Assembly: GCA_034189385.1 (NCBI GenBank) | Contig: JAXHVD010000001.1 | Coordinates: 192,001 to 256,000, forward strand | Direction of reading: 5' to 3' | Source of the DNA: Thermodesulfobacteriota bacterium | GTDB taxonomy: Bacteria > Desulfobacterota > Desulfobacteria > Desulfobacterales > C00003060 | DNA length: 64,000 nt | Part shown: in pieces, positions 1 through 64,000 of the stretch | Position numbering within the stretch: the stretch's first letter is position 1 | Layout of the letters: the number at the start of each line of letters is the position of its first letter | The notes under the pieces: model-generated | The model's database searches: none | What the model was told of the DNA's origin: nothing | Seen by the model: only the letters and a program-made list of their open reading frames with translations | Position numbers and translations under genes: made by a program

Positions 1-1
1 G

Positions 2-586
2 CAGAACCCTGGAAAAACCAGGGAGATAACGGAGCTTTTGAAAGATTTTCCTGTTATCATCAAGAACTTGGACGATTTTGGTCCCATACCGAACGTTGAG
101 GAAGACGGGGCTACATTTGATGAAAATGCCTTTAAGAAGGCATCCTTTACGGCCAAGGTCCTTGGGTTACCGGCCCTGGCAGACGATTCCGGCCTAGAGG
201 TGGAAGCGTTGGGAGGTGCCCCAGGGGTCCATTCGGCCCGCTATGCAGGACCGTCTGCCACTGATCAGGAGAGAATGGCCAAATTACTCCAGGAGATGGA
301 AGGGAAGACAAACCGGGCGGCAGCCTTTATGTGCGTGATTTCCATAGCAGTTCCATCTGGCGTTGCCCTCACCTATGAAGGTCGGTGTGAAGGGGTGATT
401 GCCGAGGCCCCTGCCGGGGAGAATGGGTTTGGTTATGATCCCGTCTTCTATTACCCGCCCCTGAGGAAGACCTTTGCCCAGCTTTCTGGAGAGGAAAAGA
501 ATCGGGTCAGCCACCGGGGAACGGCCCTGGCAGAACTGAAAGAGGAGTTTGACAAAGTCTTGGTCTGGATTCGGCAGCACTTGTAA
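2..586 (+). CDS. rdgB: XTP/dITP diphosphatase (Ham1/RdgB family), 5'-partial
   Basis: Frame open from the window edge (QNPGKTREI); motifs ENAFKKA, ADDSGLEVEALGGAPGVHSAR, GFGYDPVF, KNRVSHRG. Confidence 0.95.
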   Translation, partial: QNPGKTREITELLKDFPVIIKNLDDFGPIPNVEEDGATFDENAFKKASFTAKVLGLPALADDSGLEVEALGGAPGVHSARYAGPSATDQERMAKLLQEMEGKTNRAAAFMCVISIAVPSGVALTYEGRCEGVIAEAPAGENGFGYDPVFYYPPLRKTFAQLSGEEKNRVSHRGTALAELKEEFDKVLVWIRQHL

Positions 587-619
587 CATTTTTCGGCGCC
601 TTTTCCTGAGGCTTTTTTG

Positions 620-649
620 TTGACACCGTTTGAACCATAATATTATGGT
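620..649 (+). promoter_or_regulatory. Putative sigma70 promoter of fabF with overlapping perfect 16-bp palindrome
   Basis: TTGACA at 620-625; ACCATAATATTATGGT (634-649) is self-complementary and covers the -10 region. Confidence 0.5.
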
Positions 650-702
650 GGCTCGGAACAATACCCAGCAGGGAACTGGGATAAGGCTTGGAGGATTCTG
701 GT

Positions 703-1941
703 ATGAACAGAAAGAGAGTCGTTATTACTGGGGTGGGACCTGTAACGCCTATCGGCTGTGGTAAGGAAGCATTCTGGGACGCCCTCATGGAGGGAAAGTC
801 CGGTGTTGACCTTATATCAAGGTTTGACACGTCTAACTTCAAGACCAGGATAGGGGCAGAGATTAGGGACTTCAACCCCAAAGACTACGGCATTAACCCG
901 AAGGATGCCAAGAGAATGGATCTCTTCACCCAGTACGGGGTTGCTGCGGCATCTCTTGCCATCAAAGATGCCGACCTCGATTTGGCCGAATACAACGACA
1001 GTGTGGGGACGATGATAGGAACGGGGATCGGGGGGTTAATGACCCTTGAAGAGGAGAAGAGGAAGCTCATTGAAAGCAAGAACCCCTCAAGGGTGAGTCC
1101 CTTTCTCATCCCCATGATGATGCCGAATGCGGTGAATGCCTATGTGAGTATTCTCCACAAGCTCACAGGGACCAGTCCTTGCACGGCCAATGCCTGTGCC
1201 ACAGGTGCCTATGCTCTGATCTATGCTGATAAGGACATTGCCTTGGGAGATTTCGATGTCATCATAGCCGGTGGCAGCGAGGCGATCCTCACCGAGATTG
1301 CGGCAAGCTCATTTGCCAACATGAAGGCCTTGTCTCGAAGAAATGACGATCCCCAAAGGGCTTGTCGACCCTTTGACAAAGACAGGGACGGCTTCGTTAT
1401 AGGGGAGGGCGCAGGGGTGATGGTCCTTGAAAGCCTTGAGCACGCCTTAGCCAGAGGGGCAAAAATCTATGCAGAGATCGTGGGGTATACGACCAACACA
1501 GATGCCTATCATATTACAGCCCCCGATCCAGGGGCTCGCATGGTCAAGAAGGCCATTCGCGATTCCCTCAACATGGCAGGCATAGAGCCCACAGAGGTCG
1601 ATTATGTCAACGCCCATGGCACGTCCACTCCACTCAATGACAAGGCAGAAGCCGTTGCTATTAGAGAAGTCTTTGGGGACTACAGGGTTCCGGTCAGTTC
1701 CACCAAGTCCATGATTGGGCACCTTATCGGGGCAGCAGGGGCTGTTGAAGCCATTGCCTGTGCCATGGCTATGGAAAAACAGATTATCCCGCCCAACGTG
1801 AATTACGAGAGCCCAGACCCGGAGATGGATCTTAATATCATCACCGAGCCCACGCCTGCAAAGATAGATGTGGCTATGAATAACTCCTTTGGCTTCGGTG
1901 GGCACAATGCCGTTATGGTGCTGAAGAGATACGGCGGATAG
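703..1941 (+). CDS. fabF: Beta-ketoacyl-ACP synthase II
   Basis: RVVITGVG start, catalytic ACATG, NAHGTSTPLND, KSMIGHLIGAAG, NSFGFGGHN; GGAGG RBS before ATG 703. Confidence 0.93.
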   Translation: MNRKRVVITGVGPVTPIGCGKEAFWDALMEGKSGVDLISRFDTSNFKTRIGAEIRDFNPKDYGINPKDAKRMDLFTQYGVAAASLAIKDADLDLAEYNDSVGTMIGTGIGGLMTLEEEKRKLIESKNPSRVSPFLIPMMMPNAVNAYVSILHKLTGTSPCTANACATGAYALIYADKDIALGDFDVIIAGGSEAILTEIAASSFANMKALSRRNDDPQRACRPFDKDRDGFVIGEGAGVMVLESLEHALARGAKIYAEIVGYTTNTDAYHITAPDPGARMVKKAIRDSLNMAGIEPTEVDYVNAHGTSTPLNDKAEAVAIREVFGDYRVPVSSTKSMIGHLIGAAGAVEAIACAMAMEKQIIPPNVNYESPDPEMDLNIITEPTPAKIDVAMNNSFGFGGHNAVMVLKRYGG

Positions 1942-1968
1942 AAGAAAGGGGCGGCCCTCCTGGGCAGC

Positions 1969-2256
1969 CTAGGGTTTCAACAGCGATTTGATACGATGGC
2001 AGGTGGCCGACCGTACCTGTACCTTCTTGGCCCTGCTACGGTGTCCGTGAACGATCTCCACGTCTGATTTTCTCACCTTCAAGGACTTGGCCAAAAATTC
2101 CACGCACATCTTGTTGGCAGCCCCCTCAACTGGAGGGGCCGTCAACTTGAGCTTTAGGGCGTCGCCCTGTAAGCCCACAATTTCATTCCTTGCCCCCCTG
2201 GGTTGGACGGCCACCTTGAATACGACCCCGTTTTTAGTTTCTCGCATCCAAAGCAT
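1969..2256 (-). CDS. DUF167/YggU family protein
   Basis: VQPRGARNEIVG, LTAPPVEGAANK, GHRSRAK motifs. Confidence 0.9.
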   Translation of the reverse strand: MLWMRETKNGVVFKVAVQPRGARNEIVGLQGDALKLKLTAPPVEGAANKMCVEFLAKSLKVRKSDVEIVHGHRSRAKKVQVRSATCHRIKSLLKP

Positions 2257-2528
2257 AGGCGTAAGTTCTCAACAAGTTCGGGCAAAGCTCCTAAGGTGAA
2301 GTCGGCCGAGAGCCATTTTCAAATAAAACGATCTGTCGCCCTCGGTTTTCAAGAAACAACACACAGGCCAGCCAATGGTCATGGGGTACGTCGCAGTCGA
2401 AAACCCGCGGACAACACCGCTCATCGAAAAAAGAGCCATTTATGGATGGACACTAGGCTAGCCAATGGTCCCGGGTGTGACCGGTTTTCAGGAAACGGAA
2501 GTTGCTTCAAAGGCCGCCTGTCGTGCCA

Positions 2529-3989
2529 TCACACTGTCTGTTCCTTTATCTGGTTGATGATTTGGGTTGAGGAAACAGGTTCAGTAATCTGGATAAGGGC
2601 GACGCGGCCATTGTACTTTTCCACGATTTTCCGACCCAACACCGTTTCAGTGGTGTAATTGCTCCCTTTAGTGAGGATATTGGGGCGAATGGCCTCGATG
2701 AGGGGCTCAAGATCGTTGGTCGAAAAAAGGGTCACATGGTCTACGCAATCGAGGGCGCTGATAATGCCGAGCCGCTCTCGAGCGCCAATAATAGGACGGT
2801 CTTTTCCCTTCAGCATCCGCACCGAGTCATCATCGTCAATGGCCACAATGAGCACGTCGCCCATCTTCTTGGAGGAAGAGAGCAGTTTCACATGTCCAAC
2901 GTGGAGCAGATCAAAACACCCGTTCGTCATGACAATGGTCTTGCCTTCAGCCCTGAGACCCTCTGCCAGGGCGGTCAACTCTGACACGGTTTTATACTTG
3001 TCGGCTAAGGCCTCCACAGACGGTGAAAGCGCCTTGGCAAGTTCTTCCGCAGAGACCGATGCCGTGCCTACCTTGCCCACGACAATACCTGCTGCCACGT
3101 TGGCCAGGCCTGCCGCCTGTTGCAAAGACGCTCCAGAGGCCAGGACCAATCCGAGCACAGCCAAGACCGTGTCACCGGCCCCTGATACATCGAAGACCTG
3201 TCGAACGTCTGCTGCAATCCTGTGGGGCGTCTTACTGTTTTCAAACAACACCATACCGTCCTTGCCGCAGGTGATGAGCACCTGTTGGGTCTGAATCTCG
3301 CGGAGCAATGCCTTGCCTGCGGCCATTAAGGACTCATGGTCGACAATTTCTATGCCCGTTGCTAAAGAGGCCTCCTTTTTGTTGGGCGTAAGGAGAGTTG
3401 CGCCCGTGTATTTTTTAAAATCGAGTCCTTTAGGGTCCACAATCACAGGCCGTTGCCTTTTGTCCGCCTCTTCAATGACCTGTCGCAACAAGGTGTCTGT
3501 AAGGAGCCCTTTGCCATAGTCGGAAAGAAGGACAATGTCGAACTCGTCAATACGGTCTCTAAGAAATTGAGCTAACTGGTTCGCTTGCTCGTCGGATATC
3601 TCCTGTCTTGTTTCCCGATCGATCCGAAGCACGTGCTGATGGCCGCCTATGATCCGTGTCTTTCTGGTTGTTGGTCTCCCTGGGTCTTGGATCAGACCGG
3701 TGGTGTCCACCCTTCGTTCCGTAAACATGTTGAGCATTGAACCCGCCTTATCGTCTGTCCCTATGATCCCAGCCACGGCCACTTGCGCACCGAGGGCCAC
3801 TAGGTTGTTCACCACGTTTCCTGCCCCGCCCAAGGTCGTGGTGTCCCGTAGCACCGAGACCACCTGTACGGGTGCCTCAGGGGATATGCGATCTACCTCA
3901 CCCCAGAGGTATTCGTCGATCATCAGGTCGCCCATCACTAGGACGTGGCACCTATGAAATCTTGACACATCAACACTCAAAACAGCCAT
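2529..3989 (-). CDS. hldE: Bifunctional heptose 7-phosphate kinase / heptose 1-phosphate adenylyltransferase
   Basis: RISPEAPV, GGAGNV, DVSGAGDTV (PfkB kinase) plus TNGCFDLLHVGH (cytidylyltransferase-like domain). Confidence 0.95.
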   Translation of the reverse strand: MAVLSVDVSRFHRCHVLVMGDLMIDEYLWGEVDRISPEAPVQVVSVLRDTTTLGGAGNVVNNLVALGAQVAVAGIIGTDDKAGSMLNMFTERRVDTTGLIQDPGRPTTRKTRIIGGHQHVLRIDRETRQEISDEQANQLAQFLRDRIDEFDIVLLSDYGKGLLTDTLLRQVIEEADKRQRPVIVDPKGLDFKKYTGATLLTPNKKEASLATGIEIVDHESLMAAGKALLREIQTQQVLITCGKDGMVLFENSKTPHRIAADVRQVFDVSGAGDTVLAVLGLVLASGASLQQAAGLANVAAGIVVGKVGTASVSAEELAKALSPSVEALADKYKTVSELTALAEGLRAEGKTIVMTNGCFDLLHVGHVKLLSSSKKMGDVLIVAIDDDDSVRMLKGKDRPIIGARERLGIISALDCVDHVTLFSTNDLEPLIEAIRPNILTKGSNYTTETVLGRKIVEKYNGRVALIQITEPVSSTQIINQIKEQTV

Positions 3990-4159
3990 CTAGACCCCAT
4001 TCGTCGAAGATCACTGCCTTTCTATTACTATTGAATGATCATGGAGGCAAGGGGCAATTGCACAGGCCTCAGGCTTGATAAATGCGTTTACGCAATCCAC
4101 TGAAGATATAGATTGACTCCTCTTTGCATTTCCTTGTAAATGATAGTGCTTCGACTCTA

Positions 4160-4264
4160 TTGAATCCTCCCTGTGGCGACTCGACTGCCCTCGGCCATGA
4201 GCTCGGGCCGAATGGAACTCGTCGAAGTCAAGCCACGGGAAATGCGCTTGCTTATTCGGTTCAA
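4160..4264 (-). repeat. Palindromic dispersed element, copy A (TGAACCG...TTCAA family)
   Basis: Reverse strand reads TTGAACCGAATAAGCAAGCGCATTTCCCGTGGC...GCCACAGGGAGGATTCAA; shares its ends with the copies at 26913, 36092, 39415 and 63798. Confidence 0.8.
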
Positions 4265-4371
4265 CGGGGTGGCGTGTCGCAGTCTACCTCCATCGTGGGT
4301 CGACAAGAGTGGGCCCCAAGACTCGATGCCCAACAGCCCGTTCATACGAACTGATGTACAGAAAGGCTCAC

Positions 4372-4851
4372 ATGTTGGAACTAAAAAGAATTCTAGTGGC
4401 GACTGATTTTTCTAGATGCTCTGAAACAGCTTTTAAGTATGCTAAATTTATTGCAAAGCGCTTTTCTGCCAGCATCGAGATCCTCCATGTTGTAGACAAG
4501 AGAGATGTAGAGAAGATTGCCGAGCTCTATGGGGAGTCAGAAGATAGCGTCTCCCAGAGGCTGTGCCTGCAAGCCAAAGAAAGGTATCAGGCCTTTTTGG
4601 CTGAGCACCTCCAAGATGGGACAGTCTTCGAGCAAGAGGTGGCAGTGGGGATTCCTTTTCAAACCATTGCGCTCAAAGCCCAAGAACGGGCTGTTGACAT
4701 GATTGTGATGGGTGGACATGGAAAGATGGGTTCTGGCCAGATCGATAAGATCTTTTTCGGAAGCAGGGCTGAAAGGGTCGTGAGGATACTCCCTTGTCCG
4801 GTCCTGTGTGTTCCACCAGAGACTGCCGATCCACAGACATCCTCGGGATAG
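4372..4851 (+). CDS. Universal stress protein (UspA family)
   Basis: KRILVATDFS, DMIVMGGHG, FFGSRAERVVRILPCPVLCV. Confidence 0.93.
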   Translation: MLELKRILVATDFSRCSETAFKYAKFIAKRFSASIEILHVVDKRDVEKIAELYGESEDSVSQRLCLQAKERYQAFLAEHLQDGTVFEQEVAVGIPFQTIALKAQERAVDMIVMGGHGKMGSGQIDKIFFGSRAERVVRILPCPVLCVPPETADPQTSSG

Positions 4852-4902
4852 AAGGCGTGTCGATTCGGGGGTTGCCCGCCGCCGCCAGAAGGAGGCTGCG
4901 GT

Positions 4903-5835
4903 TCAGCCGGCTGGAAAGTTGGCCTCATAGCGTTTCCAGAACGCCCTTTGGGTAAATCGGTGCTCTTGTGTGCCGTGATACTCTACGGCGTAGCTTGCGC
5001 ACGTGGCGCCCATGCGGGCGGCCTCGGACAGATCTTTCTTCATGGCCAGGCCTTTGATCAGTCCTGCCCGATAGGCGTCTCCAGCCCCAGTAGGGTCCAA
5101 GACTTGAGAGGCCTTGGCGGCAGCGACCTTGGTCTCCCCATTTCGGGTTGAAACAAGAGACCCGTCTTCTCCCAAAGTCGTGATAATAGCCTCGGTGTGT
5201 TGAAGAAGTTGGTTCTTTTTGAGCCCCGTGTTCCGTATAATCATTTCCAGTTCATAGTCATTGGAGATCAACAGGCTGGAGCCCTTGATAGCAGCTATCA
5301 AATGGTCTGCTGAAAGGGCTGGGATGGACTGACCGGGGTCGAATATATAGGCTACGCCCTCTTCTTGCCATGTGCGGGCATAGGAAATCATGTCTTGCAG
5401 GTTGCCCGGTGCTATGATGCCTAGTGATGCCTTGGGGTCTACACCATCGAATGTGAATGATGAGGGGTACTTCATGGCCCCCGGGTTAAACCCGGTGATC
5501 TGATTGTCGGATTTGTCCGTCGTGATGTAAGCCCCTGCAGTCAATTCCTCTGGAATGCGGCAAACTCCTCTCAGGGAAAGGTGGCGTTCCCGCAGCCATG
5601 CTTCATATCTGTCAAAATCTTTGCCCGCTGAAGCTAAAATGATGGGCTCTTCCCCCAACAGGGCAAGACTGTATGCGATGTTACCGGCTGTGCCGCCGAA
5701 CTTTTCCTTCAGGCCATTCACCGTAAAGCAGATGTTAAGGACGTGAATCTTATCGGGTAGAATATGATCTGAGAATCTCCCCGGAAAGTCCATAATTCTG
5801 TCGTAGGCTAAAGAACCGGAGACAAAAATGTTCAT
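4903..5835 (-). CDS. PfkB family carbohydrate/adenosine kinase
   Basis: SGSLAYDRIM, FGGTAGNIAY, DPTGAGDAYRAG. Confidence 0.9.
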   Translation of the reverse strand: MNIFVSGSLAYDRIMDFPGRFSDHILPDKIHVLNICFTVNGLKEKFGGTAGNIAYSLALLGEEPIILASAGKDFDRYEAWLRERHLSLRGVCRIPEELTAGAYITTDKSDNQITGFNPGAMKYPSSFTFDGVDPKASLGIIAPGNLQDMISYARTWQEEGVAYIFDPGQSIPALSADHLIAAIKGSSLLISNDYELEMIIRNTGLKKNQLLQHTEAIITTLGEDGSLVSTRNGETKVAAAKASQVLDPTGAGDAYRAGLIKGLAMKKDLSEAARMGATCASYAVEYHGTQEHRFTQRAFWKRYEANFPAG

Positions 5836-5850
5836 ACGAAGGCTCCTCTG

Positions 5851-8079
5851 CTAGCTGCTCTGTTCCAAAGGCAAGGATATGGTGATCACGACGCAGTTGT
5901 CCTTCTTCTTGTTCACGTTGATAATACCGCCGTGTTTATGAATCACTACGCTACAAATGGGCACATCAATGATATCTCTGTCCCGAACCCCGCTTTCAAA
6001 GGGATAGTCGATGACAAAGGGATAAAAGAAGTGCTCTATGTCATCATCGGAAATGTATGGTACTTCGTAGGCAAGGATGACGGTGGCATATCCGCCGTTT
6101 CTCCCGGTCGTTACTTCAATCTCTCCCTTCTGGCGCATTCTGTAGAATGCGTTTTCCATGAGATTGATAAGGACCTTTTCGAATAGCTGGCAGTCCAGTT
6201 TTAACATGTGGGGGTTCTTATCCAAGCACGATTTGACTGAAAAGTCTTTGTCATGGAATTCAGCCTCTATCTGCTGAATAGCCCTCTGGACAACACTGTT
6301 CAGATCACAGGAACGGAGCTGAATCGACTTAGGTTCGATATAGGCCGTCATCATCTTGAGTATTCTTTCAAGTTTCTTCACTTCCTCTACGATGAGCTCG
6401 CCCTTTTTTCTTCTTGGATCCGATGCCTCAAAGGATTTCAGCAGGCGCCTGGTCAGCCCCCCTATGGAGGTGAGAGGATTTCCGATCTCGTGGGCGAGCC
6501 GGGCCGAGACCTCACTCAGGGTCTCCAGTTCTTCGGTTTGTACGATTCTTTCCTGAAGCTCTTTCCGTGCGGTGACGTCCAGTATAACGCCATCCATCCT
6601 GATGAGTCCATTTTGCTCGTCAAGCACGGGAACAGCATGATCAACGACATAGACCGTATGGCCGTCTCTGTGCGTCATGCGATACTCTGCGTGGAACTCT
6701 CTACCCTGTTGGAGACACTCGTCGAACTGGGCAAGAACACGTGTCCTGTCAGGGGAGTGGATGTGTTCAGCCCATGCTTCGTGATGTCCGCTCAACTCTT
6801 GTGGTTCCACCCCCAAAATCTCTTCAACAAAGCGGTTCAAAAAAATGGCTGTCCTATCAGGCATCACAAGATAGACAATGACCGGTACATGTTCGACGAG
6901 GGTTCGATAGGTTTTTTCAGATTCTTCCAGGGCCTTGGTCCGATGCTCAACCATCTGTTCCAGGTTCTCTGCATAATCCTTTATTTTTTTCCGTGACTCT
7001 TCCAAGGAGACCAACATATCATTGATGGCGCGGGCCATGATTCCTAGCTCATCGGCGCTCTTTACTGTGATTCTGGTATCACGCTGGCCCCCAGCGATGT
7101 CTTTGGTTGCAGTGACAACCTTTCCGATGCGTTTGGTAAAAACCACGGATATGAACCAGACAAAAGACATGGACAAGGCAAGGCCGATAAGGCCAATGGC
7201 AATGGCAATGGATCCATATCGCTTGAGCAGGGCCAATGTTGAGCCCCGATCAACATGAATCTCCACCACGGCCGCAATCTTGGAAGAAAAATCACGAACC
7301 GGCCCGGCCACGAAGGCAATATCCCGGCCTTTCCATTTGGTAGTGTCAAATACCACCTCTCCTGAGTGAAAGGACTTGATGAAGAGTTCTCGTGAAAAAG
7401 GGGCGTGGCTCATCGTTGAGGCAATGCCCATTGGTTTTTGGCTGCCAGGTTTTTCCGGTACATAGAGGGTCAGGTCTACTCCATAGCTTGCCTTAAACTC
7501 ATCAAGTAGGGGCTCCTCAAAAGATTCTCCAAGCCCCAATGTGCCAACCTGCTCACCCTCAAAAAAGACCGGTACGACACCGCGCACTCCAAAACCGGTA
7601 ACGCCCCATTCTAGACCCCCAACGCCCTCACCGGTATCCCTGGCAACGTTGATGGTGTGCCTGTAGGCTTGCATCTCCTCTCCATATTGACCTGGCAAAT
7701 GAAGACGCAAGAAAGAGGTGGCAGGAGGCACATGGAAGTGAAATTGCTTGATCCCAAAGTTTTCGTGTAACTGTTCGTAGGTGGGATGAAGGAGCTCTAT
7801 CAATCGGTTCCGGTCCCTCTTGGCAAAGGTCTCAGCCACAACAGGGTTCTGGGCCACTGCATAGGCCAGGCTCAGGGCGAGATCCCCTTTGGCCTTAATG
7901 AGATCCAAGAAGTACTGATAACTATTCTTAAGTCGTTTTTCTTCGTTTAAGTGAATCAGATCGGCCTGGAAACGATAGGACACCACAAATAGAGCGGTGG
8001 CGCCCACAAATGCAAGGGAAAGGAATGGAATAAGGAGTTTCCACTTAAGGCTAATATCGTGCAACCGGTTCAAGCTCAA
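5851..8079 (-). CDS. Membrane sensor: dCache-HAMP-PAS-HisKA with degenerate HATPase domain
   Basis: Two TM helices, Cache-type SFLRLH motif, HAMP (DELGIMARAIN), PAS (IHSPDR), H-box LAHEIGNPL, N-box NLMENA; G1/G2 boxes absent. Confidence 0.88.
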   Translation of the reverse strand: MSLNRLHDISLKWKLLIPFLSLAFVGATALFVVSYRFQADLIHLNEEKRLKNSYQYFLDLIKAKGDLALSLAYAVAQNPVVAETFAKRDRNRLIELLHPTYEQLHENFGIKQFHFHVPPATSFLRLHLPGQYGEEMQAYRHTINVARDTGEGVGGLEWGVTGFGVRGVVPVFFEGEQVGTLGLGESFEEPLLDEFKASYGVDLTLYVPEKPGSQKPMGIASTMSHAPFSRELFIKSFHSGEVVFDTTKWKGRDIAFVAGPVRDFSSKIAAVVEIHVDRGSTLALLKRYGSIAIAIGLIGLALSMSFVWFISVVFTKRIGKVVTATKDIAGGQRDTRITVKSADELGIMARAINDMLVSLEESRKKIKDYAENLEQMVEHRTKALEESEKTYRTLVEHVPVIVYLVMPDRTAIFLNRFVEEILGVEPQELSGHHEAWAEHIHSPDRTRVLAQFDECLQQGREFHAEYRMTHRDGHTVYVVDHAVPVLDEQNGLIRMDGVILDVTARKELQERIVQTEELETLSEVSARLAHEIGNPLTSIGGLTRRLLKSFEASDPRRKKGELIVEEVKKLERILKMMTAYIEPKSIQLRSCDLNSVVQRAIQQIEAEFHDKDFSVKSCLDKNPHMLKLDCQLFEKVLINLMENAFYRMRQKGEIEVTTGRNGGYATVILAYEVPYISDDDIEHFFYPFVIDYPFESGVRDRDIIDVPICSVVIHKHGGIINVNKKKDNCVVITISLPLEQSS

Positions 8080-8124
8080 CGATATTTCCTAATAGCATCT
8101 TTCATCTTCTACTTACAGGTTCAC

Positions 8125-8853
8125 TCAGCCACTCTGCGAGCGGACCCTGATTGCCCAGCTGTCAAAGAGTCTATTGTATCGTATGATATGTGTTGACCCG
8201 TCATCCGTCTCTACTTTGAAATAATCGGCAACTCCCGATTTTGTGTCTATACTGGCGTCATACCAACGGTCAAGGATCTTCGTGATGTGAAATGTCCCGC
8301 CTTTCCATTCAAAGGATCGTGGGGATTCATTTGCCCTATAACCCTCATAGCAACTCATCTGAATGGGTGCGAAGACCACCGTGGGGCTGGACAGATATTC
8401 TGCCAGGCCTGAAACTGCATCCTCAATATCAAGAAAGCAGAAACGATATGCCTCATATTGAAGCCCATACGGATCGGCAATGCCTCGCCTTCTGGAGCCA
8501 TGACGCCCAAAGTGCCTGAGCAACAAGACCTTTCCAGCTGCGTCAGGAATCGCAGATAAAAGGGTCTCTTCCTGAGATCTTTCCATGACCAAGACAAGGT
8601 CGGACCAGGCCAGAAGGCTCTCGGACGCAGATTTTGCCCTGTGGTCTGAGAGATCCACGCCGAATTCCTCAGCAGCTTGTTGGGCCAGGTGCGTCACACC
8701 ATTACCCGGAAGGGCGAGTAGACCTGCCGAGTCCACTGCAATGCCTTTAAGGCCTTTTTCTGCAACAATGTTCTTTAACAAGCCTTCAGCAAAGGGACTG
8801 CGACATATGTTTCCCGTGCATACAAACAAAATGTTGTGTATCTGGCCAGTCAT
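8125..8853 (-). CDS. Low-molecular-weight protein tyrosine phosphatase fused to a C-terminal DUF6504-like domain
   Basis: FVCTGNICRS P-loop and IADPY; extra C-terminal YEGYRANESPRSF...ILDRWY...YFKV...W domain; start uncertain (8853, 8877 or 8922). Confidence 0.85.
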   Translation of the reverse strand: MTGQIHNILFVCTGNICRSPFAEGLLKNIVAEKGLKGIAVDSAGLLALPGNGVTHLAQQAAEEFGVDLSDHRAKSASESLLAWSDLVLVMERSQEETLLSAIPDAAGKVLLLRHFGRHGSRRRGIADPYGLQYEAYRFCFLDIEDAVSGLAEYLSSPTVVFAPIQMSCYEGYRANESPRSFEWKGGTFHITKILDRWYDASIDTKSGVADYFKVETDDGSTHIIRYNRLFDSWAIRVRSQSG

Positions 8854-8922
8854 GTCAAAAAGCTTGGGAGTGTGCATCCAGACCAAAAGTGGCCCGTGGG
8901 AAATAGCAGTGATAAGTTCCAA

Positions 8923-9408
8923 TTAGTCAATGGCCTCGCACGGCGGGGCCTTTTCCCGGAGGCTCCTTTTCCTTTCCTCTGTCAATACCTGTTTCAGCTT
9001 CCAGGTTGTCTGGCTAAATGCATCCTTTTTCTTAATAAGGAGCCAATTGTTCTTATCTTGTCCTTTCATCTTGACAAGGGTGAAAGCTCCTTTGAGCCTA
9101 TTGCCGTCAAGGACCATGCTGATTTTCCCAGATTCCACGGCCTTTAACGGATCTTGTTCCTCAAGGAGGCTGTAAGCACCTTCGTCCCACACCAATACCG
9201 GACCCGCCCCAGAGTGACCTACCGGGATGATTCCCTCAAAACCGAAGTAGTCCAAGGGGTGGTCATGTACCATGACTGCCAGTCTCTTCTCTGTCGGATT
9301 CATAGATGGCCCTTTGGGCAGGGCCCATGATTTCAAGACCCCGGCCATCTCCAGTCGAAAATCGTAGTGGAGACGCCGCGCGTGATGTTCCTGTATCACA
9401 AAACGCAT
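8923..9408 (-). CDS. Stand-alone LigD-type DNA 3'-phosphoesterase
   Basis: FVIQEHHARRLHYDFRLE, LKSWALPKGPS, RLAVMVHDHPLDY, WDEG. Confidence 0.92.
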   Translation of the reverse strand: MRFVIQEHHARRLHYDFRLEMAGVLKSWALPKGPSMNPTEKRLAVMVHDHPLDYFGFEGIIPVGHSGAGPVLVWDEGAYSLLEEQDPLKAVESGKISMVLDGNRLKGAFTLVKMKGQDKNNWLLIKKKDAFSQTTWKLKQVLTEERKRSLREKAPPCEAID

Positions 9409-9991
9409 TTCAATGATTCACCACAAACCCCACCGCTGATTCCGGTGGCCGCCCCCAAGGCTCGACACGTTGGGCGTACGAGAAATCCTGTCTATGTAAC
9501 CACTCTCATGCCCATGAGAGACGGTGCCTTCGGGGTGCCATCATGTCAAACAGACAGTAGACCATAGAGCGCCGGATTGCAAGTATCACCTCCTGCGGGT
9601 TCCAACATTCTGTAATAAAATGGCATTTGGGCAATTTCAAAAACACATTCGAAGCGTTTTCAAAGGAGTGTCCTTGTTTCCTATCTCATGGTTCAGGCCC
9701 TCCTCTTTTTGATGTGGCTCGCTTCCATCCATAAATGGCGCGTCAATCCACAGGCAGGGGGTAAAATGACACTCTTGAACAACCTGATTATGTTTGACAA
9801 TTTTTTCTTTTTGCAGCAACATTCGAGATGAAGCCGTTGACAATGATCCTCCCCACACCCGCCACCATTTCAGCCTTCGTGTGCCTTTGGCAAACGTTGG
9901 CCAAGCCTATCCAAGGGGGCGGAAGTCGTGTGACCCTGTAGTAAGCCCCAGGGAATCACCAAGGAGAAAAAGGAGTCTGTTCAGATACGCT

Positions 9992-11065
9992 ATGTCTTTG
10001 CCTCAAAAACGAAAACCGACCCGCCAGATATCCATCGGAGGAGTTCAAATAGGCGGTGGCGCCGAGATCACGGTGCAATCCATGACCAATACCTTTACCC
10101 ACGACGTCGCCGCCACTGTGGCGCAGATACATCGTCTAGAGGCCGTGGGTTGTGAGCTGGTGCGGGTGGCCGTACCAGACCAGGCGGCTGTCGAGGCGAT
10201 TGCACCGATTAAAGAGCAGACCTCTATCCCTCTGATTGCAGATATCCATTTTGACTATCGCCTGGCCTTGGCCGCTATCAGGGCTGGCGCAGATGCCTTG
10301 CGGATCAATCCGGGAAATATTGGCGGGGCAAAGAAGGTAAAGGCCGTGGCCGAGCTGGCTGCCGAACGGAGCATCCCCATTCGCGTGGGCGTGAATGCCG
10401 GTTCCCTTGAAAGGGACCTCCTTAAGAAATTCGGGGCTGCAACAGCTGAAGCCATGGTGGAGAGCGCACTGCGGCACATTCAACTCCTCCAATCATTGGA
10501 CTTTCACGACATAAAGCTTTCTATCAAGGCATCTGACGTAGCCCGCACTGTGGAAGCCTATCGACTTCTGTCTTCTGAAACGGATTTTCCCCTTCATGTA
10601 GGTGTTACAGAGGCTGGAAGTCTGGTCACCGGTACCGTGAAGTCAGCCCTTGGCATTGGAATGCTTCTTGCTGAAGGCATCGGAGATACCATTCGCGTTT
10701 CTCTCACCCGAGATCCGGTGGACGAAGTCCGGGTAGGCTTTGAGATCTTAAAGGCCTTAAGGATCCGACAGCGTGGGCCGGAGATTGTGTCCTGTCCAAC
10801 CTGTGGCCGGTGTCAGATCAACCTGGTGGAGGTGGTGGAGCGGGTGGAGTCGGCCATGCTCACCAAGACCACCCCCGTGCGGCTTGCTATCATGGGGTGT
10901 GTAGTGAACGGACCGGGCGAGGCACGAGAGGCAGACATCGGCATCGCAGGAGGGAAGGGACACGGGGTATTGTTCAAAAAGGGAAAAGTAGTGCGCAAAG
11001 TGAAAGAAGAGAGACTGGTTGAAACGCTTTTTGAAGAAGTGGAGGCATACGAAAGAAGGGACTAG
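9992..11065 (+). CDS. ispG: 4-hydroxy-3-methylbut-2-en-1-yl diphosphate synthase
   Basis: VQSMTNT, ADIHFDY, RINPGNIG, HVGVTEAG, CPTCGR, MGCVVNGPGEA. Confidence 0.97.
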   Translation: MSLPQKRKPTRQISIGGVQIGGGAEITVQSMTNTFTHDVAATVAQIHRLEAVGCELVRVAVPDQAAVEAIAPIKEQTSIPLIADIHFDYRLALAAIRAGADALRINPGNIGGAKKVKAVAELAAERSIPIRVGVNAGSLERDLLKKFGAATAEAMVESALRHIQLLQSLDFHDIKLSIKASDVARTVEAYRLLSSETDFPLHVGVTEAGSLVTGTVKSALGIGMLLAEGIGDTIRVSLTRDPVDEVRVGFEILKALRIRQRGPEIVSCPTCGRCQINLVEVVERVESAMLTKTTPVRLAIMGCVVNGPGEAREADIGIAGGKGHGVLFKKGKVVRKVKEERLVETLFEEVEAYERRD

Positions 11066-11066
11066 C

Positions 11067-12584
11067 ATGGCAAAAGGACAGAAGACAGCCATTTCGCCAA
11101 CGCGGCACGAAGACTATCCGGTATGGTATCAACAGGTTATTAAGGAATCGGACATGGCAGAGAACTCGCCTGTCAGGGGATGTATGGTCATCAAACCGTG
11201 GGGCTATGCCCTATGGGAAAACATAAAAGAGATCCTCGATGGCCTGTTCAAGGAAACAGGGGTCAAGAATGCCTATTTCCCCCTCTTCATACCGAAGCGG
11301 TTTCTTGAAAAAGAGGCCGAACATGTGGAAGGCTTTGCCAAGGAGTGTGCGGTGGTTACCCATCACCGTTTGGAAGTTGCCCCAGACGGTGGGCTGATCC
11401 CTGCGGGCCCTATTGAGGAACCTCTGGTTGTGAGACCCACTTCTGAGACGATAATAGGAGAATCCTTTTCCCGGTGGGTCAGCAGCTACCGGGACCTGCC
11501 CCTCCTGGTGAATCAATGGTGCAATGTGGTCAGATGGGAAATGAGGACGCGCATCTTCTTAAGGACCAGTGAGTTTCTGTGGCAAGAAGGGCACACGGCC
11601 CATGTCAGCCCTAAAGAGGCCATGGACCGGACCCTTCAGATGCTGGACATTTACGAAAAGGTCACAAGGGACTACCTTGCCCTGCCCGTTATCAAAGGCG
11701 AAAAAACAGCGTCTGAACGATTTCCTGGGGCGGTGAACAGCTTTACGCTTGAAGCAATGATGCAGGATCGAAAGGCTCTGCAGGCGGGCACTTCCCACTT
11801 TCTTGGACAGAATTTCGCCAAGGCCTCTCAGATCAAGTACCAATCGGCAAAAGAGAAAGAAGAATATGCCTGGACCACTTCCTGGGGTGTTTCCACCCGT
11901 TTGATTGGCGCTATTATCATGACACACAGCGATGACAACGGGCTGGTTCTGCCACCGGCCATCGCGTCCTCGCATGTGGTTATTATGCCCATCGCAAAAA
12001 AGGCAGAGGACAAGGCCTCTGTCATGGACTACACGCATAGATTGGCTCAAGAGCTAAGAGCCATCACCTACCATCACCGAAAGATTATGGTCGAGATCGA
12101 TGAGAGGGAAACCGGGGGCAGGGGATGGGATTGGATCAAGAAAGGGATACCTCTGCGGGTGGAGATAGGTCCCAGAGACATTGCCCAAGATGCTGTTTTT
12201 GTGGGACGAAGGGACAGGGGCCCCAAAGACAAGGAATCGATCGGCCGTCAGGAGTTTGTGGCGACCATTGTGCATGTCTTGGACGACATCCAAAGCCAGC
12301 TTTTTGATCGGGCCATGCGATACCGCGATGAACATACCGTACCGATCAATTCAACAGATGAATTCTATGCCTTTTTTACACCCCAGGATGCCAAAAGGCC
12401 TGAGATCCACGGAGGCTTTGCACGCTCCCATTGGTGCGGAGGCGAAGGGTGTGAGGAAAAGATCAAAGATGACTTGAGCGTGACGATCCGTTGCATTCCC
12501 CTTGAAGGCGAAACCGAAACCGGGACTTGCGTGGTCTGTGGGGGAAAGAGCAGCAAACGCGTGGTTTTTGCTAAGGCGTACTAG
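11067..12584 (+). CDS. proS: Proline--tRNA ligase, archaeal/eukaryotic type
   Basis: RPTSETII, VVRWEMRTRIFLRTSEFLWQEGHT, QAGTSHFLGQNF, C-terminal FAKAY. Confidence 0.96.
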   Translation: MAKGQKTAISPTRHEDYPVWYQQVIKESDMAENSPVRGCMVIKPWGYALWENIKEILDGLFKETGVKNAYFPLFIPKRFLEKEAEHVEGFAKECAVVTHHRLEVAPDGGLIPAGPIEEPLVVRPTSETIIGESFSRWVSSYRDLPLLVNQWCNVVRWEMRTRIFLRTSEFLWQEGHTAHVSPKEAMDRTLQMLDIYEKVTRDYLALPVIKGEKTASERFPGAVNSFTLEAMMQDRKALQAGTSHFLGQNFAKASQIKYQSAKEKEEYAWTTSWGVSTRLIGAIIMTHSDDNGLVLPPAIASSHVVIMPIAKKAEDKASVMDYTHRLAQELRAITYHHRKIMVEIDERETGGRGWDWIKKGIPLRVEIGPRDIAQDAVFVGRRDRGPKDKESIGRQEFVATIVHVLDDIQSQLFDRAMRYRDEHTVPINSTDEFYAFFTPQDAKRPEIHGGFARSHWCGGEGCEEKIKDDLSVTIRCIPLEGETETGTCVVCGGKSSKRVVFAKAY

Positions 12585-12718
12585 TCCTATTTGCAGGAGC
12601 CCACTTCATATCAATCATGCCTGATTTCGAACTGTTAAGGGAGACATTACCCTTTCCACTGGCAGCTGGCGCAGCCAGTGGATTGCCACCATTTTAATGC
12701 TCAGATGTGCCACTGACT

Positions 12719-14863
12719 ATGATCCGCATCACCGACATCTTAGACGCCATCAGTGCCTATTACCCGGAGGGAGATTTGGATTTGGTAGAACGGGCCTATG
12801 TCTATTCTGCCCGCGTCCATGAAGGTCAGGTGAGACTCTCGGGCGAACCGTATCTTTCCCATCCCTTGGAAGTGGCCGGGCTATTGACAGAGTTAAAGCT
12901 GGACACAGTCAGTGTGGCCGCTGGGCTCCTCCACGATGTATTGGAAGACACCGATGCCACTGCTGAGAGACTGACAGAGATGTTTGGTCCCCGGGTCACC
13001 CATATTGTGGAAGGTGTGACCAAGTTGGGCAGTCTCTCCTTTAGGAGCTCTGAGGCCCGGCAGGCTGAGAGCATACGCAAGATGATTCTGGCCATGGCCG
13101 ATGACATACGGGTCATTTTGATCAAGCTCTGTGACAGACTCCACAACATGCGGACCCTTCGGTTCCAAAAGGAGCATAAGCAGATTAAGATAGCCCAGGA
13201 AACCGTTGACATCTATGTTCCTATTGCAAATCGCTTGGGCATTTACTGGATGAAGAACGAGTTGGAGGACATCTCATTTTTGTACCTTCTTCCTCACGAA
13301 TACCGAGATATTGCAGGCCAAGTGGCCAGAAAGAGCGAAGAACAACAAAAATACATTGAAACCATCAAAGAGATTATCGGAAACAAGATGGCCGAGGCCG
13401 GCATCAACTGTGAAGTGGAGGGGCGCCACAAACATTTCTACGGGATTTACCAGAAGATGGTAGCCCAACAGGTGAGCTTTGAGGATGTGTATGACATCCT
13501 GGGCTTTCGCATCATTCTTGATACGGTCCAGCAATGCTACGAGGCCTTGGGGGTCCTTCATTCTATCTGGAAACCCATTCCAAAGCGTTTCAAGGATCAT
13601 ATAGGCATTCCCAAGCCGAACATGTACCAATCCCTTCACACCACCGTCATAGGGCCGTTTGGCGAGCGGGTGGAGATTCAGATCCGCACCAAAGAGATGG
13701 ACCGGGTGGCGAGAGACGGCATTGCTGCCCACTGGCAATACAAAGAGGGAGAGGCCTTTGACAAGAACGACAGTCAGGTTTTCGCCTGGCTCCGAAAGCT
13801 TGTGGAGGAGCAGAAGCATGTTCAAGACCCGCAAGAGTTCATGGAGACCGTGCGGATCGAGCTGTTCCCCAACGAGGTCTATGTGTTCACCCCTCAGGGC
13901 GACGTGTTGAGCCTGCCCAAAGGGGCCACCCCCGTCGATTTTGCCTATGCCATCCATTCTGAGGTAGGCAATCAGTGTATGGGCGCCAAGGTGGATGGGC
14001 GCATGGTGCCTCTGAAGTACCAACTGAAGACCGGACAGAGGGTGGAGATTTCCACCTCTTCTAAGCACAGACCCAGCAAAGACTGGCTGAGCTTTGTAAA
14101 GACAGCAAAGGCCCGTTCTCGCATACGCCAACACATCAAGGCCGAGGAAAGAAAACAGAGTCTGGAACTTGGCCATGAGATGTGCGAGAAGGCCTTTCGG
14201 AAATACCACTTGAGTTTCAACAAGCAGTTGAAATCAAGTGAGATGGCAAAAGCCATCCAGGACCTTGGCTACAAGACGGCCGATGACCTTATTGCCGGTG
14301 TGGGATATGGCAAAGTCACAGCCCTTCAGGTGGTCAGGTATTTTGTTCCCAAGTCGGAACTGAAGGAGACAAAAGAGAGCATCGTCGGAAAACTGAAGCA
14401 GCGTATCCGGGGCAAGAAGCCTAAGTCAGGTATTCTCGTCAGGGGGGTGGATGACGTACTGATCCGCTATGGCAAGTGTTGCAGCCCTCTGCCCGGCGAC
14501 CCTGTCGTTGGATATATTACCCGGGGGCAGGGCGTCACAGTGCACCGTAAGTCGTGCCCCCATGCCCTCAGTATGGACTCAGACCGTCGGATTGAACTCG
14601 AGTGGGTACCGGAGTCGGATGAAGTCTATCCTGTGACGATCCACGTTCTTTGTCAGGATAAGATGGGACTTCTTGCAAACATCACTGCTGTGTTGAGTGA
14701 GGGGGCGGCAAATATACTCAATGCCACCGTAAAGACCCTTGCAGACGGCCGGGCAGAGTGCTACTTCACCGTTTCTGTATCAGGCGCCGAGCACTTGGAC
14801 AAACTCATGAAATCCGTTCACAAGATTAAGTACGTCATAAAGGTGAGCAGGCTGGCGGCCTAG
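12719..14863 (+). CDS. rel: Bifunctional (p)ppGpp synthetase/hydrolase, long RSH
   Basis: HD motif LLHDVLED, RFKD synthetase motif, YQSLHT, TGS (TPVDFAY), CCSPLPGD, C-terminal ACT domain; alternative GTG start at 12707. Confidence 0.95.
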   Translation: MIRITDILDAISAYYPEGDLDLVERAYVYSARVHEGQVRLSGEPYLSHPLEVAGLLTELKLDTVSVAAGLLHDVLEDTDATAERLTEMFGPRVTHIVEGVTKLGSLSFRSSEARQAESIRKMILAMADDIRVILIKLCDRLHNMRTLRFQKEHKQIKIAQETVDIYVPIANRLGIYWMKNELEDISFLYLLPHEYRDIAGQVARKSEEQQKYIETIKEIIGNKMAEAGINCEVEGRHKHFYGIYQKMVAQQVSFEDVYDILGFRIILDTVQQCYEALGVLHSIWKPIPKRFKDHIGIPKPNMYQSLHTTVIGPFGERVEIQIRTKEMDRVARDGIAAHWQYKEGEAFDKNDSQVFAWLRKLVEEQKHVQDPQEFMETVRIELFPNEVYVFTPQGDVLSLPKGATPVDFAYAIHSEVGNQCMGAKVDGRMVPLKYQLKTGQRVEISTSSKHRPSKDWLSFVKTAKARSRIRQHIKAEERKQSLELGHEMCEKAFRKYHLSFNKQLKSSEMAKAIQDLGYKTADDLIAGVGYGKVTALQVVRYFVPKSELKETKESIVGKLKQRIRGKKPKSGILVRGVDDVLIRYGKCCSPLPGDPVVGYITRGQGVTVHRKSCPHALSMDSDRRIELEWVPESDEVYPVTIHVLCQDKMGLLANITAVLSEGAANILNATVKTLADGRAECYFTVSVSGAEHLDKLMKSVHKIKYVIKVSRLAA

Positions 14864-14882
14864 TGTCAATAGACAGGCCGGT

Positions 14883-15074
14883 TCAGGCCGGCTTTACGAC
14901 CAAGCCGGAACGGAGGCACCTTGTACATACCTTGATGCGCTTGACTCGGCCGTTGCTGATGGCGCGAACGCGCTGTAGATTTGGGTAGAAGCGTCGTTTG
15001 GTCAGGTTGTGGGCATGACTGACATGGTGACCGGTCATAGGTTTTTTTCCACATATTTCACAGACTTTCGCCAT
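14883..15074 (-). CDS. rpmB: 50S ribosomal protein L28 (zinc-ribbon form)
   Basis: [10 protein letters not shown]...[17 protein letters not shown]...[17 protein letters not shown]. Confidence 0.97.
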
Positions 15075-15221
15075 AATATCAAGACCTCCAAAGTTCAAAA
15101 AAGTTGCCCCTATCATGCTAAAACACTTACATCTATCATTTAAATAGCCATTTTGCAAACTTTTTTTACCCATAAGGTGTCACACTGCAACGTGTGTCTC
15201 CCTTTTCACTCTGGCAGCGTT

Positions 15222-15677
15222 TTATGACTTATTACTGTCGGCGCTTATTGCCCGGGCTCTAACCTCCTCAACTTGTATTCCTTCCCGCACAAAGAGGGCC
15301 GCTGCCACACCGATGGGTCGTTTCCGCTCACCTGAACGGCCCCCTAAGCCTCAAGAAGGGCTCTTGTCTTTCAGAAAGCAGATCTCAATCTTATTTTTCT
15401 TGATCATGTCAAGGGCGGCAAAGGCACCGTTGACAAAGGCCGTGGTCACGTCGTCACCGGCAGGGGTGACGACCCTGGCCCGACCCTCTAAGACATCAAA
15501 GCCGTCGCCTCCGTCAAGGTCTGAGCGTGGCCTGGGGGTGGGCAGCCCTCCGAGTTCTTCAGGGCAGAGAGCAAGCACGGCTCCCTCAGAGATCCTCTCT
15601 AGGAGGGCCGGGCTGGGACTGGTCCGGCCATCGTAACGGCAATAGTGGCCCAGAAGGCAGGCACTTGCAGCAATCAT
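15222..15677 (-). CDS. DUF523/TudS (thiouracil desulfidase family) protein, predicted selenoprotein (Sec at UGA 15351-15353)
   Basis: SACLLG..CRYDG, LCPEELGGLPTPR, LKDKSPS-UGA-G; the frame continues with family-like GVAAALFVREGIQV to TAA at 15222; GGAGGAG RBS. Confidence 0.85.
15324..15350 (-). promoter_or_regulatory. Putative bacterial SECIS element
   Basis: 11 nt after the UGA: stem CCGUUC/GAGCGG with apical loop AGGU. Confidence 0.7.
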
Positions 15678-15990
15678 CACAAAAACTCCTCCATGGTTTT
15701 TACAAAGACCGCTAGAGTTATTTCCTGGCCCTTTCAAGGTTCCCTGTGCGGCAAAACAAGGTCGACGCTTTCTTCACTCTTCTCACGGCGGCAGAAGGTG
15801 CAGACAATATAGGGCCGACCAAGAAAAGGCAAGCGTATTTGTCCTCCCTTGCGGGCGGAGGGCGTCACTATTTCCTTGAGAACCATCCAGGGGCCATGTA
15901 GGATGCTTTCCGTCTTTTGAAAGGGCGCTGGATGGCGTCTGCAGGCAGCCAAGAAGAAATTGGCATTTCAGTCAGTTCAGAGGAAAGCCT

Positions 15991-16773
15991 TTGCTTGAGC
16001 ATACCTTTATTCATATTTCGGGCATCGGGCAAAAGACAGAGCAGCGTCTCTGGCAGAGAGAGATCCTCACGTGGGAGGCATTTCTCACCCATGGAGACAA
16101 GGGCCTTTTCTCTCCAGCTCGGCATGCCTACGTGCGACGCAACATAGAAGCCTCCATAGAGAACCGGGATGACATCCGCTTCTTTCAGGACCGTCTGTCT
16201 TCGGCTCACATGTGGCGGGTTTTTGACAGGTTCCGTCATCGGGCCATTTACCTTGACATCGAAACCAGCGGTGGAGGCGGCAACGAGGAAGAGATAACGG
16301 TGATAGGCCTCTATGACGGTTTCTCCGTCCAGACCTTTGTAAATGGCATGAACTTGAAAGACTTTGAACCGGCAGTGGCACGGTACGACCTGGTCATCAC
16401 CTTTAACGGAAGCCAGTTTGATCTTCCTGTTATCAGGCGTCACTTCCCGCACATCGCCCTTCCGCCTGCCCACATTGATCTGCGCTTTTTGTTGAAAAGA
16501 CTGGGTTATGGCGGTGGTCTTAAGGCCATTGAGAAACGTTTTGGCCTGGCCCGTGATGGAGAAATTGATGGTTTGAACGGCTACGACGCAGTCATGCTCT
16601 GGAATGCCTACACATGGGGAGACCAAAGCGCCTTGGACCGCCTGATTCAATATAACACGGCAGACATCGTTCACCTGAAGCCCCTCATGGAAAAGGGGTA
16701 CCAGGAGACCAAGGCACGGTTATTGTTCCCAGGACCATCACCACCGCCGGCCCTTGGGGCCTGTCGGCTTTGA
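15991..16773 (+). CDS. RNase H-like 3'-5' exonuclease (YprB/RNase_H_2 family)
   Basis: YLDIETSG, ITFNGSQFDLP, HIDLR, GGLKAIE, YNTADI. Confidence 0.88.
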   Translation: MLEHTFIHISGIGQKTEQRLWQREILTWEAFLTHGDKGLFSPARHAYVRRNIEASIENRDDIRFFQDRLSSAHMWRVFDRFRHRAIYLDIETSGGGGNEEEITVIGLYDGFSVQTFVNGMNLKDFEPAVARYDLVITFNGSQFDLPVIRRHFPHIALPPAHIDLRFLLKRLGYGGGLKAIEKRFGLARDGEIDGLNGYDAVMLWNAYTWGDQSALDRLIQYNTADIVHLKPLMEKGYQETKARLLFPGPSPPPALGACRL

Positions 16774-16915
16774 GGGAGGTAGAGGCTGATGGAAAATGCA
16801 CATGTTCAAGTCATCCCTTTCTCTTCAAGCTCAGAAGCTCAGAGGCTAAAGAATCAGGCGTACTGAAGTGTTATTAGAGCAAATAGAAGGAGATCGGCAG
16901 AGACAAGGAGATCTT

Positions 16916-17392
16916 ATGGATGCAGGCGCTCTTAGTGCGTATTTTAAGAAATGCTTTCTGGCCGCAGATGGCCTGTGGTTTATGATGCTGGAAAAGGAGG
17001 ACTCCTTCGACAAGGCCCTTAAGATTGATAGAAAGGTGTGGGAGATCCTTCCCAAGATTCAGGCTAGAAAGATAAAGGAGCTATTTAATCTCAAGGGCGA
17101 ACATCAAGGGGACCTCCTCAAGGCCCTTGAATTCAAGTTGAGGGCCGAGGATTTCTTAAGCGACATCCAGTGCCAAGACGGTCGCATCAAGATTACCATC
17201 AGAAAATGTCCTTGGCTTGCACTGTTAAGAAAATCCCGGAGGGAGCACTTGGCAGAGAAAATCAGTGATGCCATATGCACGATAGAGTACGCGACGTTCG
17301 CCAACGAGTTTGTGAAGGGCTTAGACTTTCAGATCACATCAAGGCGTTGTTCCGGCAATGAGGTCTGTGCCTTCCTCCTTGGGCGGCCCTAA
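16916..17392 (+). CDS. DUF6125-like hypothetical protein
   Basis: AADGLWF...IDRKVW...IQARKIK, CPW and C-terminal Cys; paralog at 45985-46503. Confidence 0.7.
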   Translation: MDAGALSAYFKKCFLAADGLWFMMLEKEDSFDKALKIDRKVWEILPKIQARKIKELFNLKGEHQGDLLKALEFKLRAEDFLSDIQCQDGRIKITIRKCPWLALLRKSRREHLAEKISDAICTIEYATFANEFVKGLDFQITSRRCSGNEVCAFLLGRP

Positions 17393-17466
17393 CCAGCCAC
17401 ACCCAGCTGGCCCCCTGGTGATGACAACATCTGATTCATGGAAGGCCAGGTTGGCTGAACGCGCCC

Positions 17467-18114
17467 TCAAGCGACCAGAACAGAGGCCAGCCTCTGTACG
17501 CCCACGAATCCGAACCAGAAACCAAAAAGAGTCAAGGTGCAAGCACAGAGGCCTATAACCCCTTTATAGGTCTTGTCCCCAATGAACCATCGCCCCTTTG
17601 AAACAGCAAAAGAGACCGCAAGGTACCACCCAAAATCGGCGGAAATATGCCCGGAGAAAAAGGCAATCACGCCTACCGTCCCGAACTCCATGGCGTAGAT
17701 GATATAACCTAGTCCGATCGTCGCCCACCATATGAACCAGTAAGGGTTTGCAAGGGTCATCAGAATTCCCGATAGAACGGGATGGGTCCCAGAGGAGGCA
17801 TTCGGTTCCAAATTTAGCGTCAGGGACGGAATGGACCGAAACATATTAATAGCCATCCATATTAAGATCAAAGCTCCCAAGAATCCAATCACACCAAAGA
17901 CCAGGTCTTGCCTCAGGTAGGGCCCGAGTCCGAGGAGTAATAGGACAACTAGACACAGCTCAAGTATGCCGTGGCCCAGAATGATCAGCGGACCTGCCCA
18001 AATCCCCCGCTTGGAACTCTCGCTGATGGTGACCGTCAAGACAGGGCCTGGCATAAGGGCGCCTGACAAGGCGAGCACAAAGGAGGTCCCAAAAATACCA
18101 AGAAGAACCATCAT
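17467..18114 (-). CDS. LysE family translocator
   Basis: SGALMPGP, GHGILE, NPYWFIWW; multiple TM helices. Confidence 0.9.
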   Translation of the reverse strand: MMVLLGIFGTSFVLALSGALMPGPVLTVTISESSKRGIWAGPLIILGHGILELCLVVLLLLGLGPYLRQDLVFGVIGFLGALILIWMAINMFRSIPSLTLNLEPNASSGTHPVLSGILMTLANPYWFIWWATIGLGYIIYAMEFGTVGVIAFFSGHISADFGWYLAVSFAVSKGRWFIGDKTYKGVIGLCACTLTLFGFWFGFVGVQRLASVLVA

Positions 18115-18379
18115 GAAATCTTTGTATCAGAAAACCTCCTCACCCGAAAGAAGAATAGATTTGGGAGCAACATTTAGACTGATTTTTTAGCTGCCTACCG
18201 GGGGTGTTTGCCTTAACCTTCAAAGGTCACCGATAAATTGCCCTATGGAGGCACAAAACACTTGACTTTTACAACCACGTATTTTAAAAGGCGTAACTTG
18301 CGTCCTTATTGCCTTGTTGATGCGGGGATCTCGTTCTTCTCTTGACTGCTTCGATTCCGAGTCTGGTACGGGATAGGTC

Positions 18380-18685
18380 ATGAACATATTGCGTGTTAAG
18401 TGTGTCAGGTGCGGTAAAGAGTGGCAAAAGGGCTCTAAGGTCTCATGGGGACCAGAGGATATCAGCTCATCCCTTTGCAATGCTTGCTTCAGAGAAGTCA
18501 TCTCACCGATCATTCGCAAGAAACAACTCAGAGAAGGCAATTTCGACTGCTTTGGTAAAGCGGGCGCCTATTGCGATCAACTTGAATGCAAGTATAGGGA
18601 GTGGTGCCTGCGCATGGAAGAGGTGGAGAAGACCCACGACGATCAAGAAAAAGGAAGTCGAGCCAGGGCAGGGGTTAGCCGTTGA
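18380..18685 (+). CDS. Cys-rich hypothetical protein
   Basis: CVRC...CNAC N-terminus plus QLREGNFDCFGKA..YCDQLECKYREWCL C-terminal module. Confidence 0.75.
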   Translation: MNILRVKCVRCGKEWQKGSKVSWGPEDISSSLCNACFREVISPIIRKKQLREGNFDCFGKAGAYCDQLECKYREWCLRMEEVEKTHDDQEKGSRARAGVSR

Positions 18686-18833
18686 TACTCTGCCTCTTTG
18701 ATGACTACATCTGCTACCCTAACAACATTCACCGTTTTACTTGCATCGTTTTCTTCTTTTTCCTCATGGCCAAGCCACCTGCAATGATCGACTACCAGTA
18801 AGGTCCACAGTTTTACCCCAACGCTGAAAAAGG

Positions 18834-20120
18834 TTACGAATGGCCCCTTTCATCAAAAACTCGCTTGCTCTTTCTTTCTGTGCGGGGAAGGGTGCCGTGG
18901 TCAACCAATTCCACCCTGCCTCGTACAAGCAGGTGTCGCCTGATGGCGTCTTCCAGTCCAGCTGCGATGGCGTCGTCCTTAGAAGAATCTGTGGCTTCGG
19001 CCCGCTCCACCCGAATCATCATGTGGTCCAGTCCGTCCCTGCGTGTCAGTCTAACCTGGTATTCACTGCCTACCTTGTCTTCCTCAGAAAGGAGATGATC
19101 GATCTGGCCTGGATAGATGTTTACTCCCCGGATGATAAACATGTCGTCTGTGCGGCCCAGTAGAGGGCCGTGCATGGGAAGTACGCTTCCACAAGAGCAT
19201 GGTTCAGGTATCAAATGGGTCAAGTCCCGCGTCCGGTATCGGATAAGGGGTGTTGCCTCCTTGCGTAGCGTGGTGACGACCATCTCACCCGTTTCCCCTG
19301 GCGGCAAAGGCTCCAATGTCTCAGGATCAATGATTTCCAGAATGTAGTAATCCGCCCAGAAATGAATCCCCTCATGCTTTTCGCACTCAAGGCCTGAGCC
19401 CGGTCCGTAAAGTTCTGTCAGCCCTGGAATGTCGAAGCTTCCTTCAACTCCGAAATACTCCTCAATCTTGTGGCGCATGGTAGTGCTGTGGCGCTCGGCG
19501 CCAAATATCACCTTCTTCAGAGCAATTTTATCTGAAAGCCCTCGGCGGTGGATCTCCTCTGCCATCAAAAGACCCATGGATGCGGTGCAGCAGAACACGG
19601 TGCTTTGCAGGTCGACCATGACCTCACAATGCATGTCTCGATTTCCAGGTCCCACTGGTACGGCCATGGCCCCAAATCGTTCGCACCCGAGTTGAAAACC
19701 CACGCCGGCCGTCCAAAGCCCGTAACCCACTGCAATCTGCACCCGGTCTTCCCTGGTCAAGCCTGCCATTTCGTAGCACCTGGCAAACATGTCGGCCCAG
19801 TTGTGGAGATCTTTCTGGGTGTAACAAAGTACCTTCCTTTTTCCCGTGGTGCCGGACGATGAGTGGATGCGCACGACCTTTTCAAGGGGTACGGAAAGAA
19901 GCGGGAAGGGATAGTCGGCCCTGAGATCCTGGGCCGTGGTAAAGGGAAGCCTTTGTAGGTCATCGTAAGTGCTTACGTCATCTGGCTGCACACCCGCCTC
20001 ATCCAACTTGTTCCTGTAAAAAGAAGACCCCCCATAGGCATGGACCACTGTCCATTTGAGCCCTTGTAGCTGATAGGCCTCCAACTCCTTCTTTGAATGA
20101 AAATCCGGCATAAAGGTCAT
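18834..20120 (-). CDS. paaK: Phenylacetate--CoA ligase family (PaaK-like aryl-acetate CoA ligase)
   Basis: RIHSSSGTTGK, YGLWTAG, PLIRYRTRD, GRTDDMFIIRGVNIYP, KSKRV. Confidence 0.85.
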   Translation of the reverse strand: MTFMPDFHSKKELEAYQLQGLKWTVVHAYGGSSFYRNKLDEAGVQPDDVSTYDDLQRLPFTTAQDLRADYPFPLLSVPLEKVVRIHSSSGTTGKRKVLCYTQKDLHNWADMFARCYEMAGLTREDRVQIAVGYGLWTAGVGFQLGCERFGAMAVPVGPGNRDMHCEVMVDLQSTVFCCTASMGLLMAEEIHRRGLSDKIALKKVIFGAERHSTTMRHKIEEYFGVEGSFDIPGLTELYGPGSGLECEKHEGIHFWADYYILEIIDPETLEPLPPGETGEMVVTTLRKEATPLIRYRTRDLTHLIPEPCSCGSVLPMHGPLLGRTDDMFIIRGVNIYPGQIDHLLSEEDKVGSEYQVRLTRRDGLDHMMIRVERAEATDSSKDDAIAAGLEDAIRRHLLVRGRVELVDHGTLPRTERKSKRVFDERGHS

Positions 20121-20363
20121 ATGTCACCTCTCTCTGGGTCCCGTGATTTCTCGTTTGGCCCTTCCTAACATGAATAAAGGGTTTCCTGTCAAGAAGAAGG
20201 TCTTTTGTGACAAAGGCCATCTCCTTTCTTTGGGGATGGTTGTTTTTTTATTGACCGACCTTTGGTTCCAGAATAAGGTACAAGATGACGATCAATATTC
20301 CGGCAACTAGCTTATTTTAAAGCAAAATAATACTCCACCCAAAGGTTGAAAGGAGACCCAAAA

Positions 20364-21008
20364 ATGAAGAGGACCATTTCCACACTTGTAGTTATCCTTT
20401 TTTTGGCGACCCTGTTCGCCTGTGCAGGACAGACAAAACAGCAACGAGGCACAGGTACCGGGGTAGCTATTGGGGCAGGACTTGGCGCAGCTCTTGGACA
20501 GGCCATCGGGAAAGACACTGAAGCCACCCTCCTTGGGGCAGGCATTGGTGCTGTTCTTGGAGGAATCGCGGGCAATCAGATCGGCGCTTACATGGACAGA
20601 CAGGAACAGGCACTGAGAGACGCCGTGGCCGCCTCTGACGCCGTAAGTATCCAGAGAACACAGGACGTGCTGACGGCCACGTTCAAAGGAGATGTGTTTT
20701 TCGACTTTGACTCTGCCACCCTGAAGCCTGGGGCCTATACCGAGATAGACAGGGTCTCCACCGTGTTGAACAGTTATCCACAGACGACCATCAGGGTTGA
20801 GGGGCATACGGACTCAACGGGCTCCGAAACCTACAATCAACAATTGTCGGAAAGACGGGCAGAGTCGGTAAAGAATGCCATCATCCAGAAGGGGATAGAC
20901 CCAAGAAGGATGCAGGCCATTGGCTATGGTGAGTCCCAGCCCATATCTTCAGACAACGCCATGAACAGAAGGGTGAGCGTCGTCATCACGCCCATCAGGC
21001 AAGGATAG
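20364..21008 (+). CDS. OmpA family lipoprotein with glycine zipper
   Basis: Lipobox LFAC, GxxxG zipper, VEGHTDSTG, LSERRAESV, NRRV. Confidence 0.93.
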   Translation: MKRTISTLVVILFLATLFACAGQTKQQRGTGTGVAIGAGLGAALGQAIGKDTEATLLGAGIGAVLGGIAGNQIGAYMDRQEQALRDAVAASDAVSIQRTQDVLTATFKGDVFFDFDSATLKPGAYTEIDRVSTVLNSYPQTTIRVEGHTDSTGSETYNQQLSERRAESVKNAIIQKGIDPRRMQAIGYGESQPISSDNAMNRRVSVVITPIRQG

Positions 21009-21066
21009 GTGGAGTAAAACTCTCTGCCGCGGCTGATCAAACACGTGGTATTTGTGAACATTGAGC

Positions 21067-21726
21067 ATGCACTTTCAAGCTGTCATCTTCGATCTGGATG
21101 GAACACTCCTTGATACCCTTGATGACATCGCCAACTCGGCAAATAGCGTGCTGCGTCGCCACGGTTTCCCCACCCACGAGGCAGATGCCTATCGAGACTT
21201 CGTCGGTGACGGCGTCACCATGCTCATGTCCCGGGCACTGCCTGTAGAAGAGCGAAGCGATAGCCTGATAGCAGGCTGTGCCGACGGTTTTCGCGAGGCC
21301 TACCTGCGTACCTGGAACGTGAATACAAGGCCATACGCGGGAATCCCGGAACTCTTGGCTGCCCTTTCCGCCAGGGATGTGAAGATGGCCGTGCTTTCCA
21401 ATAAGCCCGACGATTTCACAAAACTCTGTGTTCACGAATTTCTGGGTGACTGGTCCTTTGAGATGATACTGGGCCTCCGCCATGGAGTGCCCCAAAAGCC
21501 CAACCCAACCGGGGCCCTTGAGATAGCCGAACATCTGGCCATGACACCGGCTCGGATGCTCTGTTTGGGGGACAGCGCCGTGGACATGAAGACGGCCGTC
21601 ACTGCCGGCATGTTTCCAGTGGGAGCCTTGTGGGGGTTTCGGCCCCTGGAAGAGCTACTGGAAAACGGGGCCCAGGCCGTCATCAAAGAGCCCATGGAGC
21701 TTCTGGACCATTTGGACGAGCCGTAA
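21067..21726 (+). CDS. HAD family hydrolase (phosphoglycolate phosphatase-like)
   Basis: FDLDGTLLD, LSNK, KPNP, GDSAVD. Confidence 0.92.
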   Translation: MHFQAVIFDLDGTLLDTLDDIANSANSVLRRHGFPTHEADAYRDFVGDGVTMLMSRALPVEERSDSLIAGCADGFREAYLRTWNVNTRPYAGIPELLAALSARDVKMAVLSNKPDDFTKLCVHEFLGDWSFEMILGLRHGVPQKPNPTGALEIAEHLAMTPARMLCLGDSAVDMKTAVTAGMFPVGALWGFRPLEELLENGAQAVIKEPMELLDHLDEP

Positions 21727-21744
21727 CGCGCCGCAGCCCGTCGC

Positions 21745-21781
21745 AAAAGTGGAGGGGGCCCAAAGGGCCCCCCATTTTTTT
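21745..21781. terminator. Intrinsic terminator between convergent genes
   Basis: GGGGGCCC-AAA-GGGCCCCC stem with T-run on the right and A-run on the left. Confidence 0.75.
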
Positions 21782-21817
21782 CTATTGTGGCCATACTGGC
21801 TGTTAGTTGCAGCTTCC

Positions 21818-22057
21818 TCAACCGTTGTTCGTTGGAGTCAGCATGCCCCAAAGCCAACTCGGTATTGTGGGATACCTGCCCATGACCGTGTATGGGTCAA
21901 AGGGGTTTGCCAGAACCATGTAGCCACAGCCACCGCCTAAGACTGCCGTGCCGTCAGGCAGGTTGCCGGGGTCCGGGCAACCGCCGAATACGCCTGCCAT
22001 GTCCTTGTCGTCCAGTTCCTTTGCCATTTCCAGGTCTCTGATTTCGATGGTTGTCAT
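21818..22057 (-). CDS. 79-aa peptide with double-glycine-type leader (RiPP/bacteriocin-like precursor)
   Basis: AAGGAG RBS; MTTIEIRDLEMAKELDDKDMAGVFGG then a Cys/Pro/Gly-rich core. Confidence 0.75.
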   Translation of the reverse strand: MTTIEIRDLEMAKELDDKDMAGVFGGCPDPGNLPDGTAVLGGGCGYMVLANPFDPYTVMGRYPTIPSWLWGMLTPTNNG

Positions 22058-22112
22058 TTTCTCTCTCCTTTTATTAGATTTTTTTGTCTGAGTATGTTTG
22101 CTTAGTCCTATC

Positions 22113-22128
22113 TGCAGCCCCCATGCCA
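22113..22128 (-). promoter_or_regulatory. Putative sigma54 (-24/-12) promoter
   Basis: TGGCATGGGGGCTGCA matches TGGCAC-G-N4-TTGCW with exact GG/GC spacing, 55 nt upstream of ATG 22057. Confidence 0.65.
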
Positions 22129-22311
22129 ACAGGGAGATGGCTCGCGAAGGTTTCTTGTAACGTTGCGCAATTAATGCGAAAAAACAGAATACTCCTATTT
22201 CGCCGGTCTTCATCCCGTCTGTCCCCTCTGGATGGTTGTTGTCTGTGACCGAACATAGTCAAGGCAGGATGTTTGTTTCTAATGAACGTCTGAAAGCTGG
22301 AGATTGAGAAC

Positions 22312-22342
22312 AAAAAAAGCCCCATCTCGAAAAGATGGGGCT
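22312..22342 (-). terminator. Intrinsic terminator of the ABC transporter operon
   Basis: 10-bp stem AGCCCCATCT/AGATGGGGCT followed by a U-run on the minus strand. Confidence 0.8.
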
Positions 22343-22391
22343 CCTTTTTCTCCAAGTGGTCAGGTAGCCGTATCTGTAGCCACCGTCGGTG

Positions 22392-23543
22392 CTATTTTTT
22401 TACTAGGCGGAACTTTCCTTTTTCCACCTTGATGAGTATCACATCAGCCAAGGACAGACCGTTGTGGTCCGACGGTGACATATTGTAGACACCGCTTAAC
22501 CCCACATAGCCCTTTGTGTTTTCAATGGCGTCCCGAATAGCAGACCGATCGTCTCCGGCCTTTTTCAGGGCCTCCACCACGATATAGGCCGCATCGGCTC
22601 CATAAGAGACCATGACGCCTGGCTCCTTGTACGCCTTGGTGTACTCAGGCACAAATTGGGCTATCAGGGCCTTTTGGGGGTCAGTGTCGGCCAGTTCGTC
22701 CGCCACATAGATCTTCGTGGCGGGCATCATGACACCTTCTGCTGCTGAACCGGCGATTTCGATGAACTGATAATTGGCCTCACCATGACACTGGAAAAGG
22801 GGAACCTTGAAATCGAGCTCCTGCATGTTTTTTGCGACCATGGGACCGGCCGGCCCAATGGTCCAGCACAGGATGGCCTGAGGCTTCTTGGCCCGCAGAT
22901 TTACAAGCTGCGGTTTCATATCCACATCCTTACCCCCAAAACTTTCAATGCCCACCATATTAAGACCATATTCAGGGGCAAGCTTCTCCGCGTTTTTCAG
23001 GCCGTCTTTTCCAAACCCGCCCTGGATATACATGAAGCCGATATTCTTCAACCCATGATCACGCATATAGGTAAAGACCCGACCCATGGCGTGACTGGCA
23101 CGATAGGGTGATTTGAAGGCCCAGTGTGTAGGTGGTTTGTCTACAATGACGTCGCTTCCGCAATGCATGAAGGCCGGCACCTTGGCCGAATCAAGGTACG
23201 GCTTAATGGCCATGCCCACGCCCGTTCTTACAGGTCCGATGATGACACTCACCTTTTCTTGCTCTACCAGTCGCTTTGCCGCGAGCAATCCCTTGGTGGG
23301 GTCCCCTTCTGTATCAGCTTGAATGAAGTCAATCTTCCGACCGTTCACGCCCCCTGCCGCGTTCACCTTATCAAAGACAAACTGGCAACTGTTTTTCTGA
23401 TCGATGCCGATGTGCGCCCAGGGACCGGAAAGGGCGAACAGGCCGCCAACCTTCATGGGCTCTGCCGCCATACTCGAACTACTTATGGCAGAAAGCCCTG
23501 CAACGAAGAATAGAGCTACCAACATCCTGATCACACGATTCAT
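22392..23543 (-). CDS. ABC transporter substrate-binding protein (LivK/HAAT family)
   Basis: Signal peptide, KVGGLFALSG, NAAGGVNGRKI, DTEGDP, YVGLSGVYNMSPSDH. Confidence 0.9.
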   Translation of the reverse strand: MNRVIRMLVALFFVAGLSAISSSSMAAEPMKVGGLFALSGPWAHIGIDQKNSCQFVFDKVNAAGGVNGRKIDFIQADTEGDPTKGLLAAKRLVEQEKVSVIIGPVRTGVGMAIKPYLDSAKVPAFMHCGSDVIVDKPPTHWAFKSPYRASHAMGRVFTYMRDHGLKNIGFMYIQGGFGKDGLKNAEKLAPEYGLNMVGIESFGGKDVDMKPQLVNLRAKKPQAILCWTIGPAGPMVAKNMQELDFKVPLFQCHGEANYQFIEIAGSAAEGVMMPATKIYVADELADTDPQKALIAQFVPEYTKAYKEPGVMVSYGADAAYIVVEALKKAGDDRSAIRDAIENTKGYVGLSGVYNMSPSDHNGLSLADVILIKVEKGKFRLVKK

Positions 23544-23642
23544 GACTTCCTCCTTTTCTTGTTCTCTCTTTACTCCTCTTTGCCCAACTTCTCATTCAGT
23601 TTAAGACCCCAACCTCACCTCCTTGTTATAGAAATACATATT

Positions 23643-23764
23643 CACCGCAAAGGCGCAAAGAGCGCAAAGTCTTTTTGTCTTTTCCGCTGAGACGCGGAAA
23701 AACAAAAAAGCCGGATTTCTTTGCGTCCTTTGCGTCTCAAGCGAGTGAATGCGAGCGGGCGGTG
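23643..23764. repeat. Palindromic intergenic repeat (CGCAAAG-type)
   Basis: CACCGCAAAGGCGCAAAGAGCGCAAAG ... CTTTGCGTCCTTTGCGTC...GCGGTG inverted arms. Confidence 0.7.
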
Positions 23765-23810
23765 CATGTCTAAATATCAATGAACTCCTTAGTCAATCCT
23801 AAAACCCCTT

Positions 23811-24563
23811 TCAATCATCTCCCAAATAGGCGGCTATGACCCTATCATCGTTTTGGATATCGAAAGGCGTGCCTTGGGCCAGTTTCTCGCCATAATTCAG
23901 CACGACGATCTTATCAGAAACCTGCATAACAAAATTCATGTCATGCTCCACCAGCACAATGGTGATGCCTGATTCCTTCAGTTTGACGATGAGCTCCGCC
24001 ATGTCGGCTGTTTCAGAAGTGTTCAGCCCGGAGACCGGTTCATCCAGAAGGATCATCTTGGGGCGACTAATAAGGGCCCTTGCCAACTCCAATCGCTTCT
24101 GGTCCCCGTAAGGAAGGGCAGCACCCGGCTGATGCTCTCTGCCAGCCAGATTGACCCATTTGAGCATCTCCGCGGCCCTCTGCCGAACCTGCCTCTCCTC
24201 GCGCCTCACTTTCCAGGACCGGGCCAGACAGGCCACAAACCGGGCAGATGTGCACGAGTGAAACCCCACCATGACATTTTCCAGCGCTGTCATGTTGTGA
24301 AAGACCTGCAGGTTCTGAAAGGTCCGGGTGATTCCCAAGTACGCTACCTCGTGGGGTGGCATGCCAGTGATCCTTTTCCCATCGAAAAGGACCTCCCCTG
24401 AACTTCCAAGGTAAACACCGCTAATGATATTTAGAAGTGTGGTCTTTCCTGCCCCATTGGGACCGATAATGGCAGTAAGACTTGCCGGGTCTGCATGAAA
24501 AGAGACATTCATCAGGGCCATGATCCCGCCAAAGGATTTGCAAAGTTCAACCACTTCCAACAT
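23811..24563 (-). CDS. ABC transporter ATP-binding protein (LivG-like)
   Basis: GPNGAGKTT, RTFQNL, LPYGDQKRLE, LLDEP, VEHDM, AYLG. Confidence 0.93.
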   Translation of the reverse strand: MLEVVELCKSFGGIMALMNVSFHADPASLTAIIGPNGAGKTTLLNIISGVYLGSSGEVLFDGKRITGMPPHEVAYLGITRTFQNLQVFHNMTALENVMVGFHSCTSARFVACLARSWKVRREERQVRQRAAEMLKWVNLAGREHQPGAALPYGDQKRLELARALISRPKMILLDEPVSGLNTSETADMAELIVKLKESGITIVLVEHDMNFVMQVSDKIVVLNYGEKLAQGTPFDIQNDDRVIAAYLGDD

Positions 24564-24646
24564 GGCGTCAACCTCTCTCTTCCGTCCCGAGGGATTCCCT
24601 TTTACCGTAACACTTCATGGCTTTCAGAAAACGAACCTTTTGCCCT

Positions 24647-25693
24647 TTATAGCGTGTTACCCCCGAAAGGCGACTCCAATTCCTCACCTAAGATCACGTT
24701 GGGGGATCTCTTTTTCCGGATGAGATGTAAGATGCCAGGGATAAACCCTTCCGGGAAAAAGATCATGACAACCATGAGAATGAGCCCCATGGCCACTACG
24801 TTGAACTTTTCCATAATATGAAGGAACTCCGAAAGCAGGGTCAGCATGACAGCGCCAAACAAAGAGCCCCAAACGCTACCCAACCCTCCCACAATTACCA
24901 TGATCACCACCTGGATGGAATAAACGATGTCGCAGGACTTGGGCGTGATCACGGTAATATAGTGGGCATACAGACTCCCTGCAAGGGAGGCAAACATGGC
25001 ACTGAGGACAAAGACCTTCACCTTGTATCTATGGGTGTTGATACCCAGCGTGTTGGCTGCCACCTCGCTTCCGTGGATGGCCCTGAGGGCCCTTCCCACC
25101 CGCGAGTCCACCAGGCTGAGAGAAGCCAGCAGTGCCACCAGGCTTAAGCCCCATATGAGAAAGTAGAATTTCAGGTCAGAGTCGAATCGGAGTCCACCCA
25201 CTGTCAGGTGGGGAATGCCGGCCATCCCATTGGCCCCACCTGTCACAGAATCCCACTCTACAAGGACTATTTCAAAAATGATGTTCAGGCCCAACGTGGC
25301 CATGACCAGATAGTTCCCCTTTAATCTCAAGGTGGGAATTCCGATCAAGTATGCCACAGCCCCCGTAAGCAGCATGGCCAGAAGAATGATGAACCAAGAT
25401 AGAGACCATTGAGGAAACCAGGATAGGGACCAGGGGCACAGGTCCATGTTGGTGGTGAGTACGGCCGACACATAGGCGCCCATGCCATAGAAGGCGGCGT
25501 GTCCCATGGAGATCTGCCCTGCATAGCCGACCAGAAGATTGAGCCCTACCACCACCATGGTATTAAGACCGATCACATTGAGAACGAGAAGGTAATAACT
25601 CGTCTCTATGAACAGGGGCAATATGGCAATGGCCAGGGCCAGAACCATCAGGTAGAGGAGATGGTGATGCTTCTTGAGGTCGGAAGATTCCAC
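24647..25693 (-). CDS. ABC transporter permease (LivM-like)
   Basis: GYAGQISMGHAAFYGMGAY, RLKGNYLVMATL, SRVGRALRAI. Confidence 0.92.
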   Translation of the reverse strand: MESSDLKKHHHLLYLMVLALAIAILPLFIETSYYLLVLNVIGLNTMVVVGLNLLVGYAGQISMGHAAFYGMGAYVSAVLTTNMDLCPWSLSWFPQWSLSWFIILLAMLLTGAVAYLIGIPTLRLKGNYLVMATLGLNIIFEIVLVEWDSVTGGANGMAGIPHLTVGGLRFDSDLKFYFLIWGLSLVALLASLSLVDSRVGRALRAIHGSEVAANTLGINTHRYKVKVFVLSAMFASLAGSLYAHYITVITPKSCDIVYSIQVVIMVIVGGLGSVWGSLFGAVMLTLLSEFLHIMEKFNVVAMGLILMVVMIFFPEGFIPGILHLIRKKRSPNVILGEELESPFGGNTL

Positions 25694-26577
25694 TAGATCC
25701 TTTCTGCCTCTGGCGATCCCAGAAGGCCACTAGGGCGAACAAAGAGGACCAGCAACAGGATGATGAAGGCTATGGCATTCTTATATGCTGATGAGATCAA
25801 TCCCGTGGCCAAGGATTCAATGACGCCGAGCAGCAATCCGCCCAAGATCGCGCCAGGCATGCTGCCATAACCGCCAAGCACGGCAGCGGAAAAGCCCTTC
25901 AGGCCCAACATGAATCCTACATCATAAGAAGTCGTGGTTATGGGTGCGATAATAATCCCTGCCACGGCTCCTAAGGCCCCGCTCATGGCAAAAGAGAGAA
26001 GGGTCATGCGGTTGACACAGATGCCTGACAGGGCCGCAGCCCGTTGATTGCAGGAGACAGCCCTCATGGCCTTGCCTGTGACGCTCTTTTTAAAAAAGAA
26101 GTACAAGGCGATGACAACAAACAGGGTGATCGCGAAAATCCACAGGTTTTGAGACACGATGGTTGCCTTTAGAAGATGGATCGGCTCATTTCCAGAGAAA
26201 GGGGGGAGGACAAAGGGATCTGATCCCCATATGATTAAAGCCAATCCCTTAACAGAAATGGAGGCACCAATGGTGATAAAGATCAGGACCAGGATCTGTT
26301 GGGACCTGGCTGTTCGGATGGCTGATCTCTCAAAGAGGGCACCTATCAAAGTGACTGTGGTGATGGCCAGAGGAATCGAGATGGCCAGGGGGACCCCTAT
26401 GAAGGCGTAGAAGGTGACGGTGATCATCCCTCCCAGGGTAATGAACTCGCACTGGAGCAGATTCATGATGCCGCTGGCATTGTGAACCACACCAAAGCCT
26501 ATGGCAATGAGCCCATAGATGCTCCCCGTGGTGAGACCGGAAAAGAGAAATTGTGAAAGGTTGTCCAATAGAATCAT
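25693..26577 (-). CDS. ABC transporter permease (LivH-like)
   Basis: GSIYGLIAIGF, GKAMRAVS, LKGFSAAVLGG, RPSGLLG. Confidence 0.92.
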   Translation of the reverse strand: MILLDNLSQFLFSGLTTGSIYGLIAIGFGVVHNASGIMNLLQCEFITLGGMITVTFYAFIGVPLAISIPLAITTVTLIGALFERSAIRTARSQQILVLIFITIGASISVKGLALIIWGSDPFVLPPFSGNEPIHLLKATIVSQNLWIFAITLFVVIALYFFFKKSVTGKAMRAVSCNQRAAALSGICVNRMTLLSFAMSGALGAVAGIIIAPITTTSYDVGFMLGLKGFSAAVLGGYGSMPGAILGGLLLGVIESLATGLISSAYKNAIAFIILLLVLFVRPSGLLGSPEAERI

Positions 26578-26580
26578 GGC

Positions 26581-26619
26581 AAAAAAAAGCCGCAGGTTTC
26601 AAGGAACTGACCGCGGCTT
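26581..26619 (-). terminator. Attenuator terminator immediately upstream of the permease start codon
   Basis: AAGCCGCGG...CCTGCGGCTT stem with U8 tail ending 3 nt before ATG 26577. Confidence 0.85.
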
Positions 26620-26642
26620 CACTCCGTTCATGTCTTTAAGAT

Positions 26643-26741
26643 CTAGCGCTCGCTGCGGACAGACCCCTCCTTTGTGCTCTGCCACCACCAGCACCAAGGG
26701 CTAAAAAAACCGATGAAACATATGCGGATCTGTCGCCCCAT
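26643..26741 (-). CDS. Trp-rich attenuation leader peptide (32 aa)
   Basis: MGRQIRICFIGFFSPWCWWWQSTKEGSVRSER*; lies between a promoter and an intrinsic terminator. Confidence 0.75.
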   Translation of the reverse strand: MGRQIRICFIGFFSPWCWWWQSTKEGSVRSER

Positions 26742-26751
26742 AGCGAAAAAG

Positions 26752-26780
26752 TCTTTAACAGAACGAGAGGCCTCTGTCAA
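26752..26780 (-). promoter_or_regulatory. Putative sigma70 promoter of the leader/ABC operon
   Basis: TTGACA-17nt-TAAAGA with extended TG; leader ATG 10 nt downstream, suggesting a near-leaderless mRNA. Confidence 0.6.
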
Positions 26781-26912
26781 GTTGCGAGGCCCTTATTTTG
26801 TTCCAGAAGACCCCGTCCTCTCTCCTTGTGGGAAAAGACCCATCTGTGATATATGGCTCAGAAAAAGATTATACAAGAATACGCCGATGCACTTAGCTCC
26901 TGGACTCACGTT

Positions 26913-27018
26913 TTGAACCGCATAAGCGAGCGCATTCTCCACAGGAGAGCTACCGCAGCCCCCGTAGGTTCTGCCCGTTGGCAGTGCTAGCGCGGCGCGG
27001 GCCGCGGGGAATGTTCAA
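26913..27018 (+). repeat. Palindromic dispersed element, copy B
   Basis: TTGAACCGCATAAGCGAGCGCATTCTCC...CCCCGTAGGTTCTGCCCGTTGGCAGTGCTAGCGCGG...GCGGGGAATGTTCAA. Confidence 0.85.
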
Positions 27019-27062
27019 TTCCGGACATGAACCGTTGGCAGATCGTGATAAGATTCTGGAAA

Positions 27063-27143
27063 CGTCATTCCGGCGAAGGCCGGAATCCAGTTTCTTTTCA
27101 AAGCGTTTGGCACTCTGGATGTCGGATCAAGTCCGGCATGACG
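27063..27143. repeat. REP-like palindromic repeat (GTCATTCCGG...CCGGCATGAC type)
   Basis: CGTCATTCCGGCGAAGGCCGGAATCCAG ... CTGGATGTCGGATCAAGTCCGGCATGACG nested inverted repeats. Confidence 0.75.
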
Positions 27144-27249
27144 AAAGAAATTTGAGCTCTGCAGTCTTCTGCAATTGTTTCTTTGATTGGACGAAGACGA
27201 TTGGGAACAAGACGCATAAGCATTTACAGAGAATCTCTTGGAGGCTCAT

Positions 27250-27435
27250 ATGAGAGCGCTTGACGAACAGGTTTTAAAGGTGACCAAAGAGATGGTGGCC
27301 AAGTTCATAGAGGTAGGCCGTGTCTCTCCCACCTCCTTTGACGAGACTTTCAAGAGTGTCTACAGGAGTGTGAAGGAGGCGATCCTGGGCAACAGCGAAC
27401 CCCTGCCGGAAAAGGGCGATGAAGAAGAGCCCTAG
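27250..27435 (+). CDS. Small conserved hypothetical protein
   Basis: GGAGG RBS; QVLKVTKEMVAKFIEVGRVSPTSF resembles a small family seen in sulfate reducers. Confidence 0.75.
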   Translation: MRALDEQVLKVTKEMVAKFIEVGRVSPTSFDETFKSVYRSVKEAILGNSEPLPEKGDEEEP

Positions 27436-30140
27436 TGGACGTTCGCCCAGTTTTGGCCTACCTTAATGTCCACCTTGAGCGGCACTCTGAGTTCATAGAC
27501 CCCTTCCATGAGGGAGGTGACCAGTTTTCTTGCGCTGTCGAGTTCCTCATGGGGGATCTCAAAGACCAGCTCGTCATGGACCTGTAGCAGCATCTTGGCC
27601 TTTAGCCCCTGCCGGTCCAATGCCTCGTGTATGCGTATCATGGCCACCTTGATAAGATCGGCAGCGGTGCCCTGAAGGGGCGTGTTAACGGCTGTGCGCT
27701 CTGCCGACTCCCGGGCGGTGCGGTTTGGGCTTGCAATATCGGGAAGCCACCGGTGACGACCCAGCAGCGTGGTCACCTTCTTAACCTTCCGAGCCTCCTC
27801 AATGGTCTCGGCCGTGAAGCGCTTCACCCCTTTGTACCTGTCAAAATAGTGGTCAATGTAGGTCCTTGCCATCTTGTTGCTGATCCCTAACTCGTTGGCC
27901 AGCCTGAAGGGGCCCATCCCGTAAATGATCCCGAAATTGATGACCTTGGCCTGACGGCGCATCTCCTGCGTAATCATGGAGGGAAAGAGTTGGAAGACCT
28001 CAGCCGCTGTGCGCGTGTGGATATCCTCGTCTCTTTCAAAGGCCTCGACAAGGATGGGGTCTTGAGAGTAGTGGGCTAGGAGTCGAAGTTCTATCTGGGA
28101 ATAGTCTGCAGAGAGCATGACCCAGCCTTGTCGTGGGAGGAAAGCGGCCCGAATCTTGCGACCCTCCTCTGTGCGTATAGGGATATTTTGAAGGTTGGGG
28201 TCACTGCTGCTCAGACGGCCCGTGGCTGTCACCGTCTGATTATAGGACGTGTGGATGCGATCGGTTTCTCCGTGGATCAGATCGACCAGGGCGTCGGCAT
28301 AGGTCGATTTGAGCTTTGCAAGGGAACGGTATTGGAGCACCAGGGCAGGCAATTCGTGTTCTGTTGACAGCGTGGTAAGGACCTGTACGTCCGTGGAATA
28401 ACCGGTTTTCTTTTTGGTCTTTTTCAGGACTGGGAGTTTGAGTTTTTCAAAAAGGATGTAGCCCAATTGCTGGTGGGACTGGATGTTGAATGCTTCCCCG
28501 GCTATGGCGTATATCCGGCCCTGTATCTCATCGAGCTGGCGTTCAAACTCCTTTGATAGGGTCTGCAAACGACCCTTGTCCACACGAATGCCTGACATCT
28601 CCATGTCTACCAGGACCGGTATAAGGGGAATTTCAATCTTTCGGAAAAGGTCCTCAAAGCCCCCTTCTTTCAACTTGGACGCCAGTACCTTGTAGGCCAT
28701 GAAGGTGATGTCTGCGTCTTCACAGGCATAGGGTACGGCATCTGCTATGGGGACCGCTTCAAATCCCCCCCTGTCGCCCTTCCCGCCGGTCACTTCTTCG
28801 TAAGTTATCATCTTGTGGTCCAGGTGTTCTGAGGCAATGGCCTCCAGATTATGGGCCCGAAGGGTAGGGTTAAGGAGATAGGAAGCCACCATGGTGTCAA
28901 AGATGACCCCCTTGAGGTCAATGCCGGCACGTTTTAATACGATCCAGTCGTACTTGATGTTCTGTCCCACCTTGGCCAGGTGCGGGTCTTCCAGCAAAGG
29001 CTTCAATCGGGCCAGCGTCTGCTCAGGGGCAAGCTGTCCAGTTCCCGTTGTCTCGGTGTGCCGCAGAGGGATATATGCCGCTTCATCGGGTCGGCAGGCA
29101 AAGGAGATGCCCACAATAGCCGCCTCCATGGGGTTGATGGCCGTGGTCTCAAGGTCCAGGGCAAAGGCCTTGGTCTTTCTCAGATCATGGATCAGGCCTT
29201 TGAGGGCCTTGTCGTCCACGATGGCCCGGTAGTCTTTGTTGCTCAGGTCCGCCTTGAGCGGAAAGATCTCTTGGAGCTTTCTAAACTCCAAGGTCTTAAA
29301 GAGCCTGGCCAGCTTTTCCTTGTCAGGGCCCAAGACCTTAAAGGTTGACACCTCTGCTGATAAGGGAACCTGCCTGTCGATGGCTACCAGACGTCGGCTC
29401 AACAAGGCCTGGTCCTGATACTGGGTCAGGTTTTCACGGAGTTTCTTCTTGGTGACCTTGTCCAGGTCCTGGAAAAGGGCATCCATGCTTCCAAAGGTCT
29501 TGATTAATCCAAGGGCTGTCTTTTCACCAATGCCTGGCACACCCGGAACATTGTCCGAAGTGTCACCAGCAAGGGCCATGACATCTATCCACTGAGAAGG
29601 CTCCAGGCCGAATTCCTTTCTTAGGCCTTCGTAGTCGATGGTGCGGTCTTTCATGGGATCCCAGATGCTGGTTTGAGGGGAAACCAACTGCTTGAAATCC
29701 TTGTCGCCAGTGACCATAATGACCCTGAATCCTTCTCTCTCGGCGGCCAGGGCGAGGGTTCCTATTATGTCATCAGCCTCATAGCCCTCAAGCTCCAACG
29801 CGGCAATGTTCATCCCTTCGATCACCTCTTTGATATAGGGGATCTGCTCCACAAGATCTTCCGCCATGGGCGGACGATTGGCCTTGTAGGCATGGTACAT
29901 ATCGTGACGAAAAGTGGGACCCTTGGAATCGAAGACCATGGCCACATATTCGGGATGGTGGTCGCCAAGGAGTTTCAGCAGCATGTTCGTGAAGCCGAAA
30001 GTGGCATTAGTGGGCAGGCCCTTGCTTGTGGAAAGGTGGCGCACGGCGTGGTAGGCGCGGTGGATGTAACCGCTTCCGTCAACGAGGTAAATGGCCTTTT
30101 CTGTCAACCTTGTGCTTCCTTCCTGGGTCAGACATACCAT
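27432..30140 (-). CDS. polA: DNA polymerase I
   Basis: LVDGSGYIHRAY 5'-exo, DLETT 3'-exo, TGRLSSSDPNLQNIP, DYSQIELR, QVHDEL; start may be TTG 30107. Confidence 0.98.
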   Translation of the reverse strand: MVCLTQEGSTRLTEKAIYLVDGSGYIHRAYHAVRHLSTSKGLPTNATFGFTNMLLKLLGDHHPEYVAMVFDSKGPTFRHDMYHAYKANRPPMAEDLVEQIPYIKEVIEGMNIAALELEGYEADDIIGTLALAAEREGFRVIMVTGDKDFKQLVSPQTSIWDPMKDRTIDYEGLRKEFGLEPSQWIDVMALAGDTSDNVPGVPGIGEKTALGLIKTFGSMDALFQDLDKVTKKKLRENLTQYQDQALLSRRLVAIDRQVPLSAEVSTFKVLGPDKEKLARLFKTLEFRKLQEIFPLKADLSNKDYRAIVDDKALKGLIHDLRKTKAFALDLETTAINPMEAAIVGISFACRPDEAAYIPLRHTETTGTGQLAPEQTLARLKPLLEDPHLAKVGQNIKYDWIVLKRAGIDLKGVIFDTMVASYLLNPTLRAHNLEAIASEHLDHKMITYEEVTGGKGDRGGFEAVPIADAVPYACEDADITFMAYKVLASKLKEGGFEDLFRKIEIPLIPVLVDMEMSGIRVDKGRLQTLSKEFERQLDEIQGRIYAIAGEAFNIQSHQQLGYILFEKLKLPVLKKTKKKTGYSTDVQVLTTLSTEHELPALVLQYRSLAKLKSTYADALVDLIHGETDRIHTSYNQTVTATGRLSSSDPNLQNIPIRTEEGRKIRAAFLPRQGWVMLSADYSQIELRLLAHYSQDPILVEAFERDEDIHTRTAAEVFQLFPSMITQEMRRQAKVINFGIIYGMGPFRLANELGISNKMARTYIDHYFDRYKGVKRFTAETIEEARKVKKVTTLLGRHRWLPDIASPNRTARESAERTAVNTPLQGTAADLIKVAMIRIHEALDRQGLKAKMLLQVHDELVFEIPHEELDSARKLVTSLMEGVYELRVPLKVDIKVGQNWANVH

Positions 30141-30501
30141 GGGGACAGGTCCTTAGGCAGTGGACCATGCATGGTTAACATGAAACAGGACGCAATACAA
30201 TGCAGTCCGGGGACTTGGGTACAACCAGTTGACATGGCTGATTTTTCCCTTGCCCAAGAGGAATGGCCAGAAGGTGGCCTCATGAGCCGTTGGAACCGAT
30301 TGGGGTTCTGTCACGAGTCCATGGAGACAGGAGACTGGACAATTCAAGTTTCGGCTGATATGGACAATCCCTTGTCTTGTATTACATTACCTTTTGTCGG
30401 ATGCTTTTTCAGGTTGGCTTTGCCGGTTTCATGTCCCTCTGCCAGGGACCCCTTTTGCCAAAGCCGACGGATCAGTGTGAAACCATGCCAGGGCAACACC
30501 T

Positions 30502-30726
30502 ATGGAATCAGAACAGGCTCACAAGCGACCAAGACGCAGGCCCAGAAAGAAGAAGGTCTATTGCTGCCACCTCTGTGGCCGCCGACTTCCCTTCTGCTGG
30601 ACCTGCCGGTGCGGGTTTCAGATCTGTTCTGACTGCATGGAGGAAAACATGTGGGGGATGACCTGTAACGCCATTACGTGGACCTGCCCTGACTGTGGTG
30701 AGCAGCGTGGGTATGGGAACCAATGA
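30502..30726 (+). CDS. Small Cys-rich zinc-finger-like protein
   Basis: Basic N-terminus plus CHLC, CRC, CSDC, CPDCG motifs. Confidence 0.75.
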   Translation: MESEQAHKRPRRRPRKKKVYCCHLCGRRLPFCWTCRCGFQICSDCMEENMWGMTCNAITWTCPDCGEQRGYGNQ

Positions 30727-30729
30727 TCC

Positions 30730-30758
30730 TTGACGCAAGGGTGTGAGCCTGATATTAT
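30730..30758 (+). promoter_or_regulatory. Sigma70 promoter of the tRNA-Ser pair
   Basis: TTGACG-17nt-TATTAT. Confidence 0.65.
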
Positions 30759-30827
30759 TAAATTTTAGGGCTGAGAACATAGACTTGGACGATTCCGGGT
30801 AAGCTTGCCCGGTTGTAAGATGATGCA

Positions 30828-30915
30828 GGAGGGATGGCCGAGTGGTTGAAGGCGGCGGTCTTGAAAACCGTTTCCCTGAAAGGGGACGTGGGTTCGAATC
30901 CTACTCCCTCCGCCA
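30828..30915 (+). tRNA. tRNA-Ser (TGA)
   Basis: Acceptor GGAGGGA/TCCCTCC, anticodon loop CT-TGA-AA, long variable arm, GTTCGAATC, encoded CCA. Confidence 0.96.
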
Positions 30916-31094
30916 TACTTTTTCGGTCCCGTCCTACTCAAAGAACGGGACTGGGGAGTGACTCCAATGCCTAGCCCAGGGGGCAACACGCGTGAGCGAG
31001 ACAGTTGTTTTCGGGACCAGGGCACCCTGTGGCTGAATGGAAAGGACGAGGTTGCACGTCACTTCTTGTTGCCGTTTGGATAAGCATGAACCGC

Positions 31095-31187
31095 GGAGAG
31101 ATGGCCGAGCTGGCTGAAGGCGCTCGCCTGCTAAGCGAGTGTGGGAGGAAACTTCTACCGAGGGTTCGAATCCCTCTCTCTCCGCCA
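31095..31187 (+). tRNA. tRNA-Ser (GCT)
   Basis: Acceptor GGAGAGA/TCTCTCC, anticodon loop CT-GCT-AA, long variable arm, GTTCGAATC, encoded CCA. Confidence 0.96.
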
Positions 31188-31271
31188 TGAACACTATGAG
31201 ATCAAGTGTGATGCCATTGTCATCCGTCGAAAGAAAGAGAGATAAGGGACACTGGCGGATATTTCAGAGAC

Positions 31272-32198
31272 ATGGATGATAGAGATAAAGAAAAGGAGAC
31301 TTTTTCTCATCGCATACTTATCGTCGATGACGAAGAGGTGATCAGGGCCACCCTTTGCCAGATCATGAATCACGCGGGCTACCAGTGCTCAAATGCCGCC
31401 AGTGCGAAAGAGGCCCTGCAGTTCTTGGACCACGAAAAGGTTGATGTGGTGATTACGGATATCAGGATGCCTGGTATGAACGGGTTTGCACTCACGGAAA
31501 CCATTAAACAGAAGCATCATGCTGATGTGATCATCATCACTGGTTACGGAGGCCAATTTTCTTATGAAGAGGCCATGGAGAAGGGTGCCAGCGATTTTGC
31601 GCTGAAGCCGGTTCGTCCCAAGGAACTCATTGCAAGGTTGAGACGGGTCCTCAGGGAACGGGCGCTCCTTGCCGAACGCAGGCGCATGGAAGAACAGTTG
31701 CGAGAGCTTACCGTCACTGATGACCTGACGAGACTCCATAACTCCAGGCACTTTTTCAAAATGCTTCAAGATGAAATAGACAGAGCCAGGCGCTATCATT
31801 CTCCTCTCTCTTTGCTATTGATGGATGTGGATGGCTTCAAACGTTTCAACGACGCCTACGGCCACTTGGAAGGAGACAAGGTCCTGTCAAAACTGGGGGA
31901 GGTTATTCGAGACTGTTTGCGGACCAATGACTCAGGCTATCGTTACGGGGGCGATGAGTTTACCGTGATCCTGCCCGTTACCCGTGGCCAGGAGGCAAAG
32001 AAAGTGGCAGAAAGAATAAGGGAGCAGTTTGAGGCCGTAGCGTTCACTCCTGCCGAGGGCATACACGTTGATGCCACCATTAGCGTGGGGATTGCGGAGT
32101 ACCAACCAGACGAGGGGCTGACGGAGTTTGCAAAAAGGGCCGATGAGGCCATGTACAACGCAAAAAGGCAGGGAGGAGGCCAGACGGTTCTTGCGTAA
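31272..32198 (+). CDS. Response regulator-diguanylate cyclase (REC-GGDEF)
   Basis: ILIVDDE, ITDIRMPGMNG, LKP; RYGGDEF with RxxD I-site (RTND). Confidence 0.93.
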   Translation: MDDRDKEKETFSHRILIVDDEEVIRATLCQIMNHAGYQCSNAASAKEALQFLDHEKVDVVITDIRMPGMNGFALTETIKQKHHADVIIITGYGGQFSYEEAMEKGASDFALKPVRPKELIARLRRVLRERALLAERRRMEEQLRELTVTDDLTRLHNSRHFFKMLQDEIDRARRYHSPLSLLLMDVDGFKRFNDAYGHLEGDKVLSKLGEVIRDCLRTNDSGYRYGGDEFTVILPVTRGQEAKKVAERIREQFEAVAFTPAEGIHVDATISVGIAEYQPDEGLTEFAKRADEAMYNAKRQGGGQTVLA

Positions 32199-32206
32199 GG
32201 CCCCTG

Positions 32207-34666
32207 TCACTTCGTTACTATCTTCACAATGGTAACACCCAGGTTGCTCTCGTTTAGACCTCCGGGACGGGTGGACTGCACCAGGGGGTGTTGGTTTAAA
32301 AATGGGATGAGGTGATTGCGAAGGGCTCCAGATCCTACCCCATGAATGATTCGAACCTCCTTTAGACCGGCCAGCAGGGCATCATCCAAGTACTTGTCCA
32401 CCACTTCCAATGCTTGCTCCACACGCATCCCACGCATGTCGGCTTCAGGTCGCACCCTATCGGGAACAGGTATCTCGACTCGGAAAACGCGGTCTGTTGA
32501 GGGCTGGCCGCCATCTTCAGCCAGGCCCAATTCTTCCCTGGGCACGTGGGCTTTGAGTTTTCCAAAGGCCGTGAGGACACGACCGGTCTGATCTTGCTCA
32601 GAGAGCACCGTACCGGTCATGCCGGTGCGTCTCCAAGCCACCCGGCTTCCTGGCCGAAATGCCGTTTTCAAAGGGGCTTTGCTGTCACCGGGCTGGGGAG
32701 GGGGTTGGCGTTGAATTTGCCTCTTCACCGTCTCTTTTTCTTTCTGGATAAGCCCCTTGGCTTTACGGATGCCTTCCCTGGTGGCACCGGTCTCCCGAAT
32801 GGTCCTTATGGCCTGTTCCACGGTAGCGTTTGCCTGGTCGACAATGGCCCCTGCTTCTTCAGCGGCCCTGTTCCGTAGCCCCTCTGCCTCGCGTTCAAAG
32901 CCAGCTTGCGTCTCCTCAACCTGTCTTTTCAAGCGATCCACTGCGAGCCTTTCTGAGTCTAAATCCCTTTTTAATCGCTTATTTTCCTCGATCTGCTGCT
33001 CAAGCCTCAGGATCAACTCCTCCAGCCGATTGGCTTGACTGCCCATCAAGGTCCTGGAGCGGGCTACCACCTCCTCTGGAAGTCCCATCCGTTTGGCGAT
33101 CTCAAGGGCATAGCTGGAACCAGGAATGTCGGCTCGGAACCGGTACGTAGGGGTCAGGGTTTGTGCGTCAAAGGCCATAGATCCGTTGGCAATCCCTGGA
33201 GTTTGATGGGCAAAGGCCTTCAACGCCCCGTGATGGGTTGTCACCACAGTCATGACACGACGACCCGTCAGGGCCTCTAATACGGCCATGGCCAAGGCCG
33301 CCCCCTCCTGGGGGTCGGTGCCGGTGCCGATCTCGTCGATAAGGACCAGGTCTTGGGAGGTCGCCCCCTCCACGATCCCTTTCATCTCATGAAGGTGGGC
33401 TGAGAAGGTGGAGAGATCCATCTCAATGGATTGGGCATCGCCCACATGGGCAAAGATACGGCCAAAGAGCGGGATCTGAGAATCGGCATCGGCTGGCACA
33501 TGAAGCCCGCAGGAGACCATGAGTGTCAGGAGTCCCAGGGTCTTCAGGGCAACGGTCTTTCCCCCGGCATTTGGCCCCGTGATCACTAGTGTATGAAAGG
33601 CATTGCCCATAGAGAGATTTAGAGGCACCACACTGGAGGTGGGACCTTTCTTTAAGGCAAGCAGGGGATGGCGGCCGTTTCTTATCTGAAGAATGCCATC
33701 TGTATTAACGGCTGGCTCGTGTTGATTCAAGGCCTTGGATGCCAGCCCCATGGCGTTTACACAATCAAGGGTGACAAGGGTGTCAGCGTTTCGGGTCAGG
33801 TCAAACAGGTGCTCGCGCACCTTCTCGGTCAAGGCGTAGAGGATCTTTTCAATTTCGTGATACTCTTCTACTTCAAGACGACGGATCTGGTTATTCAGCT
33901 CCAATGTCACCAGTGGCTCCAAGAAGACCGTCGCCCCGCTGGCGGACTTGTCATGGAGGACCCCTTTTACCAGATGTTTGTGCGTCTCTTTCACCGGCAG
34001 GACCCATCTTCCTGAACGCATGGTGATCAGGCGTTCCTGGAGCACGTCCTGACGCCCCAGCCTGTGGAGGAGGGCTTCCATCTGGCTGCGCACCTGTTCA
34101 CGGGCACGGGCCATCTTGCGACGGATGGCGGCCAGGGCCGGGCTGGCCCGGTCTAGAATGTCGAAAGATCGCAGGTCAATCACCCTGGTGATCTCCTTTG
34201 CCAGGCCAGGGTTGGGGACAAGATCTGTCGCAGCTTCGTGGAGGAGGGGAAAATGGGTCTGATTTTTCTTGACAAAGGCGTGAATGCTGGCGCTCAATTC
34301 CAAAATTCTGTGAATTTGGCGAAAGGCCTTCGGCTCCAGACGGCTTCCTTCCACGGTCAATGACTTGAGATGGGGCCCTATGTCGTCAAAAGCATCCATG
34401 GGAAAGGTCCCGCCAGAATCCATCCATGTCCGGATCTCTGATATTCTTGCCAGGCTCTCTAACGCTAGCTCAGGGCTTGAAAGGGGTTTCAGCCGCTGAA
34501 GGCGTTCGGCCGCAACAGGGCAATGGGCGCGGCGGGCCAGGTCCTCTAGGACCTTGTCGAATTCTAGGGTCTGATAAAGAGGATTGCTCAAGGCTTGATG
34601 GACTCGCAGACAAAGACTTGTCGATAGGTCGTCACCTTTGGACCGGATAATAGGTTGACCACGCAT
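32207..34666 (-). CDS. mutS2: Endonuclease MutS2
   Basis: SASGATVFLEP, ITGPNAGGKT, LSTFS, DEIGTGTDPQEG, C-terminal Smr IIHGVGSG; true start probably slightly downstream. Confidence 0.95.
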   Translation of the reverse strand: MRGQPIIRSKGDDLSTSLCLRVHQALSNPLYQTLEFDKVLEDLARRAHCPVAAERLQRLKPLSSPELALESLARISEIRTWMDSGGTFPMDAFDDIGPHLKSLTVEGSRLEPKAFRQIHRILELSASIHAFVKKNQTHFPLLHEAATDLVPNPGLAKEITRVIDLRSFDILDRASPALAAIRRKMARAREQVRSQMEALLHRLGRQDVLQERLITMRSGRWVLPVKETHKHLVKGVLHDKSASGATVFLEPLVTLELNNQIRRLEVEEYHEIEKILYALTEKVREHLFDLTRNADTLVTLDCVNAMGLASKALNQHEPAVNTDGILQIRNGRHPLLALKKGPTSSVVPLNLSMGNAFHTLVITGPNAGGKTVALKTLGLLTLMVSCGLHVPADADSQIPLFGRIFAHVGDAQSIEMDLSTFSAHLHEMKGIVEGATSQDLVLIDEIGTGTDPQEGAALAMAVLEALTGRRVMTVVTTHHGALKAFAHQTPGIANGSMAFDAQTLTPTYRFRADIPGSSYALEIAKRMGLPEEVVARSRTLMGSQANRLEELILRLEQQIEENKRLKRDLDSERLAVDRLKRQVEETQAGFEREAEGLRNRAAEEAGAIVDQANATVEQAIRTIRETGATREGIRKAKGLIQKEKETVKRQIQRQPPPQPGDSKAPLKTAFRPGSRVAWRRTGMTGTVLSEQDQTGRVLTAFGKLKAHVPREELGLAEDGGQPSTDRVFRVEIPVPDRVRPEADMRGMRVEQALEVVDKYLDDALLAGLKEVRIIHGVGSGALRNHLIPFLNQHPLVQSTRPGGLNESNLGVTIVKIVTK

Positions 34667-34780
34667 AACCTCTCATGTATGGATTGTCAACGCCAAAAGG
34701 GGCGCACAGAAGAGGCGTGCGTTGGAGGTTCTGAGGCCTACCTTGCCTTGAACTGTGTTGAGAGAAGAAAGAGAGGGGCA

Positions 34781-35164
34781 TTGAAAGAGGAGATCCAGAA
34801 GAGGGCACTGCGGGCCATCAGGGCCATTCCAAAGGGCTACTTGAGCGACTTGGTGGTGAAAGAAACCATTCGGTGCGTCCTGTATGAGTTTTTAAAGGAA
34901 AAGGGTCTTCGACCCGTTCCTGCCTTCCGGAATCCTCGCTTTCCAGAGGGCCCTGTGGACATCGTGGGTGTAAAGGAAGATCATGCCGTTGAGATTGCCT
35001 TTTCGAGCAACCCTACGATTGAGCTCAAAGACATCAAGAGTCTGGAACGGGTGGCCTGTGAGAAGAAATTCGTGCTCAGCTTTTCTCCCAATCAAGAAAA
35101 GGTTAAGATGAGCACCTTTTTCCTAAAACCCGGCATCGAGCATATTGATATCTACGAAAGGTGA
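34781..35164 (+). CDS. Hypothetical protein, possible restriction-endonuclease-like fold
   Basis: Protein-like ORF with GPVDIVG...VEIAF; start TTG 34781 after GAGGGG. Confidence 0.6.
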   Translation: MKEEIQKRALRAIRAIPKGYLSDLVVKETIRCVLYEFLKEKGLRPVPAFRNPRFPEGPVDIVGVKEDHAVEIAFSSNPTIELKDIKSLERVACEKKFVLSFSPNQEKVKMSTFFLKPGIEHIDIYER

Positions 35165-35321
35165 GCCTTTGCCCTTCAGCCCGGAGACGCCAAGGTCGCG
35201 ACCGTAGCTGTTGAGCTGTTGGCTCATGAGCTGATTGGCTTACCAGCTTTCTTCCTCTGCACTTTGCTGTAGACGACTTTGCCTCTGGTTTTTCCGGGCC
35301 TCTTAAGATGAGTTCAGCCAT

Positions 35322-36077
35322 ATGAGCCAAACATTTCCTGTCATTGATACCCATGCCCATTTAGACGAGCTTCCGGACCCACAGGAGGACATCGAAAGGG
35401 CCAGGGAGGGGGGCGTTGTCGGCATCGTGGCCGTGGGCCAAGACATCACCTCCAACGAGAAGACCTTAGAGATAGCAAGTCAGAACCAGGGATTGGTCTT
35501 TCCGGCCCTGGGGTATCATCCTTGGCGGCTCAACCCGGACGATGATGAAAAGACCCTTGCCCAGATTGAGACACACCTCCCCCAGTGCGTTGCCCTGGGC
35601 GAAGTGGGCCTGGACTACAAGGCCAAGACCAAGAAAAAGGTCCAAAAGGCCATGTTTGTTAGAATCTTGGCCATAGCCAAGAAACACGACAAACCGGTCA
35701 TTGTGCACTGCCGGTATTCCCACCAAACAGCTTATGAGATGATCAGAGAGGCTGGCCTCAAGATGGCGGTTTTTCACTGGTACAGCGGCCCCCTGGAATT
35801 GATCCCCCTTATCGCAGCTGCGGGCTATTACATGTCTGCCTGTCCGGCCCTTCTCTACAACCCTTATCATGAAAAGGCCATAGCGGCCGTGCCCCTTTCC
35901 AACCTTCTTCTGGAGACAGACACACCGGTCCAGTATCAGGAATTGGTCTCAAGGCCAGTCCATGTCCAGGTTACCTTAAAAGAAGCGGCCCGCGTCAAGG
36001 GAATCAGCGCTGAGGAAATCGCAGCGGAGACCACGGAAAATGCCAGACGGTGCTTTGGCTTAAAGGGGCCGGCCTAA
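35322..36077 (+). CDS. TatD family hydrolase
   Basis: IDTHAHL, GYHP, LGEVGLDY, VHCR, FHWYSG, LETDTP. Confidence 0.93.
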   Translation: MSQTFPVIDTHAHLDELPDPQEDIERAREGGVVGIVAVGQDITSNEKTLEIASQNQGLVFPALGYHPWRLNPDDDEKTLAQIETHLPQCVALGEVGLDYKAKTKKKVQKAMFVRILAIAKKHDKPVIVHCRYSHQTAYEMIREAGLKMAVFHWYSGPLELIPLIAAAGYYMSACPALLYNPYHEKAIAAVPLSNLLLETDTPVQYQELVSRPVHVQVTLKEAARVKGISAEEIAAETTENARRCFGLKGPA

Positions 36078-36091
36078 GGACCTTCCTATTC

Positions 36092-36304
36092 TGAACCGAT
36101 TAAGCGAGCGCATTTTCCACAGGAGAGCTACGGCAGCCCCCGTAGGTTCTGCCTGACGGCAGTGGTTCTGCGCGTTGGCAGTGCTAGCGCGGAGCGGGCT
36201 GCGGGGTTAGCGAGCGTATATAAAATGAGACATATTCCTTACGGTCGCTGCGACGCACTGCCGCTAGGTAGAACATTCCCTGCAGCTTGCTGCAGGGTCT
36301 TCAA
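36092..36304 (+). repeat. Palindromic dispersed element, copy C (two-hairpin form)
   Basis: TGAACCGATTAAGCGAGCGCATT...GGCTGCGGGGTTAGCGAGCG...CCTTACGGTCG...ATTCCCTGCAGCTTGCTGCAGGGTCTTCAA. Confidence 0.88.
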
Positions 36305-36527
36305 TGATATTGTGGCAGCATCATTTGTAGGCTCCAAAAAGGTCAAGGCCCAGCTCTCTTCCGTCTTCCGTTGTCTCTTTTCATTTCGTCTTGTGAGCGG
36401 ACACTGCGAGAGATACCAGCAGGTTCTGCAGACGAAGACCCATCAACCCTGAGGGGGGATCCACATGAAAAGGCCACTGAAAGCATGCCTGCCCAGCTCC
36501 TGACAGGGTGGCCTGTGTCAAATCCTT

Positions 36528-36731
36528 GGTAACGTTCAAAAGTTGCGGCAAAGGCCTTCAGCAGGCAGTCAGAGGGATAGGGGTGATCGCTAAACGCAGG
36601 CATACAGCCATTGCCATCTACACAAATGGCATAGGCGACCTAAAGGCATTGGATGCCGAAGAGAAGCGATTATCCCTATCTCGAAGTTGGTCGTCCAGAA
36701 ATCCACCAAGTCAACACTTTTGAACGTTACT
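36528..36731. mobile_element. 204-bp MITE with 16-bp terminal inverted repeats and 8-bp target-site duplication
   Basis: TIRs GGTAACGTTCAAAAGT / ACTTTTGAACGTTACT (15/16); AAATCCTT at 36520-36527 and 36732-36739. Confidence 0.85.
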
Positions 36732-36951
36732 AAATCCTTAGGCCAACGGCACAAAAAGTTGGCCTAATGCCTTAAAGGTATATTATATATATCATCGCCT
36801 TAGCGTTCGATCCCAGAAGGTCTGAAAGAAACAAGAGGAAGCATGGCATGATGCTGCACGGCGATCGCTTTACAGCTTCAGATAGCCTTTTATGCTTTGC
36901 ATCCCCGCCGCTGGTTCGGCGCAAACCTATTGAAGGCTGGATTTCACGCCG

Positions 36952-37185
36952 TTGAGACCTGAGACCAGACGCAAGATTGATTTGTGGCTGGGGAAACCAT
37001 GCTGCGCCGTTCTCACGCTCCTTGCGAAGATGGGAGACCGAAGGGGCAAAGGCAACGACCCAAGCGCACCGCCCCAGAAGATTCTGCTGCTAAAACTGAT
37101 TGAACAGGGCACCACGGTTTTGGCCTGTCCTGCAATGACAACCGCTGTCTGCAGCAGATTTCAGTGGCGCAGGTTTTTGAAATAG
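36952..37185 (+). pseudogene. Truncated glycosyltransferase family 9 (heptosyltransferase-like) N-terminus
   Basis: RKIDLWLGKP...PQKILLLKLIEQGTTVLACPAM resembles a GT9 N-terminus, then the similarity ends. Confidence 0.6.
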
Positions 37186-37337
37186 TACGGGATCTTCTCT
37201 CAAAGGGGAGGGTGGCGGGTAGGAAGGTCAAGAGTATACAAAAAGAGGCGTGAAGCGACACCCAAACTCCTAACCTCGCCGCTTATGTGTAGCACGGCGC
37301 CGGCATCTCGCCATCTGAGTCAGTCAACGAGGAATGC

Positions 37338-39245
37338 ATGAACATCACTGCAAAAGCTTCTCTTATGCGCGCCTGCACCCTTTTCCTTCTGAGCCTGGTG
37401 GTGTATCTCCCAGCCATACCAGGGGATTTTCTCTGGGACGACAATATCCATCTCACTGACAATCTATTGACCAGAGAAAGCGGCCTCTTTCGTTCTTGGT
37501 TTACAACGGAGCAATGTAACTACTGGCCTTTGACCTGGACAGTACTTTGGGTGGGATGGCAATTTTGGGGATCGGATCCGCTAGGCTACCACGTCATTAA
37601 CATACTTCTGCACGCGGCTATTTCATTACTCATCTGGTGTATTTTACGGCGACTTCGGGTGCCAGGGGCCTGGCTTGCGGCAGTCATCTTTGTGGTGCAC
37701 CCAGTGAACGTGCAGACCGTGGCCTGGATTACCCAGATCAAGAATCTGTTAGCTATGTTTTTCTATTTGTTGGCTATACTTGGCTACCTAACATTCGAAC
37801 ATAAGAAACTAACGCGCTGGTATTTCTGCTCGCTCCTTGCCTTTCTTATGGCAGGTTTGAGCAAGACTTCGGTGGTCATGCTCCCGTTTGTGCTTATAGG
37901 GTGCGCTTGGTGGCAACGAGGTAAGATTTCCAGAGAAGACTTGATGAGAAGTCTCCCGTTCTTTGCCCTCGGCGGAGTCCTTGGTATTAATGAGATTTGG
38001 TTTCAGTACAGTTCGATAGGTGAGGATGTTGTCAGACCTGAGGGGTTCTTTTCTCGTCTTGCCGGGGCGGGTTGGGCCGTTTGGTTCTATTTGTATAAAG
38101 CCCTCATTCCCTACAAACTGAGTTTTATATATCCCCGATGGAATATAGACCCCGTCTCGATCATCTCTTATCTGCCTGCCATCATGTTGTTGGCGCTCTT
38201 TGTACTCTCCTGGCGTTATCGGGGACATTGGGGAAAGGCCTTTCTATTTGGACTCGGATACTTTGTGGTCACACTTTTTCCCGTACTGGGCTTTTTCGAC
38301 ATTAACTTCATGCGGTTTTCTCTGGTGGCGGATCACTGGCAGTATACCTCAATCATTGGCATCATTGCACTGGCAGTCGGGACAACAGTTTCTACTTGGC
38401 ATCATTGGCAAAGCCGACTCCGTAATTTGGGAATTGCCATTGCAGCCGTCCTGGTCGGCTTGCTCAGTGTTTTCACCTGGGTTCGGTGCCACGGTTATAG
38501 TAATCCGGAAGCACTTTACCGTAACACAATTGCCAAGAATCCCAAGGCATGGATGGCACACAGTAATTTGGGGACATTACTGGCGGCTGAAGGCAAGTTT
38601 GATGAGGCCATAGAGCATTGTTCCGAAGCCCTTCGCATCAACCCTACCCATGCGTGGATACATGGTGCCTTGGCCAATGCACTGGTTGGACAAGGAAGGT
38701 CTGATGCGGCCATTCGTCATTTCTATGAGGCCGTCAGACTCAAACCAGACTTCGCCGAAGCCCACAATGATCTCGGGCTAGCTTTAAAGAAGCAGGGCAG
38801 GGTGGATAAGGCTATCTCTCATTTTTCTGACGCAGTGAAGATTGAACCAGAATTCGTAGAGGCTTGTCTTAACTTAGGACTCACCCTGGCTGAACAGGGA
38901 AGGATCAATCAGGCGGTCCATCATTTTTCCGAGGTGGTGAGGCTTAAACCCGACTCGGCGGATGGGCATTACAGTCTTGGCCTCGGCCTTGCTTTGCTGG
39001 GCAACAGAGACAGAGCCGTTTTTCACTTTTCTGAAACATTGCGGATCAGACCGCATCATGCGGAAGCTCATCTCAACCTGGGCGCCGTGCTTGCGAGTCA
39101 AGGCAGACTCGACGACGCCATCCGCCATTTTTCAGAGGCCCTTCGAATCAAGCCTGACCTCGTTCAGGCGAAGCAGTATTTGACACAGGCCTTGAAGGAT
39201 AGTGGGCGGCCATTGGGGAAATGGAGCAGCCCTCCAGACCGCTGA
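37338..39245 (+). CDS. TMTC-like membrane glycosyltransferase (GT-C) with C-terminal TPR repeats
   Basis: FLWDD, YWPLT, GYHVINILLH, HPVNVQTVAWI, SKTS, ADHWQY, then about 6 TPRs. Confidence 0.85.
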   Translation: MNITAKASLMRACTLFLLSLVVYLPAIPGDFLWDDNIHLTDNLLTRESGLFRSWFTTEQCNYWPLTWTVLWVGWQFWGSDPLGYHVINILLHAAISLLIWCILRRLRVPGAWLAAVIFVVHPVNVQTVAWITQIKNLLAMFFYLLAILGYLTFEHKKLTRWYFCSLLAFLMAGLSKTSVVMLPFVLIGCAWWQRGKISREDLMRSLPFFALGGVLGINEIWFQYSSIGEDVVRPEGFFSRLAGAGWAVWFYLYKALIPYKLSFIYPRWNIDPVSIISYLPAIMLLALFVLSWRYRGHWGKAFLFGLGYFVVTLFPVLGFFDINFMRFSLVADHWQYTSIIGIIALAVGTTVSTWHHWQSRLRNLGIAIAAVLVGLLSVFTWVRCHGYSNPEALYRNTIAKNPKAWMAHSNLGTLLAAEGKFDEAIEHCSEALRINPTHAWIHGALANALVGQGRSDAAIRHFYEAVRLKPDFAEAHNDLGLALKKQGRVDKAISHFSDAVKIEPEFVEACLNLGLTLAEQGRINQAVHHFSEVVRLKPDSADGHYSLGLGLALLGNRDRAVFHFSETLRIRPHHAEAHLNLGAVLASQGRLDDAIRHFSEALRIKPDLVQAKQYLTQALKDSGRPLGKWSSPPDR

Positions 39246-39414
39246 CATGGAAGTCTTAATAAGACTGCAGCTTTTTTGTTTATACGCTTCCACCCCCAAC
39301 ACTGCTTTTTCCAGACGATTTAGCCTAAAAGTCTATTCTGCCTGCCACCGCAGCTGTTGTAGCTCAAGAAAGGCCTGCTATGATCAGGGAGGAACCAGGG
39401 GCACTGCTGAAGAG

Positions 39415-39635
39415 TTGAACCGAATAAGCGAGCGCATTCTCCATAGGAGAGCTACCGCAGCCCCTGCAGGTTCTGCCCGTTGGCGGTGCTTGCGCGGCAA
39501 AGGCTGCGGGGTTAGCGAGCATATAGTTAAAAAGAGAACAACCTTACGGTGAACATTGCCCGTGGGTTCTGCCTGACGGCAGTGGTTCTGTCCGTTGGCA
39601 GTGCTAGCGCGGCGCAGGCTACGGGGAGGGTTCAA
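39415..39635 (+). repeat. Palindromic dispersed element, copy D
   Basis: TTGAACCGAATAAGCGAGCGCATTCTCC...GGCTGCGGGGTTAGCGAGC...CCTTACGGTGAACATT...GGGGAGGGTTCAA. Confidence 0.88.
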
Positions 39636-39913
39636 AACAAGTTGATGTCATTTTCAAGGAAGTCCTTTAAAAAGTCATGCATTTCGATTCGTCCAAGTAT
39701 ATGAACCTCTTCTTAGTTTCCGGGGGGTATCTCCGTAATTGTCGGCACTCACATGACATACAGCAGACTGGGGTGTTCCCTTTTCGTTTCTAGGGAGGCT
39801 CCCGCCTGGGACCCGGTTCAAGGCCTTGACAATATCCTGCAATGGGTTATGAAAATCTTGGTAGCATCATTTCCGTTCCGGTTTTCACAGGACTTCAAGA
39901 AGGGAGGATCACG

Positions 39914-40402
39914 ATGAAGAAGTGTCTTATCATCATGGTAGTACTGGGGCTGGCCGTGGCTTGGTCATTTACCGGGCTTTGCCAGGACAAGGAAGAGCCG
40001 GCCCAGCGCGAAGGATACGGTCGCAGTTGGCAACTAGGGGGCCGGACAGGGTACGGCTGGGGTCCAGGTTATATGAGGGAGTACAGCTATGCCATGCCCC
40101 CTGATTACTCCATGCCGGGGCCCTTACAGTCTTTGAAGCCAGAGGACCGCAAGAAGTGGGAGAAGATGTGGGCCCAATACTTGATGGAGACCATGGAGAC
40201 CAGAAAGCAAATTGCCGTGAAGCGGATTGAATTAGAGACCCTTTGGGCCCAGCCGGATTTCGACCGGGCAAAGGTTGAGAAGCTTTCCAGTGAGCTGTCT
40301 GAGCTTTACAACCAGCGGATGAAGGCGTGTGACAAATACGTGATAAAGGCGCGGGGAGAGTTCGGGAAGCTCGGATGGGCCTGCCCGCTGGGGATATGGT
40401 GA
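39914..40402 (+). CDS. Periplasmic helical protein (ZraP/Spy/CpxP-like heavy-metal sensor)
   Basis: Signal peptide, Gly/Tyr/Met-rich GYGWGPGYM segment, LKPEDRKK and QPDFDRAKVEKLSSELSEL helices. Confidence 0.7.
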   Translation: MKKCLIIMVVLGLAVAWSFTGLCQDKEEPAQREGYGRSWQLGGRTGYGWGPGYMREYSYAMPPDYSMPGPLQSLKPEDRKKWEKMWAQYLMETMETRKQIAVKRIELETLWAQPDFDRAKVEKLSSELSELYNQRMKACDKYVIKARGEFGKLGWACPLGIW

Positions 40403-40589
40403 TCTGAAGCCCGGATCAGGCTTTTGTCGCCTCCGGTCCCAGAGGGTCATTTCTGTGGCTGGGGCCATTAGGGGCGCCTTTGATATTTGGTGTAGCGGCT
40501 GAATAGAATATTCACAGAATACAGGAAATGGAACTTGATATCGGCTTCGACGAGAGGTGCCAATGGGGGCTTCAACAAGGACCAAGAGG

Positions 40590-41207
40590 ATGGCAAGTAG
40601 GAAAAGATCCCTCACAATCCTTGTCATGATACTCTTTTCTTTGTTTGGACTACTCTGCGATAAGGCCCTGTCTCATCCACACGTATTCATTGTTCAGAGG
40701 ATAGAGATCGTTTTCGACGATAAAGGGTTGGCAGGCTTTGGAGTGGCTTGGACATTTGACGAGATGTTTTCCAGTATGATCGTGGGGGATTATGATAAGA
40801 ACCAGAACAGATCCTTGGAGCCAGATGAAATCAAAGCCATCAAAAAAGGCGCCTTTTCTTATCTATCGAACTATCATTACTTTACGTTTGTGAAAATTGA
40901 CGGACAACCCTTTGAGGTCAAGTTCGTCACGGATTTTTGGGCAGAGGTGAAGGAGAACAAGCTCATCTACAGATTCTTTGTCCCCTGTCACGTTGCCGCC
41001 AGATCTAGCCACAGGCACATTGTCGCGGCCAACTATGACCCTTCCTACTACACTGCCATCTTTTACGCAGAGGATCGTCCAGCAGCTTTGAAAAATGCAG
41101 GGGCGTTTGACGTAGGAACCGCTATCAGGCAAGATGCATCCACTTCCATATACTATGGCATGGTAAACCCTTGGGCGCTATTCTTAGATTTCCGAAAGAA
41201 GCAATGA
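40590..41207 (+). CDS. DUF1007 family periplasmic protein
   Basis: Signal peptide followed by HPHVFI, WTFDEMFS, YDPSYY. Confidence 0.88.
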   Translation: MASRKRSLTILVMILFSLFGLLCDKALSHPHVFIVQRIEIVFDDKGLAGFGVAWTFDEMFSSMIVGDYDKNQNRSLEPDEIKAIKKGAFSYLSNYHYFTFVKIDGQPFEVKFVTDFWAEVKENKLIYRFFVPCHVAARSSHRHIVAANYDPSYYTAIFYAEDRPAALKNAGAFDVGTAIRQDASTSIYYGMVNPWALFLDFRKKQ

Positions 41208-42112
41208 AGAAGAGACTTGTTACAATCATCCTATCATTGTTCATCGCCGCGCTGTCTGTATCTCTTTCCAGCGCCCAGAATCCCTTTGTGACTGAGCCCG
41301 AGACACCAAAGCCAGGGTCTGCCTCTGCCGTGAAGAGCCGGCTGTTTTTGAAAATTCAGATGTGGCAGTACGACTTGAAGGAAACAATGTCTGGGCTCGT
41401 TCACGAAGCCAAGGATAGGGGGAGCGTTCAGCCCTTAGCGTTGCTCTTTCTAGCGGCATTCGCATACGGGGCCATCCATGCAGCCGGGCCGGGACATGGC
41501 AAGGCGATCGCCCTATCCTATATCTTGTCTCGACGGCCGACCTTGTTTCAAGGAATGTTGTTCAGTAATTCCCTCGCTCTTTTTCACGGGGCATCTGGTA
41601 TCATTTTTGTCTTAGCAGTCCGTGTCATTCTGAATCACAGTGTCGCCAAAAACCTTGAAAACGTCACCTACATCACGCAAATTATAAGTTTCAGCCTCGT
41701 TTTTTGTCTTGGTGTGTGGCTCTTCGTGAAAAGCCTCATGGCGTTGAAAAGACGCAAACATGGTGAGAGGCCAGGCTGTTCTCATCAAAGAGGGTCCAAG
41801 CAGTACTCCGGCCCCGTTCTCTCCGCCTTGGCAGTTGGGATGATTCCGTGTTCAGGCGTGGTGATGGTCATGCTCTTTGCCTTGTCACTGGACCTGATGG
41901 TCTTGGGCTTGGCGTTGGGGGTGACGATTTCCGTGGGCATGGCCTTGACTGTCTCTATTGTGGTCCTCATGGCCATGTCAGGCAAGGCCCTGTCCGTTTC
42001 CGCGGCTTCGAAGCACGGGAACCTGCTCACTTATGTGGAGTCCTCCATCGAAATCGTTGCCGGGCTGGCACTAGCCATCCTGGGACTTTTGTTCCTGGGT
42101 GCTAACCTCTAG
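41204..42112 (+). CDS. Nickel/cobalt transporter (RcnA/NicO family)
   Basis: YGAIHAAGPGHGK, GMIPCSG; ATGA overlap with the DUF1007 gene. Confidence 0.88.
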   Translation: MKKRLVTIILSLFIAALSVSLSSAQNPFVTEPETPKPGSASAVKSRLFLKIQMWQYDLKETMSGLVHEAKDRGSVQPLALLFLAAFAYGAIHAAGPGHGKAIALSYILSRRPTLFQGMLFSNSLALFHGASGIIFVLAVRVILNHSVAKNLENVTYITQIISFSLVFCLGVWLFVKSLMALKRRKHGERPGCSHQRGSKQYSGPVLSALAVGMIPCSGVVMVMLFALSLDLMVLGLALGVTISVGMALTVSIVVLMAMSGKALSVSAASKHGNLLTYVESSIEIVAGLALAILGLLFLGANL

Positions 42113-42227
42113 TGCACACCAGTTTCTATTTTTGGCAATCCGTCGCACGCGTCGTACTTGGATTGGTATTCGATGGCCCGGGAACAGCTAATACTGGAGG
42201 GATGGAAGTCCCAAGCTGATCAACGGG

Positions 42228-42680
42228 TTACATGTGGGCTTTGCACTTGGGGCAGTAACCGAACACCTCAAACTTATGACCTTGGACCGCAAAACCGTAT
42301 TTCTCACCCAGCTTCTTTTCAATCCTCTTTAATGATTTCTCACTAAATTCAAAGGTCTTGCCACAGCCTACACACCGAAGATGGCAGTGGTGCTCGTGTC
42401 CGTAGATGTGTTCATAGTGTAAGTGGCCGTCCTCAAAATAGGCCTCTTGAATGAGGCCGCATTCCAGCAAATAGGGAATCAGGCGGTAGATGGAAGGTTT
42501 GGATATCTTCTTGTTCTTTTTTCTTAAGCGCAGATAGAGCTCATCCACGTCGAAGTGATCGTGAGTCGCGAAGATCTCCTTGATGATCGTCTCGCGCTCA
42601 GGGGTGTTTCGAAGGCCCTTTTTCCGAACAAACTCACGGAACACGTCTATTTCGGTTTTCGTCTGTTCTGCGCGAGCCAT
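42228..42680 (-). CDS. Fur family transcriptional regulator
   Basis: GLRNTPER, HFDVDELY, SIYR, HEHHCHLRCVGCG, GYCPKC. Confidence 0.93.
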   Translation of the reverse strand: MARAEQTKTEIDVFREFVRKKGLRNTPERETIIKEIFATHDHFDVDELYLRLRKKNKKISKPSIYRLIPYLLECGLIQEAYFEDGHLHYEHIYGHEHHCHLRCVGCGKTFEFSEKSLKRIEKKLGEKYGFAVQGHKFEVFGYCPKCKAHM

Positions 42681-42951
42681 AGAAGTTGATTTAACAGCTT
42701 ACATGGCTGTTGTCAATACGCAAAGCCGAAAGGAAATTGAGACACAGGTGCAGAAGCGCATCGTAGGATCATCGGCTGTTGGCGCCGACACCACCGGCTA
42801 GGGAGTTGGCGGACGCTTTGGTGTTGACCCAAGGCGTGGGCTATTATACTAAGATAGAAAGCAGAGCTTAGACGGCTGTAAGACGCCTCATTTGGATCAT
42901 TTTTTCTCTTCTTATCTCGCCCAAGGCTATGGGGTTGGAAAGGAGGCTGGC

Positions 42952-43338
42952 ATGAAGGTCGCCATCACTTCAAAGGGCAGAACCCTCGATTCTGAGGTAG
43001 AAACACGGTTTTCCCGCAGCCCTTTTTTTATCTTAGTGGATACGAAAACGGGGGGCTTGCATGCCCTCAAGAATCCAGGGGCGTCGGCTAAGGATGCCGC
43101 TTGTGTCGAAGCGGTGAGATTTCTGGTTGGTGAGGGCGTTCAAGTGGTGTTGACCGGCAACGTGGGACATAATGCCCTTATCACAATGCAGGATGCAAAC
43201 ATCCGGATCTATTTGGGGGCCACGGGCAGGGTTCGTGAAACCCTTGAAAAATTCCATAAGCGCAGACTGAGACGGGCCAGAGAACCCTCCGTGGGCTTTC
43301 AACATGGATTGGGGAAAGATACTATACTCAGAGGCTGA
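42952..43338 (+). CDS. NifB/NifX-like (dinitrogenase FeMo-cofactor biosynthesis domain) protein
   Basis: MKVAITS, RFSRSPFF, VVLTGNVGHNA; AAGGAGG RBS. Confidence 0.85.
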   Translation: MKVAITSKGRTLDSEVETRFSRSPFFILVDTKTGGLHALKNPGASAKDAACVEAVRFLVGEGVQVVLTGNVGHNALITMQDANIRIYLGATGRVRETLEKFHKRRLRRAREPSVGFQHGLGKDTILRG

Positions 43339-43460
43339 TGCACAAGGTTGTCTTTCGATATGAGAAGACGATTCCGAGATAATCCGTAGAAGGGAAAGAT
43401 CGTGACCGAAGTGGCAGCACCGGTGCCGAGGAAGGACCCCACCCTCGAAGACCTATTCGC

Positions 43461-43682
43461 TCACTCCAGCCACTCATAGATTTCCAGTTCATCGGAGTTG
43501 CATGCCTCGCAGCAGCTTGGACATGAAGCGCCGTGTAGCAATTTGCGGAATTTTGCCTTTCGGATCCACTGTTCCGACATGCCCCTCATGGCATGGGGTT
43601 CCACGCCGAAATGTACAGAAAGATCTGCGAGTGAAGCCACTCGCCATTCAGCGAAGAACGTCTTGACTCCGGGCGGGATCAT
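43461..43682 (-). CDS. FeoC-like winged-helix protein (possibly a remnant)
   Basis: ASLADLSVHF..EPHAMRGM..QWIRK..CPSCCEAC..EIYEW; no feoAB nearby. Confidence 0.65.
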   Translation of the reverse strand: MIPPGVKTFFAEWRVASLADLSVHFGVEPHAMRGMSEQWIRKAKFRKLLHGASCPSCCEACNSDELEIYEWLE

Positions 43683-44107
43683 AATTGCTTTCCCTGCCAG
43701 AGCGCCAAGAAGTAATTAAGAAAGACCCAGGATCAATAATCAGTATGGTGTTTCTTATCAAGAAAAACGTGGAGAAAAACTTTTTTCAGGCTTCTTTTTA
43801 CCTGAAAGTCTTAGCTAGTTATTGTATTTTAATTTTATCAGCGATTGATTTCCTGGGCTGACCAATGATCATTGGAGTGAAATAGCGATAAGATGCCTGT
43901 CGTTATGGGGCGTCAAACAGTTCTTTGAACGGGCCAAGGCGGTTTCCTGCGCTCAACGTATTGACGGACTGAGTCAACGGGACAGATAGTCTCTGCCTGA
44001 GGGCTTTGGACCTAATGATGTGGAAGGGTGGGCGCTAGGAGAGGATTTTGGACCTCTAGTTTTTGAAAAAGTGTTTTCAGAAAACTTGATGATCGGGGTA
44101 GATCCCT

Positions 44108-44752
44108 TCAGATGTTCTCGCGCCCATAGTCGCACAGCTTCAGTAGGGGGCATTCAGGGCACTTGGGCTTGCGGGCAGGACACAAGCGCCTTCCGTGCCA
44201 GATCATCTGGTGTGAAAAGTCTATCCAGTCGTCCTTGGGAATGAGGGCCATAAGATCAAACTCGATCTTCACCGGGTCCTTTTCTTTGGTCAGGCCGATC
44301 CGCTGAGACAGGCGCTTGACGTGGGTATCCACCACGATGCCTGGGATTCCAAAGGAGCTTCCCAGGACCACGTTGGCCGTCTTTCGCGCCACCCCCGGAA
44401 GCTTGACCAACTCCTCCATGGTCCTCGGTACCTTTCCACCGTAGTTCTCCACAAGCATGGTGCAGCACCCTTTGATACTCTTAGCCTTGTTACGAAAAAA
44501 ACCGGTGGACCGGATCATTTCCTCCAGTTCGGGAAGGGGAACCTCTGCGTAGTCCTTGGCCGTTCGCAGCTTTTTGAAAAGGGTCTTGGTCACCTCGTTG
44601 ACCCGTACATCCGTGCACTGGGCGGAGAGAATGGTGGCAATCAACATCTGAAGAGGGGTTCTGTGGTGCAGGGCACTCTTGACATCCGGATAGGTGCTTC
44701 TTAGAATCTTTAGTATTTTGTTAATTCGCGGCTTTGTGATCTTTTGAACCAT
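44108..44752 (-). CDS. nth: Endonuclease III
   Basis: ILSAQCTD, HhH LPGVARKTANV, VVDTHV, CPARKPKCPECPLLKLC 4Fe-4S motif. Confidence 0.96.
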   Translation of the reverse strand: MVQKITKPRINKILKILRSTYPDVKSALHHRTPLQMLIATILSAQCTDVRVNEVTKTLFKKLRTAKDYAEVPLPELEEMIRSTGFFRNKAKSIKGCCTMLVENYGGKVPRTMEELVKLPGVARKTANVVLGSSFGIPGIVVDTHVKRLSQRIGLTKEKDPVKIEFDLMALIPKDDWIDFSHQMIWHGRRLCPARKPKCPECPLLKLCDYGRENI

Positions 44753-44847
44753 GGTCTCTACCTCTATTCTCTGTATACTCTGGACTTCGGCGTGCGCCGG
44801 AGTGACAAGGTCTACGACTTATGATGAACTCATCAAAAGGAGACACT

Positions 44848-45858
44848 TTGAACAAAACGGAAAAAAAGACAAAGCCTAGTGTTGTCCGCGCCCTGGGGAT
44901 CTCCTCAGGGGGTCTGGACAGCATTCTTTCTGCCCTGGTGCTCAAGGATCAAGGCATCGAGGTGGCCTGGGTCAATTTTGAAACCCCATTTTTCAGTTCA
45001 CATAAGGCCCGTCGAGCGGCCCGCATGACAGGGATTCCCCTGTTCGTGAGAAACATCACGAAGGTCTACGTTGAAATGCTCAAAAATCCCAAGTGCGGCT
45101 ATGGAGGGCACATGAACCCTTGCCTTGATTGTCATGCCCTCATGTTTCAGCTCGCAGGAGCCCTAATGAAGAAAAAAGGGTTTGATTTTCTCTTCTCCGG
45201 CGAGGTTCTAGGCCAGCGCCCCATGTCCCAGACCAAGCCGTCGCTCCGCTACGTTGAAAAAAACTCCGGCTTTGAAGGCTACATCCTGCGGCCCTTGAGC
45301 GCCAAACGGCTGGCCCCTACCATTGCCGAACAGGAAGGCCTTGTGGACCGTGACCGCCTGTTAGATATCACCGGTCGGGGACGAAAGGAACAAATCAAGC
45401 TGGCAGAGGTCTTTGGCATTACCGATTACCCGGCTCCGGCCGGCGGATGTCTCCTTGCGGATGTGGGGTTTTCCAGGCGCCTTCGAGATCTCTTTGATCA
45501 CCAGCAGTCCTGTGAGGAGCGGGACTTTGAGCTTCTGAAGTACGGTCGTCACTTTCGTCTGGACGATGAACACAAGGTGATTGTGGGACGTACCAAGGAA
45601 GACAACAAACAGATCTCTACGCTTATGGATACAAAAAAGGACATCACGCTCCGCATGGCCGATATGGCGAGCCCAACAGTCCTGATTCCCAGCGGTGCCC
45701 CGGAAAAGATCATACACGATGCCGCAACCCTTTGTGCGACCTATAGCAAGGCCAAAGAGGGCACCAGCGCCCGTGTGTTCGTGAAGAGCCCCCGTGGTTC
45801 AAAGATAGTCACTATCTTGGTCGTTCCCCGCGAAACATGCTCTCAGTATCTTATATAA
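44848..45858 (+). CDS. PP-loop tRNA sulfur-transferase-like protein (ThiI/MnmA-related, DUF814-type C-terminus)
   Basis: SGGLDS, NPCLDCH, GEVLGQRPMSQ, PAGGCLL, GRHFRL. Confidence 0.82.
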   Translation: MNKTEKKTKPSVVRALGISSGGLDSILSALVLKDQGIEVAWVNFETPFFSSHKARRAARMTGIPLFVRNITKVYVEMLKNPKCGYGGHMNPCLDCHALMFQLAGALMKKKGFDFLFSGEVLGQRPMSQTKPSLRYVEKNSGFEGYILRPLSAKRLAPTIAEQEGLVDRDRLLDITGRGRKEQIKLAEVFGITDYPAPAGGCLLADVGFSRRLRDLFDHQQSCEERDFELLKYGRHFRLDDEHKVIVGRTKEDNKQISTLMDTKKDITLRMADMASPTVLIPSGAPEKIIHDAATLCATYSKAKEGTSARVFVKSPRGSKIVTILVVPRETCSQYLI

Positions 45859-45940
45859 CGTGTGAACGGGGCCGCATCCAAGCTAAATTCGAATGTCAAA
45901 TTTTCCAATGCTCGATAGAAAAGCCGTGGTATTGGTGGTC

Positions 45941-45970
45941 TGTGGAGAATGCCCTCGCTTATTCGGTTCA
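45941..45970 (-). repeat. Palindromic dispersed element, copy E (left end only)
   Basis: Reverse strand TGAACCGAATAAGCGAGGGCATTCTCCACA, just downstream of the stop codon at 45985. Confidence 0.75.
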
Positions 45971-45984
45971 TCCAGGCGGCCTTG

Positions 45985-46503
45985 CTACAGACTATCGTCT
46001 TCAATCCAAAATTCCCACCCGCAGTAATAGGCGTCCGGATGCTCGTCCGGCGGACATGCAATGCACCGGGTCTGAATCCTGGGATCTATTTCTGCGGCAA
46101 AGGTGCTGTACTCCACAATGCCTACCTCCTTGCAGGGAAAATCGGGCAAGCCGCGGCGCTTGCGGGCGCTCTGGACTCGGCAGTCGTTCATAAAAAAGAA
46201 AAGGCGGCCGTCTTTGAGCTCGCTATGTTGTTTGTTGAGTACGGCGTAAAGCCGGTAATCCAGAGCCTTTCTAAGGGCCTCAAGCCCGCCGGCCTCAGGC
46301 AGGCCCAAAAAGCCCTTGATCCGTTTGGCCTCAATGGGCGAAAAGCGGCTCCAGGCCTCGGCATCCAGATGGATGGCCTGTGCCATGCCATGGGCTCGCT
46401 CTACGGCCTGAAACCACAGGCCGTCATGGGCGAGCCAGTTCTTGGCAAAATTCTTGGCCAAACGAAGAAGTTGTTCGTGGGACAGTTTATCGATTGCTGA
46501 CAT
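45985..46503 (-). CDS. DUF6125-like hypothetical protein
   Basis: AKNWLAHDGLWF, CRVQSAR, FPCKEVG, CIACPPD, CGWEF. Confidence 0.8.
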   Translation of the reverse strand: MSAIDKLSHEQLLRLAKNFAKNWLAHDGLWFQAVERAHGMAQAIHLDAEAWSRFSPIEAKRIKGFLGLPEAGGLEALRKALDYRLYAVLNKQHSELKDGRLFFFMNDCRVQSARKRRGLPDFPCKEVGIVEYSTFAAEIDPRIQTRCIACPPDEHPDAYYCGWEFWIEDDSL

Positions 46504-46594
46504 GTTATTTCCCTTTACCAGATGCTCTCATTTGTAATGCCGGTGACGACAGGCGCTCTTTTTCACTCCAGATGCTCAAGGGGTGGAAGGCCCA

Positions 46595-47257
46595 TCACCG
46601 TAATTTTTGCCTTTCGGCTTGAAGCTTTCTTAAAGCTTGCCAGATCTCTTCCACTTGCCTTCTGGTGTTTTCAAGAGAACCTTCGTTGTTCACAACAAAG
46701 TCAGCATGCTCCAGCTTGTCATCAATAGGCAACTGGGCCTTGAGCATGTTGGCTGCCTCCTGTCTGCTGATGCCATCTCGCCTGGTGAGACGCTCTATTT
46801 GGAGCTCCTTGGGAATATAGACCACGATGACCCTGTCAAACAAAGACTGGGCGTTTTTTTCAATGAGAAGAGGCACCACCACCTGGATGATAGCCTCTTC
46901 GTCCTTCTCTGTGATGTTGTTGACCTCTTTGAGAAGTTCTTCAAAGATAAAGGGGTGGGTGGCCTCTTCCAGCCTTTTTCTCTTATCGGCATCCTGAAAA
47001 ACGATCTTCGAAAGCCTTTTCCGGTCCAAGGTGCCGTCTTCCTGAAGGAACTCATTGCCAAAGTAGTCAATGATTTCTCTTAGGCCAGGCGTGCCGCGTT
47101 CGACCACCCTCCTTGCAATCAAATCAAGATCGATCAAACCCGCACCGAGTTCTTGCAGTACGTTCGCTACGACAGTCTTTCCGGTGGCGATGCCACCGGT
47201 GACGCCTAGGAAGAGACCTTTCTTTTTTGATTTGATAGCCCCAGCGATCCTTTTCAT
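46595..47257 (-). CDS. coaE: Dephospho-CoA kinase
   Basis: GVTGGIATGKT, LDRKRL, THP, VPLLIE, QLPIDDK. Confidence 0.94.
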   Translation of the reverse strand: MKRIAGAIKSKKKGLFLGVTGGIATGKTVVANVLQELGAGLIDLDLIARRVVERGTPGLREIIDYFGNEFLQEDGTLDRKRLSKIVFQDADKRKRLEEATHPFIFEELLKEVNNITEKDEEAIIQVVVPLLIEKNAQSLFDRVIVVYIPKELQIERLTRRDGISRQEAANMLKAQLPIDDKLEHADFVVNNEGSLENTRRQVEEIWQALRKLQAERQKLR

Positions 47258-47851
47258 GCCAGATGACCTATTTTATTGAATGATATTGATATTATACACT
47301 ACCATAGGTGCCATAGTCGATTGATTTAGTCAAGCCTTAACTGCATTTCCAGCAGGGGAACGCCACAGTCGATCATGTCTCCCTTGCGTTACTCTTTAGA
47401 ACGTTCATTGTAGGCTTTTTGGGGAACCCCTCGGGCTCCGGTGAGCGGAAGCCTTCTCTTACCCTTCAGAATCCTTGACAAAAAGCCCTAGCTCATGATA
47501 CTTGGCGATGAGGTTTCGGCGCAAACCAGTTATCCAACCCGAAGGGGACTGCATGAAGTCAATATGATCACCCCGTTTCTCCTATAGAGAGATGGGGTGT
47601 TGTATTCTTGGGGGATCAGAAACCGAGCAGGGTAGGGCCCATAACTCTGACTGGGCCCAAGGGACCAGGCGTCAGGGTCTAACACAGAGGAGGATGGCGT
47701 GAGATCGCAGGAAAAAGAGCAAAGGGATGGACGCTGGGCAAAAACATGAACGGAAGGGTCCGGAATGGGGACCACGTCGCAGCGGCCCGATAGGTCTGTG
47801 CAGAGAGGGACTCAAACAACAATTTTGTCAACCGCAGAGAGAGGAGGAATG

Positions 47852-48445
47852 ATGAGTATTACACTACCAAGTTTGCCTTATGAAATGGACGCACTGGCCC
47901 CGTACATTAATAAAGAGACGTTGGAATTCCATTACGGGAAGCATCACAATGCCTATGTCGTAAATGCAAACAAGCTTCTGGAAGGGACAGATCTTGCCAA
48001 AGCGGACCTGGAATCTGTCATAAGAGCAGCGGCAAAGGATGCCTCATTGGGCGGAGTATTCAATAATGCTGCCCAGGTTTGGAATCACTCCTTTTACTGG
48101 AATTGCATGAAGCCGGGCGGGGGAGGGTTGCCTTCAGGGCCCATCGCTGACAAGATAACCTCAGATTTTGGCAGCTATGAGACCTTTGTTGAGCAATTCA
48201 AAAACGCCGGTGCCACGCAATTCGGAAGTGGTTGGGGGTGGCTGATTCTAAAGGATGGTCATCTGGAAATCATGAAGACATCCAATGCAGACACACCGAT
48301 TGCCAAGGGGTTGAAGCCCCTTTTGACGGTCGACGTTTGGGAGCACGCTTATTACCTGGACTATCAAAACAGGCGGCCCGACTATCTGAGTGCCTTTGTG
48401 GGACATCTGATAAACTGGGATTTTGTCAATTCTCAGATGGGCTAA
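47852..48445 (+). CDS. sodB: Iron superoxide dismutase
   Basis: HYGKHHNAYV, NNAAQVWNHSFYW (Fe-type AAQ), FGSGW, DVWEHAYY. Confidence 0.93.
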   Translation: MSITLPSLPYEMDALAPYINKETLEFHYGKHHNAYVVNANKLLEGTDLAKADLESVIRAAAKDASLGGVFNNAAQVWNHSFYWNCMKPGGGGLPSGPIADKITSDFGSYETFVEQFKNAGATQFGSGWGWLILKDGHLEIMKTSNADTPIAKGLKPLLTVDVWEHAYYLDYQNRRPDYLSAFVGHLINWDFVNSQMG

Positions 48446-48466
48446 GGGCAAACCGCGGAGGAATGT

Positions 48467-49546
48467 ATGGAACAGGGTTCAACTATTCCCACTCCTGAGG
48501 AGTGCGCAACATTCATTTTCAAATATAGCGGCCAGAAGGTGGAAGCCAACACAGCGGCTGACCTGTGGCCCAAGGTGCAGCAACACAAGTGGGTACTGTC
48601 TGAGAAGCTGGGCCGAGATGTGGGGATCAAAGTGGCCTGCCTGGATTTTATGGAAAACGTGGAGCCCATCCATCAAGATCTTCACGATGAAGAGACTGTC
48701 CAGCTTCTGAAAAGGCTGGGAGGGCAGATGCTGGACAAATCGGTCTGGGAGACTATCTCTGACTCTCAACCGCCCAAACAGATCGTGCATAAGAGGATAG
48801 TGCTTCCTTTGACAGCAGTGGAATTGGCTCAAAAGCACGGCGTGGTTCCGCCCAGGACCATCATCTTTTTTGGACCGCCTGGCACTGGAAAGACCCATTT
48901 TGTGCGCGCCATTGCAGGTAGGCTTCAGTGGTGGTACGTTGAGGTGAGCCCCAGCGATCTCATGGTAGACGGCGAAGATCGCCTTGGGGCGAACCTGAAA
49001 AGACTTATGGAAAGTGCCAGGCACTTGGATGAAGTCGTCCTTTTTATCGACGAGTTTGAGGAAATTGCAAGTAGCAGGGACCGGGCCAGCCGCATCGACA
49101 AATCGATCACAAACGAATTCCTGAAACAGGTGCCACTCCTAAAAAGGGAGAAAAAGAAAAGCCTCCTAGTGTGTGCCACCAACTATATACGGGAACTAGA
49201 TGCGGCCCTGTTGCGGCCTGGTCGTTTCGACTGCGTGATTCCCGTGGGTGCCCTGGATCACCAAAGCCGTCGCACTATCTTTGAGCACTACCTGTCCACT
49301 ACCAATCGGGGTGATGTGGATGTGGACAAAATCGTGTCAATGATCTCCCTGTTTACGCCTGCCGATATCGAGTACCTTTTTCAAAAGGTCAGCCAATTTG
49401 CCTTTGAAAGGGAATACATGGCAGGCAAGGACTACGCCGTTACCACTGGAACCTTTCTGGAAATAATCCCTGAAGTTTCGCCAACGCTGACCGATGATAT
49501 CATCCAGGCCTTGGAACAGGATAGCGTGGACTATACGCGATACTAA
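48467..49546 (+). CDS. AAA+ ATPase with N-terminal DUF4032-like domain
   Basis: HKWVLSEKLGRDVG; GPPGTGKT, FIDEFE, LDAALLRPGRFD. Confidence 0.88.
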   Translation: MEQGSTIPTPEECATFIFKYSGQKVEANTAADLWPKVQQHKWVLSEKLGRDVGIKVACLDFMENVEPIHQDLHDEETVQLLKRLGGQMLDKSVWETISDSQPPKQIVHKRIVLPLTAVELAQKHGVVPPRTIIFFGPPGTGKTHFVRAIAGRLQWWYVEVSPSDLMVDGEDRLGANLKRLMESARHLDEVVLFIDEFEEIASSRDRASRIDKSITNEFLKQVPLLKREKKKSLLVCATNYIRELDAALLRPGRFDCVIPVGALDHQSRRTIFEHYLSTTNRGDVDVDKIVSMISLFTPADIEYLFQKVSQFAFEREYMAGKDYAVTTGTFLEIIPEVSPTLTDDIIQALEQDSVDYTRY

Positions 49547-49681
49547 TATTTGGCCACCGTTGATGAAGCTGAGGCCCACATGGCAGGGGGCAACTTTGGG
49601 GAGCCACAGTCGGCCAGGCAACAGGCGACATCTTTGACGGTTTTTTCTGTCAGTATTTCGTGGCTTAGAAAGCGTCCAGTT

Positions 49682-50545
49682 ATGGTCAACCATACAATCA
49701 ATGAAGGGTTTGTCCCTTTTCGTGGATATCGCACCTGGTATCGTATGGTCGGGGACATGGCCCAAACACAGGCAGGCACCTTTCCTGTCCTCTTGGTCCA
49801 TGGCAGACCTGTCTCCCATGAAAGCCTGAAGCCCTTGGAGTGGCTTGTTCAGACCGGCCGCCCTGTTGTGTTCTATGACCAACTGGGGTGCGGAAACTCA
49901 GACCAGCCTGATGATCCGTCTATTTGGGAGATGAGTCTCTTTGTGGATGAGGTGGATGTCGTGCGGCGCGAACTTGGGCTTGAAAAGGTCCACCTGCTAG
50001 GGCATTCCTGGGGCGGTATGATAGCCATGGAGTATGCACTTACTCAGCCCCACGGCATTGTCAGCTTAACCCTTGCAAGTGCATCTTCAAGCAGAGACCT
50101 ATCAAACGACGATGTCGAGGGGTTAAGGGAAAAGCTCCCGTCATATGTTCAAGAGACTCTTCGGAAACACGAGGAGGCCGGAACCACTGATGATCCGACC
50201 TATCAGGAGGCCGACAAGATCTTTGCCCTTCGCCACATCTTTCGCAAGCATCCTTGGCCGGAATGGCTGATGCAGGCCATGCGGCGCCCCCAAAAGGAGA
50301 TGGTGGATATGGCGGGCTGGGACGTTCGGCCCAGACTGAGCAACATCACAATTCCTACACTTGTTACGTGTGGCCGCTTTGACATTTGCACCCCCGCCCA
50401 TGCCCGGCTCATCTACGAAGCTATTCCTCAAAGTGAGCTGGCCATCTTTGAAAAAAGTTCGCACTACCCCCATGGTGAGGAGACCAATCGCTTTCTGGCA
50501 GTTCTCCACAATTTCATGACACGGACGGAACGCCAGATGGGTTGA
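49682..50545 (+). CDS. Proline iminopeptidase-like alpha/beta hydrolase
   Basis: YDQLGCGNSD, GHSWGG nucleophile, GRFD, SSHY. Confidence 0.88.
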   Translation: MVNHTINEGFVPFRGYRTWYRMVGDMAQTQAGTFPVLLVHGRPVSHESLKPLEWLVQTGRPVVFYDQLGCGNSDQPDDPSIWEMSLFVDEVDVVRRELGLEKVHLLGHSWGGMIAMEYALTQPHGIVSLTLASASSSRDLSNDDVEGLREKLPSYVQETLRKHEEAGTTDDPTYQEADKIFALRHIFRKHPWPEWLMQAMRRPQKEMVDMAGWDVRPRLSNITIPTLVTCGRFDICTPAHARLIYEAIPQSELAIFEKSSHYPHGEETNRFLAVLHNFMTRTERQMG

Positions 50546-50645
50546 CCCCAATGTTGCATTAACAACACGGCAAAAGGTCCTAAGAATCAATGATAGTTTC
50601 ACGCTGCGGTGAAAGGTCATCCCCACGCCGCCTCGACCGATGGGT

Positions 50646-51503
50646 TTAGAATTTCAGGCCTATCCTGAGGCCATATGACGTGGTCGTGTTTTCCGGTTCA
50701 TGAACGGTAAGGACTCGTGTGCCGCTTGAGAACTGCGCCGTGTAGGTTTCTGTGTCTGATTTGTCGATCTTCCAGTAGGTCATAAAGGGCTCCAACGACA
50801 GGGCATATCGGTCGCTAAAGTGCCTGTTAAATTGAAGGGAAAATCTTATTCCATATCCTGAATCCTGCCGAAGGTCAGGAAAAGCCTTTGCGTCAACACC
50901 GCTTATCCCTTCCCAGAGAAAATCATACTCCAGACTGGTGCCCCAGGTCCAGTTTTCTGACAATGGACTGTAGGTGTTCACTCCGATGGGGGAATACCAG
51001 TATTGTATCTCTCTTTCATAACCTCCGGTTCCCTTTATGTAGTCATTCCAATAGCGATAACCAATACCTAGAAAAGGGGTCACTACGTGGTCTCCTGTGA
51101 GCACAAAATCGTAGCCGATCAACCCACGGCATTCCACAGTCCAATCCTCCGTATCGGTCCTTCCGGGTGTGTCAATGGTTGCCGAACCTGAAGCATCGGC
51201 CACGATAATTCGGAAGACGCCGTCATAGTTGAGATCCCCAAAAGCGTAGTCCAGGCTGACATTCATCATTACCTTATTATGATATGTGTATCTTCCAACC
51301 ATACCGTAAAGTGGGCCATCTATTTCTATGTCGAGATTCTTTTCCTCGTAATCAAGGTGGGTGGCTCCAACCCCAATTTCAAAGGTGTGTCGAGGAAGGA
51401 TTGACTCGCTGCCTCCTGCACAAGCGATGGAAAATGAGATCAGGAGACAAAGGCCAATGAACAGAGAACCAAATGAAACTTTCATCAGTTTGCTTTTTAT
51501 CAT
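50646..51503 (-). CDS. Outer-membrane beta-barrel protein
   Basis: Signal peptide, amphipathic aromatic strands (TPFLGIGYRYW), terminal Phe. Confidence 0.75.
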   Translation of the reverse strand: MIKSKLMKVSFGSLFIGLCLLISFSIACAGGSESILPRHTFEIGVGATHLDYEEKNLDIEIDGPLYGMVGRYTYHNKVMMNVSLDYAFGDLNYDGVFRIIVADASGSATIDTPGRTDTEDWTVECRGLIGYDFVLTGDHVVTPFLGIGYRYWNDYIKGTGGYEREIQYWYSPIGVNTYSPLSENWTWGTSLEYDFLWEGISGVDAKAFPDLRQDSGYGIRFSLQFNRHFSDRYALSLEPFMTYWKIDKSDTETYTAQFSSGTRVLTVHEPENTTTSYGLRIGLKF

Positions 51504-51553
51504 GTTCTAACTCCCTTTTTTCGATTATCCTCGGCCTGCTAAAACCTTTAGAT

Positions 51554-52405
51554 TCAGAAAAGACGATAAAATGACAACATGACCACCATCCCTCTGGTGG
51601 AGTCAAAATGAAGGTCCAGGTCCTTTCGGTCGGCACAAGAGTTTATGGCCATTCCGACCCCTGGGAGCACGTACAGATTACCATAAACACGAATGTAGCT
51701 TTCAACCCTGAATTGGTACGTTTCATAGCTTGTTACAAGGTCCGATGATGTGTGAAAGGAACCCTGTAAGAACCCATTCAACCCGACTCTTTCGTCCAAT
51801 TCCTTTTCCATACCGAGTCTGATGGCGTGTGTATCCTTTTTCCCATGGTTTCTCTCCGTGAAGCTGTAAACCACATATGGGCGAACGCCATTGGCAACTG
51901 TTACGCTTGCCGCCACAAAGGGGCTTACGTCTGTGCTTCCTGTTCCCCCATCGTTCTCTGATGCCGTATCAAACTTGGTTTCCAGGCCTGCCACCAGCGT
52001 GAACGGTTTGTCTTCTTCATCGAACACTCGATATTTTGCGCCTACATGGAAGTCCCCAAAGCCGTCTTTCCTATAGTGAAAGGTCTGAGGATCGGGGTAG
52101 CTATCGAACCGATTTTTGAGTTTGTCGAAGAACACGTAAGGAATCCACGCTGCCACCTCTAATTCATGACCGAGCCCTAGGCCGAGGTAGTATTCTGACG
52201 CAAAGAAATCGTTTTTCTGATTGCCAGTGAGAAACGAGGGGCTTCCACGATGAAAGTCGGTTGAGTCATGAATATAGAGAAAAGACATGCGGGCCTCTAT
52301 TTCTTTTTTCGAAAGCACATCGGTAACGAAGAGTTTTTCTTCTGCCTGACAAGGAAGCCACGTCAGTGCAAGTCCAACAAAAATCCCGACAATCATCTTC
52401 TTCAT
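51554..52405 (-). CDS. Outer-membrane transporter-like beta-barrel (MetA-phenol-degradation-like)
   Basis: Signal peptide, GFGDFHVGAKYR, GTGSTD, terminal Phe; GGAGGAG RBS. Confidence 0.7.
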   Translation of the reverse strand: MKKMIVGIFVGLALTWLPCQAEEKLFVTDVLSKKEIEARMSFLYIHDSTDFHRGSPSFLTGNQKNDFFASEYYLGLGLGHELEVAAWIPYVFFDKLKNRFDSYPDPQTFHYRKDGFGDFHVGAKYRVFDEEDKPFTLVAGLETKFDTASENDGGTGSTDVSPFVAASVTVANGVRPYVVYSFTERNHGKKDTHAIRLGMEKELDERVGLNGFLQGSFHTSSDLVTSYETYQFRVESYIRVYGNLYVLPGVGMAINSCADRKDLDLHFDSTRGMVVMLSFYRLF

Positions 52406-53928
52406 AAATGGTCTCCTCCGTCGTAGTTGAACTGCCACGCCGCCACTTCCTGGCACCTATTACAGCAAGAAGTCCGGCGCTTGACACAACTCACTTTCTC
52501 CTCGCTGAAGTCAGCCGAGCACCATGTCTGGTTTAGCGCCATCTCCCCTCATGGGATCTGTCATGGAGTGGCGGAAAAAGGTCGACGGCAAAATTCCGTA
52601 GAACAACAGCCTCTCAAAGTCAAGCTTTTGCGATCGTTTTATATTTTTTACCAGTCAGCCCGTTTGCCTCCACAAATGATCCTTTTCCGCAGTCTCGGTG
52701 CCTGCCCCGTGCAATGTTTACCCCGTGAAATGCAGAGCCCATTCCTCTGGGGTCACTCTGTCCCAATCTTGACGAATTCCGTGTATTTCTTTATGTGATG
52801 TCGGCTTTGGACGAATGAGTGCCCGTCTACTATCTCCTAGAGGATTTCATTTTCTAAGGGCTGTTTGAACGCATTTGGCCCTTTTTGTAAATGATTTTGC
52901 TTGAACTCCCGTTCATCGATCATATGGGCAGACAAGTAGAGCCCCACCAGAAGTGACTCCTTGTCTGACTCTCTCTGGAACCATGGGGGTAAATGGTGTC
53001 ACAATGCCTTTCTTTCTCCTGATGGCTTGAACTGAGATGACGGCTTTTAAACTCATAAAATATAAGTGTGCATCGTGTCCACATCAATGGGGGAAATACC
53101 CTATTTTTCATCTCTGACGGCTGTAGCTGGCGCACTCTTCAAATGGACCCGACTCGACCCTGCTTGGCCAATGGAGCTTCTCAAGGCTTTTTTCACATAA
53201 ATTACGGCCACATTGGTCCCTCTAGTGTCAAGTCTAAGAAATGCTTGCAGAGCCCGGAACATGGCTTGGTGGCGGCACTCTACTTTTTAAAGGAACTTCT
53301 GAGACACGACACTAAGAGCCTGTCAGAAAGCCATCTTGTTGGAGGCTGATGGAAAATGCGCAGGCGCAAGGGATCCGTCTCTTTTCAAGCCGTTAAGCGC
53401 ACATACTGAGGAAGGCGTATATAGCAGGCCTAAGGTGTTAAGGTTTAAGGCGAAAGGCTGGTGACTCAAGACACAATGGCCGTTAAGAAAGGCCCCTCAC
53501 CTTATTCACGATATCTGAAAAGCTCACTGCAGGGCGGAGTTACCAAAGACCCTCGTTAAATACACGACGGCTCAACGGGGCCGCCTAGGACACATATTAG
53601 GCCCCAGCTATCTTATTCCCGCCCTTGACGGGGAAAGCTGATTCCGTACCCTCTGTGTGAGGCCAAGATCTCCTCTGACGTAACAAGGATTTATACCCCC
53701 GACATGGCTCATAGCGCCCTGTCAGGAGTCAGATGCGCATACTTTGAGGTGTGTCTCCATTGGCACTGCCCCCGAATAAAGTGTAAAGATAGTGGAAAGA
53801 ATCTTCTAGGAAACCCCTTGGAATAAAACCTCAAGGAAGTCAAGTTGGCCTCCAAAGTTAAATCCTTGATGTTGATTAGAGCAAAAGGGATGGTCTACAT
53901 AGGCTTGGGCACCCAAGATTATCCCTTG

Positions 53929-54498
53929 TCAAACCTTCGTCCATGTGGGGGATTCATCTTCTAGGTCAGCAATGCTATAGTAAACCGTTTTTCCAAACTC
54001 GAGGATCTGATTACTGTACCACGCGGAACTGGTGAGTTTATGAAAATACGCGGCGTGGGTTTCAGCGTCTATCACTCTTTTAAAGAGTAGAAAATGAAGC
54101 ATCATGAGGGAATTAAAATAGGCAATGCCTTCTCGTTCCATGGATAAAAGGACCTTCTTGTCTTCAGATATGACTGGCAACCTACGTTCAAGGGCACAGG
54201 CAACGAGTTTGTGGTCATTGGTCATCCTGTCTGCATGGCATGTGACCACACTGATAGGCAGGCCCTCGAAGCCGGCCTCGTCCAGCATCTCTTGGGGAGC
54301 GTAAAGTGTGACAGTCCGAGTTAACTCTTCAAAAAAACCCGCTTTGTGCATATAGATGATGGAAGAGGCATCGATAAGGGCCTTGGAAAGGCTTCGAAAC
54401 TGTAACAGCACCCGGTAATGGTCCTTGGAGGTCCATCTTGATGACAGGGAGCTTGCTGATTTTTTGGAGAACTTCCTATTTTTGTTCAAGGGCCTCAC
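53929..54498 (-). CDS. PIN-domain-like protein
   Basis: ALIDASSIIY, DHKLVACA, VISEDKK; true start probably downstream of 54498. Confidence 0.7.
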   Translation of the reverse strand: MRPLNKNRKFSKKSASSLSSRWTSKDHYRVLLQFRSLSKALIDASSIIYMHKAGFFEELTRTVTLYAPQEMLDEAGFEGLPISVVTCHADRMTNDHKLVACALERRLPVISEDKKVLLSMEREGIAYFNSLMMLHFLLFKRVIDAETHAAYFHKLTSSAWYSNQILEFGKTVYYSIADLEDESPTWTKV

Positions 54499-54715
54499 CT
54501 TTCAAAAACCTGCTCATCTCTTGGCCGAAAACGGACCCCAATGCCCACGTCCTTGTACTGCATCCGTGGACGGGCACTCCCCAGAACAATGTCGTTCGCA
54601 AACAATGATCCTTGAAAGCCCTGGAGTGTTATGTACTTCTTTTTCTTGACTTCCCGACAATAGGTGTTACCCTATCTACATCGGGAACATAGTCCAGCCG
54701 CAAAAGGAGCCTAGC

Positions 54716-55207
54716 ATGAAAACAGTTGAAAGTGGTCATTTTGTCAAAATCGATTACACTGGCACATTGGAAAACGGTAATACCTTCGATTCCAGCCGCA
54801 ATTCGCAACCCATTGAGGTTGAAGTCGGAGCAGGAAGGCTAATCAAGGGGTTTGAGCAGGCACTCATAGGCATGGTCTTAAAGGAAAAAAAGACCTTTAC
54901 CCTTTCTCCTGAGGAGGCTTATGGGCCCAGAGATGAAAACTTGGAACACAGCTTCATGCGCTCTGAGCTACCTGAGGGTGTTGATCCGAAGGCTGGCCAG
55001 ATCTTGACGCTGAAGAATCCTGAGGGTGGCCAGTTTCCGGCATTGGTGAAGCATGCGGACACCGAGAAGATCACAGTGGATCTAAATCACCCTCTGGCAG
55101 GAGAGACCCTTACCTTTGAAATAGAGATCCTTGAGATCAATGACATGCCCAGTCCATGCTCGTGCACGCCATCGTCCTGCGAGAGCTGTTGCAGCAGTTG
55201 TCAGTAA
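54716..55207 (+). CDS. slyD: FKBP-type peptidyl-prolyl isomerase with short Cys-rich tail
   Basis: YTGTLENG..FDSS, LIKGFE, PEEAYG, DLNHPLAGETLTF; tail CSCTPSSCESCCSSCQ. Confidence 0.9.
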   Translation: MKTVESGHFVKIDYTGTLENGNTFDSSRNSQPIEVEVGAGRLIKGFEQALIGMVLKEKKTFTLSPEEAYGPRDENLEHSFMRSELPEGVDPKAGQILTLKNPEGGQFPALVKHADTEKITVDLNHPLAGETLTFEIEILEINDMPSPCSCTPSSCESCCSSCQ

Positions 55208-55234
55208 TCACATAGACAAGCAAGCCTAAAATGA

Positions 55235-55261
55235 GAAAGCCGGCTTTAAAAGCCGGCTTTT
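55235..55261 (+). terminator. Intrinsic terminator after slyD
   Basis: AAAGCCGGCTTT inverted/palindromic pair followed by a T-run. Confidence 0.65.
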
Positions 55262-55613
55262 ATATCTCCTGCTTTTGAAGGAACGACGTATAGAGGGCCC
55301 CATACTCTTCTCACCCCCGTCAATTTGTCTTTAGATATAAGAGGTTCTTACAGGAAACCCTGGTGTGGCTAGGCCGGATCCATCGAGGCAGGGACGCCGC
55401 TTTTTTTGATCTTGATCTGTTTAAATAATCCTAGCGGCGTTGTCAATGTGCTGGCCCAGATTTGCCAGGACAGCTCACAAAGCCTTGTCCTCTGGCAGTT
55501 CCTTGACAAACTTGTCAGGGGGCCATATGGTGTATTATGTTTCGTGTCTGTTTCCCGTGAGATCTTATGGGGTTAGGTTTCAAAAACATGCCCACATACG
55601 AGGAGTTTAACCT

Positions 55614-56651
55614 TTGTATCTCGCTCAATGCGCAATAAAGGGACAGGTTCACTATTTTATTAGGGAATCTGTCTGGGATGGCAACTGTTTTAAGAGCCGT
55701 CAGCTCCTGAGCCTGGGTACCAACCCTGGAGACTACATCGTATATCCTGGAGGAAATGCCTACTACATTCACCAGGCCGTGGAAGACAAACTCGATTCTT
55801 TGGGGTGTCCTGCAAAGGGAGATGAGTTAGAAGACCTTTTCTGTCCCTTTATGAAGCCCCGCATCAGACGGCTTGTGGAATCGTTTCGGGAAAGGGCCAA
55901 GGCCAGAGAGAAGAGACTTGGTCTCAAACCAGAAGAAGAACATCGGCTTCGGACAAAGACAGCCGAGTTTGACAAACGGCGTATTCATTACTTGAGGTCC
56001 GGCCGTATGGACCAGGGCCGGATTGGGCGCATGCCTCTTCAGATGTACAAATGGCTGTGTGGAAAATCACGGGACGAAATAGAACAATGCTTCATGAGAA
56101 TGGAGTGCCGCCTCAAGGCATCTGAACTCAAGATCTATACTTACGTGATTTTTAACTTGCAGCGGTTTTTTACTGAGAGTTTTGCAAAGACCATCCCTCA
56201 AGGGTTAAACCAGCAGGAGGTAGAAAAGTATTTTCTCAAAGGGATATGTTCCCTGAATCGTGACCCTTCATTCTGGGCAGGAGAAGAAGTCGGCAGTTCT
56301 TTGCATCCTTATTTGATCCGCTATCTCATCATGTTTTTTGATTACGAATACGGGCCAGACACTTTCTGGCGTGACTACATAAGAGATTTTATGAACGCAA
56401 GGAGGTCCTGGGGACCACTCCAACGAAAAAGCACCATGACCTACAAGGAGGCTAGTGACATATTTGGCGTCACAGAAGTAGCCCTGAAAAAAATGACAAA
56501 ACGAGGCATCGTCAGGTTGTATCGGCGGATGGCTCAAAAACTCCACCCTGACAAGGGGGGATCGCACGAGAAGTTCATTCAACTTACAGAAGCCTATCAT
56601 GATCTTCTTAAAAAGAGGGTTAAGACCACTGTGCGATTTACGAGAAGATAG
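55614..56651 (+). CDS. Protein with C-terminal J domain
   Basis: YRRMAQKLHPDKGGSHEKFIQLTEAY. Confidence 0.82.
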   Translation: MYLAQCAIKGQVHYFIRESVWDGNCFKSRQLLSLGTNPGDYIVYPGGNAYYIHQAVEDKLDSLGCPAKGDELEDLFCPFMKPRIRRLVESFRERAKAREKRLGLKPEEEHRLRTKTAEFDKRRIHYLRSGRMDQGRIGRMPLQMYKWLCGKSRDEIEQCFMRMECRLKASELKIYTYVIFNLQRFFTESFAKTIPQGLNQQEVEKYFLKGICSLNRDPSFWAGEEVGSSLHPYLIRYLIMFFDYEYGPDTFWRDYIRDFMNARRSWGPLQRKSTMTYKEASDIFGVTEVALKKMTKRGIVRLYRRMAQKLHPDKGGSHEKFIQLTEAYHDLLKKRVKTTVRFTRR

Positions 56652-57067
56652 GAGTATCTTGCCTCTTCACCTGCAGTAACCCCCTAGGTCGAAATCAAGG
56701 GGTCTAACCGGTTCTGTTTGGATGACCGGCAAAAGGCTTGCGCAAACAGAAGAAAACCTTGTCCCAAACTTCAACTTAAAGCCCCTTTTTTTGCTGGGCA
56801 GTCACCAGCTGTTGTTCTGAGGGCATATGGTGTCATTAGGCGCTTGTGCCGTTTCCGATCTTACGCAACCGCTTTTCGCTCTTCTGTCATAAGGCTGGGG
56901 TTGTCTCCGCCTATTCCCAATGAATTTCGCTGGTAGGCCTCTTGCAGATGAACAAACTACTTCTGCCCGCTAATGGCTTTCAAGCGCATATAAAAGAAAG
57001 GGGGGCGCCTCACTCTTGCCAACAAATCTTGGCGCGTCCCGCTTCAAGGAAGGTGACGCATGCCAAC

Positions 57068-57376
57068 TCAGTGGAAATCGGGCTCTGGCTCCGGCGCATC
57101 CATCTCGTCAGGGAAGTGGGCAAAAGGAAAAGGGCGCGTGTTTTCGTTCAGAGTTATGTATCTCAACAGCCTGTATTCAAAGACAGCGGCTTTGTTGGAA
57201 AACCGCCGCACAGGATCGCTGTGTCCCACGGTGATGAATAGGTACACGTACTGAAAGAGGACGGCGATCTGAATGATCAGCTTGACGATTTCAAAAATGA
57301 TCAGAAATAAGACGGTGTAAAGGAACCGGATGGCAATCTCCTTGCGGGTCAATAAAACATCTTCCACAGCTTCCAT
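57068..57376 (-). CDS. DUF4389 family membrane protein
   Basis: RFLYTVLF...FQYVYLFIT...YITLNENTRPFPF; AAGGAGG RBS. Confidence 0.82.
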   Translation of the reverse strand: MEAVEDVLLTRKEIAIRFLYTVLFLIIFEIVKLIIQIAVLFQYVYLFITVGHSDPVRRFSNKAAVFEYRLLRYITLNENTRPFPFAHFPDEMDAPEPEPDFH

Positions 57377-57498
57377 CTTGATGAATCCTCCTTTCGTCGC
57401 TTCCCGACATGGCGCTTTAAGGTGCCCCACCATGGTGTTGATATTCTATCGCTTTAGTGGGGAGGGCAATCCAATTTTTTGCTCAACACCACATACCT

Positions 57499-57789
57499 TT
57501 AATCCAAAGAGGAAAGGAGATCCATGTCTCCGCCCAGGTACTTCAACTCTTCTCTGCTGGGAGGGTCGCAACGGCTTCCCGAGTATGCAGCGATAAGATA
57601 TGATATACGGGAAAGGCAGCCGGGAGAAAAATAGACCACGTAACCGGCAGGAGTGATTTCTCCTTGGAATAGGGCCATGCCTTTTGGTTCTCCCAGGTCC
57701 AGGAATACATACTCAAAGTCATTTGCCAATCCTATGAGTTCGCCTGCCACGACTTGCTGATTTGTAAGCAATGCCTTACACCACGACAT
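57499..57789 (-). CDS. Hypothetical protein
   Basis: AGGAGG RBS; protein-like GMALF...VYFSP...CDPP motif. Confidence 0.7.
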   Translation of the reverse strand: MSWCKALLTNQQVVAGELIGLANDFEYVFLDLGEPKGMALFQGEITPAGYVVYFSPGCLSRISYLIAAYSGSRCDPPSREELKYLGGDMDLLSSLD

Positions 57790-58006
57790 AAGCCCTCCTG
57801 TGATGCATGATAGGGATTCCAAACCAGATCCGAACACCTGCCAGGTCTGTCCCTTCCCCTCTGCCTGCACAGATGGCGGCTGGGATGTGCTTCTCAGTTT
57901 AGTTTCTGAGCCCCTTCGGAGTCTGCATAAAGGAAGAGCAGACCTGAAGCTTGATTCCCAAGCATGGGCTGCCCAGTCCCTTTACGAAGCACCAACTCCC
58001 CTTCTT

Positions 58007-59116
58007 TCAGATCATGGTCTCAAGAGGAGTGTATTGGAGGTTAAAGGCCTGTGCAACTGCCTTGTAAGTGATTTTTCCGCCAAAGACATTCACGCCCTTT
58101 GCCAAGGCGGGGTCCTTTTGCACGGCGCCCAAGATCCCCTCTTGAGCGAGTTTAACGACATAGGGTAGAGTGGCGTTGGACAAGGCATAGGTGCTGGTCC
58201 GCGGGACAGCACCAGGCATATTGGTGACGCCGTAATGAAGGATGCCGTCCACTATGTGTATAGGGTCCGAGTGGGAAGTAGGGAGGGTTGTCTCTATGCA
58301 TCCTCCCTGATCCACCGAGACGTCCACAACCACGCTCCCGGGTTCCATGGTTCTGATCATCTCGCGGGTCACCAGACGGGGTGCTCTGGCACCTTTTAAC
58401 AGGACTGCGCCAATGAGTAAATCGGCTGTTTTCACGGCATGGGCAATGTTTATGGGATTGGCACTCAGGGTTGTAAGCCGGCCGTGGAGGATCGGGTCCA
58501 GATACCGGAGGCGGTCCGTGTCTACATCCATCAGAATCACACGTGCTCCCATGCCAAGGGCCACCTGGGCTGCGCTGGTTCCCACCACACCAGCCCCAAG
58601 GATCGTCACATCTGCTGGACGGACACCGGCCACACCGCCCAGGAGTTTCCCGCGACCACCACGGGTCTTTTCCAGACATTGTGCTCCCACTTGAACCGCC
58701 ATGCGTCCAGCCACCTCACTCATGGGGATAAGCAACGGCAGGCTGCCGTCTGGTCGTTCAACGGTTTCGTAGGCGATGCCGGTCACCCCCCTCTTTACCA
58801 TTTCCAGGGTCAGGTCCCTTTCCGCAGCCAGATGGAGATAGGTGAACAACACCAGATCCGGGCCCATGAACCCGTATTCAGAGGGCTGAGGCTCCTTGAC
58901 CTTGACTACCAGGTCCGAACTCCACACGTCTTCTGCTCGGGAGGCCAGAGAGGCTCCGGCTACTTGGTATTCCTCGTCCTTAAATCCACTTTCTTCGCCA
59001 GCCCCTGTTTCCACGCGTACCTCGTGTCCGCTTTCAATCATCTGCCGAACGCCCCCAGGCATCATGGCTACTCGGTACTCGTCCGGTTTAACTTCCTTGG
59101 GCAATCCAATAATCAT
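58007..59116 (-). CDS. ald: Alanine dehydrogenase
   Basis: GLPKEVKPDEYRV, KVKEP, FTYLHLA, PMSEVAGR, VDQGGC, NMPGAVPRTST. Confidence 0.97.
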   Translation of the reverse strand: MIIGLPKEVKPDEYRVAMMPGGVRQMIESGHEVRVETGAGEESGFKDEEYQVAGASLASRAEDVWSSDLVVKVKEPQPSEYGFMGPDLVLFTYLHLAAERDLTLEMVKRGVTGIAYETVERPDGSLPLLIPMSEVAGRMAVQVGAQCLEKTRGGRGKLLGGVAGVRPADVTILGAGVVGTSAAQVALGMGARVILMDVDTDRLRYLDPILHGRLTTLSANPINIAHAVKTADLLIGAVLLKGARAPRLVTREMIRTMEPGSVVVDVSVDQGGCIETTLPTSHSDPIHIVDGILHYGVTNMPGAVPRTSTYALSNATLPYVVKLAQEGILGAVQKDPALAKGVNVFGGKITYKAVAQAFNLQYTPLETMI

Positions 59117-59195
59117 GTGACTGGCCTCCGTGCCGGTGCTTCAACGACTCTGTTTACGATCGTGCAAGGGGGGGCGATCATGGTCCTGCGGGAGC

Positions 59196-59360
59196 CTATT
59201 TGCCGATCTTGCAGTCTCCGCATCCGCAGACAGGGCAAGGTTCATGGATTCCATGATCAGAGCCTTTGTCATCTGTTAAGACGCGATCCACATAGACCTT
59301 AAAAGCATGACCGCACTCCGGACAAAAGGCATCAACCTTCTCATGCTCTGCTTCTTCCAT
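59196..59360 (-). CDS. 54-aa zinc-ribbon microprotein (not in ORF track)
   Basis: MEEAEHEKVDAFCPECGHAFKVYVDRVLTDDKGSDHGIHEPCPVCGCGDCKIGK*; co-oriented between two minus-strand genes. Confidence 0.75.
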   Translation of the reverse strand: MEEAEHEKVDAFCPECGHAFKVYVDRVLTDDKGSDHGIHEPCPVCGCGDCKIGK

Positions 59361-59403
59361 CGCTTATCATCCTTCCAATCCTTTTTCTGCCTCTCAATGT
59401 TGC

Positions 59404-60567
59404 CTATCTCTTCTCAATCTTGCGCCAATTCAGGTTCGAACCGATATTTGGGTTGAAACTCGGGCTCTCGGAAAGGACGTATTCTCCAAGGCTGTTGGTC
59501 CAGACGTTGTCGTATCCGGCAGGCAGCTCTACATTCTTTTCCTCTATAGGGTTGTAATATTTGTCAACACCTCTAATGTACTGACTAAAGCTGTCGGCAA
59601 TTTTGTCATTGACTGCCTGTCTCTCATAGAAGGATTTCATGGACATTTCGCTGATTTCATTGCTTGTCTGACTGATGATCTTGCTCAGCTGACCAACACT
59701 ATGAATCTGCTGAATCTGTTTTTGAATCAGGTATTCAACCACCTGGTTATACTTGGCAAACCACTTTGGGCTCAACTCAAAAGAATAGGCTATGGCCTGG
59801 AACGTCTTGGAATGGACATCCAGTCTCCCTTTCTCTGCCTTGAATGAGAAGATGTGGTCAACATACCAATTGATATTCGTCACCACTCCGGCCATGGTCT
59901 GTATAGGGAAGGCCATGGATTGAACGACTGTGTAGATCTCCTCCTCTATGGTGTTGCCCTTTTGGTTGTATTCAATACGTATTTTTCCTCCATCGGCTGA
60001 CACAGAGACACCAGGTTGTGAATGTGTTCCAGCCCCCACTGCTTTGGCGAGGTCGGGAAGGGATTGTTCATTGACGATTCGCAAGTCAGAGACATTCTGT
60101 CTAAACCGTGGAACAACAATTTGCTTGAGCGCTTCCACCGGCCTCGCAAGGGGACGGACTTCGTTTCCGAAATAGCGTGAACCAATGGGGAACATGGATA
60201 GTGTCATCTGATTGTTCGTCCAAAAAAAGGGCTGTGTAGGAAAGACCTCGAATTCTTCTGTACCCTCTGGATTCCAAACCCGAAAACCTGCTGAAGCAGG
60301 CATGCCAGGGTTGTCGAGTACCCATTTGATGCCGCCCTCAAATTGCCACTCCGACGGAATGAGCATGCGAAAGGCCTCCATGCCTGTGCCCTGTCGGTCA
60401 ACGTAGCTGAAGGTCTTGAATCGAAGACCCGTTCCTATTTCACTGGCAGATAGACCTGGCGGTGTAGCGCCCTTCCCCCTGTTTCCAGCTTCATCGGGTT
60501 TTTCACCACACGTCAAGCTGGTGGCAAGGAGCAGCAACAATGCCACAAACACCACCTTTCTTCCCAT
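59404..60567 (-). CDS. Hypothetical exported protein / lipoprotein
   Basis: AAGGAGG RBS, hydrophobic signal with SLTC lipobox-like motif, long protein-like ORF. Confidence 0.78.
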   Translation of the reverse strand: MGRKVVFVALLLLLATSLTCGEKPDEAGNRGKGATPPGLSASEIGTGLRFKTFSYVDRQGTGMEAFRMLIPSEWQFEGGIKWVLDNPGMPASAGFRVWNPEGTEEFEVFPTQPFFWTNNQMTLSMFPIGSRYFGNEVRPLARPVEALKQIVVPRFRQNVSDLRIVNEQSLPDLAKAVGAGTHSQPGVSVSADGGKIRIEYNQKGNTIEEEIYTVVQSMAFPIQTMAGVVTNINWYVDHIFSFKAEKGRLDVHSKTFQAIAYSFELSPKWFAKYNQVVEYLIQKQIQQIHSVGQLSKIISQTSNEISEMSMKSFYERQAVNDKIADSFSQYIRGVDKYYNPIEEKNVELPAGYDNVWTNSLGEYVLSESPSFNPNIGSNLNWRKIEKR

Positions 60568-60628
60568 GGCAAGCCCTCCTTTTCGCATTTTCACTTACTT
60601 TCCATGGTCCGGTGAGGCAGGGTGCCGT

Positions 60629-60883
60629 TCATTCTTTGGAAGACGCCCCGTCCAGCAACCAGGAAAACTCAAGACCTGGACCGACACATCGCCACCCGTC
60701 CTTTTTCAATTGTGTCCCTGTGGCCCTGAAGTCCACGCCTTTCAGCCTTTCTATGACATGAGCCCCGTTCTTCTCGTCAACCCAGAAAGACACGGCCTCT
60801 CCTGACTTGGCAAGGAGGACGCACCCGCCATTTGTGTGCTGAAAGAGCCTCTGTGCTCCTGGGTCACCCTTGGGGTTTCTCAT
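60629..60883 (-). CDS. Hypothetical protein
   Basis: Protein-like ORF (AVSFWVDE...LKKDGWRCVGPG) co-oriented with neighbours; weak RBS. Confidence 0.5.
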   Translation of the reverse strand: MRNPKGDPGAQRLFQHTNGGCVLLAKSGEAVSFWVDEKNGAHVIERLKGVDFRATGTQLKKDGWRCVGPGLEFSWLLDGASSKE

Positions 60884-61044
60884 GGTCCAGGTCCTTGGAA
60901 ACAGGAAATGATGAAAAAGCTGAGAAGGACAAAAGAGAGACTCAAGGCCCGGGGGCTTGATATCGGAGATGTCGCTCCCGGCTCTTTTGGTCAACCTGCT
61001 TCTATTTACTCGTCGTTGACTACGAACGCAGCCAAGAGCTCTTG

Positions 61045-61206
61045 TCACTTCTGCAACAGCTTCTTGACTTGCGACGCATTCTCTTGGCTCTTCAGATAAG
61101 CGCTATGAGCCGCTTGGAAAAGCTCGTCGCCCTGTTGGGCGCACTCCAAGAGCTCACGCTGGAGTCGCTCAACCTTTGATGCGATGATGTCCTTTTTCTT
61201 GAGCAT
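61045..61206 (-). CDS. 53-aa coiled-coil-like microprotein (not in ORF track)
   Basis: AAGGAGG RBS; MLKKKDIIASKVERLQRELLECAQQGDELFQAAHSAYLKSQENASQVKKLLQK*. Confidence 0.65.
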   Translation of the reverse strand: MLKKKDIIASKVERLQRELLECAQQGDELFQAAHSAYLKSQENASQVKKLLQK

Positions 61207-61374
61207 TGCCTTTCCTCCTTGAAACAGCCATTGGCAGTCGGGATACTTCTTGGCATTCTTTTCTCTTGGAAGAAATCAGGGTCATATGGCAGCCAATCGG
61301 CTTTGGTTCATTGCTTTCTCGGGGCAGATTCCCTGACAGCAGAAGCACCCTAGGGCAGAGCAAGGCGTTCTTGC

Positions 61375-61704
61375 TCAGCCGAACTGGGCTTTCAGCTTGG
61401 TACACTCATAGCCTCTGCAATATTTTGGCCGGTAGGGATAAATAGTGCACCCTTTTTGGGGCGCCAAATACCAGCAGCCTTTACAGCACTTCTGGCAGTC
61501 CATACAAAATTGTTGCCTATCACTGGGATGAAGGGCGTCGTAGCCTTTGTCGTATTCACCGAAGAAAGGCCCAAAAGGGAATTCATAGAAGCATGCTTCG
61601 CAATAAACGGCGTCGCCATGGTCTACGTCAAAAAGGGCAGTCTCGTCTGTCAGAGTCTTGCCGCATCCCACGCATTGATAGGATTGAGCATATTTATCTT
61701 CCAT
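61375..61704 (-). CDS. Cys-cluster protein (YkgJ/CxxCxxCC family) with N-terminal zinc finger
   Basis: CVGC..CEAC, CMDCQKCC, GCTIYPYRPKYCRGYEC. Confidence 0.78.
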   Translation of the reverse strand: MEDKYAQSYQCVGCGKTLTDETALFDVDHGDAVYCEACFYEFPFGPFFGEYDKGYDALHPSDRQQFCMDCQKCCKGCWYLAPQKGCTIYPYRPKYCRGYECTKLKAQFG

Positions 61705-61731
61705 GGTCTCTGAAAGCCGTGTCCAGTTTGG

Positions 61732-61932
61732 TCAACAACGCTGCCCTTTTCTCTTGAGAACACCATGATGGTCCTGTCGCTGGACTTTCTCATGGCAGGG
61801 ATGGTTCTTGTAAACAAGCCGTCTTTTTTTCCTGCAGTAAAGGGCTTGAAAGGTTCGGCAAGATCCAGACCCATCCATTGCATGATCGTCGGGCCAATCT
61901 GCGTACTCGCATTGCATGTCACAAAACTCCAT
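61732..61932 (-). CDS. Small Cys-rich conserved hypothetical protein
   Basis: FCDMQCEYA...DGSGSCRTF.ALYC...KNHPC. Confidence 0.7.
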   Translation of the reverse strand: MEFCDMQCEYADWPDDHAMDGSGSCRTFQALYCRKKRRLVYKNHPCHEKVQRQDHHGVLKRKGQRC

Positions 61933-62023
61933 TCCTCTGGACCTTATCCTTGCCGCGCTATTTTCGTCTTTCAGCAGGGCCGGCACCTATACCCATTTTG
62001 TTGCTGCTGGCCGGGCCTTCGTC

Positions 62024-62401
62024 TTAAAGTCCAATGTAGAGCTCTACGGGATTCTGATAAAAGGGTAACTTGTGGGAACGTGTATACCAGATGTCCACAT
62101 GGATTATCTTCTCGGACCTGTCTACTTTGACTCTGACATCTTCTCTTGTATAATCAGCATCCGTGGAGTTCAATAATGTGATGATTTCGGCTTCTATGTT
62201 CCTCTGAGTGTCTCGGGGATGGTTTACAAAAGCAAACTCTAATTTTCCTCTGATGGACTCCTGGAGATTGTAATGATCCCAGTAAATCGGCACAAGCTGA
62301 AACCCTGCATAAACAAATGCACCTATGATGGTAAGGGTAAGAATGGCCTTTATCCAGGCCGTTCCACATTCATTGCCTGCTGAGAAAAGACTCTTGTTCA
62401 T
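62024..62401 (-). CDS. DUF4845-like prepilin-type membrane protein
   Basis: G followed by hydrophobic helix and QLVPIYWDHYNL. Confidence 0.6.
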   Translation of the reverse strand: MNKSLFSAGNECGTAWIKAILTLTIIGAFVYAGFQLVPIYWDHYNLQESIRGKLEFAFVNHPRDTQRNIEAEIITLLNSTDADYTREDVRVKVDRSEKIIHVDIWYTRSHKLPFYQNPVELYIGL

Positions 62402-63477
62402 AGCACATGCCCCCTTCCCCCAAGAGACTTGGGGTGCTCCTGTATATAAACATCCTCGGCTCCTTGGCTCCTTCAATCCTTGGACCCTTGTCTCCAACTA
62501 GTGTCGTGTCTCAGAAATTCGTTTAAAAAGCAGAGTGCCGCCTTCAAGCCATTTTCCGGGCTCCGTGAGCATTTCCTGGACGTCAGCTTGGTTCCGCTGA
62601 ATCATGCACGAAGTGAAGCACTGGCGCTAAAACTCTCCGCCAGGGCGGATCAAACAGTTTATGATTCTTAACGCTTCACTCAGCTGACCTCTGATTCCGA
62701 AAATGCTCAATGTCGCACGTAAAAGGCTTTCGGCTGCACAGTAACTAATGGCACTTCTGCTTCATGACACTAGATTTGGAGAAGAACCATATTTTCTAAT
62801 CGGGCCGAAAAGCATGGAGTAGGTTGATAGAGATAGCAGGACGCTATCATAGGGTCGGGGCTTTTCGCCCCACTTTTCAGTCCATTGAGCAGGGACTCCA
62901 GACGTTTGAATCGGAGATTCGTCATTGGACAAGACGGCGGAATCAGGTAATTTCACCGGTGCCGCCCTTTTTTGAGCACCCTTCATGAAGAGAAGAATCT
63001 CTCCTCAACATGCCATGTGGTGCCCTATTCGGCCAAGATCACATCTGTTTGCTATCCTTAGCGTCGTCTGGCCCCATGGGCCTATATGGAAAGCAGACGT
63101 CCGTGGCCGTTCCCAAATGGCGACAAAGCCCACAAACAGACCTCCCCTCTCTTGGGAAGAAAGGCTGGACGCAGCTGTGAGAACCTCAGTGAGAATGGGC
63201 GCTGTGCGTCACTGCTACGTGCTCGTGTTGAGGTCCTTGGTGGGAATCGATCATTGCTGTGAGGCTCCCGATGAGAACAACAGCCGTCACTAAGGTGGTA
63301 ATAATGGTCCATACAATCTGCTTCATGACACTCAATCCTTTCTATTGCAGGAATGAACCTCCCAGCAGCGAATCGACTGCCTTCGTCGAAGTCTAGCTGC
63401 ATGGGTTGGTCCTGCGACAGTCCCCAAAGGCCATAGCTTAAACGCTCTTGTTCCCATACACGGAAAATGATCACAGG

Positions 63478-63688
63478 TCAAATCTTTACGACGCACAGTG
63501 CGAGGCGTTCGATCTTGGTCAAAAGGGCCTCTGCCTGGTCTCGGCTCCCGCGATTGGTGATATCCCCTGAAATAAGAACTGCTTGGGCCTCTGTGATGCC
63601 AGGGATATTCCCTATGCGTGACACAGTCATGAATGTCGCCAATGGCAATTCAAAAGGGTCCTGTTTCGACCCCACGCATCCTGGTCAT
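63478..63688 (-). pseudogene. Disrupted metallophosphoesterase
   Basis: F-stop-IAIGDIHD, then a frameshift to IPGITEAQAVLISGDITNRG; truncated before the GN motif. Confidence 0.75.
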
Positions 63689-63797
63689 GTGTCCTTTTCC
63701 TTTTGTCCTTGGTTCTCTCGGCCACCAGAAGAATGGTGCGTCCTCTTGTTCCCATGGGCTCTGCCCCGTCTGCCGCTCGTCAGCGTCCTCCGTGCAA

Positions 63798-63935
63798 TGA
63801 ACCGATTAAGCGAGCGCATTCCCCGTAGGTTCTGCCTAGCGGCGGTGCTTCGCAGGCTGCGGGGTTAGCGAGCGTATATAAAATGAGACATATTCCTTAC
63901 GGTCGAAGATTCCCTGCAGCTTGCAGGGTCTTCAA
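63798..63935 (+). repeat. Palindromic dispersed element, copy F
   Basis: TGAACCGATTAAGCGAGCGCATTCCCCG...GCGGGGTTAGCGAGCGTATATAAAATGAGACATATTCCTTACGGTCGAAGATTCCCTGCAGCTTGCAGGGTCTTCAA; central part identical to copy C. Confidence 0.88.
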
Positions 63936-64000
63936 TCTTGAAGAGGCCCTTGGGCCTCCCAGGGAAGATGGGGGCTTATACCAGATTTCAGGGGGATGTC

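Follow-up and report, generated by a model that had tools for sequence, protein, structure and literature searches.

The desulfidase TudS, a member of the DUF523 family, is known from a series of structures (PDB 6Z92-6Z96, 6ZW9; PMC10611767). Three cysteines (Cys10, Cys43 and Cys104) hold its [4Fe-4S] cluster and the fourth iron is left for the substrate. Catalysis is assisted by Glu45, Ser101 and Ser103; the uracil ring of the substrate lies between Tyr18 and Pro102, the ribose lies between Tyr18 and Tyr110, and the phosphate is bound by Arg17 (PMC10611767). The same catalytic domain is found in RudS, a TudS-DUF1722 fusion that acts as a tRNA 4-thiouridine desulfidase (PMC11417400). A member of the family containing selenocysteine (Sec) was first printed in 2025, when a Sec-containing DUF523 protein (COG1683/YbbK) of Desulfosarcina sp. 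BuS5 was presented among nine new selenoproteins found by deep-Sep (mSystems 2025, PMC12013277). The paper states that a search of other Sec-utilizing bacteria found no TGA-containing homologs of this protein and, in the available part of its text, the Sec residue is not treated as a cluster ligand. A 2026 review (PMC13188914) enters the BuS5 protein as PF04463 with the motif SxSUG. Table 1 of this review also includes HesB-like, Fe-S oxidoreductase-like and 2Fe-2S CopZ-family selenoproteins, which are predicted metal or Fe-S binders, and, according to its estimate, the binding of atoms or chemical groups is a property of about 20% of selenoprotein families, what is bound being a metal or a metal-derived group such as an Fe-S cluster in about 70% of these. 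No paper demonstrating that a catalytic [4Fe-4S] cluster is naturally ligated by Sec was found in open-access full text.

The protein described here is a further member of this family, which it largely extends together with its relatives. It is encoded in the window, i.e. the whole stretch of 64,000 nucleotides that was analysed (contig JAXHVD010000001.1, positions 192,001 to 256,000). The gene and its immediate surroundings comprise the following features:

15222..15677, minus strand: putative Sec-containing TudS/DUF523-family coding sequence, 151 aa (ATG 15677-15675, Sec-UGA 15353-15351, TAA 15224-15222; translated with TGA as U)
15351..15353, minus strand: in-frame UGA, predicted selenocysteine codon U109, aligned with the [4Fe-4S] ligand Cys104 of TudS
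15315..15344, minus strand: SECIS-like hairpin (core CCGUUC 15339-15334 / GAGCGG 15329-15324, loop AGGU 15333-15330, lower stem GGG/CCC)
15686..15692, minus strand: Shine-Dalgarno-like GGAGGAG, 8 nt 5' of the ATG at 15677
14883..15074, minus strand: rpmB (ribosomal protein L28), the next downstream gene, 147 nt past the stop (Pfam PF00830, E 1.4e-25)

In a conventional ORF listing, the minus-strand ORF is closed at 15351 by a TGA that immediately follows ...LKDKSPS. The read-through frame (15677-15222) contains this single in-frame TGA, located within the SPS[C/U]G motif, and its translation with TGA as U gives 151 residues, U109 being followed by 42 sense codons before the TAA. The orthologs share the start M(I/V/L)AASACLLG with the window protein. 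The original prediction, made from the letters of the window, had described a TGA at the cysteine of the family motif, a 42-codon tail and a hairpin; all are present in the sequence as it described them, coordinates included. Its central proposal, a hidden DUF523/TudS selenoprotein with Sec at the position of an Fe-S ligand, agrees with the alignment to Cys104 of TudS, with the sel genes of the genome and with the conservation of the TGA and of the tail. Hence the UGA is very likely a real selenoprotein codon, at which Sec would be inserted, in a gene that standard gene calling missed.

The read-through protein matches Pfam PF04463 (2-thiouracil desulfurase, DUF523) with 101.9 bits for a cut-off of 34.7 (E 4e-29), and the match runs uninterrupted across the TGA, covering residues 2-136 of the protein and the first 136 of the 141 profile positions. 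An NCBIfam search with the same protein gave no hit. TudS is the sole solved relative retrieved by a sequence search of the PDB (6z92 and four further entries, E 3e-17). An AlphaFold2 model computed from 52 aligned relatives has a mean pLDDT of 92.3, its lowest-confidence part being the loop after U109 (mean pLDDT of 69 for residues 111-120). The comparison of this model with known structures by Foldseek led to five significant matches, all of them TudS (top 6zw9/6z93/6z96; E 7e-14, TM 0.75, 41% identity). The segment LKDKSPS-U-G of the window protein aligns with LKEGSPSCG (L97-G105 of 6z92), U109 falling on Cys104. By alignment, the ligand positions Cys10, Cys43 and Cys104 of TudS correspond to C7, C38 and U109, the catalytic positions Glu45, Ser101 and Ser103 to E40, S106 and S108, and the substrate-contact positions Arg17, Tyr18 and Pro102 to R14, Y15 and P107. 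The original prediction had assigned the cluster ligands to the SAC, CPE and SPSC motifs, which is where the aligned positions C7, C38 and U109 lie, the third being a predicted Sec. From this homology, we infer that the Sec would ligate a [4Fe-4S] cluster and that the protein would be a desulfidase.

Besides the predicted Sec at the third ligand position, the window protein differs from TudS by the deletion of the RIYN segment that carries the ribose-stacking Tyr110, by two extra cysteines of its clade, Cys13 and Cys100 (V16 and A95 in 6z92), and by the location of its gene upstream of rpmB. It differs from RudS by its size of 151 aa, with PF04463 as sole domain and without the C-terminal DUF1722. 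The conservation of the residues was examined among 129 unique relatives, a set biased by the search patterns used for related loci and for which the search with an 8-row alignment covered 11 of the 64 parts of the collection. In this set, S5, C7, C38, E40, S106 and P107 are invariant (129/129), S108 is kept in 127 and R14 and Y15 in 121 relatives, and position 109 is occupied by C in 99 sequences, by U in 30 and by nothing else. Cys13, which belongs to a CRYDG motif beside the phosphate-binding Arg, reaches far outside the Sec clade (97 of the 129 sequences of this pattern-biased set), and Cys100 is largely clade-specific.

A search of 37 genomes of the genus, including the window's own, identified an ortholog (E<=1e-30) in 19 of them, with 62-73% identity to the window protein. 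The codon found in the SPS[C/U]G column is TGA in 18 of these 19 genomes and TGC in the remaining one (G008). In an even order-wide sample of 401 genomes, 54 have a match at E<=1e-25, and the 24 closest additional non-genus matches were analysed. A maximum-likelihood tree of 55 sequences (quick search, SH-aLRT), including the genus loci and these 24 matches, places 45 of them in one clade (SH-aLRT 100), apart from the other ten, which are ordinary TudS-type paralogs from this order. The TGA is found in 29 members of this clade (18 from the genus, six from family f24, two from f32 and three from f59) and a Cys codon in the other 16. The TGA orthologs are thus spread over four families and go down to 45% identity with the window protein. 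The presence of the same UGA in related genomes, which the original prediction had put forward as a check, is observed in the same column of 28 further orthologs. One more Sec form, L083, was found in addition to these 29 and brings the number of Sec forms to 30. Outside the order, none was found at the SPS[C/U]G position in the 389 non-order genomes of a 401-genome phylum sample; in the four non-order matches flagged for a TGA, this codon is the terminal stop of a Cys form.

At least eight changes between Sec and Cys are needed on this tree, or three if only well-supported branches are counted, and near-identical proteins can differ by Sec or Cys at position 109, for example L029 (Sec) and L027 (Cys). 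In the outgroup-rooted tree, the window's genus, which is almost wholly Sec-bearing, forms a paraphyletic group at the base. The ancestral state of the clade is therefore probably Sec, and Cys would have arisen by repeated Sec-to-Cys changes, as far as a weakly resolved tree can indicate.

The BuS5 protein belongs to this same 45-member clade (SH-aLRT 100): the sequence given in Table S2 of PMC12013277 corresponds letter for letter, by eye, to the translation of locus L070, which is 54% identical to the window protein. Both proteins share the Pfam family, the SPSUG motif and the position of the Sec. Whereas the published description concerns one organism, the present set contains 28 further TGA forms (29 with BuS5) plus L083, so that the published statement on the lack of TGA-containing homologs of the BuS5 protein can be corrected. 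The caution of the original prediction about novelty was well placed, as the SxSUG DUF523 family was already in print (PMC12013277, PMC13188914). What is new is the breadth of the clade with its 30 Sec forms, the probable ancestry of Sec with repeated reversion, the predicted location of Sec on a cluster ligand, the loss of Tyr110 and the link with rpmB.

The frame located after the UGA stays under purifying selection. Among the 19 genus sequences (171 pairs), pN/pS is 0.29 over the 27 alignable codons after the UGA versus 0.26 over the 100 codons before it, with a pS of about 0.6. The family is systematically mis-annotated: of the 120 closest database entries, 45 are predicted proteins whose last residues are ...SPS, having been cut at the UGA. 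In the contigs of run X1 that cover the TGA (depths of about 39 and 64), there is no alternative base, hence neither the TGC nor the TGT at 15351-15353 that would have spoken against the original prediction, but X1 is possibly the source sample and does not provide independent support. A sequencing error is in any case irrelevant because 28 other orthologs bear the TGA. X1 also contains two variants, with similar depths of 34.7 and 31.6, which are distinguished by eight positions in 15353-15474 and are both joined to a shared piece bearing the TGA; these variants correspond to two strains coexisting in the X1 sample.

Bacterial SECIS elements are stem-loops that closely follow the UGA and have G/U in their apical loop. 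In the window, 11 nt (GGCUUAGGGGG) separate the UGA from the hairpin core CCGUUC-AGGU-GAGCGG (15339-15324), whose six pairs include one G-U and whose apical loop AGGU contains G/U; a GGG/CCC pairing lengthens the stem to 15344-15315. When the 18 Sec genes of the genus are aligned, the stem is paired in 88.7% of cells, versus 20-53% after a shift of the 3' partner by 1-3 columns. Covariation is seen in one pair (AU 8, GC 5, GU 3, UG 1), formed by the third positions of an Arg codon and an Asp/Glu codon. RNAalifold retains only four pairs (-0.92 kcal/mol) and a 71-nt stretch around the hairpin has an ordinary folding energy (z = 0.18). What sets the hairpin apart is the conservation of its position rather than how stable it is. 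The covariation evidence is modest because the stem overlaps the codons of the conserved peptide RSGD/ER, so that protein constraint explains part of the conservation.

The association of the hairpin with the UGA was evaluated with a rule combining at least six paired positions out of seven in the stem and a loop of 3-8 nt with GG or GU, starting 15-25 nt after the codon. This rule is passed by 25 of the 29 Sec genes and by two of the 26 Cys forms (2/16 in the clade, 0/10 in the outgroup), shuffled sequences passing at 0.22-0.33. A looser test requiring five pairs was dropped as too permissive, shuffles reaching 0.38-0.53. The sequences being related, an independent-pairs test of hairpin against Sec state was also carried out; its p value of 0.5 comes from three contrasts on supported branches and has no power. 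The two Cys genes that pass the rule, L027 and L064, look like recent converts. The hairpin of the original prediction, with its start 11 nt after the UGA and its G/U loop, is conserved in position. The opposite outcome that had been considered, a nonsense pseudogene whose close relatives have Cys and no conserved hairpin, does not correspond to these data: the hairpin goes with the UGA forms and the TGA is present in 18 of the 19 genus orthologs.

In the Sec genes of the other families, a different small hairpin is located two bases further on (GCGC-AGUU-GCGC, GCGC-AGGC-GC or GAGC-GGUC-GC, identified by eye), within an insertion of about 14 codons. Two Cys forms from f24, L051 and L056, are nested among Sec forms and do not possess this hairpin-bearing segment after the motif. 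Such a loss fits the proposal that the main role of the segment would be to encode the SECIS. In the window's genus, the loop is found 17 nt past the UGA and the segment that follows the Sec has 12 residues, whereas the BuS5-type genes have a loop at +19 and a segment of about 22 residues. A search of Rfam, carried out over the window at gathering thresholds and over 15150-15450 at E up to 10, gave no SECIS family but only a chance match to a snoRNA, and no Rfam family covers the region of the hairpin.

The genome that contains the window (G000; 4.13 Mb, 64 contigs, 90% complete) carries four components of the Sec machinery, all found above curated cut-offs. Three are the protein genes selA (612.6 bits), selD (388.8 bits) and selB (370 bits); the fourth is a tRNA-Sec gene (72.2 bits), identified by ARAGORN as tRNA-SeC with anticodon TCA, which is the only tRNA found for UGA in this genome. 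The complete selA/selB/selC/selD set, whose presence the original prediction had proposed to verify, is therefore there. The selD gene itself carries one in-frame TGA. In-frame TGAs at classical Sec positions (GUAAK, CARLUHS, GGUxxGxCH) occur in selD and in at least five further genes of the genome:

G000, contig C29, 10803-11726: selD with in-frame TGA
G000, contig C23, 30207-32042, and contig C34, 67410-68171: fdhA-type genes with in-frame TGA (fdhA CARLUHS and fdhA-like)
G000, contig C23, 185122-185487, contig C28, 20105-20473, and contig C62, 112270-112632: three FlpD/MvhD-type genes with in-frame TGA

Where they can be read, these other selenoprotein genes have G-rich hairpin loops, mostly 17-23 nt past the UGA (partly by eye), and the distance of the DUF523 hairpin falls within this range. 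Weak sub-threshold matches to the tRNA-Sec model in the window come from two tRNA-Ser genes located 180 nt apart (30828-30915 and 31095-31187, anticodons TGA and GCT).

Several other explanations of the in-frame UGA can be considered. Gene callers, which finish the protein at the UGA in 45 of the 120 best database hits, treat it as a real stop, and the gene would then be a nonsense pseudogene or would naturally encode a 108-aa protein, the downstream similarity being a decaying remnant. This is very improbable: the same TGA is found in 29 orthologs from four families, down to 45% identity, the downstream frame is intact and constrained like the upstream part, the 108-aa product would be deprived of one cluster ligand and of the helix and strand that complete the fold, and the genome possesses the Sec machinery. 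There is just as little reason to believe that the UGA is read as a residue other than Sec, for example as Cys or Trp, whether by means of a suppressor or near-cognate tRNA or because the genetic code had changed locally. Cys is indeed tolerated at position 109, as shown by 16 clade members, but TGA is used as an ordinary stop, right after the conserved C-terminus, in 13 of the 29 Sec-form genes, tRNA-SeC is the only tRNA found for UGA, and the hairpin accompanies the UGA forms.

A third explanation, unlikely but less so than the previous two, accepts the insertion of Sec and questions its role. The Sec would not be a cluster ligand but a free selenol, for example one that accepts the abstracted sulfur in a selenopersulfide relay, or the redox partner of a nearby Cys, and Cys100 or Cys13 would take a structural or ligand role. 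HdrA offers a parallel, as its Sec197 is described as belonging to a Cys-Sec pair and not as an Fe-S ligand (PMC13518236), and the clade does have the extra Cys13 and Cys100 that TudS lacks. However, a coupled Cys13-Cys100 pair had to be rejected, since the two residues vary independently (both in 58 sequences, Cys13 alone in 39, Cys100 alone in 5 and neither in 27; n=129). Furthermore, C7, C38, E40, S106, P107 and S108 are kept, position 109 is only U or C in the 129 relatives, and U and C swap freely at this position between the near-identical L027 and L029, as would be the case for an equivalent ligand. The explanation that we retain, and that appears likely, is that of a TudS-type [4Fe-4S] protein in which the UGA would be decoded as Sec, predicted to replace the third cysteine of the cluster.

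For this TudS-type selenoprotein, the following model can be drawn from the TudS mechanism. SelB and Sec-tRNA(Sec) would bind to the hairpin on the mRNA being translated, leading to the insertion of Sec at codon 109. U109, Cys7 and Cys38 would then hold three irons of the [4Fe-4S] cluster, and a 4-thiouracil-type base, stacked between Tyr15 and Pro107, would bind to the free fourth iron through its thiocarbonyl sulfur. Glu40, Ser106 and Ser108 would aid the hydrolytic removal of the sulfur as sulfide via a [4Fe-5S] state, as for TudS. As the ribose-stacking Tyr110 is deleted, the substrate could be a base, a nucleoside or a nucleotide. A point against this model is that no canonical ThiI (s4U synthase), which could provide a 4-thiouracil substrate, was found above cut-off in the 90%-complete genome. 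The sole match to the ThiI model (TIGR00342) is weak (28 bits), concerns the PP-loop part and is located at 44890-45297 of the window (G000:C1:236890-237297), in a 350-aa open frame. The removal of Se from seleno-nucleobases, also evoked in the original prediction, found no support and was set aside, as the tRNA 2-selenouridine synthase gene (selU, TIGR03167) was not found in the same 90%-complete genome. A second PF04463 gene, L170 (G000:C23:64654-65076; 144.9 bits), is of the Cys form; its open frame of 326 aa is free of internal stops and would have the size of a RudS-type TudS-DUF1722 fusion. The Sec protein is therefore not the only PF04463-family desulfidase of the cell.

In most selenoproteins, Sec is a redox nucleophile; here, it is found at the ligand position of a predicted substrate-binding, non-redox [4Fe-4S] cluster. 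As such a cluster would do no redox chemistry, the usual reason for using Sec would not apply. The HesB-like, Fe-S oxidoreductase-like and CopZ-family selenoproteins are similar to the window protein in that they have Sec where their homologs use a metal-binding Cys. However, those proteins are involved in electron transfer or cluster assembly, whereas the cluster of the window protein would be non-redox, substrate-binding and catalytic. Taken at the scale of the order, the balance of the evidence leans towards a Desulfobacterales clade in which Sec would naturally ligate a catalytic, non-redox [4Fe-4S] cluster and would be ancestral and kept by selection in dozens of species, some lineages having gone back to Cys with deletion of the SECIS segment. 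If so, the clade would contain Lewis-acid Fe-S enzymes with a naturally occurring Fe-Se(Cys) bond. The existence of near-identical natural Sec and Cys versions allows a direct comparison, the L029/L027 pair being suited to probe the effect of selenium on the cluster, and 77Se would give a spectroscopic handle on a catalytic cluster.

In the window, the relA/spoT gene (12707-14863) converges on rpmB and an RNase_H_2-family gene diverges upstream of the DUF523 gene. Among the 45 clade loci, several of which do not extend far enough to include the next gene, 21 show a gene for L28 downstream of the DUF523 gene; none of the ten outgroup paralog loci does. The DUF523-rpmB order with converging relA/spoT (12707-15677 in the window) is conserved within the genus and also beyond it, in other families of the order, and the DUF523-rpmB arrangement is absent beside the ordinary TudS-type paralogs (ten outgroup loci). 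In one locus from f24, L062 (G186:C34:5782-6628; gene 201-848 of the oriented locus), a Cys codon follows the conserved C-terminus ...IEEIS, where its close relative L041 has a TGA stop, and the Sec-DUF523 frame continues in frame into rpmB, giving an open frame of 229 aa. This could possibly be a DUF523-L28 fusion, or the gene may merely have lost its stop.

Follow-up and report, generated by a model that had tools for sequence, protein, structure and literature searches.

On the minus strand of the window, the 64,000-nucleotide stretch of DNA from a Thermodesulfobacteriota bacterium analysed here, a predicted promoter, a short ORF rich in Trp codons, an antiterminator arm, a predicted terminator and the ATG of a permease gene follow one another in this order (Table 1). 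Judged by comparison with related genomes, this leader is very probably a trpL-type ribosome-mediated transcription attenuator, and the attenuator and the importer behind it together likely serve the salvage of indole-3-acetate. The mechanism as such is already known, being textbook attenuation, and it is the target that is new. A sequence-only reading of the same DNA had proposed trpL-type logic for this element; all its parts were found on the minus strand at the positions it had given, and the logic holds up in that related genomes preserve the Trp codons together with their frame and spacing, and folding of the leader RNA gives the three states expected.

Table 1 Features of the leader locus, the transporter operon and the ligase gene (window positions)
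Feature	Position	Strand	Remark
-35 hexamer TTGACA	26775..26780	-	part of predicted promoter; in 16/16 aligned leaders extending that far
Extended -10, TG-n-TAAAGA	26752..26760	-	predicted; TG-n-TA in 17/17 leaders with upstream DNA
Leader ORF, 32 codons, no Shine-Dalgarno	26643..26741	-	predicted ORF; start about 4 nt past predicted transcription start
Trp codons 16, 18, 19, 20 (sensor); also predicted 5' arm of 1:2 protector hairpin	26682..26696	-
Segment 2, antiterminator 5' arm	26652..26662, core 26662-26655	-
Segment 3, common to antiterminator and terminator	26607..26620	-
Predicted intrinsic terminator (3:4 hairpin)	26581..26620	-	-14.0 kcal/mol, U8 tail
LivH-like permease	25693..26577	-	143.5 bits, below LivH equivalog cut-off of 379
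LivM-like permease	24647..25693	-	151.1 bits, cut-off 366
LivG-like ATPase, sole ATPase of operon	23811..24563	-
Solute-binding protein	22392..23543	-	nearest solved relatives bind aromatic acids
Hairpin and U-tract, likely transporter operon end	22312..22342	-	read from sequence
PaaK-like arylacetate-CoA ligase, Trp-linked clade	18834..20120	-	promoter-like TTGACA at 20192-20187

The leader in the window and in its genus

The -10 hexamer TAAAGA (26757-26752) is separated from TTGACA by a 17-nt spacer ending in TG-T. A simple consensus scanner listed neither this promoter, whose -10 does not end in T, nor the terminator, whose hairpin loop exceeds 8 nt. The leader ORF extends from an ATG at 26741 to a stop at 26645-26643 and appears near-leaderless relative to a transcription start that is itself predicted from the promoter. 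The four Trp codons within five positions pointed out in the sequence-only reading are present, compared with a Trp share of 1.2% among the residues of long ORFs, and the gap between the last Trp codon and the segment-2 arm, put there at about 19 nt, measures exactly 19 nt. The GC-rich stem of the terminator (26620-26587) runs into a U8 stretch (26588-26581) that ends 3 nt before the permease ATG at 26577. This ATG (window 26577-26590) has no Shine-Dalgarno sequence, the place of which is occupied by the U-tract of the terminator, and the same holds for genome G013. Between polA and the promoter lies a palindromic repeat-like element (27060-27142), and a similar one is found near 38290 of contig C17 in the genome of the window (G000).

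Apart from G000, 36 genomes of the genus were searched; a first DNA query detected the leader in 16 of them and a second one in 19. Two of these matches were removed, leaving 18 of 37 genomes with G000 included. One of the two, in G005, is a Leu leader in front of a leuA-like gene (L244:1360-1520) with the same hairpin plan and was rejected as a Trp element; a further Leu-rich leader is located at G000:C56:72092 (-). The other, in G024, was kept out since its terminator is present but its leader is rearranged: at L077:1-310 and L243, the same promoter and terminator enclose a longer leader without a Trp run, which precedes TRAP genes and has no Rfam match. Beyond the family but within the order, BLAST with the leader gave no match in any of 24 genomes.

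At least two Trp codons are retained in 17 of the 18 leaders and all four in 11, the 19-nt spacing to segment 2 is kept in 14, and the leader stop is invariably situated 17 or 23 nt past the start of segment 2 (18/18). Among the 17 genomes with upstream DNA, the Trp frame is free of stops in 15, the other two frames only in 3 and 6. In 14 leaders, a start codon lies no more than 7 nt into the predicted transcript, every time in the Trp frame, and start distances and N-terminal lengths vary solely by multiples of three. Since the 12 codons upstream of the Trp run share 36% identity between genomes, this poorly conserved but open N-terminal half indicates that the reading frame is kept independently of RNA pairing. 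Exceptions are G012, with an early stop followed by a later in-frame start, and G011, in which start and frame are gone; the latter locus (L229) resembles a natural knockout that lost start and Trp codons and retained hairpin arms, TRAP genes and ligase. The search for conserved Trp-rich uORFs before orthologous permeases, suggested together with the sequence-only reading, thus found codons, frame and spacing all conserved. An additional response to Phe, tentatively raised in the same reading, is not borne out, as three Phe codons occur in just one of 16 intact leaders and none at all in eight.

Usually located downstream of polA, the leader precedes a Liv-type ABC system in eight of the 18 genomes (first gene livH in three, livG in five), TRAP genes in nine and, in G045, a ligase remnant alone. 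The Liv-type setting originally described therefore stands for the window, but is not special to the element. A PaaK-like ligase gene comes directly next in nine of 16 wide genus loci and additionally in G050.

Folding of the leader RNA and comparison with known attenuators

To mimic the ribosome, the A-site codon plus 12 nt were hidden from folding as its assumed footprint. With a ribosome on any of the Trp codons, the nascent RNA is predicted to form the 2:3 helix (P 0.94-1.0) until its 3' end passes 26590, while the terminator forms once the ribosome has reached the stop and also when there is no ribosome (P 0.99-1.0), in the latter case accompanied by the 1:2 hairpin (-26.1 kcal/mol in G000). 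All three states that the folding of alternative structures was expected to yield were hence obtained. On the full-length RNA, the terminator is favoured at equilibrium even with a ribosome stalled at codons 18-20 (P 0.98-0.99), which implies that read-through needs co-transcriptional kinetics, that is, the order of synthesis. A marker pair of the 2:3 helix dominates the nascent fold in 15 of the 18 leaders and not in three; equilibrium folding from stall site to U-tract gives an antiterminator above P 0.9 in only six of 18. Only G000 has a U-U mismatch in its antiterminator; 15 of 17 relatives make a standard pair at that column.

Within the genus, 97.9% of the cells of the 2:3 helix, 96.9% of 3:4 and 88.7% of 1:2 can pair, far above slid controls, and none of these helices exceeded shuffles for covariation in the genus alone. 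When six leaders of family f69 were added, 98.4% of 2:3 and 96.3% of 3:4 cells paired, two-sided changes appeared, and a linked change across segments 2, 3 and 4 between clades was reached in 0 of 500 shuffles. By sequence comparison, these two-sided changes represent essentially one event between two clades and not many independent ones.

Tandem cognate codons, an independent frame, mutually exclusive hairpins (predicted), a 1:2 protector and coverage at stall and stop (with the footprint assumed) are the features of a trpL-type leader that we found. Leaders of E. coli (RF00513), Corynebacterium and Streptomyces likewise have a short ORF in which Trp codons stand in tandem, followed by an intrinsic terminator before the first gene, and share the 1:2, 2:3 and 3:4 helices predicted here; the occurrence of trpL attenuators in the latter two genera is described in PMC1262725, and RF00513 is listed as the Rfam Trp_leader in PMC3766115. 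Unlike E. coli trpL, the Desulfobacterota leaders are without Rfam match and, in this genus, consist of a near-leaderless ORF of 30-34 codons with four Trp codons; they also control uptake genes and, in relatives, IOR and CoA ligase besides synthesis genes. The Trp_leader model itself remained without a match in window 26300-27500 (E<=1) and, at gathering score, in eight related loci. Nor did Rfam covariance models of T-boxes or ligand riboswitches match in this part of the window or in the same eight loci. A TnaC-type stalling peptide is characterised by a single critical Trp, a terminal Pro, a conserved peptide and Rho-dependent termination; the tandem Trp codons, variable N-terminus and intrinsic terminator of the leader do not fit this type.

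The work of Lopatovskaya et al. 2010, cited in PMC4833913 as a broad survey of attenuators, may include leaders of Deltaproteobacteria. According to PMC3766115, amino-acid attenuators are mostly gammaproteobacterial with biosynthetic targets, and the account in PMC2965389 knows few ABC transporters under attenuation. Our full-text literature searches, which covered the main texts of papers available without subscription, returned no description of a Trp attenuator on such genes.

Transporter, ligase and related leaders in the phylum

The four transporter proteins of the window all score below the NCBIfam cut-offs for branched-chain LivHMGF and the operon has no second ATPase LivF. A branched-chain identity is thus not supported, and the system is probably neither a branched-chain nor a plain Trp importer. 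Further Liv operons on contigs C7 and C17 of G000 are without ATPase and G000:C21:32344-37420 mixes ATPases with ligase-like genes; ATPases may be shared between the Liv operons of this genome. The structural model of the binding protein (pLDDT 93.6) ranks highest with aromatic-acid binders of R. palustris (Z 44-45.5, rmsd 1.9-2.2, about 349 aligned residues; LivJ reaches Z 43.4), a lead of about 2 Z units for a predicted model at 26-28% identity. These LIV-fold proteins (PDB 3TX6, 4F8J, 4DQD, 3SG0) are its best matches in sequence as well as structure, but the ligands listed for them are coumarate, caffeate and phenylpyruvate, none of which is an indole acid. The TRAP binding protein linked to the leader in relatives is closest to D. 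alaskensis Dde_0634 (PDB 4NAP, 4PGN, 4PGP) and to Desal_3247 (4N6D), with E-values of 5e-103 and 5e-122 and Z 44.4 and 42.9; these entries reportedly hold D-Trp, indolepyruvate and indoleacetate. In contrast to these TRAP proteins, the window carries a Liv-type ABC system. These results support the import of Trp or an aromatic precursor put forward in the sequence-only reading and narrow the substrate to an indole acid, which gene neighbourhood and ligase clade suggest to be most likely indole-3-acetate.

The ligase of the window reaches 411.9 bits compared to a PaaK equivalog cut-off of 646.3 and falls into a separate clade, so that PaaK identity was rejected. This Trp-linked clade (support 100/100, 20 rows) stands apart from the paralogue behind a Phe leader (G000:C17:38636-39937) and carries the pocket motif Trp-Thr-Ala where PaaK has Phe-Thr-Gly. 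The tree comprises the 25 proteins that passed a filter; two paralogues from G000 did not pass it, nor did the ligases of 12 of 32 loci, among them all four with TRAP and IOR genes. Orthologues with at least 75% identity are encoded in 16 of the 18 leader genomes versus two of the 19 others, and IorA in 15 of 18 and also in 11 of 19; G045 (98% complete) yielded neither by these queries. In G000, the ligase gene is located 2.3 kb beyond the terminator of the transporter operon behind its own promoter-like site, and G013 is split similarly. As read from this layout, the transporter alone is attenuated in G000 and the ligase lies outside the attenuated operon. Elsewhere, G000 encodes a full trpE-to-trpA cluster, trpB2 and IorAB (G000:C56:136841-139397), the latter without a visible leader. 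Two small ORFs accompany these genes: a conserved Cys-rich one at 18380-18685 (+) without Pfam match, found opposite the ligase in six genus loci, and one of 79 codons at 21818-22057 (-) with a good ribosome-binding site, the N-terminus of which ends in a double-glycine-like motif and which could encode a peptide precursor.

Across the phylum, the binding-protein subfamily of the window occurs in 44 of 301 genomes; in 20 of 20 fetched loci it adjoins the Trp-linked ligase clade, and in ten of these iorA or iorB. A homologous Trp leader directly precedes iorA in all six genomes of family f69, and the order leader-iorAB-livHMG-ligase-livK is realised in eight genomes of families f69, f65 and f56, with trpB2 closing one of these operons. 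A covariance model built from the leader matched 65 of 150 phylum genomes, a number with rough E-values that includes weak matches. The best 29 non-self loci precede trpE (11), trpD (4), trpB2 (2), iorA (7, of which three were training sequences of the model) and an aminotransferase gene (1); two more have no family match at threshold and two end at a contig edge. By these matches, the window leader belongs to a phylum-wide family of putative Trp attenuators without Rfam match. Directly before TRAP binding-protein genes outside the genus, none of 28 parsed loci (of 30) has a Trp leader with terminator, and a wider scan beyond the genus revealed one such leader, L221. At L157, L167, L171, L176, L177, L278 and L282, the same transporters follow palindromic TGTATAC-type promoter sites and no leader was seen; such loci outside the leader families are likely under transcription-factor control instead.

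Other amino acids have leaders of their own. When the whole of G000 was scanned for short ORFs that contain three close Trp codons and lie ahead of a U-tract, 18 candidates emerged. Just three of them have a strong hairpin directly at the U-tract, and these precede the window transporter, trpE and a DAHP synthase-like gene, more than chance would lead one to expect; a general leader scan was too strict and missed known cases. The trpE leader (G000:C34:168213-168330, +), which matches the covariance model, shows a tandem run of four Trp codons as well as two terminator-like hairpins, and the third Trp-rich leader (G000:C56:43061-42890, -) has a strong terminator. A second DAHP synthase-like gene follows a Tyr-rich leader with terminator (G000:C23:90970-91170, +), and two hairpins and a Phe-rich leader (G000:C17:38034-38230, +) precede ligase-ACT-livK-livH-livM. 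Besides G000, nine of 20 other genus genomes have a leader rich in Phe/Tyr codons at this paralogous ligase/ACT/Liv operon, which would be the expected counterpart for phenylacetate. Terminators were also noticed before trpB2 (G000:C3:68700-68480, -) and another Liv operon (G000:C7:68750-68560, -), with leader ORFs that are unclear or weak.

Proposed salvage of indole-3-acetate and competing explanations

But, why should a Trp sensor of this kind control a transporter? Given the attenuator, a role in indole-3-acetate salvage is quite likely in view of the genes surrounding it. The ribosome would start within a few nucleotides of the transcript's 5' end and stall at codons 16-20 when charged tRNA-Trp is low. 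Segment 3 would then be taken up by segment 2 ahead of the synthesis of segment 4, leaving RNA polymerase to continue into livH-livM-livG-livK. With plentiful Trp, the ribosome would reach the stop and cover segment 2, and the terminator would form. The imported acid would be activated by the AMP-forming ligase, IorAB would use reduced ferredoxin and CO2 to carboxylate the acyl-CoA, and the resulting indolepyruvate would be transaminated to Trp. Induction by Trp shortage fits synthesis and not disposal, and an AMP-forming ligase favours acyl-CoA synthesis. Work on Methanococcus maripaludis reportedly established an aryl-acid route to aromatic amino acids. IOR has been proposed to run in reverse in methanogens and may be biosynthetic where it occurs with an AMP-forming arylacetate-CoA ligase, as discussed in PMC13285125; in the methanogen route and the Bacteroides IOR and ligase set treated there, transporter, ligase and IorAB likewise constitute one module. 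What differs in Desulfobacterota is that a Trp sensor goes with one dedicated ligase clade and a Phe/Tyr sensor with its paralogue, so that the regulation itself speaks for synthesis as the direction and for branches specific to single amino acids.

Among the competing explanations, the one that keeps the attenuator but lets the transporter import Trp, indolepyruvate or indole, with the ligase link incidental in G000, carries most weight, yet we regard it as unlikely. It would account for the transporter standing alone behind the leader in G000 and G013 and for trpB2 at the end of some operons, and crystals of Dde_0634 reportedly contained not only indoleacetate but also D-Trp and indolepyruvate. 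Trp and indolepyruvate, however, need no CoA activation, and the ligase clade adjoins the binding-protein subfamily in every fetched locus and accompanies the leader in nearly all genomes of the genus that have it. That the module is instead a broad importer of phenylacetate, hydroxyphenylacetate and indoleacetate sensing Trp and Phe is barely probable: the three Phe codons of the window leader would suit it, as would the acceptance of all three arylpyruvates by IOR enzymes (PMC13285125), but these codons are unconserved in the genus and a separate ligase/Liv operon has its own Phe/Tyr leader with a ligase of another clade.

Equally hard to credit is a catabolic, substrate-induced module for indole-3-acetate degradation or Trp disposal, in which the leader would answer high Trp in the manner of TnaC. 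In five of 40 TRAP loci, genes for hydantoinase A/B and an enzyme of the xanthine dehydrogenase family accompany the Trp-linked ligase clade, a set which looks catabolic and is familiar from anaerobic indoleacetate degradation. Such degradation opens with uptake and CoA ligation, and sulfate reducers have predicted iaa operons (PMC8360864). The iaa operon of Aromatoleum, with binding protein IaaM and indoleacetate-CoA ligase IaaB (PMC8360864), is similar by description in that uptake is followed by CoA ligation of indoleacetate, but it is catabolic and controlled by transcription factors. Against a catabolic role of the module, our scan found no Trp leader with terminator in the hydantoinase/hydroxylase loci, a query with the molybdo-subunit gave no match in G000 at E<1e-40, and tandem Trp codons, an intrinsic terminator and membership in a leader family that also precedes trpE, trpD and trpB2 argue for induction by starvation. 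Only marginally better stands the notion of a real terminator outside ribosomal control, be it constitutive damping or a leader for a protein or ligand, with the Trp codons as by-product of RNA pairing, which we consider very improbable. The TGG run indeed doubles as 5' arm of the 1:2 hairpin, the leader has no Shine-Dalgarno sequence and G011 retains the arms despite its broken ORF, but the divergent N-terminal half keeps an in-frame start, no stops and lengths varying by three, Rfam gave no riboswitch or T-box match, and sister leaders with Phe, Tyr or Leu runs precede matching pathways.

Following this argumentation, we lean, somewhat more cautiously than for this locus alone, towards an amino-acid-specific salvage in Desulfobacterota. 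Imported indole-3-acetate (auxin) would receive its CoA from a dedicated ligase clade and be turned into Trp by reductive carboxylation, under phylum-wide, uncurated ribosome-sensing attenuators (near-leaderless uORFs in this genus), while unrelated ABC and TRAP importers would swap and sensor and ligase stay fixed. To this picture, the locus would add the exchange of transporters under a fixed sensor, a near-leaderless ORF and a module that is split in G000. Classical leader-peptide attenuation with several amino-acid specificities would extend to a phylum without Rfam match. The debate on a synthetic or degradative role of bacterial IOR towards aromatic amino acids still relies on indirect evidence, as in the discussion of PMC13285125, and a Trp-starvation sensor on the whole module would be a direct test of the direction. 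If true, the substrates of mis-annotated 'branched-chain' and TRAP transporters could be read from the codons of their leaders, and a substrate and a direction would be assigned to widely mis-annotated Liv-type and TRAP transporters, to 'phenylacetate-CoA ligase' and to IorAB in sulfate reducers and syntrophs. The proposal thus points towards cross-feeding of indole-3-acetate in anoxic communities.
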